A model generated the notes under the pieces. It was given only the letters and a program-made list of their open reading frames with translations, was not told where the DNA came from and did no database searches. A DNA stretch of 45,732 bases, the filler included, from Catajapyx aquilonaris (Eukaryota): the NCBI GenBank assembly GCA_000934665.2. It is 2 parts of 2 records of this genome, joined end to end, with 100 filler letters (N's around TTAATTAATTAA, not from the genome) between each part and the next. Parts side by side here need not be neighbours in the genome. Positions count along the whole stretch, not along the records: positions 22,889 to 45,732 come from JYFJ02005828.1; 1 more part is not named here. One strand, given 5' to 3'. Positions 1-45,732 of this stretch are shown here, piece by piece. Positions within the stretch are counted from its first letter, which is position 1, and each line of letters opens with the position of its first letter. A program made the translations under genes and the position numbers.

Positions 1-123
1 ATAAGGCATGAAAAAAAACTTTAAAATCTCCTCTTTCATTTGGTGTATAACACGTTCATGTACGGTTGATAGGTACGGAGCTATATGCATTTGTAATTAT
101 ACTATTCATTTGTAATCACCCTG
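1..123. mobile_element. Right end of a Tc1/mariner-type MITE
   Basis: Ends ATCACCCTG|TA, the terminus used by several complete MITEs in this window. Confidence 0.5.
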
Positions 124-574
124 TATTATATACCCAAGGTTTACTGCAGAAAAAAATGCTGCATTTTTTTCCCTTGACATATTAATATTGCTCAAGGATG
201 AGGACTCTATTTGATGACAATTGTGGTTAACGCAGAGAGCAACTTTCAGCAGTGGCTTAGAACAGAAATCAAACTTTCAATGAAATCAGATTCCAGCACC
301 TTTCATTCCATAAAATGATATTCCTCACAACTATAATTATTACCAACATGCAAGAGAAAATTAATCAAGTCCACTTTTGGCAGTTTACAGTTACACCACT
401 AACAAGTAAATCATTCTTTCTGCTGCCCCCTGGTAATGTCCAGAATTTAGTCCTGCAGATTCATAATGAGCCAGAAAGCAGAGATTTTCTGCATTAGCTA
501 TCTAGCTGTTGCTACAGTCAGCAGGGGATACTTTACACAGTTTTGAAGGCTTCCCATTAACATGTCAACCTCAC

Positions 575-3500
575 CTGACAGGTGGAGGCAGCCATGGCGG
601 TGTCAATCGCCAACGCCACGGCTGCCGCTGTCACTGGCATCTTGGTTACTGGTGTTGAGGCCGCCGGGGCGTCCGGCCCGGGCGGAGATGCGATGGCCTC
701 AGGTGACTAAAAAGACATTTAAAATACCATTAGGATGAGGGCAGCCTTATTTTTCAATTCACATTAGGACTAAGGTATCACTATTCTGTTCTAATCTGAC
801 TCCGTTAAGCAGAAAATTTGTTTGTCAGAAAATTTCCACTCAATGCTAAACCAAATTGCTGAAAATTTGCATGATTGGATGAAATTGGGCAGAGGAAACA
901 CCCCGCCAAAGTAATCTGAAGTATAATGCAAGTATTGAGGGCAGGAGGGTATGCAGGGGGAGGGATGTGAGGGTTCAAACCCCCCCCCCCCCCCCAAATC
1001 CTAGAAAGTGTTGCCAGACCCAAGGAAATTTCCCTAGATTTAGGGAAAAGAAGGAAGAATATGCAAAAGTGGTCAAAACTATGCAAAATTGAACACCGCG
1101 TAGAAAAATATATATATATGGTATTGTAAGTATTATGGAAAAAATTGACAAAAGTTAAACGAAAACGAAAATTCGCGCGCTCACGCACGTGTGAGTGGTT
1201 ATTTTATGCAGATATGTAGAGCTTGCTTATAGCCGATGTGCTTTAGGAAGATTCCACTGTACTTTGTCAGTTACATTCACCTAAGTTTGTGTGACCTTGA
1301 ACATACAAATTTCTCCCGCGTATGGTTTAATTAATTAATTATTTATTTATTTAACCCCGTATTAGAGCTCGGGGGGGGGGGGGGGGGGGGGGGAACCCAA
1401 CCCCCCCCNCCCCTCCGAACAAAAATCCTGCATATGGCCCTGATTGAGGGAGATCTTCGCTTTGCATATCTATGTCTTTAGGCAAATGTTGTTGCTTTAA
1501 AAAGACCCATGGCTTTAATAGACAGCATGTTCTTTAATTTTTTAATTAACTTTAATCCTCCCCCCTTTTCCTCCCACTCAAGTGTTCAAGAGCAGGGCAA
1601 ATTGGCAGTGACGCCACCAGATTTCAAATTCAGTCTTCTGCACAACGGAGCAAAAAACTCAACCAGAGTGATTTTTATTCTATTCATTCATCATCCTGTG
1701 TATGTCAAGGAAGTACTCACCAGCGCACATTCCTCCCTCCTCCCCCCGTCCCCTCCCCTGTTGGTCGTGGAAAAGGGGTGGTGGGCAGGAACCTAATAGC
1801 AAATTTATGGACGTCATTAGGATGAATAAAATCCACACGGTGCATTATCGAGTCAGAAGCCTGCTCTACGAAAGCCTGCCCACGAAAACTCAACCAGAGT
1901 TATTTTATTTTATTTATGCTGTCAATCATCCTGTGTATTGTCAAGTAGCTACTCACCATCCGTGGCAGCCTCCTCTTCCCCTTCGCCGGGAGGTATGTCC
2001 TGGCGAATAGGTGTGACCGGGGCACAGGTAGGCGGGGATGCTAAAACCACATGTATAAAATGTCGTTAGGATGAATTAAAACCAGTGAAAAACATGTCAC
2101 TTCTACTCTGCCCTCTTGGCAGCAGCTAATTATTGTCTAGGTAATCACCTGTTGTGAGGGCTGCCCCAGCCGGTCTGGCGAGGTGTCCTAAGGTGGAAAG
2201 AAATATTACCATTAATATACTAGTGAAACATAGTCCACAGTTGTTGTTTCTGAAGAGGACTACAGCTGCCCCATGCATGGCTTATTCCCTCTTCAAACAC
2301 AAGTGGACTTTGGGACCCACTGCACCAACCCAGATGTGATACAAGGGAGTTAGATTTTATAAATTAAGAATTTAAAACTTTGCAGCATTAGATTGCCCTT
2401 TAGTGAGATAATCATGTCATGCGAGGGTTGATTCAAAAGTCATGGCGCGTTTTTTAAAATTCAAAAACTGTAACACATACAGAGATGACCTTTGCCGAGT
2501 TTTGATGATCCGGAGATTATAATTTTATCTGGGATATAGATGTCCCCCTTATCGCAAGGGGGCCGGAAAACAAAAGGGGATTGTGACCCCCCCCCCAACC
2601 ACACTATCGCCCTAAGATGGCCTGAGCCCACCGCGCTTGGAGCTGTTGTACGCTGCATGTGGGACACTCGGAGATGGACAACACTGGAGCTTGCTTTCGA
2701 GTGTGGGACAAGTCAGAGCACTATGACCAGAGCCATGTGTCATCCATTGCCACAGACAGTTTTAAAAAACCATCGCCCTCAATGCGATCGAGTTCCAAGC
2801 AAAGGAAAAATGGCGGCACTTTTGCACCTCAAAGAGATGGCGAGGAACCAGTGAGGATGGCAATTTCCTGAGACCTTTCAGTCTTTCAGAGTCCTAAGCG
2901 TAGTGCTCGGACTTGTCCCACACTCGAAATCAAGCTCCCATGTTGTCTATCGCCGAGTGTCCAGCATGCAATGTCCAACAGTTCCAAGCACGTCAGGCTC
3001 CGGCCGTCTCAGGGCGATGGTGCGGTGAAGGGGTCACATCCTTCCTTTGTTTCCCCATCTCCCTAGCTATATGGGCGATTGTGATGGCCAAATCTTCAAA
3101 ACTCAGCCAAGGTCATCTCTGTATGTGTTACAGTTTTTGAATAAAAAAATACGCGCCATGACTTATGAATCAATCCTCGTATTTCTCATCATCAGATGTA
3201 GCTGATATCATAATCAGACTACAACCGCAAAACTGCATTGGTTGTACACTAGGGAGGTGAAATCCATGATGTTAAATTGACACCATCTGATACACCAGAT
3301 GTACAGTACCGAGCATAAAATTGGAGACACTGCAGACCTTCTCTGACCTTCCATTATCCGACTCAATTTTATGGGCTCTTCTTGGGCCCAGTTAGCCGCT
3401 TTAGGCCTGTATTCCTGTAACTATAACCGTATATTTGATACTGTAAAGGCAGGGATTGGCAGAGAACCCTGCTGAAGAGGAGGGGCTGCCTTATCCAACT

Positions 3501-6500
3501 TCATGCCCAGGACTGGTACACCAGTACACCCAACTATTGAATATTATTGCTTCTTATGTAATAATTAAAGCCTTTCAGTATAATGCAAGACACGGTCCAC
3601 AATTTATTCCTGTCTTTTCCTCCCACCTGAGAATTAAACCCATGGTATACCGACAGTGGCGTCACAAAATTTCAAATCCAGTCAACTGGCCAATGAGCCA
3701 AGAAATTTAACGAGAGTCATTTTGCAGGAAAAATATCTCAAGGAATCTACAGATCTGAGAGCAAGTGCGCACCTTTCATATACCTGTTTATATCATATGG
3801 AGACGTACCGTTGCGAGCAGAAAGTTGGAAACCCCAGGATATGTGCCCAGGGTCTTCCCAGCCGGCAGAACCTCTGCCTGTCCCCCCCATTACTAGCGAG
3901 ACAAGACATCTGATATTGGTCTGGTGTTTGGCTGGGGAGGGGGGAGGGGCTTTATGGCGCCGAATTCCGGTCCCTCGATTTAATCATTGTCGCTCTTATT
4001 TGCATGTCATGGTCTTCGCACTTTCGCATATTTGGAGAACGTTGCATCGCTACTAGGTTTAAATTAGACCAACGTTGCATGTCAGAATGACCATGTCAGT
4101 GCCAAGCATGAATAAAGACGCTCTAGGCGTAGGCAATAAATGTACCATACTGTTTATGCGCAGTTTACAACAGTCTGCTTTGTACTGCTGAAATGACAAG
4201 ATGAGGGTGGGAGTGCAGGAAGAGACACCACTCATTGTTTACCCCGGCAACTGATTTAAACACACATCAACAATCACTATACCTTACCATGCACCTCATC
4301 GTTTGTTGCATTGCATCACTTCATAATGGATGCTGGGGTAAACAATGCAGCAAAGCGCCTCTTCTTCCTGCCTCTTTTATATATCATTTTCAACTGGGGA
4401 CTTGGGCAATGAAAACTTATTGCTCATGCGTTCCTGCTGTAATGACGTCGATCACTGCGACAATGCATGATGCCGCCTTTCAATCAGCTTGTGGGGTTCA
4501 TAATTATGTGCTTCGTACACTACAAACGGCATACAGTAATAGCAAGTTACCATTGGAACTAGGAATAATTTTGCAAAGGTATCCCGTTTCTGTGAGCGCC
4601 ACATCATCTCAGGTGAGGTGATTCTTTCTCTCAATTTCTTTGGCATTGCCGACTTGCCGTTCTCCTTTGAACTTGCGACAGAGAGTTCTACAGCCGAAGG
4701 TCATTAGCCAGGTTGTCCACTACAGGAAAATCAAGATGGCACATCATTTAAGTTTCATCTATACTCCCAATAGCGGCAAGAGCTTATTCAGGTGTCGACA
4801 TCGACATGGCATATATTATTGCAAACAAATCCTGCTGCTACAAAATATTGATACTCTGTAACCTGTTCAGAAATTTTTTAAATGCACTGTAACTCATATT
4901 AGGCCTACAACTTAGGAGAATGATGATATGTTCATATGAGTGTTGATAATGATGCATGAGAGAGTTGATGCTTTCTTCCTTCTTTTGTTAATGTTCCTCT
5001 ATCCCACTCATACTACATTTTCACTCATACTATATAATGTTACCGAAAATCTGAAGTTACTGCTCCATTTTGTTGCTTTACGATGCTTTATATTTTCTTA
5101 TCATTATGGCAATTTCATTTAATGCAGGGGTGTTCAGCCAATATACAGTAAAGTTTCAAGCATGTGAACTCGTATGAAGCTTCAGACATGATTTTATCAA
5201 ATTTGGTATGGCCCGGTATGGTCAGCGACTCCTAAAAAGTTACACATCCCAGAACCCAGATTCCTAATAACCCAGATATGCCGAGCATCCCCTATAGGGC
5301 ATACCTGCACGTAAAGTTGTAATATTTTAATTTTTTTGCGTCCGTTTTACTGTTGCTAAAGAGCTGGCAGTATAGTCACTGGTGCTTCAGTAGAGTCACA
5401 GCTAATGATGCAAGTTCAAACCTGCTCAGTATTGCTTCAGCTTTTTAACATGTAGGTGTTTGAATTTCAACTCAGAAAAAAATGGCTGCACCTTATGTTC
5501 CGAATATGATTAGTTTAATTAATTCTCAAATGTTGATTAGTGTCATGAGTTATTTATTGTTTGTAATGCTTAGAAAACTTTATGAATGATGATCTCGCTG
5601 TGGAAATATGGGCATATTTTATACTTTCCTTGTCTGAGAGTAGGCCTATTGTTCAAATGTGGTGTCCCCTCTGGGGAGCACAAGAGGCAAATGCACCCAC
5701 ATTAGAACAAGTAAAGTATGTGAGTGGATTTTGTACGCTTTCCTGAACTGCTTTTTAATGAATCCACATAATTAAAACGACATTACATGTCAATTGGTTA
5801 ACATGGCAACTGTTGCAACAATCCTTGATTGTTGTTGATTGTTACTCAATTACAACCCCTTCTTTGCAAGGCCTGTTTCCGTGGTAATGCAATCGACAAC
5901 AATCAATCCTTGGTGATATTATGAAACTATGGATATTCCTGAATGTCACTGTTGCCATGGTAATGTAATCAACAACTACTATAGCCATACTGGGTTACAT
6001 TTTCCCAGCATCCCATAAGTATAGGGAGTGGCCATTTCCTCGCAAACAAGCATTCAGAAAAACTGTTTATCTCGATAGAGTAAAACTTCTATAAGTCGAA
6101 CTTCCCTAAGTAAGTCGAAGTTCTCTATAAGTCGAAGAAAATTATGAGCTTGGTTGGTCACAATGTAAAAGAATAGGAAATAAACTTCCCTAACTCGAAT
6201 ACCATTTCTATAAGTTCATGTTGGCGAGTACGGAAAATATTTTCTCATTTCCCAGACGAAGGGTCGAGAGTAGGCCATGTGCACAGAAAGGCTCAATTTC
6301 CTGATCTCCGTCTACCAGACGTACCTAAAGAAGTGTTTGACTCGATTGTGACAATATTGAATTCTTGAATTTAAGAGTAGGCAAATGTCCATAATGGAGA
6401 TTTTTTTTTCACCAAAACAACAAGTAACATTGTAAGTGTGACTGTGACAGTTATTTTAAAGTTTTGAGAACACCTTTCGTTGTTGGATATGAAGATAGGC

Positions 6501-9500
6501 TTCCTTATAGAGTTATGAGCTTAAAAAATTCCAAACTTCTCTAACTTGAATCTTCTATAACTCCAAGTTTTTTCCCGGTCCCATGGAGATTCGACTTATA
6601 GAAGTTTTACTGGTGTTTTGGGAACTAATACGAACTAGTATAAAGAAACAAAGTTCAAAAAGTCAACAAACATTTTTCCTGGTATATCATGGATAAGTAT
6701 TTATCCAGGGAATGTCTGTCGACTGTAGACCTCGTTGTCGCAAGGTCTAAGGAGAACAGTAATGTCAAAGAAAAGAGACAGGGACCCCATTTCAAAATTA
6801 TTCCCAGTTCCGGTGGTAACTTGCAATTACTGCATGCCTTTCATAGAGTATATGAAGCACATACTTACGATCCCCTCAAGCTGATTGAAAGGCGGCATCA
6901 TGCATTGTCGCAGTATATCATTACAGCAGGAATGCATGAGCAAGAAGTTTTCATTGCCCAAGTCCCCAGTTGAAGATGATGAACAAATGATGATGGCGAT
7001 GTTAATCTGCAGTGATTGTTGATGAGGGTTTTAATCAGTTGCCCGGGTAAACAACGATAGACATCTTTCCCTGCACTCCCACCCTCATCTTGACATTTAG
7101 CCTTGATGTCGGCAGTGCAAAGACTCAGCCTTTTGTAAACCGCACATAAACGATGTGGTGCATTTATTGAATATGCCGAGACCGTCTTTATTCTCGCTTG
7201 GCACTGGCATCGTCATTCTGACATGCAACATGCACCAATAATTATATTATGCTAAAATTCGACAGACCATGACATGCAAATGAAGGCGACAAAACCACAG
7301 GAACCCAGAATTTGCCACCACAAAGGTCACGCAAGCCTACTTCAGGGAATATATCAGGTAGCATACGGACCCTGGTTAAAAATGTGGGGGAATAGACGGC
7401 CTTGGTCTTGCATATCAGGTGAAACGAAAGCATTCACACCTATCCCCTCCCAGGCCAGCTCCCTGTGAGTTACCAGACCAATATGAGATACCATGTCTCG
7501 CTAGTAAAGTAGTAATGGCGGGGACAGGCAGAGGCTCTGCCGGCGGGGAAGACCCTGGGCACATGTCTTGGGGTTTCCAACTTTCTGCTAGCGACTGTAC
7601 ATGCGTGGCTCTTTCACAAGGTTGTTTTACTTATTGCAAAAGTGCCATTTCGGCATAACCATTTAGAAGTCAATGAGATGCTCACAGAATAGTTGTCATA
7701 CGGGTCTGGCGCCAACCACCTGTAATCTGTACTACAGTCGACTGCTGCTGCGGCTCTTGCCGCAGCAGGGGTGGTTGGCGATGATGTTGGGGCAGCTCTG
7801 ACGGTTGGGGCGGCTGTTGTTTGGGCGGCCTAAAAATGCATTCATAATGTTAGTATGAACTTTAGAAGCTGAAAAACATATGATGTTAGTTTCCTCAGTG
7901 TCACAACGATTATTCTTCTGCCTTCTTTGACCCTTTAAGAATTGGGCACAATGATTTCTTATCCGTAGAACAACTTGGACAGATAGTGTCGAATGACTTC
8001 ATGGGCCAAATGACCACATTAGGTAGTGTTTTTTTTTTTGTAAATTCTGGATACAGCACAGTTCATGCCTCAAGAGGTCTTGCTCATCATTTGGAATATG
8101 TTCAAAGCCATCACTCCCATGAGTAAGCAGCAAGTTCAAATTCTCCCTGGCTTATTAATTAACGAAACCTTTCGATCACTCCTGAATATTCAAGTTAGCT
8201 ACTACTTCATGTGCACAGACCCTCCTGGTGTTGCATGTTTAAGTAATATTCACTTTAATGGTCAGTGAACTGCATATGTATGAAAAGGTGAATCATAATC
8301 CTGAGGCTGAAAATAATGCTTCGTGCAGTTAAGGGTAAGTAATACCAAGTGCATACTTTCCACTTCCATGCCACTGGAATCTACATGGCAGCATTATTAT
8401 TTGAGTATTATGAGACTGAGATATCTTAGCAGAAAATACATTTGTTTGTCAGAATGTCCCAACTCACTCCCAAACTGAAGCAATATTGAGCAAGTTTGAT
8501 CTAGTATCATTAGCTGTGACCAGCGGCGTAACAACGTATTTCAGTTGCGGGGGGGCAACCATTTTGGCGTCCCCCCCCCCCCCCGAGCTTATTGTAATGA
8601 TTTTTTAGAACTTCACAAAAGGCAATTGTCCAACTTGTAACAGGCGGAATGAGAAAAGAGTGCCAATAAGCCCGCCGCAGGCGAAAATTTTGTTGTTCAA
8701 GGTTACACAACACACAAGCTTATAGGTGAATGACTGAATGTAACTGACAAAGTACAGTGGAATCCTTCTACAGTAAAACATTGATATAACGCTTAATTCC
8801 CGCTCTTAACGCTCCTTTTTCCGGGCCCTTCATCATCCCCATGAAGCCCAGTGGTATTTTCCCGCTTTTAGCGCCCCGTGCGTGTCGCGCCGGCCCTGAT
8901 CAGGCGCCCTCGAAAGGCGCCTTCGGCGCCCCTTTCGTAATTTTAGGAGGGGGCAATGTACACCCTGCCCCCCCTAGTTGTTACGCCACTGGCTGTGACT
9001 ATACTGAAACACCCGTTACTACTGCCAGCTCTTTAGCAGCAGAAGAACTAGCGCACAAAAATTCCAATGTAACAACTGTGCAGGTGTCCCCTATAGGGGA
9101 CGCTCAGCACATGTGGGTTAATAATGCTTATAATATATGTAAATTAACCCCTTCGCTACCAGATGTGCAGTAGGCGCTGAGATTCGCTTCTGTTCAACTT
9201 GCACGTACTCGGAAGATACGGACAAGATATGTTACAAATAATAACAGCTACACTTACACGTTCATGCTGAATAGTGAATACCATGAATATGCTTGGAACA
9301 ATTTTCCACTTCCAGAAGTAGCAAAATTAATTTCCAAATAATCGCTGTAAAACAAAAAATTAAATTAACGCCGGTCAACTGTTAGGCTGATGTAATTACA
9401 AAATACCTTCAAATATACGGATTAACAACCTTGAGAATCGTGAGAGGCAAGCAGCAGTAAGTATTAATTTACTTCTCACGAAGTGTGACAATTTCAGCAG

Positions 9501-12500
9501 ATTCATCATGGCAGTATTCTCCAGGGTTCCCTACATGGTTGCCTCCCCCACCCTAACCAGGGTATTGTCTCCACGTAGTACTTATGGGGCGTCCATATTG
9601 GAGCTAGATTGCATAGGAGGATAGGAAATTGGCAAGCGTCCAATTTTTTTTTTTTCAAGGACATTTTTTCACTGCATGCAGATCCCATCTGATTTAGGTG
9701 GGGGTGGCACTCATGTAGGTGACCCTGGTATTCTCAAGATTGTTGTTCCGGATATTTGAACATATTTTGTAATTAAATCAGCCTAACAGTTGGTCGGCAG
9801 TCATTTAATTTCGAGTTTTTATGGCGATTGCTCTGGAAATTAATTTTGCGAATTCTAGAAGTGTAAAATTGTTCCAAACATAATCACAGTGCACAGCATG
9901 AACGTGTAAGTGTAGCTGTTATTGTTTGTAAAACCATCTTGTCCGTATCTTCAGAGAACATGCAAGTTGAACAGAAGCGAATCTCATTGCCTAGATCTGG
10001 TACCGTAGGGGTTAAAAGGTATGGGCATGGTTCTGTACAGTATACCGTAAAAGTGAGCTGCTCAATTTTTTCCTTTTTCTTTTTCTGATGCTCATAGAGG
10101 GATACAGCCAGAATTCTTAGCTGAAGATGTTGCTCCTGTTTATGTTATTGATTGTAACGCCAGCAGAGTGCCCCTTAAGGCCAAGTTGGCTAATAAAGGG
10201 TATTAAATAAATAAAATAAATAAATAAATAAAAAAGTGAGCTGTTCGGATGTTTTAAATGAACTACTGTCCATACTGTACCCTGCTTTAAATAATTTTAA
10301 ATCAAAATCGTGAACGTCCCACCCATTTTTAGTTCGTCTTCTGGGAAAAGTATGCTATACATATTTTTTTTGCGAGAAATATCGACAAGTTTTCGGACTG
10401 TCATTTATCTTCCGTTAATGTGGCGATGGACGGAAAATCCACACCCGCATAATCGTGAGTACAGTACAGTGCTGGACAAATTAGCCGTCACTGAATGTTT
10501 TTTTTCCGTCTGCGACGGCGCTGCGTTACCTGGCAACAATGGAAGCGCTCTTCATGGGCTGATGTTTGAATTGGCCCGCCGGACAGGGTTGCCAGGTAAC
10601 GCAGCGCCGTCGCCGACGGAAAAAAAACATTCAGTAACGGCTAATTTGTCCACCACTGTATATAATTATGCTATTATCTATACCAAAACTACTCATCCTG
10701 GAAAATACCACCACCATGTCAGCTGCAACAGGTAACTTAAGAAGCCATTATCTCGTAAACTCCAGTATGTTAACCGCAACAGACTTCACTTTTTGAATCA
10801 AGCATATGGATGGTTTCCCTACGCCAAGTTTCATAAGCTTCTCAACTTACAGCAAGTACCGTGCCCTTGTGAGAGCAGGTGCTCACCTTCCCTAACACAT
10901 CATGTTCTGTATATCATACGCACACACACTCTTCACAAAGTCGTTTATATGGCGAAAGTCAATGAGATACTCACCCCACTGGCGCCAGCAGAAGGGGAAG
11001 AAGCGGCCAAGGGGGCCCGCGCGGCGGCGCGGTAGGCCTCTCTATCCTAAAAACACAATTAAAATTCCATTAGGATGAATAAAAGCCATTGGGATTCATC
11101 CCAAAGACCTTAACCCTTAACCTCGTAGGTGGGTGAAACACCTTTAACTACGTAGGTGGAGCCTGAGAGGCTCCAACGGTATATTTAAATTTCTGCTTAT
11201 CAACTAAATTGTTATATTGGACTTTTCACATACAGAAAGTGCAGTTCAGATCATTAGGCTTCCGATAACGTAAAAATCACACGCTGAGTCAGCATATTCC
11301 GACAGGGAAAAATTCTTAATTAAAAGGTTACATCATGCTTGAGCCGCTCAGTCTTCACCTGCATAGGTAGAGCCAGTATGGAGTCCAGGAGGGACCTGTT
11401 CCTCGTTACGAATTTTTTTAAACCAAACAATAGGGACTAAAAAAAATTTTCTTTCCTTTTCATGCTTAGGAAGGTTTGTCTGACAAAGTCACGGAAGGAC
11501 AGGGGAAAATAAAATTCGATGAAAAAGTTACATGCTTTTAAATAGTGCTTGGAGCCTCTCAGGCTCCACCTACGTAGTTAAGGGTTAATACAGGGTGATC
11601 CAACTCTACGGCACCAACAGTTATTGGAAAAATCAGCAAGCTGCTTGTTTATAAGCAGGTCGTTGCTAAGAGATCAATAAGAGATACTTTCTGGAGAATC
11701 GGGAATGGCACCTGCTGATATTAGGTCCAATGCCCATGTAACAATTAATGAGGTAAAAAAGGGTCATCCGTGTGGGAAACTGGCTGTGTTCTGGTGTTCG
11801 CTGGAGGGTTTCACATGAGGTCACTAGCTGCCAAACCAGAGGCCTAATCCGTCGGAACTGGACAGACCCGGGTGTGTCAATAAATAGGCCTTCTGGTCTG
11901 TTCATTGTTGGCCGCAGTTGGCGCAACTGAGACAGGTCAACACTTTGGGTCAACAGGGAGCGTCGTTTAGTTACCAGTAAATAAATAGTTCTTGTAAAGT
12001 CAGGACATGCGTTACTCAGGGGGCCTGTTCGAGGCCCGCCCAAGGGCTTCTTGGGTTCTAACAGTACAGTCTGCATTGGGCATTCTCTCATTAATTGGTA
12101 CATGTATGGGCATTGGACCTAATATCAGCAGGTGCTAAGCCTGGTAACTAAACAACGCTGCCTGTTGACCTGTCTCAGTTGCGCCAACTGCGGCCTACAA
12201 TGCACAGACCAGAAGGCCTATTTATTGACACACCCGGGTCTGTCCAGTTCCGACGGATTAGGCCTGTGGTTTGGCAGCTAGTGACCTCATGTGAAACCCT
12301 CCAGCGAACACCAGAACAGGCCTGTTTCCCCACGAATGACCCTTTTTTCCCCTCATTAACATTGTTACATGGGCATTAGACCTAATATCAGCAGGTGCTA
12401 TTCCCGATTCTCCAGAAAGAGCCAGAAAGCATCTCTTAGCAACGACCTGCTTATAAACAAGCAGCTTGCGCGATTTTTCCAATAACTACTGGTGCCACAG

Positions 12501-12629
12501 AGTTGGATCACCCTGTATTTTTGAATCATTTGGAGGAACCTGCCTTGGGTTAAATTTTAAAAATGAAAACACTCCTAACCATACAAAGCCATCAATAATA
12601 AGTAATGGGACGATATTATTATTATTATT

Positions 12630-12684
<55 letters not shown>

Positions 12685-15600
12685 GATACCACGTGATAGG
12701 CCTCCTTGGGCTTCTTAGGGGATAATCTTTTAAATACCTGTCTTTAATCATTGCCTGCACTATGATGGATTTTGATTGTGGGAGGAAATAAGAGAACCCA
12801 GAGAAAACCCACACGAACATGGAGAGAACCCATCGAAACTCTATCCACATAAGTATCCTCTGTCCGACCCGGGGATCGAACTCGGGACCTCAGAGGTGGA
12901 AGGCTGCAGGGATAACAACTCCGCCACCATGTCGCCCAATGGGAAGATATTATCATGCATACTTATGACTTTAGACTTGCAATAGAAACTGTCAGTAGAA
13001 TTGAAGATATGGTCGTAAACATATATTCCTTTCCCTTTTCCTCTCACCCCAGGAATCAATCCAGGGCAGACTGGCAATGATGTCGCAAAGTTTCAAATTA
13101 TAACTCATCTGCATCACCAGACCATCAGTCATCAAACTTAACCTCCACTCCAGGGTAATGTTGCACACAGAAGATGTCAACGAATCTAGACCTGAGAGCC
13201 TTTGGTACCGACATGTTCACATGTGTGGCTCTTACACAAAGCCACAGGGGGTCCTCCCTCTCCCCTGAGGAATCATCTGACTCATCCTCAGGGAGGACCT
13301 CCTGTGGCGCAGGCTCCTCTCTCTCAAGACTCCTCTGGCTTTAAAGAAGAAAAACCAGCCTTTAGCCATATAAAATAATTCAGGAAAATGTGCCTTGTGC
13401 GTCTGGGGGTGGGGTGACCTATGCCCAGTATTGGCTGGATTCAGTTGGGTTGATACCAACGAAATTGGGCCATTTTTGGAAATGACACCATCTAAAGACT
13501 ATTTAATGTTACTGTTTTTTCATGAAACAATGCATAGCTTTGAAACTAGAAATGTAGACACAGAGGGATGCATTGTACGAGCCAAGATGCAATAACTTTT
13601 AGGAACTAACTACATCCTATGATGCTAGTATTAGGTGAACTGGAAGGTTCCATGCAAATCATGAACTTCATTCTCATTTACTTAATTGTCATACAACCAC
13701 CAATTAATATTGTCTTCAAAAGTAGCACACTTTTAATGGTAAGGGGGGGGGGGGGGGNGGGGAAGCATCCCTCAATCCAATATTTCCATTGCTTCACTTT
13801 TCTTACTTGCCAGTCACACTACTAACATTTACCAGACTAAAAATTATGCAAAGCACATCATCTTCCCCTCCACCAATTCAGATAAACATGAAGCCACAAG
13901 GACGAAGACCAATGAGTTCCCCACAATACTTGGCTTTCTTTTCCAACCTTTCCACACCTGCTGTACTGATTTTTGGACAGTGTAACCACGTGACCTCTGC
14001 ATAATTACTGGCTCCTCAAGATCACCTTGTAGACCTCACATTTTACAATGACAATTCTCTTTCAAAGACTATATCAAGGTTCTCCAACTAGTGTGGAAGA
14101 AGTACTTACTTCCGGCCGCCACCCCCTCAGCCTCTTCTTCCCCTTCTTACTGGGGGGCTGCAGCTGTTCTCCAGTATCCTGAAATTATACAGACAGGATG
14201 AAGATACCGCCATGGTGCCATGTTGGATTATGTCCATCTTGATTGCTTGATTATCATACACAGACATAGGCTCATGAATCTTTTACAAAGCAGTTTTATT
14301 TGTTGGCCGGCAGTCATTTCATTTTCAATCACCCTGTATAGCTGTTGTTATTTGTAAAATATCTTGTCTTCAGAGTATGTGCAGAAAATCTAAGTGCTTT
14401 TGACCTAGCTGGTAGCGAATGGGTTAAAATTTTTCAGATAATAGTTGATGATGGCCAATTTTTCAGTAGCATATACAGGGTGATCCAACTCTGTGGCACC
14501 AGTGGTTATTTGAAAAATCGCGCAAGCTGCTTGTTTATAAGCAGGTCGTTGCTAAGAGATGCTTTCTGGCTCTTTCTGGAGAATCGGGAATAGCACCTGC
14601 TGATATTAGGTCTAATGCCCATGTAACAATATTAATGAGGGAGAAAAGGGTCATCCGTGGGAAACAGGCCTGTTCTGGTGTTCGCTGGAGGGTTTCACAT
14701 GAGGTCACTAGCTGCCAAACCAGAGGGCTAATCCGTCGGAACTGGACAGACCCGGGTGTGTCAATAAATAGGCCTTCTGGTCTGTTCATTGTTGGCCGCA
14801 GTTGGCGCAACTGAGACAGGTCAACATATAGGCAGCGTTGTTTAGTTACCAGTCTTAGCACCTGCTGATATTAGGTCCAATCCCCATACATGTACCAATT
14901 AATGAGAGAATGCCCAATGCAGACTGTACTGTTAGAACCCTAGAAGCCCTTGGGCGGCCCTCAAACAGGCCCCCTGAGTAAGGCATGTCCTGGTCCTGAC
15001 TCTACCAGAACTATTTATTTACTGGTAATTGCTGGTAACTAAACAACGCTGCCTCTGTTGACCTGTCTCAGTTGCGCCAACTGCGGCCAACAATGAACAG
15101 ACCAGAAGGCCTATTTATTGACACACCCGGGTCTGTCCAGTTCCGACGGATTAGGCCTCTGGTTTGGCAGCTAGTGACCTCATGTGAAACCCTCCAGCGA
15201 ACACCAGAACAGCCTGTTTCCCACGGATGATCCTTTTTTCCCTCATTAATATTGTTACATGGGCATTGGACCTAATATCAGCAGGTGCTATTCCCGATTC
15301 TCCAGAAAGTAACTCTTATTGATCTCTTAGCAACGACCTGCTTATAAACAAGCAGCTTGTTGATTTTTCCAATAACTGTTGGTGCCACAGAGTTGGATCA
15401 CCCTGTATATTGTTCACAGAAAGTATTATTTAGTAAAATGATTCCCATTACCATATGTTCGGTTAGTGAGCAATCTTAGGAATGCATCCTACACTTTTTA
15501 TGTCAAGAATTACAAATTTAGTTTCCCCCCGGGCACTAACTGCACACTTTGCAACAGCAGCGAAGAATGGTCCCTGCACCACTTGATTTATGATTGTCAT

Positions 15601-16537
15601 TTTTCACACGGAATAAGAAGGGCAAGACTTGGAGGGATTCCAAATCTTCCTCCAGATAAGATTCATTTATTGTTTTCATCCATGCCAGTGTATGCAATAC
15701 AGCAAATTTATGCCTTTTTTTCACTTTTGGTGGCGAGACTGCAATTCTGTGACATTGTACATCGTGGCAACACGGCAAATGTTTTTTTTTTCCATTACCC
15801 CATTGGGATTTACCATTTCCTTTAGGGGGGTGGATTACCACCATCGGAAATTGGAGCCGTATAAGAAGATCTTAATTAATTACTCCAGGGTAGGTAGGAG
15901 GGGATGTGCAAAGTGCAAGTGCAATGTCTCCAATGGTCATTTTGTGAGCTCCCCCGGGTGGCTTAGTCTGTCGGAAATTGCCACCCGAAATGAAGCCAGA
16001 GATGGCCCAACTCTGCACAGATAAAGGTGGGAACCCCGGGTGGGGATTGAACACGGGACCTTAACATCCGCGGGCGCGAGCGCTACCACTGCGCCACTTC
16101 ACCTCCCTGGCAAATGGGATATTATAGATCGGTCAACATAAGAACGCAACTGAGTGTGCATCGCCGTGGCGGACAGGATGCAATACTGGTACTGGAATCA
16201 GAAGTGATCTGTATCACCATGCCAGCGTCAGAAAAAAGTGTCGACCTGAACAGGTGACATGATTTTGCTCCCTCCCCCTTGGGACATCCCCGATGGGGAA
16301 GTTTCTTCCGGGGACATAATGTGTTGTGGACGAAATTTCTGGGGACGTTTTGTCTGGGATGAAATTTCCTACAACCCCCGCCCTTCTGACTTCTCATCAG
16401 CTATTACTGGTCTAGGTAATCACCTTCTGTTGCTTCTTCTGCTTCTTATTCTGTTCTGGTGGTCGCTGTTGTTGTTGTTGCTGCTGTTGTTGCTGATGTG
16501 GTGGTGGTTGCTGCTGCTGCTGTTGTTGCTGCTGCAG
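575..16537 (-). CDS. Putative orphan low-complexity protein encoded by short phase-0 exons (partial; start and stop not found)
   Basis: Exons 16537-16424 (polyQ), 14178-14110, 13334-13236, 11046-10975, 7829-7686, 2187-2149, 2040-1957, 1792-1721, 706-575. Each is a GC-rich island bounded by AG/GT, 3n long and open in phase 0 (825 nt). The 13334 acceptor was chosen over one 4 nt upstream because it keeps frame. Confidence 0.6.
942..1442. mobile_element. hAT-type MITE
   Basis: Imperfect TIRs CAGGAGGGTATGCAGG / CCTGCATATGGCCCTG; 8-bp TSD ATTGAGGG (934-941, 1443-1450). Confidence 0.8.
2422..3179. mobile_element. Palindromic mariner-type MITE
   Basis: CGAGGGTTGATTCAAAAGTCATGGCGCG ... CGCGCCATGACTTATGAATCAATCCTCG|TA; long diverged inverted arms. 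Confidence 0.85.
3808..7597. mobile_element. Old TA-flanked element with about 0.9-kb inverted arms (about 3808-4700 and 6720-7597)
   Basis: TA|CCGTTGCGAGCAGAAAGTTGGAAACCCC and GGGGTTTCCAACTTTCTGCTAGCGACTG|TA; many inverted homologous blocks between the arms. Confidence 0.65.
6078..6612. mobile_element. pogo/Tigger-like MITE (copy 1)
   Basis: (C)AGTAAAACTTCTATAAGTCG ... CGACTTATAGAAGTTTTACTG; homologous and inverted relative to 44340-44919. Confidence 0.85.
8521..8991. mobile_element. hAT-type MITE
   Basis: TIRs CAGCGGCGTAACAAC / GTTGTTACGCCACTG; 8-bp TSD GCTGTGAC; shares internal AATGTAACTGACAAAGTACAGTGGAATC (inverted) with 942-1442. Confidence 0.85.
9148..10011. mobile_element. Palindromic piggyBac-type MITE
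   Basis: TTAA|CCCC ... GGGG|TTAA with about 290-bp inverted arms; partial copies near 14300-14430, 17430-17570 and 22510-22620. Confidence 0.85.
10061..10231 (+). mobile_element. 5'-truncated non-LTR retroelement 3' end
   Basis: AATAAA and a (TAAA)n tail; 12-bp TSD AAAAGTGAGCTG (10049-10060, 10232-10243). Confidence 0.7.
10467..10658. mobile_element. Tc1-type MITE
   Basis: TA|CAGTGCTGGACAAATTAGCCG ... CGGCTAATTTGTCCACCACTG|TA. Confidence 0.9.
11114..11584. mobile_element. piggyBac-type MITE
   Basis: TTAA|CCCTTAAC..CGTAGGTGG ... CCACCTACGTAGTTAAGGG|TTAA. Confidence 0.85.
11591..12515. mobile_element. Palindromic mariner-type MITE (copy 1)
   Basis: TA|CAGGGTGATCCAACTCT ... AGAGTTGGATCACCCTG|TA; about 350-bp arms. 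Confidence 0.92.
12613..12683. repeat. Head-to-head (TTA)n(TAA)n microsatellite, tail of the SINE
   Basis: Directly visible. Confidence 0.9.
12620..12937 (-). mobile_element. tRNA-derived SINE with a V-domain-like core
   Basis: A box (TGGCGGAGTTG), B box (GAGTTCGATCCC), core GTGGGTTTTCTCTGGGTTCTCTTATTTCCTCCCACA, (ATT)n tail, TSD AATGGGA(C/A)GATATTAT. Confidence 0.85.
14476..15405. mobile_element. Palindromic mariner-type MITE (copy 2, inverted relative to 11591-12515)
   Basis: Same TIRs, TA TSD, near-identical sequence with the central spacer reversed. Confidence 0.92.
15420..15780 (+). mobile_element. Non-LTR retrotransposon ORF2 C-terminal remnant
   Basis: CCHC knuckle CTLCNSSEEWSLHHLIYDC in ORF 15466-15825. 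Confidence 0.7.
15782..16108 (-). mobile_element. tRNA-derived SINE (family A)
   Basis: A box TGGCGCAGTGG, B box GTTCAATCCC, poly(A) tail, TSD GGCAAATG; highly similar to 41470-41822. Confidence 0.9.
16424..16537 (-). repeat. CAG/CAA repeat encoding polyQ
   Basis: Mixed CAG/CAA codons within a predicted exon. Confidence 0.8.
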
Positions 16538-17579
16538 CTGAGGTGGTTGATGTGTAAGCAGAATATTTGTTAGTTAAAAAAAAAATCAGATTCACTTCCA
16601 AACTAAACAGCCAGAATAGGGGACCTGATCAGTGCACGACAAGCTACAGGCACAAAATAACAGCTTTGAGTGAAATTTCCAATAACTAAAAGAACCCATG
16701 ACCTTGGAACATCATGCATAATAAAGCTCCTCTCCGCATAACAGAAGACAATGGTCCCCAACGAATTCCTCCCCCTTTTCCTCCCACTTAAGCCAGGGCA
16801 GACTAGCAATGACATAATGATATTTTATTTCAGTCAACTCCATCAATCGGCCAACAAACTCAACCAGTTACAGTGACTCTTGTGTGTTAGGAATCGGACG
16901 GGACCCTAAAAATAGTCCGTAATGAACAGGTTTCCGCTATATTCAGATCAAGGGCGTTTCTATAAGTTTTTTTGCTAGTGAGAAAGAGAGGAAAATGGGG
17001 AGACAAAAAGAAGCACATTAGCTTCAATATGGTACAAAATCAGTCCACCTAACACACACCACACACTTTTTTCAGCGAAATTCTGTGCCTGTGTCAGGAA
17101 CTTTCCAGCCACCTATTTGAAACACTAAGTTTTGCCATACCAAGGTTTTGGGCTATTAATTTTGCCTGCTCTTTTGGACCAACTGCCTGGACACGAGCAA
17201 TATGTTGAGCCGATGTCAACCCCCTTCCTCTTCCTCGACATTTTAAAACTGGACTGAACAGTGGACTTGAAAGGCAGGGCACCTACAAATAACAGGTGAC
17301 AATTTTCTTGGCCGTCCAAAAAGCTGCATCTCTGTTTTCCAACCAAAATTAGTCCCCTTTCCTCTCGAAATATCTTCAAGTGCACTGTCTCACCGCAATT
17401 CCAGTCGTTCTGTACCTTTTATAGCGTATTAATTTTCATAATTAAATGAGCCTAACAGTTGGCCGGTAGTACTGGAATTTCGATTTTTCAAGACTGTCTT
17501 TTTGTAAACTAAGTTGGGACTTCTGGACGAGTAAAATTGTTCGCAACACATTCAAGCGTTTTCCATGAATGGATAAAAA

Positions 17580-18307
17580 CAGGGTGATCAAGAAAAAATT
17601 GTGCAGATTTTTAAAAGCTATAACTCAAATGCTTATAAACACATTTAAATTATTTCAGCTTTGAAATGCTATAAAAAGTCTCAAGGTTGGGTCTCACCTT
17701 AGTTTGGTTCCATATGCACTTCATTTGTTACTCACAGTCTCCACAGAAAAATACTGTTTTCCGTCTGGTGCCCATCCCGCTCAATCATATCAGGAGTTAC
17801 CATTGCGATCCTATCCCGTAGGTGATGGATGTCTCGTATCATTACACCACAAACATTATTCTTGATGATTCAAATAAAAAAGTCGCCTCATCCATGAATC
17901 CAACCTGCCTTAGAAAAGTCTCGTTTGTTCAGCATCCCAGCAGTGTGCGAAAGCTTCAATGAGAAGTTTCCCCATGCCTAGCCCCTCCAAAAGCCCAGAT
18001 GTTACACCATGAAACTATTTTGTGGAGATACATGTACTGTATAGTGAAAAGATCTGGCATCACTCTCACCTACGGGATAAGATTGCAATGGTAACCCCAG
18101 ACATGCCTGAGCAGGTTTGGCACGACATCAATTACTATTGTATTTACATTTCCTGAGCGACGAATGTAGCTCGTAAAGAAACAAAATATGGTGAGTCCAA
18201 AACTTTAGACAGTTCTTAGCATTTCAAAAGTTAAATCATTTAGATATGGCTACAAGCTTTTTAGTTATAGAGTTTTAAAATACATGCATTCATTTTCAAT
18301 CACCCTG
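17580..18307. mobile_element. Degenerate mariner-derived palindromic element with two inverted transposase 3' remnants
   Basis: CAGGGTGAT ... ATCACCCTG|TA; SPDVTP*NYF..HLRDKIAMVTPDM on + and DFFI..HLRDRIAMVTPDMIER on -. Confidence 0.75.
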
Positions 18308-19696
18308 TATACATGTTTTAATTTATTTTTATTAATTTATTAATTTATTAAATTCATTTATACCCCATTGGGAGAATCGGCGGCGGTCCATTAGGGGGAT
18401 GGAATACCACAATTGAATGGCCGTCTGGAACAAAAGCCCAAGTCCAGTCCAAGAAATGGGTGGGCTTGAAGGAAATATTTTTTTCCTGGGCATGGCAATA
18501 ATGAGCCCTAGGCATTTAACTTCGTGAAACAGGTCCGTGAAGGCCACCCGAATATATGGTGAGATTCTCGCATCGATACAACAATCAGGGGAACAATATT
18601 TTGCAATTTACTGATTTGGACTTGGGTTTTTGTTCCATAGGAACGTGGATTGCGGAAAACGAAGTCTGTTCAGTGGCTGCTAATATTAAACACAGTTTGT
18701 GCGATGAAGCAACTTTATGCCATACCAATATTGCTTTCACAGGGTCAAATATGCGCACTGTACATGCCTATGGTACTCCCAAAGGACCATTCAACAACAG
18801 GTGATATTCTTTCTTGCTGCATACTCGTGTTGCATTGGTGGGCATGTCATTCCTATGGGGTCAGTCAGACACCAAGAGGCGTGTACTGGCCGAGACCGTC
18901 TTGAGTTGAACTCAAGGATGCGACTCTGCCTGATGTCAAAATGACGCGTGCTGGGTGTTAATTGGCCTTGCCTGCTTGCCCAGCATAATCTAATATATTT
19001 CAAGACGTATGTCCCTTCTTGTGACCTAAACAGATCCATACGGAGGCCTCGACATATGCCCCAGGGGTATCATTAGGGGTAGTATTTGGCTGGGAAGGTT
19101 CTTAGCGCATTGGAATTGACCTCCGAGGTCATCCTTGGCCACAGGAGGCTAAAAGGACTGTCGGAGTTTGGCCTCCTGTTCTAATAGTGCGCATTTTGGT
19201 ATCAACAATCTTTGCTCAGTTGCCATGGATTCTTTCCTTCCCGCCTCTCGAGGCCGGAGAGGTCACATCGCCCCCCCTCCCCATTCTGCCACTTCCACCC
19301 CGTCCCCCCCTTCGCATCCACTCCTCCATCCGCCCTCCCCCTCCTGTCAGATGCCCNCTCTCCCCCCCTCCCACCATCACCCCCTTCATTAAACATTCGA
19401 CATTTCATTTTATACAAACACTTTTTTTTTTAAATACCATTGCCACGGCAACAGCGTTCCATCGAAATAAACAGGGGTGTGTGTGTGTGTGTGCGTGCGT
19501 GGACGCACATTGCCATCCTTGTGAGGAGTGTGTTTACGCTGTTTTCCAATCCTTGTGACGAGGAATTTTGTCATTACGAGGCAGTTTTCCTGTACCTCAT
19601 AGTGATCACTCGCCTCACAAGGATAGGGAAAAATTGACAAATACCTCATAAAGACAGTAAAAATATATATTCCCCAAAATTTGGTGTGTTTTTTGT

Positions 19697-19718
19697 AGGT
19701 TAGGTTAGGTTAGGTTAG
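19697..19718 (+). repeat. Short (TTAGG)n run inside the Helitron
   Basis: AGGTTAGGTTAGGTTAGGTTAG; same unit as the arthropod telomere repeat. Confidence 0.8.
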
Positions 19719-20380
19719 TTTTAAATTTAAAATTTTGGAAAAACCTCACAAGGCCTGGGTGTGGGTGTGTGTGTGTGTGTGTGTGTGGTCATGTGTGTGT
19801 GTCCCTGCACCCTACCTGTGTACATTATCAATATCAACATCCCACCCACTTTAAGATGCACCAAACAAAAAAGGTAGTAGCATTGGCAGATGAAGCTCAT
19901 CGGATACACGCAGAGTTCGGCAAAGGAGGGACCGGGAGATGAGGAAGAACACCGGGCCCGTCTGAGTGCTACATCTACCAGCTATTCGAGAAAAAGAGAG
20001 CAGGAGAGTGAGGTGGAACGTCAGGCCCGTCTCAGTGCTGATGCCGCCAGACACTCCGCCAGCAGACAAAAAGAGTCTGCTGAAGAAAACCAAGCCAGAC
20101 TCCACTCTGAGAAACGCGACCATCAGCCGGAGATTAGCTCAATTTTCATCAACCCGCCTCCTAAATGCCGCTTTCCAACTACTCCACACACATGGACTAT
20201 TCTTCTGTCGATGTTGTTGCAATTGGTTCCATGTCTAGGTATGCCAACCATGATGCCAACACTGTCAGGCAAAGAAGTGGAAGGGTGAAACAAAATAGAT
20301 CTGTTGCTCCAATGGAATAAAGGTTAGCCTTCCTCTCCTGGCTGAGCCTCCACAGCTACTTAAAATGCTCCTCTTAGGTA

Positions 20381-20525
20381 CTATCGGGTTCAAATACTTT
20401 TGGCCACTTTATCCTGGTCTTGAAGCAACCCTTCACATACACACACCTCGCTCCTTAACGTGGGGCTGTGCGAAGGGTTGCTTCAAGACCAGGAGAAAGT
20501 GGCCAAAAGTATTTGAACTCGATAG
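20381..20525. mobile_element. 145-bp TA-flanked MITE inside the Helitron coding remnant
   Basis: TA|CTATCGGGTTCAAATACTTTTGGCCACTTT ... AAAGTGGCCAAAAGTATTTGAACTCGATAG|TA. Confidence 0.9.
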
Positions 20526-21405
20526 TACATCACTTAATAATTCAAAACATTTCCTGTAGACCATCGGAAATTACAATTCGGCCTGACTTCCAGATGACAT
20601 CTTTTGGGGCCAACGTTGTTAGAGAAGAGGGCTTCATGCCTACATTCAAAGTGCAAGGGCAAATTTACCATTGCATGGGATCACTCCTTCCTTCAGAAAA
20701 TGAGAGTCCGCGGTTTCTGCAACTTTACTTCGTGGGGAACATGCAACAGCAGGCGGGATACCGTTGCACCTACTTAAACGGCACACGCCTCGACATCATA
20801 CTGCAACTTCAGGAGATATCCATTCCACCCACACTTACGTCAAAAGCTTCACGCTTGCACTTGAGAGTCCTCCTCCTCTGGAATTTGACTTGGTCATCGA
20901 TGCAGACAAGCGACCACAAGGTGAGCATCGTGGTCTATTCAATCAACCTTCTAGCAATGAGACTGCTGTGACCATGAGTGGTCAGGAGCATGGTAAGAGG
21001 GATATTGTGTTGAAGCTTCGCGACAACACGCATCATCTATGCAATTATGAACGTAATTGGCTATACCAAATATTGCATGTGCACCAATCCAAACAACACA
21101 CTACGGATGCCAGATTCTAAGCTCTGCTATGTTGGAGCTTCTATACATTCTACACATTTACCGCACAACCTTCCATTTTTCACTACATACTTTTGCTGGA
21201 TTTTGAAGGTGTATTGTGTATTTTCTTACAATCCCACATCCGCAGTGTGTTGTTTGGACTTCATGCAGATGCATGTTACAGGCTCCATGTTACAGGTATG
21301 CCAACATGGTATAGCCATAATTATTGCAAAGGTAACTACCAAATCAATGAGTCACTCCTATGGAAAATTCTTTCATAACCCGAGCAACGCCGGGTATCCT
21401 GCTAG

Positions 21406-21742
21406 TAATAATAATATAATAATGATCCGGGGTAGTGCTGACCTCATCAGAGGTATGTAGCACGGACCTTTATTTATTTGTTGTGTACATTGGAGCCTTT
21501 ATACGTAACACCCGGGCCCATGGGCAGGATGACAGGAGGGGATGTGCAAGGTGCAGTGCATCTGACGCTGTGGCCATTTTTAGTGAACTGCCCCGGGTGG
21601 TTTAGTCTTTAGGAAATACCACCCGAGACGAAGTCAGAAGTGACTGCACAAGATGAAGGGGGTGTCCCCGGGTTGGGATCGAACCCGGGACCTTAACATC
21701 CGTGGGCGCGTACGTTACCGCAGCACCACTTCGCCTCCCCAA
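21406..21742 (-). mobile_element. tRNA-derived SINE (family A relative) whose tail received the Helitron
   Basis: A/B boxes (GGTTCGATCCC); 17-bp TSD CCTGCTTGCCCAGCATA at 18971-18987 and 21743-21759. Confidence 0.88.
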
Positions 21743-22685
21743 CCTGCTTGCCCAGCATACGTCATTATGACGTAAGGCAGTCGCATCCTCCAGTTCAACT
21801 CAAGACAGCCTCGGCCAGTATACGCCTCTTGGTGTCTGACCGACCCCATAGGAATGACATGCCCACCAGTGCAACACGAGTATGCAGCAAGAAAGAATAT
21901 CAACTGTTGTCGAATGATCCTTTGCGAGTACCATAGGCATGTACAGTACGTATATTTGACCATGTGAAAGCAATATTGGTACGGCATAATGTTGCTTCAT
22001 TGCGGAAACTGTGTTTAATATTAGCAGCCACTGAACAGAATTGGTTTTCCGCAATCCACGCTCCTATGGAACAAAAGCCCAAGTACATCATTCCCAACAG
22101 AACAAAAGCCCAAGTCCAAATCAGTCAATTGCAAAATATGGTTCCCCTGATTGTTGTATCGATGCGGGAATCTCACCATATATTCGGGTGGCCTTTACGG
22201 ACCTGTTTCACGAAGTCAAATGCCTAGGGCTCGTCATTATTGCCATGCCCAGGAAAAAAATATTTCCTTCATGCCCACCTATTTCTTTACCTGGACTTGG
22301 GTTTTTGTTCCAGAGGGCCATTCAATTGGATGGGGCCCAGGATAGGGAAGGAAGGACGCGGCTGTCGCCTGTTTTAACGGAAACGACCTCGGAATTAACC
22401 TATGGGGGACCATGGGAAACCACAGAAAACCACGGTCAGGGTCGCCGGCCTCGGGATTCGAATCCAGGACCTCCCGATTAGCGGTCGGACTCCATATCCA
22501 CTACACCAACCTGTAGCTGTTGTTATTATTTGTAAAATAACTTGTCTTTATCTTCAGAGTAAGTGCACGTGAAAATCTAGGTGCTTTTGACCTAGCTGCT
22601 ATAGTGAAGGAGTTAAATTGCTTCTGGAATATTAATATTAATCTTTCAGATAATAGTTGATAATGGCCAATTTTTCCAGTAGCAC

Positions 22686-22734
<49 letters not shown>

Positions 22735-22788
22735 TTTATTCCCATTTCACCCCTAAGGGTACTTGAGGGAAGACTTCCCTTGATACAC

Positions 22789-22888
22789 NNNNNNNNNNNN
22801 NNNNNNNNNNNNNNNNNNNNNNNNNNNNNNNNTTAATTAATTAANNNNNNNNNNNNNNNNNNNNNNNNNNNNNNNNNNNNNNNNNNNN
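22789..22888. other. Artificial assembly spacer N44-TTAATTAATTAA-N44
   Basis: Exactly 100 nt and symmetric; the core gives stops in all six frames. Confidence 0.95.
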
Positions 22889-23868
22889 GGGGGGGAGAAA
22901 TGTAACATATCAACAAAATCAAAACATTAACACAGAGCTGCAACTCCTCCGAGTCCAAACATAGCAGAGGTGCTTCTCTTGTTTTTTGTAGTGCAATGTG
23001 GCAGGGTCTCTTGATACATACAGATAGGTCTTGTTTTACAACTTTTCATTTTACAATGTTTTTTGCTGGAACCTAACCCTGGACAAGGCCTATCTGTAGG
23101 CAAGAAAAAGCTGAGTTTCACTTTTAAATCCATTGTTACTAGGAACAACTCCATTAAAAATTATTGTCACAGAAATACCAATTCTTTGATACCTATACTT
23201 CCCCCTCCAATATATCTGTATAATACATAAAATCAACTACAGTACTTAAATTAAAAAATCATATCAGCAACTGGATGGCACACTATTGCAACAAGAATAT
23301 TACAAAGTATTCCGATATCATCTCCAGTATCCCACAACATACACAATAGAGCTGCAGTTCTTTCCTGTGAAGTGTACTTCACATTAAGAGCCACTAATAT
23401 GCAACATAATAAATCGGAAATAACTGTGGAATGTGTAATTACCGAGTTTTTATTCTTAACACATGCACTACACTCATTCCCAAAAGCCTCAAATAAAGAA
23501 TGACATCCACATCCAAGCCTAGTTCCCACCCCATCATGAAGTTGGTAGGAGACGGATGAGCACAATGAAAAGATGGAACATAAACGCAAGAATGTGACTC
23601 AATGGTACATGGAGTTTAGCAAGCATGCGTCTTAAAACCATGTACCTAGAAATACACTGCTGGTAAAGTGGCATCAAAATAAGACAGTACCATAAGGGCT
23701 GGAGTGTATGAAATTGTTTGGCATAAATTTCTCTAACCTTGTGGTAACAGGTTTCATTAACATATGCCAGAAAATGCAAATTACAAATTTAATTACTACT
23801 CCATGACCCTTCAATACTGCTCTGTAAGTACTGTTCATAAGACACAGTGTGTTTCTGACACCACAATA

Positions 23869-24162
23869 CAGGGTGATCAAACTTTTTTGTCGTTTTAGTT
23901 ATTGACAAATTCGGCCTAAGCTGCTTATATTGTAGCGCGTTACTTGGCAACTCCGTCCGATGGGCCAATTCAAACACGAGCATGTGGAGAGTGCTTCCAT
24001 TGTTGCCACTGTTTGCCAACAGTGGCAACAATGGAAGCACTCTCCATATGCTGATGTTTGAATTGGCCCGTCGGACGGAGTTGCCAGGTAACGCGCTACA
24101 ATATAAGCAGCTTAGGCCGAATTTGTCAATAACTAAAACGACAAAAAAGTTTGATCACCCTG
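23869..24162. mobile_element. Near-perfect palindromic mariner-type MITE
   Basis: TA|CAGGGTGATCAAACTTTTTTGTC ... GACAAAAAAGTTTGATCACCCTG|TA; a few mismatches only. Confidence 0.92.
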
Positions 24163-25192
24163 TATCTTCTAAGTGGGATGAGCCTGTGAGCCACACGTGT
24201 TTGTAAAGGCTGGTAACAGTGTGTACAACATGCTGGGGTTAAAAACTTTCTGGGCTTCCACCACTACTTGACCTACCCACATACAATTGAAATTCAGACA
24301 TTTTTGGGCATTGAGGGAGGCTTAATAAATCTCTAAAATATGAACAACATTTACCCACCCAGAAGGTCTAAATTAAATCAAATATCACAGAATACTGGAA
24401 TTTCCAAATGAGGTTCTTCATAATTTTCCTTTACAATGGACACGATTGATAGTATATCCAAAACCAAGTGGTTGATCTACCTAATTCACACAGGATTAAT
24501 CACTTGTTCTGGATTTCCTAATGATCATGCAACCAGACCTAAATGAGCACATGTAATTTGTTGGCTTCTCCACAGCAATTAAGGAGTCAACTCATATCGA
24601 ATTGAAACTACGACTTGTGCGTGTGATGGTGTGAATTTCCATGGCCTTGCTTGCATGAAGAAGAGAGCTGTTTCCATATCTGCGTGAGATTTCGACTTGT
24701 GCGTGCAAGTAAAACTTTTGCGTTTTCGAATCAATCAACCACATTGCGCTTGCGCACAGGGGAGGGTGCATGCACAATAGGACGTGCAGTACAACAATAT
24801 AACACTGCAAAAATCGAACAGCAAGTAGGGGGCGGGGCTTAAATATGGTTGACAAGGTCACAACCCACCTCCCAAAACGAATGAGTTATCTTGTCCCAAG
24901 AGTAGATCAAAGACGCATGCACATAGCACCAACAGACGCACGCGGTGAATGTCAACAAGAACCCCAATCACGTAGCAACGATGTTCCATCAAATTGTTGC
25001 ATATCGATCGACCTGGGGCAGATTGAAGCTGCATGCACAAGGGTGCCAACAGTTGCGTATGGTGAATGGCAACCACAGTCAACCACATGTCAACAAGAGG
25101 CCTACAAGCACGCAGAAACGGCTTTCCAACGCACTCAAAAGTCGCTTTCACACACACAAGGCGTAGTTTCAAGTCAATACGAGTTTACTCAT

Positions 25193-28100
25193 TTAGACCT
25201 GAGAATCAAGGTTCATGACAGACATTTGCTTGGCAACGCTGTTCATGTTCTCAGTCAACAATGCAGAGTAGAGTTGACCAAAGGTGCATTTTCTGGGCTT
25301 TCTCCCTTTCCACTCAAGAAGCATCTGGTATGCACACTCCCTGAATCCAGTGGATTTGTGAGCATGCTCTATGTTTTGCAGGATGCTCTCTTCCATTCCC
25401 AATGTTCTGCCAAGAGCACGCCAGTTGATGTTGTTCATATGGGAAGACAGGTTCCACAGGTGGGTGTCGTTTAATTTGCGGTTGTCATTTCTAAAATAGG
25501 ACAGGTGACAGATCAGTCTTAGTTAAGACAAATTAATTTGAATATTAAGGGGATCGGATACCCATGCCATTTTCCGACTGGCAGGCCAAGATTGGCAGTA
25601 ACACGGGTGCAGGGTTCTCTTTGCACCGCCGATGCGGGCGTCTCGCTGGAGGTACGAACATGAAATTTTCACAGAATGGCGAGAAAGGTCTATTATTTGA
25701 GCCTCACCGAAGGTTAGATCCATTCTGATAATAATTATGAGATCTACAAGGGGAGTTTTTGAAAAATTGCTCATGGCAGCTTGGCTCCGGATTCGAATTT
25801 GGGAGATATCTTGACAAGATTCAATGGCAAACATATTCCTCTCTCACTCCTCCACTGCATGATTTATTTGGGCTATTACTTTTTGCCCAGCTATTAAAAC
25901 CGTGACACCACCTCACCTCGTAATATCGGCAGGGAACTTTCGAACGTAGAACAGTTGGTTCCCTGTCCAGGTTGCCAGGGAACCTGTTAGGGCTAAATAA
26001 ATTTAAAAGCACCTGGGCGACAGGGAGTTCGCAAGTTCCCCGCCAATTTTACGAGGTGAGGTGGTGTCACGGTTTTAATAGCTGGGCAAAAACCAATAGC
26101 CCAAAATAAGAGAGGAATACTTTTGTAGTCGAATCTTGTCGCGATATCTCCCAAATTCGAATCCAGAGCCAAGCTGCCGTGAGCTGTTTTTCAAAAACTC
26201 CTACCCTTGTAGATTGCGTAATTATTATCCGAATGGATCTAAACTTCGGTGGAAGCTCATATGGACCTTCCTCGCCTTTTTGTGAAAATTTCAGATCTGT
26301 ACCTCAGGCAAGACGCCCGCATTGGTGGTGCACAAAGAATGCTGCGCCAGTGACTCTGACAAACTTCGCCTGCGAGTCAGAAAAATCGTGTAGGTATCCG
26401 GCCTTGTTTCATGAACACACGAAGAAAATCTCTTGTACATTGTGAATTCAAGTACATAACTGGATGTTCCCTAATTTGTGCTCACATGACTGGCCAGGTC
26501 ATGTACAAGAGCAAGAAAATAGATCATAGTAGATGAATTACCTTAAGGTTAATTAAGACAATTACAGCCAATTTTGTATCATGTGGAAGTGGAACTCCAT
26601 GGGAATGGTATCAAAGTCTATTCTGTGATAGCTTCCCATAATGCAATAATTCTCAAGCTTCACTAAAAAAGAGGACTCAGGCCCAGTTTCACCACTGCCT
26701 TAAACCGCCAATTTGTCAATAAAAATAACAGTTGGAAAAAATAACTAACACAATGCTTAAGGCACATGTGAAATTGGGCCCTACCAAGTTAAGATGCATT
26801 TACATGTGAGCAATTTTATAGAGCGATGTCATCGGCGAGAGGTGCATCGCTAAGTAACCTGAGTAACCAGTATTGTTTGAGCTTTGAGGATAAAAACCGA
26901 TTGTTACTTTCACTTCAAACATGTATACCAAAAATGACTGTATTCAAAGTGCTTATTCGTTCATCAGTAAATTCTGGGCCCCAAATTCACCCCCTGATTG
27001 AGTTTAATGCAAATATGTTACATGTACTTGCCCTGATCTGAAAATATTGGGACACCCCCAAAAAATGGAGTGGTGGGGTTATACACAGGATGTGATAAAA
27101 AGTTTCCATTAAGATTATCTGGACTTCAGAATGGATAATTATGAATAGTAACAATTGAGCTAGGAGGATACCAAATTTGAAGTTCATTTGACAGTTAACA
27201 ACTGAAATAAATACGATTATACCTTGGACAGTGAATTTCTGTGGGGTCTGGTAAAAATTGCTGCCACTATGTTAATTTCTTACTTAGCGGGATGTAAATG
27301 TTGATAATGAACCTGAGGGGCCGCACAAACCCAAAAACAGTTATGACATTAATTACAAAAAATCTAGCACAAAATTAAAAAATATTTATCGCAAGTGGAT
27401 TTTTCCAGAAATTGATACACTTGGCTGTACCACATTTAACGGTGTTATTTATTAATAAATTAAAATGTGATAGTATTGTTTATCTAGAACTCAGTCCAAT
27501 GTGCTATGATAAAAAATTTCATTGCAATTAAAGTAAAATGGCTTTAAATATTCCTTAATTCAAAAATGCACAAAAAATGGCATATCTGCAAGCCATGATA
27601 AATATTTTTTAATTTTGTGCTAGATTTTTTGTAATTAATGTCATAACTGTTTTTGGGTTTGTGCGGCCCCTCAGGTTCATTATCAACATTTACATCCCGC
27701 TAAGTAAGAAATTAACATAGTGGCAGCAATTTTTACCAGACCCCACAGAAATTCACTGTCCAAGGTATAATCGTATTTATTTCAGTTGTTAACTGTCAAA
27801 TGAACTTCAAATTTGGTATCCACCTAGCTCAATTGTTACTATTCATAATTATCCATTCTGAAGTCCAGATAATCTTAATGGAAACTTTTTATCACATCCT
27901 GTGTATAACCCCGCCACTCCATTTTTTGGGGGTGTCCCAATATTTTCAGATCAGAGCAAGTAACTTGGTTCAGTCCTCCTTGTGAGTTGGACTTTTCATG
28001 AAATATCACAGGATGTGCTTTTGACACTCACTTGTACTTCTCAGCTGATTGTACTGACAGGACCTCATGTGCATCTTCATCATCATTTGCATCCCCGACA

Positions 28101-30400
28101 TCTGATTCCTCAGAGCTGGATGAAACAGTCTCAGACACATCTGAGAATTGACGCCTTGGCTTCTTAGCTGATGATCCGCCGCTGCCCTTCTTGGATGGGT
28201 TAGGTCTCTTGCGACTTGACTGCTGTGAGGTTGAATCAGAATCATCATCTTCATTTCGTCCTCGACGCAACCACGATGGCCAAGGGGTTGGGAAGACTGG
28301 TGGTGAATTATTTACAGATTTCTTCCGTGAACCCCTTGATTCTTTGGATTCCTTCCCCGATGAGTTGTGAGATGATCTGGAATCCTGAGAAGAACCACCC
28401 AGCCCACTGTTGTTCCTCAATTGTATCTCACGACTTACAGCATACAAAGCTTGCACAAATTCATCAGGTGTGCCACCTCTCTGCTGGTAAAGTGTCAGTA
28501 TGGCCATGAATGGATCAGCAGCATGCTGCAACTTGTGCTTGATTTCACTGCGTGTGAAACCTATGTGGCGTGCAAATTTTCGCCAATTGTCCTCAGTAAT
28601 TAATGTACAGGCAAGCTCCTTAATGGGCACAGCTAACCATTCTTCTGAGACAACTGGAGGTGCTGTCAGCCCTTCTGCACCACTCTTGAAAAGATTGAAT
28701 TCAAAGAGTGGCTCATTACGACCAGCATTCAAAACTCTTTCAACAACAACCTTTCCAAATGTGCCTTTTTCAATCACATTATCCCCAATGTATCGACAAG
28801 CATATTGTTTCTCAAAGTCACGACCTCTGAAGTCCAATTCCTCCTTTGACAAACTGATTTCTTCTCCAACATCAACATCTGCTTCAAAAATCTTCGATTT
28901 CAGCTGTACAGAGATACGACCAGGTCGCACAAGCTTTGGTTTAGTGCTACTTCCAACCCTGTGCTTGTAGTTTGATTCAGGTAATTGCCGATCACTCCTA
29001 TAGCAAATAACCTCCAATGAAAATGTCTTTGCTGATTGGTTCTCTTCCATAAAAGCTTGACACATCATTGAAAATGAAATGTAGGGGTAAAAATAGGACA
29101 TTCCCATTTTCGCTTCATACAATGATGCTGTTAACACATCCCAGAGAACTTTAAAGAAGCTGAAATGCTGCACTGGAAAAGTAACAGTTGTCAGACCACA
29201 AGGAAATGATGAAAGAGTAAATGGTACTCCTTCAAGCTTCTCCCACACATCACCAGTTTCACTTTGCCATACACTCAAGCCTAGGGGAAGGCCAGTGGGA
29301 AGAGTGTCTGGGCTGTTAAAAAACCGGGTGAGAATTCCATTGTAATCTGGAACTGGAAGTTGAACTGTAACTGGAGTGTGAAAGTCACGGAACTGGTATC
29401 CATGTGGTGCCACCATCACTACAGGGGATGCTAATGCCTTTAGCCCAAGAGAGGCTCCAGGGCTAATATTCGTATCCCCCATCCACACGCGCACTGTCAC
29501 TTCCAAATCTTCCACAAGCACTCCTCTTGGGAAAGTCACCTCCACACCAGGAGCAGCAGCTACTCGCACGCAACCACCAACACGACAACGAACCCGTTTC
29601 GTAGCCTGGAGGCATGCCCATGGAGCTAATTGGGACCAAGTTGCATCTTCTGCGACTGCTGTAAACAGGCTGAAGTGACGTGTGGCTATCACCAAGAAGT
29701 GGCCCAATCGAAAGAAGTGTTCGGGTAAAAGCCTCTCCCATTTTGGCTGGCTGCCCTCTGGTGTGTCACTGCATAAACAGGTGAGTTGACCCATAAGATC
29801 AGCAGATTGCAAAGGCAAAAATATGTAAGCTGGTTGATTTTGATAAAACTCAACCCCATGTGGTTCAAGAGAGACAACAGGTGCCACATGCATCACTTCT
29901 GCTCCTGGGCCTCCTCTGGGCACGTACATAGGGTCACGCAAAATCCGTAAATGAAATTCAGGTCCACCAGAGAATGCCTGTGGTATCAGTACGAATACAT
30001 CACCATTTGTTAACAGCTGAGTAGGTCCAACACACTGAGTCAGTTCTGACATATGACGCCTCTCAGCATCAGATTCCCAGCCATCATCACTAGCAGCTGC
30101 ATCATCACAGTCTGAATCCCAACCAACTCGTGACAAGCAGCAATCAGAGTCCAGGTCACTCAAGTCTGCAGATGCTGTTCCATACTCAGAAGTGCTGAGC
30201 TGGTCACACTGAAGCTTCTTGTCATCATTAACAGCATTCTTTTGACTACGTGTGTAATATGGCATGGATGGCAGCTGCTGTGACCCATGGGATTTCTTCT
30301 GTTTTGGGAGAGGTGGAGCAGAGGAGAAGTTGAGCTGGGCCAGAAGACTACGTCTGGCATTTGGACGGAGCCTCACGAGACAAGACTCAGCGGATTTCAT
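25193..30400 (-). CDS. PIDD1-like ZU5-ZU5-UPA-death domain protein, no LRRs, with a second C-terminal death domain (2 coding exons, 888 aa from ATG 30400)
   Basis: Exons 30400-28032 (donor AA|GTGAGT, phase 2) and 25490-25193 (TTTTAG|A) join in frame (..EKYK-NDNRKLNDTHLWNLSSHMNNINWRALG..). ZU5-like blocks (VAPVVSLEPHGVEF; GVEVTFPRGVL..ASPVVMVAPHG), HFS motifs (TRHFSLF, VQHFSFF), DD1 (NWRKFARHIGF), DD2 (NWRALGRTLGM..AYQMLLEWK). Real start could be the second Met (MPYYTRSQK, 30265). Orthology to PIDD1 vs DTHD1 not established. Confidence 0.85.
25549..26403. mobile_element. Diverged palindromic MITE, possibly Kolobok-type
   Basis: TTAA|GGGGATCGGATAC left end, degenerate right end, about 400-bp inverted arms; lies in the intron of the PIDD-like gene. 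Confidence 0.7.
26680..26780. mobile_element. Small PIF/Harbinger-like MITE
   Basis: GGCCCAGTTTCAC ... GTGAAATTGGGCC; TSD not clean. Confidence 0.5.
27027..27960. mobile_element. Young palindromic TA-flanked MITE
   Basis: TA|CTTGCCCTGATCTGAAAATATTGGGACACCCC ... TCAGATCAGAGCAAG|TA; about 365-bp near-identical arms. Confidence 0.92.
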
Positions 30401-32292
30401 GATTGGTCACAATTTCATCAGGGAAAGAACTAATTGCATAGGACGAGAGTCTCATCACTGGTCTTCATCCAGGTGGAAGCCATATTGGAATCTTGAGATC
30501 CATTTCATGCACCTGTAAGAAAAACAATTCAGTATAGTTACCACTTACAATGGGAATCACCACTAGTGTCTGTATATTCCTGGTAAAATAGCAGAGACAC
30601 ACTCTCTGCTATTCTACTGAAGTACCTCATATATGTATCTGTCCAAGGAAATAATATTTATGCTGCTGGGGCATGTCAATAACAGGGCTAGTTGGAAGTG
30701 TTTTGGAGATGTTTTATAATTATTATGAATTAGTAACTTTCAGAGTTACCTTTCACGGCTATCAATAAGAGCAAGTGTTAACATGACGTGGAATGGAAAC
30801 GTAACTCAATTAACTAGTTGCCAAAACTATCATACATTACCCTGCATTTATGCAAGCACCCTAAGTTACCCCATTTGGGCTTCCACAGGGTTGGCTTGAA
30901 GTTAAGGCTCTGGAAGTGAGCTGACTTAAGAGGCTTACAGGATCCACATGAGAGAAACTCGGACCACTTGCTCAGAAACACTCTACACTGAGTCATTAAA
31001 AATAACCATTTGATAGATCCCAATCAATAAACAAGCCGAGATCTGTGGACATAATGATGAAGATTTGTCTTTTGTGCTCCACGATGAAACATATGATGTA
31101 ACTCTTAGTCAGTTGATCAATAGGCTAAACATTTCAAGACTACAGGTTGAACTCAGTTTTCCAGAAAGAAAGAGAGAGAGAGAAGAAAAAAAAAACCACC
31201 CGAATCTTTACAACGGTGATCTGCATGCAGTTTTTGTACATCTGTCCAATTGCACTATAATTTTTCATGTGTCCTGACTAGAGACTTAACTGGACTATTA
31301 TACAAGGATATTTCACACTACCTTACAATATGCAATACATTGTGGGAAAAGAGTAACACTGAACAAAACAGTTACATAGGCTGTCACGTCCATCATACCA
31401 CACAACACTGACATTTTACATGATCAAGGTACCCTAGGGTTGTAATACACATCATTGGTTATAATGGCAATTTCACGCTATTTTAGTGAGTCGGCAGGTG
31501 CTCAAAAAGCAATAGCTATGCACATTAAAAATGACACTGTGCAAAATTGAGGCAACATGTCAGCAATGTGTCCAGATGACCAGATGTGATGGGAGAGCAA
31601 TAGAGTGTGCATCATGAGAGGCATGCGTATGCTATTGAACCACAGAGAAAACCGGAGTCTCAGCTGGGGTGGACCGGTACCAACCTGCCTACTGGGTCAG
31701 CTGTTTCGGCCCTCTTCATGTGGGCCAAGGTCAGAACTCCAAATAATTGATTCCAACTGCTTATCCTTCTCCAAAGTGTCAGTCGGACGTGCCTGATCCG
31801 CCGCGATGCCGGTCGCCGGTAGGCCAGTGGTCTTCTTCACTCTCTCATCGACCGGCAGCAAGGGACAGAAAATTGACCTCCTCGTTAATCACTCGGTTGG
31901 GGGAAAGCTGCAGGTTCAGGATTATTTGCACATCACAGGACCAGGAAGGCATGGAGCTGGCAGTCCCTGTCGGCCAGTGAGCGTCCCTTTTCTGGCTACT
32001 CCCTCCTCGTCCTCCTCCCCCACCACCTCCACTCTGAGTCACCATTCATGGGTCCACCTGTCCTTGAAGCCGCCCCAAAATTCCTGACCTGCTCTGCAGC
32101 CTCCAAAACCGCGTCAACAGCCAACGGGACGATGCTATTTAATCACGATTAAAACGAAGCCACTTGTCCCGGTTGTTTTTGTTCGATTTTTTGTTTGTTG
32201 CTTTGTTTCGAAGCCATGCAATAGTTGGACCACACGGCCACGAGGGCGGCGCCACCATCTCACGCGCCATCTTTCATGCAGTGTGGCTGTAC

Positions 32293-32339
32293 CTTAGACC
32301 ATAATATACCATATATGGTATGGTATATATTGGTCTAAG
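32293..32339. mobile_element. 47-bp hAT-like micro-element
   Basis: CTTAGACCA ... TGGTCTAAG flanked by 8-bp GGCTGTAC duplications. Confidence 0.65.
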
Positions 32340-32585
32340 GGCTGTACCCTGGCTGTACCTAAGGGCTGTACAGTACTGTAACATAAGGCATACTGTACCA
32401 AGGCCGTCCGCGAGAATATACAACAACCTCTCTCTGGTTTACCCGGGTTTACCTGACAATCTGACATCGGGATCCGCTTCGGTGGCAGGCTATGGAATCT
32501 AGGGTGGTAGTACCTAACTGTAAAGTGTGGGCCTCATGGTTGAAACAATACGGTGCAAGTGAAGTAATTGTTTTACTTGGCCAAG

Positions 32586-35500
32586 TCAGACACTAGCTTT
32601 CCTTGCTCTCTCCACCTTTTCCCTCTCGGCCTTCATTATTTTTTTGGCAGTCTTTTGCTCCATTTCCTCATAATGCTCTGCAAACATTAACTTCAGTGCT
32701 GGGTACATCAGCGGGATGAGCTTCAGGTCACTCAGGCGAACCTGAAAACAACATTTCTAGTCGTAACTAATAAAAAAGGTTAATTGAAATGTGCACAAAT
32801 GGGAAGAGTGTAACAAGGTCCACATAGGGTGGCTTATTGCTACTGTCATGGATGGTCATGTGATGTGAGATAAATGAAGGTATTATTGTCTTCAACTAAT
32901 TCAGAGTCAGAGTCCAGTCAAACTATTCTATAAATGTCTCCAAAATCTTGCAAAGTCAATCTGACATGCTCTAATTAATTTTTTATTATTATTATAGGGT
33001 GGCAAATTAGCCTTTGAATGTCGTGCTCCTTGTTTCCGGGGGGGGGGNNNNNNNGAGAGAATGTCAAAAAGTGGCCTAAAATCGGTCACGTGGTATTTGC
33101 ACGACCCCTTACTGGGTTCTCTTCCTTCAGCAACCCACATTTGCCTACTGAAATTATTAAAGCAAAAAGTACAGTACTTACAATCATGTTGTCAAATGCA
33201 ATTCCAACAGCCTGTCCAAAGTTGTGGTTGATGAGTGGCAGTTTTGCATATCTCTGGCTAAAATGTGTAAGTATTGTAAACCCAGCCTGCATATTCCTTC
33301 CTTGTTCAATTGCTTGAGAAGTAGTTGAATGTGTCTTGAGCTTTGCCTCCTCTTCTAAACCATCTTCCATTGTTGCTTCATGCACCAATAGGTCACAACC
33401 CTTTCCAATCTCTACCAATCCTTCACATGGCATAGTGTCTCCAGAATATACTAAACTCCAGCCCTCTCTGTGTGTCAGGCAAATTCCAAATGCATTTGGA
33501 CAGTGCTCAACTGGAGTAGTGCAAATATCTGACATTCCCATTTTGTCAAGAACATCTGGAGGAGTCCCAGCATCATTTGGTATTATACGGATATCCGCCA
33601 TAATATGTTCAAACACACGGTGGTACCGCCCCAACCAAGATGTTATTTGTTTGGGTGCCAACAATAGTAATGTAGTACTGGGACAAGTCTTACGTCGTGC
33701 TTTTAACAGACTAATCAGCCCAATGTGATGGTCTGCATGTAGATGAGAAACATATATGGCCTGTAGGCAATGAAGTACATTTCTTGATTCAGCTTGTCCA
33801 TAGAAGCGGACTAGTTGGCCGTAGGTGCCTTCTCCACAGTCCATGAGTATGTACTTGTCTGGCCTGAGAAGATAGATGGTTACAAGTTTTTGATGACATT
33901 ACTCCAAATATACACTACAACTGCAGTCAGCAGTAAAATTTAGCCATTACTGTATCAATATTGCATTATGGTACAGACTTGTACACTCGAATGACTTTAG
34001 CTGATTCGGCTCTTCCAATAATCCAAACTGAATTTAACCCTGGAACCGTGCCGTGCCTACGAGTATTACGGCAACCGTGCCGTGGGGTCTTTTCGGACCC
34101 CACCATATTTTAATTTTTTAAAATTATTATACAGGGTGTCTATTGTAACTCTGCAAAGACTTTCAGGGATAATAGAGGGGACCAAGACAAGTATTTTTGA
34201 CATAGGAACCCGTGTCCGGAAACGTCATCTAGAGGGGGTTCATAGACAAGGAACGGGTGAGCTCGGACGCGTCACGCGGGAGGCGCTAGGGGGGCGGCCT
34301 GTTTTGTTGATAGATGGCGCTCGGATAGTAACCAACGATGCAATGTGTCATAACCTGACAACAGCAGAGCCATCTAGCAACTAAAGTATGCCTCCTAGGA
34401 GACGCGCGGATAGTCAACAGCGGTTCTGTTGTTGCCAGGTTATGGCGTATCGCGTTGTTGTTTACTTACAACGACGCGATACGCCATAACCTGGCAACAA
34501 CTGGGCGCCATCTATCAACAAAACAGTCCGCTCTCTTAGCGCCTCTCGCCTGACGCGTCTGAGCGCACCCGTTCCTTGTCTATGAACCCCCTCTAGATGA
34601 CGTTTCCGGACACGGGTTCCTATGTCAAAAATACTTGTCTTGGTCCCCTCTATTATCCCTGAAAGTCTTTGCAGAGTTACAATAGACACCCTGTATAATA
34701 CTTTTCAATGTATTGACTATACAAGGTGGTCGGTAAATGGCGGACAAGCTTCAGGTAGCAAGATTCCTTGTGAAAAATCAGTATATGGAAGTGAAGGTCA
34801 TATTGCTCTACGAGGCCTGGTTAGGGCTCACGAGGCCACCAAAGTTTGGGCCAAATCATGACGTCACATCCGCCCGCTAAATTCAAACACAACCGTATCG
34901 CTACCGTACGCGGCGTGTTGCTAGGCGTTGCCATGTTGACATCTACCACATGTTCACCAAACAATGGAACCGTACAAACTCGCCGGGACGTTGCCAGGCA
35001 TTGCCATGCCGTCGTCGCCGAGTTCCTGGCAACGTCCCGGCGAGTTTATACGGTTCCATTGTTTGGTGAACATGTGGTAGATGTTAACATGGCAACGCCT
35101 AGCAACACGCCGCGTACAGTAGCGATACGGTAGTGTTTGAATTTCGCGGGCGGATGTGACGTCATGATTTGGCCCAAACTTTGGAGGCCTCGTGAGCCGT
35201 AACCAGGCCTCGTAGAGCAATATGACCTTCACTTCCATATACTGATTTTTCACAAGGAATCTCGCTACCTGAAGCTTGTCCGCCATTTACCGACAACCCT
35301 GTATACAATCATTCTTTGAACAGTGCCTAAAATGATAGCTAATTCAAAATAAACCTGCACTTCCTGTTATATACTATAAAAAATGGCAAAAGTTCATTGT
35401 AATTATAATTATCATTTTAATGCATTTTTTCCCTTGGGGTCCGAAAAGACCCCACGGCACGGTTCCAGGGTTAAACCTGAACTGAATTGTAATCAAAATT

Positions 35501-37972
35501 CATGAGGCTGCCTGAATAGCATGAACCCAGAAGATTACCATTTACCCCTAGCATGCTCACACAGAGAATGTACAATTCTCAGTTTATTGTGTGCACTTTC
35601 AGATAATAACAAGTTCACCTCTGCACTTACTCTGTATGTAGTAGCAATCCAGATGTGTTCCTGGTCTTGTTTGGTATACATGATCCTGTGCCTAGGAACA
35701 ACAACTTTGGAAATTCCCTCTCTGGATCCCCTTCCATAGTTGAAATACTTTTCTTCAGCTTTTCTAATGTATCTAGAAACCCCTCTGTGGCCATTGTCTC
35801 ATCAATATATTCCTGTGGGTCCAGCTTTGGTATAAGTGAATCATCAACACCTTTCCTAGGACGCAGGTGACACGACAATAATGTGGCACCCCGGACCAGT
35901 GGGATCCCAATGTCCTTCTTGTCCTGAGGAGAATCTTCTGGTTCTTTTAGCAATGGGAATATGTGTGGATGAAGTAGGTTAAGTTTATGCTGAATTCGAT
36001 GGACAGCAACTGATCCAAATCCAACATTATCTTCATTGATGGTCAGGTGAATGGTTGAAGGAGGGAAGAGTGACATCCAACGATGATACCTATCTGTTTG
36101 CATCACATGAGAGGGGGTGAAGTGAACTACAGCATAAGCAGCTTCATCCTCAGAGGTACAGTTCTGGTGACGAGAGAGTTCTACGCTGCCAATAAGGGAG
36201 TCGAGAAATGCCTCTGATGGACACTCCACCACTACAAGAGAGAAAAGCACAAAATTACAATCAAGTTCATTTAATTATATCAATAGCTTATTCTCATATT
36301 GATGGGACGTGACACGCCTTGCCTCTACATTCAGTGGTATAAGTTCCAAGTGGAAATAAAATGCATACCATATTATATAAATTCCATAGATGGATCAACT
36401 TATGCCATGCCTTATCCTTTTAGTTTCACACTGGGTTCCCTCACCTAAGAAGATCGGTCCGGGATCATCTGCCATTCTTACTTCATCTGCTCGGACTACA
36501 CTTCCATTTGGAAGAGTAACATCCTCCCCTGCTTTGAGTTTTCCGAGTAATGGACCAGCAGGCACCCCCTTTTCCACACATTTTTCAAGTACCAATGCAC
36601 CAGGTTTTTTGTGTGGTCTGCATATGTAGGCCACACTCACATCACGCTCCTCTCTATTAACTTCCTGCTGTCCATTGCTAGCAGAATTATTCTCCTGGAA
36701 GAAACGTGCCCGTCTACCAGTGCGCTCATGGGCATAATAGTCTGTGGTATCCTCTTCCTCTTGCGTTTGATTATTAAGGTCAACCTTCCTTTCACCCCAG
36801 AGTAGGACATATTCAACACGCATTACATTGTCTTCAAAGTGGACATGGGATGTGTGGGGGCGTTGTTGAATTTGAAGATCCTTCAGCACCACAAATCGGC
36901 GAGTAGCTTGGAACAGCTCTTCCTGGATTAAAGAACATCAAAGTTCATGTTTGTTTGTGTGAGCTTGCACTCATAGTGATAATACTAAGGAGGTTGGAGG
37001 ATTGTATTTAAAAAAACATGGCAATTGACGTTTTAAATATCAGGTTATAAAAACAACATTTTATAGACAAACTGTGATCCTGTTATAAGAAGGTATCATC
37101 AGTCCAAAAAGAATTGTCCCTCGCGTCGAGCGGGCAGCCACGCGTCAGGATGAAAGGAACCAGTTAACTGGTTGCTTTCAATTCTTTTTGAACCGTTGAT
37201 ACATAAAAGCCTTATTGGTGTTTCACAAATTCGACATTAAGAAGAGTCAATTTCATGTCATGTTGCTTCAACCATAAAAGAATACTGATGTTGCAATGGC
37301 AACGATGACTCTCAGCTGTCATTAATATAACTATCTGTGACAGGCTTGTGATGTCAGTGCCTCACTCTAGTTGCAAACACTTTATAAGTTTAAAAAACCT
37401 TCCCCGTGAAGGATGCATTACAATTAGCCCAACTACATTGGAGTGAGTTCCATTCTTCTACATGCTTCCCATTAATTTTGAATTTCTTTAATAAGAAAAA
37501 AACCCACCAGTCCAGGAGGTCCATGCAAGGTAAGCTGGGGCACTCCAATGTCTTGCACGGTTAAGGCTAGTCCTGGCAGACCTCCTAAATTCTCCCAGCA
37601 GTTGTATGTGACAAAAACATGCTCCAGTTTGGCCAGCTTCATCTTGTGCTCATGGGCCAGCCGCTGCGTCCCCTCCCCACAATTAAAAAGGTAGCGATTT
37701 TGGTCAGTGAAGATGTACAGGGAGCGGGGGGAAGCACCACCACCTCCACCTCCTCCCAACACCTGGAGGGTGATTGTGCCTGGAGCATATCGCATCCCTC
37801 GTTCCTTCAGCTGCTGTCGGGTATGACGAAGGGCAGGGACATGCTTGGGCTCCCGTGGCATTTGAAGAAGAAGTTCACTCAGATCTGCAAACTTCTGGGT
37901 TGAGGCACCTCTATGGAGAGTAAGGACCAATCGGGCATGGGTTTTCACCAAACCTGAGAGTTTAATCAAACC
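32586..37972 (-). CDS. ELAC2: tRNase Z long form (ELAC2 / RNaseZ); first coding exon unresolved
   Basis: Exons 37972-37508, 36922-36445, 36231-35631, 33863-33182, 32741-32586, all GT-AG and phase-compatible (794 codons incl. stop). Motifs: YLFNCGEGTQRLAHEHK, flexible arm GVPAGPLLGKLKAGEDV, FLGTGSCIPNKTRN, DCGEGTYGQL, SHLHADHHIG (HxHxDH), YSGDT, HEAT, HST, THFSQRY. Confidence 0.97.
34132..34693. mobile_element. Palindromic mariner-type MITE (nested)
   Basis: TA|CAGGGTGTCTATTGTAACTC ... GAGTTACAATAGACACCCTG|TA. Confidence 0.92.
34722..35301. mobile_element. Palindromic mariner-type MITE (nested)
   Basis: TA|CAAGGTGGTCGGTAAATGGCGG ... CCGCCATTTACCGACAACCCTG|TA; palindromic to the centre. Confidence 0.92.
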
Positions 37973-38499
37973 CTGCGGACAAAAAAATATTGATAATACA
38001 AAACACAATAAAAAACTGGTGTTTGTGGTTGGTTTTGCTCCCACATAATGGACTACCAATGGTGTGAAGTGTTTGAGGGTGGGTCGAAGTAAAAAGCGTG
38101 TATTATCTGTATTGATTGGCCAGATGTCCAGCACGTTTACCTAAGTTACTGGTACTAGTGCCTTTGTAGCAACAAGCTTTATTCATACAAGGAATCTCCA
38201 GTGCACTAGCCCCTTGTATCCCTGGAGGGCATGAAGTGATAAAAACCCATCCTGGCATGCTTATGCAAGCCAGAAATGTCACCTGCACCTCCAGGTTTGG
38301 CTTGTGCAACTTCCCTCTTAGCTATGCAAATATCCTCACACTTCACTTGAATGTTGCTAACATGCACATGTGGCTGAACGGCATCCACGGAGGCTACACT
38401 TGCGATTAATACACACCCTAAGAAAGAATGAAGCTCCTACAGCAATACGAAAATGCATTACCATCAATTGGCCCAACCGGCCATGCCATTTGCTGCAAT

Positions 38500-38929
38500 G
38501 CAACTGGATAATTGCGTCACGTTTTTTTCCTCCTCCTTCACATAATGGGCATCTCCCCGGCGAGATGTCATTCAACACCACAACACGCAGCCTTGCAACA
38601 CGTGATCATTTCCCCCACCCCCCCCCCAACATGGCTTCCGTCACGTGACTTCAATCCGGACCACTTCCGGACCTTCTCTTTCCCGCCGGCCGCCAGTACG
38701 AAACAAGTTCGGAAAGGTGAACCCGGGTGGTGGGTGCTGCCGATGCAGGGAAGGCCTGCCCAACTGCCCCAACCTGGCCCCAACCTCTGTTGGCACCAGG
38801 TTGGCACCACGCGCGTCCGTTGCCATGCCATGCACAACAACGTCGAACAAGCCCCGTGGCCACAGCCTGCATCGGAGAGTTCGGCTCGACATCTACTACT
38901 TGGCGTTGGATGGTCGTCGCACTTGAGCC
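38500..38929. promoter_or_regulatory. Probable bidirectional promoter for RNase Z and IQCK
   Basis: CpG-rich region between divergent genes; palindromic E-box GTCACGTGAC (38640-38649) and ETS-like ACTTCCGG (38663-38670). Confidence 0.6.
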
Positions 38930-41900
38930 ATGAACAGATTCAAGAAGAACACGTCCAAGTCAGCCCTCTGGGCGGCCATCTGCCAGGGTGAGCCTTCTTT
39001 TGTACGCCTGTGTCGCTGTGTGACCATCCGTCATATGACAGAAAGATGGGCTTCGGTGCACTTTAGCCTCGAAAAATTATCACATGTTTCTATATATATT
39101 TCCTGAATCTACTTGATGAGCTGAGTCGAATGGCACTATTCGCAGAGTGCAGAAACATTTGGTTCAAAGGTTTTTTGAGTTCGTTGCTAAACTCAGCCGC
39201 AGCCACAGTGTAACAAAAGAGAAACAATAAAATAACAATATTATACTTCTTGTTATTTTATTGTTACTCTTTTGTTTCACTGCGGCAGTGGCTGATTTTA
39301 GCAATGTACTCATTGAATTTTGAAATTGCAAGTAATGAACAATCAGTACGGTAATCACTAATCAATAATTAAGGAAAATAAACAAGTGTTGTTTTGTTGA
39401 AAATATTTACTCCTTTTATCCTTGAAGGATTCTCCATGGAAACATGAGGGATGCTGAATCAGGGGCTGAATCACGGTCATATGGGCTGAATGATGATAAC
39501 AAACAATGGTTCTTGGTTCGTTGGATATAATGGAAGTGTTTTCATAGCAGGCCTATCCTTCCTGATGCTTGTGTTGGTGTCATCTGTGAGGTTCTTGAGC
39601 GACCGCACCAGTGCTGCCCGTCTCTTGGCCAGGCTACTAGCCATTGCCTGATGAATTTCATTAATTGCAAGCATTATAGCGAGCTGGGGGCTTATTATGG
39701 GTGATATATTCGCAACATTACTATCTGTCTTGTGGCGCCACAGGCCACCGAACATTATTGTGGCTTTGCCAATGCCGGATCATTGAGGAGGCTTCATTAG
39801 GATTAGGAAAAGGGAGGGCTGGTTTTTTCTTTTATACTCAGAGACATTTTAAATGGATTGTTTCAGAATTCCATAACTTTTGGATGAAACTTTTTTGCAC
39901 CCTCAGAATAGTGTCAGTAATCTGATTGAGCTGCCACTTTTCCAATGACCATGCATATGCCCACACGCAAAAAAAAAGGAGTGAACAGTGTCAACGATAA
40001 TTTTTTCCATAATTTAATTATTGTATTTATGACTTACAATTTCGAAATTCAATAACTTTTGAACCAAGCATTTCTGCACCTTACGAATATTGTCATTCAA
40101 CTCATCACATCAAGTAGATTTAGGGAATATTTAAAGCCAGATGAAAGCCTTTAATTTTCATGGGGGGCTAAAGTGCACTGTTACCAAAACAAAATTACAC
40201 GGCACAAACTGCACAAGGACAAGTAATTTCTTATGTAATATGGAAACGAGAGCCTCTCCCCTATCTCTCAGCAGCTGTGTGTAAGGTTGTTATGCTCATA
40301 CTTCACAACTTCTGACAAAATGAAAATCTTTCTCCCAGTTATGCAGTACTTCCAAGCCAATCGTTTGCTGCTCCATGCTTTCATGCTTGCAAGAAGGCTT
40401 TATTGTAGCAAAATTATTTCATAAATTTTGAGTGTAAAGTGAAGTCAGAAAATTATCTCCATTTTATGCTGGCTGGCTGGCACCTCCCCAGGGTATATCG
40501 GTCCTGTCGTTGACCAGTTTTATACCAGCATGCTGCAGTGTGCTGGGTATCGGTTAAGGTGCCCCTGAAGGTATCACTTCAGACCTTTGGGCTATGATTG
40601 AAGTTGTGGTGTTTGGTTACCATACCAAAGCTTGACGTGACCACTTGGTAATGTCCCTCGAACATGATTTGCATTGTGCATTTGGTGCACACATTTCAGA
40701 GGTTGCCGAGATGAAAGGTTTGGACAAAACAGCAGGAGATAGTAGTGAGACACAGGAACCTCCCAATCAAAAAACCTGTGAGTGATAGTTGCATATTTTT
40801 TGCAAACTGTCAGTCTTTGCTATGAAATGTTAAAAGTATGTTACATTTACCAGGTTTACCAGCAACATATTTGGAGTACTACATTCTTCCTGTGCTGCTC
40901 AATGGAATTGAGGCTATGTTGAAGGAAGCAGAAATTGAGCTCTGCTTGGAGGTTTGTTCAGATTGGTGATTCTACTACAGTATATTAATTTATATTTTTA
41001 GTTAGTGCCATAGTCTGGTTTTATAGTGAAGCAATATAGACTACTTTTGCTATATGTTTGATTTTTTTTTTGTCTACTGCTTCATTGCTTCATACTATTA
41101 TTTGGACAAACTGCTGTCCGGCACAGTACTGTACTTCATTCCCTTATATTACCCGTATACTGCCTTCTGGAATAGAAAATTGCTCTTATTGGTAAACCAA
41201 TTCTTTGTTAACAATGTGAGCTGTGAGAATCATATAATACAATGCATGATCCTTTAATGACTGGCTGAAGAAAATACTATTCCCAACTGGTGGCAGTGGT
41301 AAGGGTCCTGAATTACAGAACTGTCATGTTTTTCTAGAGCACATGCATGATTCCCATTTCAGAAGTTAAGCATCTGGGAATGCGCTTTATGATCAGAATA
41401 TTGAATACTTCGACTTCCCAGTGCAACACTATCGTAAGCCACAGCAATGTAAAATGAAGGTTACAATGGTTTTTTTTTTTTTTTTTTTTTTTTGCATTAC
41501 CCCACGGGGGGAGTTACGTACTCCTTAGGGGGGGTGGATTACCACCATTGGGGTTTTCGTTGGAGCGAGTTAAGATAGAATCTTATTAGTGTACTCCAAG
41601 GGTGGGTGGGAGGGGATGTGCAAAGTGCAAGTGCAATGTCTCTAATCGTCATTTTGTGAACTCCCCCGGGTGGCTTAGTCTGTCGGAAATTGCCACCCGA
41701 AACGAAGCCAGAGATGGCCCAACTCTGCACGAAAGAAGGTGGGAACCCCGGGTGGGGATTGAACCCGGGACCTTAACTTCCGTGGGCGCGCGCGTTACCG
41801 CGGCGCCACTCCGTCTCCCCAGACAATGGTTTTGTTATTGAATATACGCAGGGGTTCTGGGGAAAAATATATCGTAACCATTGGAGCATACTCTTAAAAT

Positions 41901-43586
41901 GTCTTAATACGGGGAGGTGTGGTGGCCGAGATGGTAATATCTCGGCTTGCTGAGTGGAAGGTCCTAGGTTCGATCCCCGCCTGGGTGTTCCCTTTCACCT
42001 GCGTCAGGAGGGTCTCTACCCTGCACCAAGGAGGTGTCTGGCAACCTAACCTCCTGGGGAACAGCACATGACCCCTTTTCAGACAATCCACTTGCACCAT
42101 GTTTCCTCCCCAAAAATCCCTATCCTTACCCAATGTCCTTGTTTCCCTGCACCGGAGTGAAGATAAATCAGAAAATTGATAGAAAAATGGTGGTGTACCA
42201 CCCCCCTATAGAACCCGTAAGGGTCATCACGGGGTACAAAAAAAAAGTCTTAATATGCAATTTTGTGTTCCTGTCTTATTAATAGTCTTATTAAGCGTAT
42301 ATTCAATAACAAAACCATTTTAACTTTCATTTTATATTGTTGTGGCTTACGATACTGTTGTACTGGGACGTCGACTTATTCTGTATACCAGTAAGGGGTC
42401 GTGCAAATACCACTTGGCCGTTTTGGGGGCCGGGGGGGCTGTCTGCTGATATACCAAGGTTGGTCACGGGGGATTGGGGGGGGGTCGGCGACAGTTCACG
42501 TGGTATCTCTGAACACAGTGAATGGGCACATATGGGAGCTTTTACAGATGCAGATGGGTTCAAAATAACCTAAAATTCGAAATCAGCAACCCCGAAAACA
42601 TGGGGAGACATGTTTTTTACGTACTTAAACAGTTTCGTTGAGGAGCTATCATTTTGGATCGCGTTTTTTCTGATAACATTGACATTAAAAACCACGTGAA
42701 AAGGGGGGGGGGGGGGTCAAAAAGCCGGTCACGTGGTATTTGCACGACTCCTAATACCACAGTGCAATTCAGTATTTCTGTCAATCATTTCTGAGGAATA
42801 AAATTTTCATCTGCTAAACCTGGCCATGTGGCAGTAATTTAAAGTTTTGAAAAAGTATTATTAATATATAATCTGCCATACTGTCGCATCTCTTAATTTT
42901 TTTGAAACACACGAGAAGTTTGAGCTATATGACATACACATTGTCAGTCCTGATAGATTATTTTCTTGGTGCTATCTGATGCAGGGTGTATGGCACCTAT
43001 CAGGTTCACTTATGACTTCATTATTTTCACTTTTAAATTGATGTAGCTTGGTGTTAAATACATTGTTGTTATACTTATTTATCTGCAGTACAAGTTCACC
43101 AAGTTTAATCCCTTGGATTATCTAACTGAGTATCTGTACAATTATAACCTGGATTACCCAGCCCGACCCTTCACACCGCTGCATGCCATCCCATTTGTCA
43201 AGGACTGGAGCAATAAACAGTTTCGTCACATTTGCATTTTCATACTCTATTGTTCTTTCTTTGTACTTCCATCTATGACCTTTGCTTTCTCAGTCCTCGT
43301 GATCCACTGCCCACCTGGATGCTCATAAGCAAAACAGAGGCAGCAGCAAAGATCCAGAGTTTGATGCGAGGGTACTTGCTAAGAAAGGAGCAGCCAGAAA
43401 TCAGGGAGATGCGGACATTTTGGCAGGTAGGATATGAAGTGTGTAAGAAGGAGACAAGGTAATGACAGGGCTTTTACTTGGCAGACCCTGTGTGAGGAAA
43501 AGGAGAAGTTTTCAAAGGAGAAAGAAGTAAAAGAAATTGAGAATTTTGAGATGGAGGCACCTGAGAAGGAGGCAGCTCAGGATTGA
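38930..43586 (+). CDS. IQCK: IQ domain-containing protein K (199 aa, 6 exons)
   Basis: Exons 38930-38987, 40700-40777, 40854-40951, 43089-43219, 43294-43426, 43485-43586 join in frame (600 nt). LWAAICQE, CLPATYLEYYILPVLL, TKFNPLDYLTEYLYN, HPRDPLP and IQ motif AAAKIQSLMRGYLLRK match the recalled IQCK pattern. Confidence 0.9.
39054..40180. mobile_element. Old TIR element in IQCK intron 1
   Basis: C(G/A)GTGCACTTTAGCC termini with about 130-bp diverged inverted arms. Confidence 0.65.
41470..41822 (-). mobile_element. tRNA-derived SINE (family A)
   Basis: A/B boxes, long poly(A) tail, TSD ACAATGG(TTTT). Confidence 0.9.
41910..42246 (+). mobile_element. tRNA-derived SINE (family B)
   Basis: TGGCCGAGATGG and GGTTCGATCCC boxes, poly(A) tail, TSD GTCTTAATA. 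Confidence 0.88.
42395..42751. mobile_element. PIF/Harbinger-type MITE
   Basis: TAA|GGGGTCGTGCAAATACCAC ... GTGGTATTTGCACGACTCC|TAA; a solitary matching end finishes at 33108. Confidence 0.85.
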
Positions 43587-44339
43587 CTCAGAATTTGTGT
43601 GGGATTTATGAGGCTCAGTAAAACTAGTGGTTGTGTTTAACTTGTCAAATAATTCTGACTGGACAGGCCACTAGGTAAGTGGCGTAAGAAAAACCTTGGA
43701 GTGTTTGAAATACATAGCAAAAGACACCAAAAAATCAGACCAATTTAATTACATCCTTGGAAAGGGCTAATTACTCTGACCAGCAGTGGCAGCAGAGCTC
43801 TAAATTGCAACAGTGCACCATGTTGGTGCAGCCCCTAGATGTTTATTTCTTCCTGCCATACAAAATTTTTGTAAAGTATATGTAACTGATTCATCTTTGT
43901 ATATTGCCCCTGACTATGCAATCTGGCAACGGGAGAACTTTCGTCTTCTGCAGGCACTCACTCATTTTCAGTTTTCGGCCGCTAGGTTTGTTAATGTCAT
44001 TTTACAAAGCTGGATGTTTGGAAGAGGAGCCTGATGCATTCCAAACACCTTCCGAATTCTGCTTCGACTCGAGTAGTAGTCCAGACTCCAGATGATACAT
44101 GATTGCAATGCAGGAACTTGTTCTTTATGAGATGTGCTCATTGTAAAAATGGGTTTTGTTTTGAACATGCAATTAAAAACATGCATAAGTGCTAATTTGC
44201 TCTGCTTATTTTCATCTGCCAGTGCTTTACCAGGTGCTCTACCTGTCTCGCTTACGCAAGCTGTCCTGGATGACTTCGAGAGGTCATAACTTTTGACCTT
44301 GTATCGTTCAGCCGAAACGGTTTGCATTTTGGTGAATTA

Positions 44340-44919
44340 CAGTAAAACTTCTATAAGTCGTGTCTCCATGGGACTGCGAAGTTATAGAAGATTCGAGTTA
44401 GAGAAGATTGGAATTTTTAAAGCACATAACTCTATACGGAAGCCTACCTTTATATCCAGCGACGAAAGGCTTTCAAAACTTAAAAATAACTCTCACTATC
44501 ACCCTCATTGTTTTGTGGAAAAAAAATCTCTATTACGGACATTTGCCTACTCTTAGATTCAAGGATTCAGTTGTCACAATCGAGTCAATAATTACTTCTT
44601 TCGGTACGTCTGGTAGACGGAGATCAGGAAATGGAGCATTTTTGTACATGTGGCCTACTCTCTACCCTTCGGCTGGGAAATGAGAAAATTTTCTGTCCTT
44701 GCCAACATGAACTTCGACTTAGGGAGACTGAAAAGGCATTGATATCCCATCGTAAGGCCCTGCCTGCACTTCGAGTTATGGGGAACTTTGAGTTAAAGAA
44801 ATTCGAGTTAGGGAAGTTTACTTCCTATTATTTTACATTGCGACCAGCCAAGCTCATCATTTTCTTCGACTTATAGAGAACTTCGACTTAGGGAAGTTTG
44901 ACTTATAGAAGTTTTACTG
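44340..44919. mobile_element. pogo/Tigger-like MITE (copy 2)
   Basis: TA|CAGTAAAACTTCTATAAGTCG ... GACTTATAGAAGTTTTACTG|TA. Confidence 0.9.
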
Positions 44920-45732
44920 TACTTACCTGCTTCTATTACATTATGCCAAGTATCATTCAGGAAATCCATTCACAGTGTGTGAAGTTCCCTTGTGAGATGC
45001 TATTTTTGTGTAATCGTTAACTTCGTGAGGGAGGGAACTGTCACTTTACCCCTTCTCTGACAAAAGTGCTGCACAGAGGATTGCTTCCTATCAGACACTT
45101 TTCTGCTGCTAGATGGCAAGAGGAAGTGGATTAAATGAGAGACAAATTTCTATGTATTTCCCCTTTATGCTTCAGGCACTTTTCTTTAGGTCACAACCAG
45201 ATGGAAGGAGCTTGAAAGATGACTCCATTACTTACATCGTAACCTTTACATGCCATTATCTCTGTAATGGATACTTTTCCAAAATTAACTATGATAATTT
45301 CATCTTATAATATCCCAAGGAACCTATACTAGGTCAGAGAGTATGCCTTTCCCATCACCCTGTATCTTTTGGATCCTTGGATTTTTTTTTTTTTTTTAAA
45401 TATATTTCCACTGGACATTCCAGGTATTTGTCCACATGTTTCATACTCACATCGCAGGGCTTATATGAAAAGGAGAGGCTGATTTCTTCTTGCTTATTAG
45501 TGAATTTCTGTAACAGGTGATATGAGGGAAAGGCTGAACAGTACATTAGCACAGACAGATTCATGTGTCTTGGGTTTGCACTTAGCAAAAGGTGCTGACT
45601 TTTGGAGATTGATTTCATTGGTTGCATATTCCATATGCATTAAGGTGGAAATGAAGCTAGAGTCACTCAATGAGAATTTTATGAAAAAAACATATGTTAC
45701 GCAGTTTTGTGTCCTCTTATCAATGGTGCAAA

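Follow-up and report, generated by a model that had tools for sequence, protein, structure and literature searches.

The question raised by this locus of Catajapyx aquilonaris (assembly GCA_000934665.2) is whether a protein carrying two HFS motifs and no LRRs is a PIDD1-like protein, as a sequence-only reading had suggested, and how close to vertebrate PIDD1 it stands. The window (the whole stretch of DNA analysed, 45,732 nucleotides) includes the gene in its part from JYFJ02005828.1; positions count along the whole stretch and all features described below lie on the minus strand.

The gene is composed of two predicted exons (30400-28032 and 25490-25193) which, joined across a GT-AG intron, encode a protein of 888 aa. 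An intact ORF (28028-30406) with an ATG at 30400-30398 provides 790 aa before the intron. Exon 1 (28032..30400, coding for aa 1-790, whose last codon takes its third base from the start of exon 2) was defined by ORF, translation and tblastn, in which nine relatives gave a coverage from 30304 to 28145. The intron (25491..28031), placed by splice sites and reading phase, is in phase 2 with a donor GTGAGT at 28031-28026 and an acceptor ...TATTTTAG ending at 25491; an inverted-repeat search revealed two foldback repeat elements inside it. Exon 2 (25193..25490) carries 98 codons and a stop at 25195-25193, as judged by tblastn and by alignment of the spliced product. It lies in a separate ORF (25193-25522) encoding a second Death domain (Pfam, E 3.6e-11), and the C-termini of relatives map to 25495-25199 (tblastn), with 62-71% identity for arthropods. 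The predicted spliced product aligns without break with the Limulus, Nymphon and Darwinula proteins. As judged from these sequence comparisons, the gene is real, intact and conserved, its transcript and exon junction being predicted.

The domain order of the 888-aa protein is a disordered N-terminus, two ZU5 domains, a UPA domain, a first death domain (DD1), a Ser/Lys-rich linker and a second death domain (DD2). The AlphaFold2 model is confident over ~aa 125-575. ZU5-like domain 1 (~aa 125-252, 29645..30028) is a beta-strand domain in this model, matched to 4d8o by Foldseek, and ZU5 domain 2 (~aa 262-420, 29141..29617) is detected by Pfam at aa 275-349 (E 6e-8) and aligns to the ankyrin ZU5C. 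An insert of ~9 residues after the first HFS (aa 253-261, 29618..29644; pLDDT <50) is specific to the Catajapyx protein, since none of the other 20 aligned sequences has residues there. The UPA-like domain (~aa 421-575, 28676..29140; pLDDT 83-96), which Foldseek matches to the ankyrin and UNC5b ZU5-UPA modules, shows the strongest conservation within the family, with invariant columns dense at aa 433-576. The top Foldseek match of the model is 4d8o, the ZU5-ZU5-UPA-DD tandem of ankyrin-B (E 8.5e-19), and 3g5b, the cytoplasmic domain of UNC5b, is also retrieved (E 4.9e-10). The ZU5-ZU5-UPA-DD fold proposed initially is therefore borne out by Pfam, AlphaFold2 and Foldseek, the ZU5, UPA and DD folds following each other in the order of the ankyrin/UNC5/PIDD supramodule superfamily. 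Over the whole model mean pLDDT is 65.6 and pTM 0.35, so the mutual arrangement of the domains is unreliable.

Exactly two HFS motifs occur in the protein, one ending each ZU5, at the very positions given by the sequence-only reading: H242-F243-S244 (29669..29677) and H412-F413-S414 (29159..29167). Sequence and family conservation designate both as candidate autoproteolysis sites. In the AlphaFold2 model each is located between two predicted strands (E235-240 and E245-251 for the first, E404-410 and E415-420 for the second). In an alignment of 21 members, HFS is present at site 1 in 21/21 and at site 2 in 19/21. Among 86 family sequences covering site 2, 70 carry HFS, 12 HFT, 3 HFC and one NFC, that is H-F-[S/T/C] in 85/86. 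Among 80 sequences covering site 1, HFS is found in 51 and lost in 29, among them a sub-clade of pancrustaceans to which the collembolan Orchesella belongs, so that processing in two steps would not extend to the whole family. A PIDD1-like comparison group (see below) keeps HFS in 36/38 and 39/43 sequences at the two sites. As judged by this conservation, the motifs are not chance occurrences, and the near-restriction of the third position of site 2 to the nucleophile-capable S/T/C is the pattern expected of a self-cleaving nucleophile. A review (PMC9162469) describes what the His at -2 and the nucleophilic Ser do in PIDD1 and Nup98.

A death domain had been proposed after the UPA region. It is present, and a second one follows, encoded by exon 2 (25193-25490). 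DD1 (~aa 588-663, 28412..28639), detected by Pfam at aa 603-662 (E 4.2e-7), is modelled by AlphaFold2 with five helices (aa 590-663), and DD2 (25223..25462; pLDDT 86.5) with six. DD1 is encoded by exon 1 and DD2 by exon 2, with the intron in phase. Between them lies a disordered Ser/Lys/Asp-rich linker (aa 664-790, 28032..28411; pLDDT <50) with a conserved stretch RKR...KKPRRQFSDVSET..SSSEES, whose conserved columns read 'RKRS' and 'RR..S..SET..SS'. The best PDB match of DD2 is the RIPK1 DD (phmmer, E 5.4e-7, the next best being at 5e-3; 7.6e-10 by profile search), and the top Foldseek match is the RIPK1 DD filament 9v9e_A (TM 0.78/0.84, rmsd 1.6 A). The PIDD-DD structure 2of5_H comes only ninth in the fold search, behind RIPK1, FADD and RAIDD; at the sequence level the PIDD DD was matched neither by the two DDs at E up to 10 nor by the family profile at E up to 1. 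Neither DD is thus specifically PIDD-like, and DD2 is nearest to that of RIPK1 by sequence and fold, although identity is 26% and the Catajapyx protein has neither the kinase domain nor the RHIM of RIPK1. The DD of arthropod IMD is likewise likened to the RIPK1 DD.

At the other end of the protein, aa 1-120 (30041..30400) form a disordered region in place of LRRs, as judged by pLDDT, composition and Pfam; aa 1-108 are modelled with pLDDT <50. Residues 1-60 are rich in S/L/P/K/R and residues 60-120 in D/S, which agrees with the basic-then-acidic, low-complexity N-terminus described before. The absence of LRRs also held: no LRR family was detected in the 888 aa by Pfam at E up to 10, no LRR coding was found in the window's 15 kb upstream by tblastn with four LRR-bearing relatives, and the 2.7 kb separating the gene from the next upstream gene contain no LRR coding sequence. 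A conserved linear motif T-S-E-Y-G-T-A-S (aa 70-77, 30170..30193; consensus 'TSDYG', columns ~383-390 of the 21-row alignment) lies between the LRRs and ZU5-1 in LRR-bearing relatives. Pfam detected LRRs in 7 of the 21 aligned members, all non-arthropod (annelid, nemerteans, amphioxus and acorn worm), which display the LRR-ZU5-ZU5-UPA-DD layout of PIDD1, and in 0/14 arthropods. These distributions suggest that the family ancestor probably carried N-terminal LRRs, lost in arthropods.

The gene is no lone oddity, and the apparent insect genome of the sequence-only reading was not retained. We found 64 relatives among arthropods, spiralians and deuterostomes, the best at E 5.8e-163, sharing 36-49% identity, and the sponge Oscarella has an LRR-ZU5-ZU5-UPA-DD protein with both HFS motifs. 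The branching order of the family agrees with that of the species (arthropods, SH-aLRT 99) and places the Catajapyx protein in a pancrustacean clade (support 99), outside the clade of the four pterygote insects sampled; because of this placement the label 'insect' is unsupported. As for an already characterised insect family with this architecture, the gene does nest in an arthropod family so built, but we saw no sign of its characterisation: its members go by 'uncharacterized protein' or by 'Death domain-containing protein'. On sequence grounds, this is a conserved, old and uncharacterised animal family, in which LRR loss is common to the 14/14 arthropod members scanned.

How does this family relate to PIDD1? 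Vertebrate PIDD1 (LRDD), a cell-fate switch, scaffolds both the PIDDosome and the NEMO/RIPK1 complex. The Catajapyx protein resembles it by its two ZU5 with HFS at the end of each, by the UPA that comes next and by a DD at the C-terminus, and non-arthropod members share in addition the N-terminal LRRs. BLASTP against P0112, a PIDD1-like sequence, aligned 406 aa at 29% identity (E 9e-33) and paired both HFS sites with its HFS motifs; in the Atlas, P0112 falls nearest a cluster of chordate proteins named 'p53-induced death domain-containing protein 1', the comparison group being called PIDD1-like on this one Atlas look-alike call only, while its own DD has no match to the human PIDD DD. Homology to this group, as judged by alignment, is clear. 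The differences are the lack of LRRs and the presence of two DDs separated by a ~125-residue linker instead of a single PIDD-type DD, which in PIDD1 binds the DD of RAIDD. The Pfam PIDD model PF10461 (Peptidase_S68) gave no match to the Catajapyx protein at E up to 10; in the family, 1/21 members has a match below threshold (16.5 bits vs a cut-off of 31.9), and the amphioxus member has a sub-threshold match at site 2 (E 0.011). In the tree, the PIDD1-like and DTHD1-like groups, both labelled by look-alikes and on long branches, group together (support 99) and fall outside the whole invertebrate family. AU tests rejected nesting of these two groups with amphioxus (p 0.0004) or with all deuterostome family members (p 0.0002), results that the long branches may bias. 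Thus, of the initial PIDD1-like assignment, homology stands, and orthology finds no support in Peptidase_S68, the tree, the AU tests or the DDs.

We therefore consider it rather unlikely, though well worth weighing, that the protein is a true arthropod PIDD1 orthologue and, as the sequence-only reading had suggested, part of a PIDDosome, in which the UPA-DD fragment would engage a CRADD/RAIDD-like CARD-DD adaptor to activate a caspase-2 orthologue (a CARD caspase of Dronc type) and a longer fragment would drive an NF-kB-type (IMD) response. The PIDD1 domain order of non-arthropod members, the aligned HFS sites and the amphioxus match at site 2 favour orthology, as does the absence of any vertebrate family member in two word-index searches, which fits vertebrate PIDD1 being a fast-evolving counterpart. 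We also counted in its favour the statements that Dronc and Ced-3 are caspase-2 orthologues (Krasovec et al., PMC10959488) and that CRADD occurs among molluscs, annelids and brachiopods (Krasovec et al., PMC11463336). Against these points weigh, besides the AU tests, the unmatched Peptidase_S68 model and the dissimilar DDs, the single Atlas call on which the PIDD1 identity of the comparison group is based and the failure of its DD to match that of human PIDD.

A non-cleaving adaptor of ankyrin/UNC5 type, whose uncut supramodule would bind cytoskeletal or membrane partners and whose HFS would be kept for folding, is improbable. In its favour, ankyrin (4d8o) and UNC5b (3g5b), whose domain order is shared, are the best-matching solved proteins by structure and by sequence, and part of the family does without site 1. 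However, identity to these proteins is ~14-18%, and the Catajapyx protein differs from them by its conserved HFS motifs and second DD; it has neither ankyrin repeats nor a transmembrane segment nor an Ig/TSP ectodomain. Moreover, the S/T/C restriction at site 2 in 85/86 is hard to explain by folding alone, and the closest relatives without solved structure are LRR-ZU5-ZU5-UPA-DD proteins with both HFS. Slightly less probable still is an invertebrate counterpart of DTHD1, an LRR-less vertebrate protein with a C-terminal DD seen in motile cilia, with a role unrelated to caspase activation; proteomics reported in PMC12310455 detected DTHD1 in human respiratory cilia. Protein-language-model look-alikes of the core (aa 120-680) in the Atlas include chordate 'Death domain-containing protein 1' clusters (score 0.94 with 169/256 features shared, and 0.92) and, at 0.90, one from molluscs labelled 'death domain-containing protein 1-like', a lead for which Atlas gives neither alignment nor E-value. 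A related group of ZU5-ZU5-UPA ORFs (~430-600 aa, 100-165 bits), presumed to be DTHD1-like, has partly degenerate motifs (HFS at site 1 in 17/28, at site 2 in 17/29). It scores, however, lower against the family profile than the PIDD1-like group (170-270 bits), and joins the latter in the tree, apart from the Catajapyx family.

The reading that we favour, and hold to be probably right, is that of an LRR-less, two-DD, PIDD-like cytoplasmic scaffold of 888 aa, related to both PIDD1 and DTHD1 and putatively self-processing. An N-to-O acyl shift, the mechanism of PIDD1, Nup98 and the FIIND of NLRP1/CARD8, would let this protein sever its own chain at H-F|S244 and at H-F|S414. Cleavage at site 2 would free the C-terminal UPA-DD1-DD2 (aa 414-888) from inhibitory ZU5 domains, and this fragment may then seed an assembly of death domains, probably recruiting through the RIPK1-like DD2. 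The FIIND is similar in its working model, where self-cleavage at the ZU5/UPA border frees an oligomerising UPA and death-fold fragment, and a weak fold match to rat NLRP1 was observed (7crw, Foldseek E 9.3e-4). It differs in using a CARD instead of a DD as effector fold; neither FIIND nor CARD was matched by Pfam in the Catajapyx protein, and the FIIND motif has a serine where the PIDD1-type has a histidine (PMC9162469).

Taken together, these results suggest that the PIDD-type switch architecture is old and widespread in invertebrates, where self-cutting is inferred from the motifs. Mammalian PIDD1 is said to recruit RIPK1, a separate protein. As a tentative proposal, which we would rather doubt than defend, a self-cleaving PIDD-type switch may be pre-bilaterian, with an LRR-less form fused to a RIPK1-like DD in chelicerates, crustaceans and early hexapods, which, in non-holometabolan arthropods, might be the missing platform upstream of CARD-caspase or IMD/FADD signalling and have been lost towards Drosophila. 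If so, PIDD1 and RIPK1 would be united in the invertebrate form as a 'Rosetta-stone' fusion, and its loss towards Drosophila would explain why fly genetics never found the switch.

Translation of the minus-strand open frame at 28028-30406 gives 790 residues from an ATG at 30400. This frame closes with ...TAC AA/GTGAGT at a splice donor (the slash marking the predicted site) and the sequence before the downstream frame reads ...CCTATTTTAG/A. The predicted junction 28032/25490 keeps the phase and yields a product of 888 aa (the window's protein, P0001), which aligns unbroken over the junction with Limulus, Nymphon and Darwinula proteins. With nine relatives as tblastn queries against the whole window, meaningful E-values were obtained at the exon 1 and exon 2 blocks only. 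A pseudogene or retrocopy was considered and rejected, since the frame is open, conservation extends throughout and a conserved exon 2 is joined via a canonical intron.

Pfam identified a ZU5 domain (aa 275-349, E 6e-8) and a first death domain, DD1 (aa 603-662, E 4.2e-7), in P0001, and a second one, DD2, in the frame 25193-25522 (E 3.6e-11). An AlphaFold2 model built from a 21-sequence alignment reached a mean pLDDT of 65.6, a low value due to the disordered tails (aa 1-108 and aa 665-790); most of the core (aa 125-575) is above 80. The best Foldseek match was the ankyrin-B ZU5-ZU5-UPA-DD tandem (4d8o, E 8.5e-19), followed by other ankyrin ZU5 structures and, further down, by UNC5b (3g5b, E 4.9e-10); the NLRP1 FIIND (7crw, E 9.3e-4) came out as a weak match. 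TM-scores of the long matches were low (0.14-0.26), so that the support covers the domain folds alone, without their mutual arrangement.

P0001 belongs to a conserved family. Among the 8000 candidates sharing most words with it, scored from a search of 5.8 billion proteins, we found 64 relatives (best E 5.8e-163, about 50% identity). Members with the PIDD1 architecture and both candidate self-cleavage motifs (HFS) occur in a sponge, echinoderms, an acorn worm, amphioxus, an annelid, nemerteans and 19 named arthropod species, including a cockroach, crickets, a locust, stick insects, mayflies, a collembolan, an ostracod, a horseshoe crab, mites, a pseudoscorpion and a sea spider. None of these 19 species, drawn from the same 8000 candidates, is holometabolan or hemipteran, which is suggestive of an absence of the family from Holometabola and Hemiptera. 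No vertebrate protein with a name came up in word-index searches. When 1.84 billion representatives were searched with a profile (1266 matches at E up to 1e-3), the family gained LRR-bearing members from a sea urchin and a crinoid, as well as LRR-ZU5-ZU5-UPA-DD proteins from the sponge Oscarella. Among 20 proteins looked up, the clusters with names were Oscarella (twice), Diadema and Orchesella.

In the 14 aligned arthropod members, two death domains are present wherever the sequence is complete. N-terminal LRRs are found in all seven non-arthropod members (Owenia, two nemerteans, three amphioxus and Saccoglossus) and are missing in all 14 aligned arthropod members. The LRR-less N-terminus is therefore arthropod-wide and not a peculiarity of the P0001 gene. 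tblastn searches with relatives found no LRR exon in the 2.7 kb upstream of the gene. A TS[DE]YG motif, which follows the LRRs in other phyla, is retained in P0001 at aa 70-74, as would be expected if the LRRs had been deleted rather than if this were a different gene.

P0001 has both HFS motifs, at aa 242-244 (site 1, 29677-29669) and aa 412-414 (site 2, 29167-29159), exactly where the sequence-only reading had placed them. In the model, each is flanked by two strands where a ZU5 domain ends. Directly after site 1, an insert of about 9 residues (aa 253-261, window 29618-29644, minus strand) is modelled as disordered; P0001 alone carries it, and it is absent in 20 of 20 aligned relatives. Vertebrate PIDD1 is cleaved at S446 and S588 into the fragments PIDD-C and PIDD-CC (partly after PMC9162469). 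We counted the motifs in retrieved sequences aligned to the core HMM, with family membership set at a score of at least 290 bits. Site 2 is HFS in 70 of 86 members, HFT in 12, HFC in three and NFC in one. Serine, threonine and cysteine are the three residues able to start an N-to-O or N-to-S acyl shift. We take the near confinement of the third position of site 2 to these residues as the best computational indication that self-cleavage is conserved.

Site 1 is HFS in 51 of 80 members. In a pancrustacean sub-clade with the collembolan Orchesella (members include P0021, P0023-P0026, P0028, P0031, P0036, P0043, P0049, P0050, P0057, P0058 and P0076), it is replaced by YLS, FLS, SLG, CHT, DFG and others, while H-F-[S/T] is retained at site 2. 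Of the two cuts, the second may thus be the only one that cannot be dispensed with. An 830-aa protein with ANK repeats, ZU5 and Death domains (P0223) has HFS aligned to one of the two sites and HFT to the other. It differs from PIDD1 in having ankyrin repeats in place of the LRRs, and may represent another domain arrangement built on this self-cleaving module.

The relation of the family to vertebrate PIDD1 and DTHD1 was examined with two groups that scored below it in the profile search and that were identified by their Atlas look-alikes. Group B, PIDD1-like, comprises ORFs 700-916 aa long that carry LRRs, a pair of ZU5 domains and both HFS motifs and that score 170-270 bits with the family profile. 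The Atlas sets its member P0112 closest to a chordate cluster that bears the name ‘p53-induced death domain-containing protein 1’ (score 0.97, 201/256 features shared). When P0001 is aligned with P0112 (29% identity over 406 residues, E 9e-33), the HFS sites of the two coincide at both positions. Group C comprises ORFs 430-600 aa long that have a pair of ZU5 domains, a UPA and partly degenerate motifs, and may correspond to DTHD1; DTHD1-named clusters are Atlas look-alikes of the P0001 core. A quick maximum-likelihood tree of 54 rows and 442 columns, rooted with the ANK-ZU5-DD protein P0223 as outgroup, places the invertebrate family in one clade (support 94) whose internal order matches the species tree, and groups B and C in a separate clade (support 99). 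Trees that tied B and C to the amphioxus member were rejected by an AU test (p 0.0004, log-likelihood difference 43.1), and so were trees that tied them to the full set of six deuterostome members (p 0.0002, difference 44.7).

At face value, this placement would make the family an ancient paralogue of PIDD1/DTHD1 that was lost in vertebrates. Alternatively, the vertebrate genes could be fast-evolving and drawn out of place in the tree. This alternative keeps its standing because groups B and C sit on long branches, are known by their Atlas look-alikes and may be vertebrate-only. The Pfam PIDD model Peptidase_S68 found no match in P0001 and matched one amphioxus family member below threshold. 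On account of both the placement and the Peptidase_S68 outcome, we filed P0001 apart from PIDD1 orthologues, as a protein that is PIDD-like in architecture and probably in mechanism. The earlier description of P0001 as an LRR-less PIDD1-like protein stands for its architecture and for the two HFS sites aligned to P0112, but not as a statement of PIDD1 orthology.

The death domains were compared with solved structures. Exon 2 is modelled as a six-helix death domain (pLDDT 86.5) whose nearest folds are those of FADD, RAIDD and the RIPK1 DD filament (TM 0.78/0.84, rmsd 1.6 A for the latter), with the PIDD DD in ninth place. Against PDB sequences, DD2 matched the RIPK1 DD (E 5.4e-7) with TNFR1 as the next family (5e-3), and DD1 gave weak matches to p75NTR (E 0.06). 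None of DD1, DD2 or the P0112 C-terminal DD, each searched against PDB sequences, matched the PIDD DD. Upstream of DD2, the linker (window 28032-28200, minus strand) runs from a basic patch through FSD(V/I)SET to an acidic Ser cluster. This stretch is conserved from arthropods to annelids and may serve in nuclear targeting or phospho-regulation.

If P0001 cuts itself at S244 and S414, three fragments would result: the N-terminus, a ZU5 fragment and UPA-DD1-linker-DD2. By analogy with PIDD-CC and FIIND proteins, the last of these would be the active platform. Judged by similarity, the RIPK1-like DD2 would make RAIDD a less likely partner than proteins of the FADD, TRADD, TNFR or IMD type. At window 28026-28033 the exon 1 frame reads AAG TGA over the donor (AA/GTGAGT). 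Since this TGA overlaps the splice donor, a transcript that retains the intron would end translation right there, yielding a protein of 790 aa that lacks DD2, a possible isoform switch. Predicted amphioxus and Saccoglossus proteins also terminate without DD2.

The gene's intron contains inverted-repeat elements at 27025-27962 and 25570-26384: the first is a foldback element whose arms of 366 nt are 99% complementary and lie 206 nt apart, the second a nest made up of four inverted-repeat pairs (78-92% complementary). Upstream, likewise on the minus strand, the neighbouring gene is a multi-exon ELAC2-like long tRNase Z (33086-38140; Pfam Lactamase_B_2, E 9e-16; tRNase Z endonuclease domain, E 3e-16), leaving a gap of 2.7 kb as all that remains for the promoter. 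A site scan gave no support for p53 inducibility. The window contains no exact p53 response element (two RRRCWWGYYY half-sites, 0-13 nt spacing) and four sites with one mismatch (shuffles average 0.15 and 0.5), none of these between 30400 and 33086. Elsewhere in the window, two pairs of long stop-free frames with near-identical peptide stretches, 11666-12118 with 14535-14870 (both minus strand) and 10301-10735 (plus) with 23789-24154 (minus), look like interspersed-repeat copies; a Pfam scan of one of the four frames, 11666-12118, gave no match.

The host had been taken for an apparent insect. This was not borne out by the tree, where P0001 lies inside a pancrustacean clade (support 99) and outside the clade of four sampled pterygote insects (support 96), its order relative to the ostracod and the collembolan group not being settled.

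PIDD1 chooses between survival signalling and caspase-2 activation upon DNA damage or extra centrosomes. In the literature searched, PIDD counts as unstudied beyond mammals and as possibly confined to vertebrates. Krasovec et al. 2024 (PMC11463336) describe PIDD as uninvestigated in non-mammals and report none detected in lophotrochozoans, and two bivalve papers name PIDD homologues from genome annotation only (PMC7836458, PMC8917759). Our search of the literature on PIDD outside vertebrates or on DTHD1, conducted mostly outside subscription journals, found no study of an arthropod PIDD-like protein. If P0001 self-cleaves and nucleates a death-domain complex, it would provide an upstream component for research on arthropod cell death and immunity, with crickets, cockroaches, mayflies and crustaceans as tractable study systems. 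The ancient parts of the PIDD switch would then be ZU5-ZU5-UPA and site 2, and the LRRs and site 1 would be optional.
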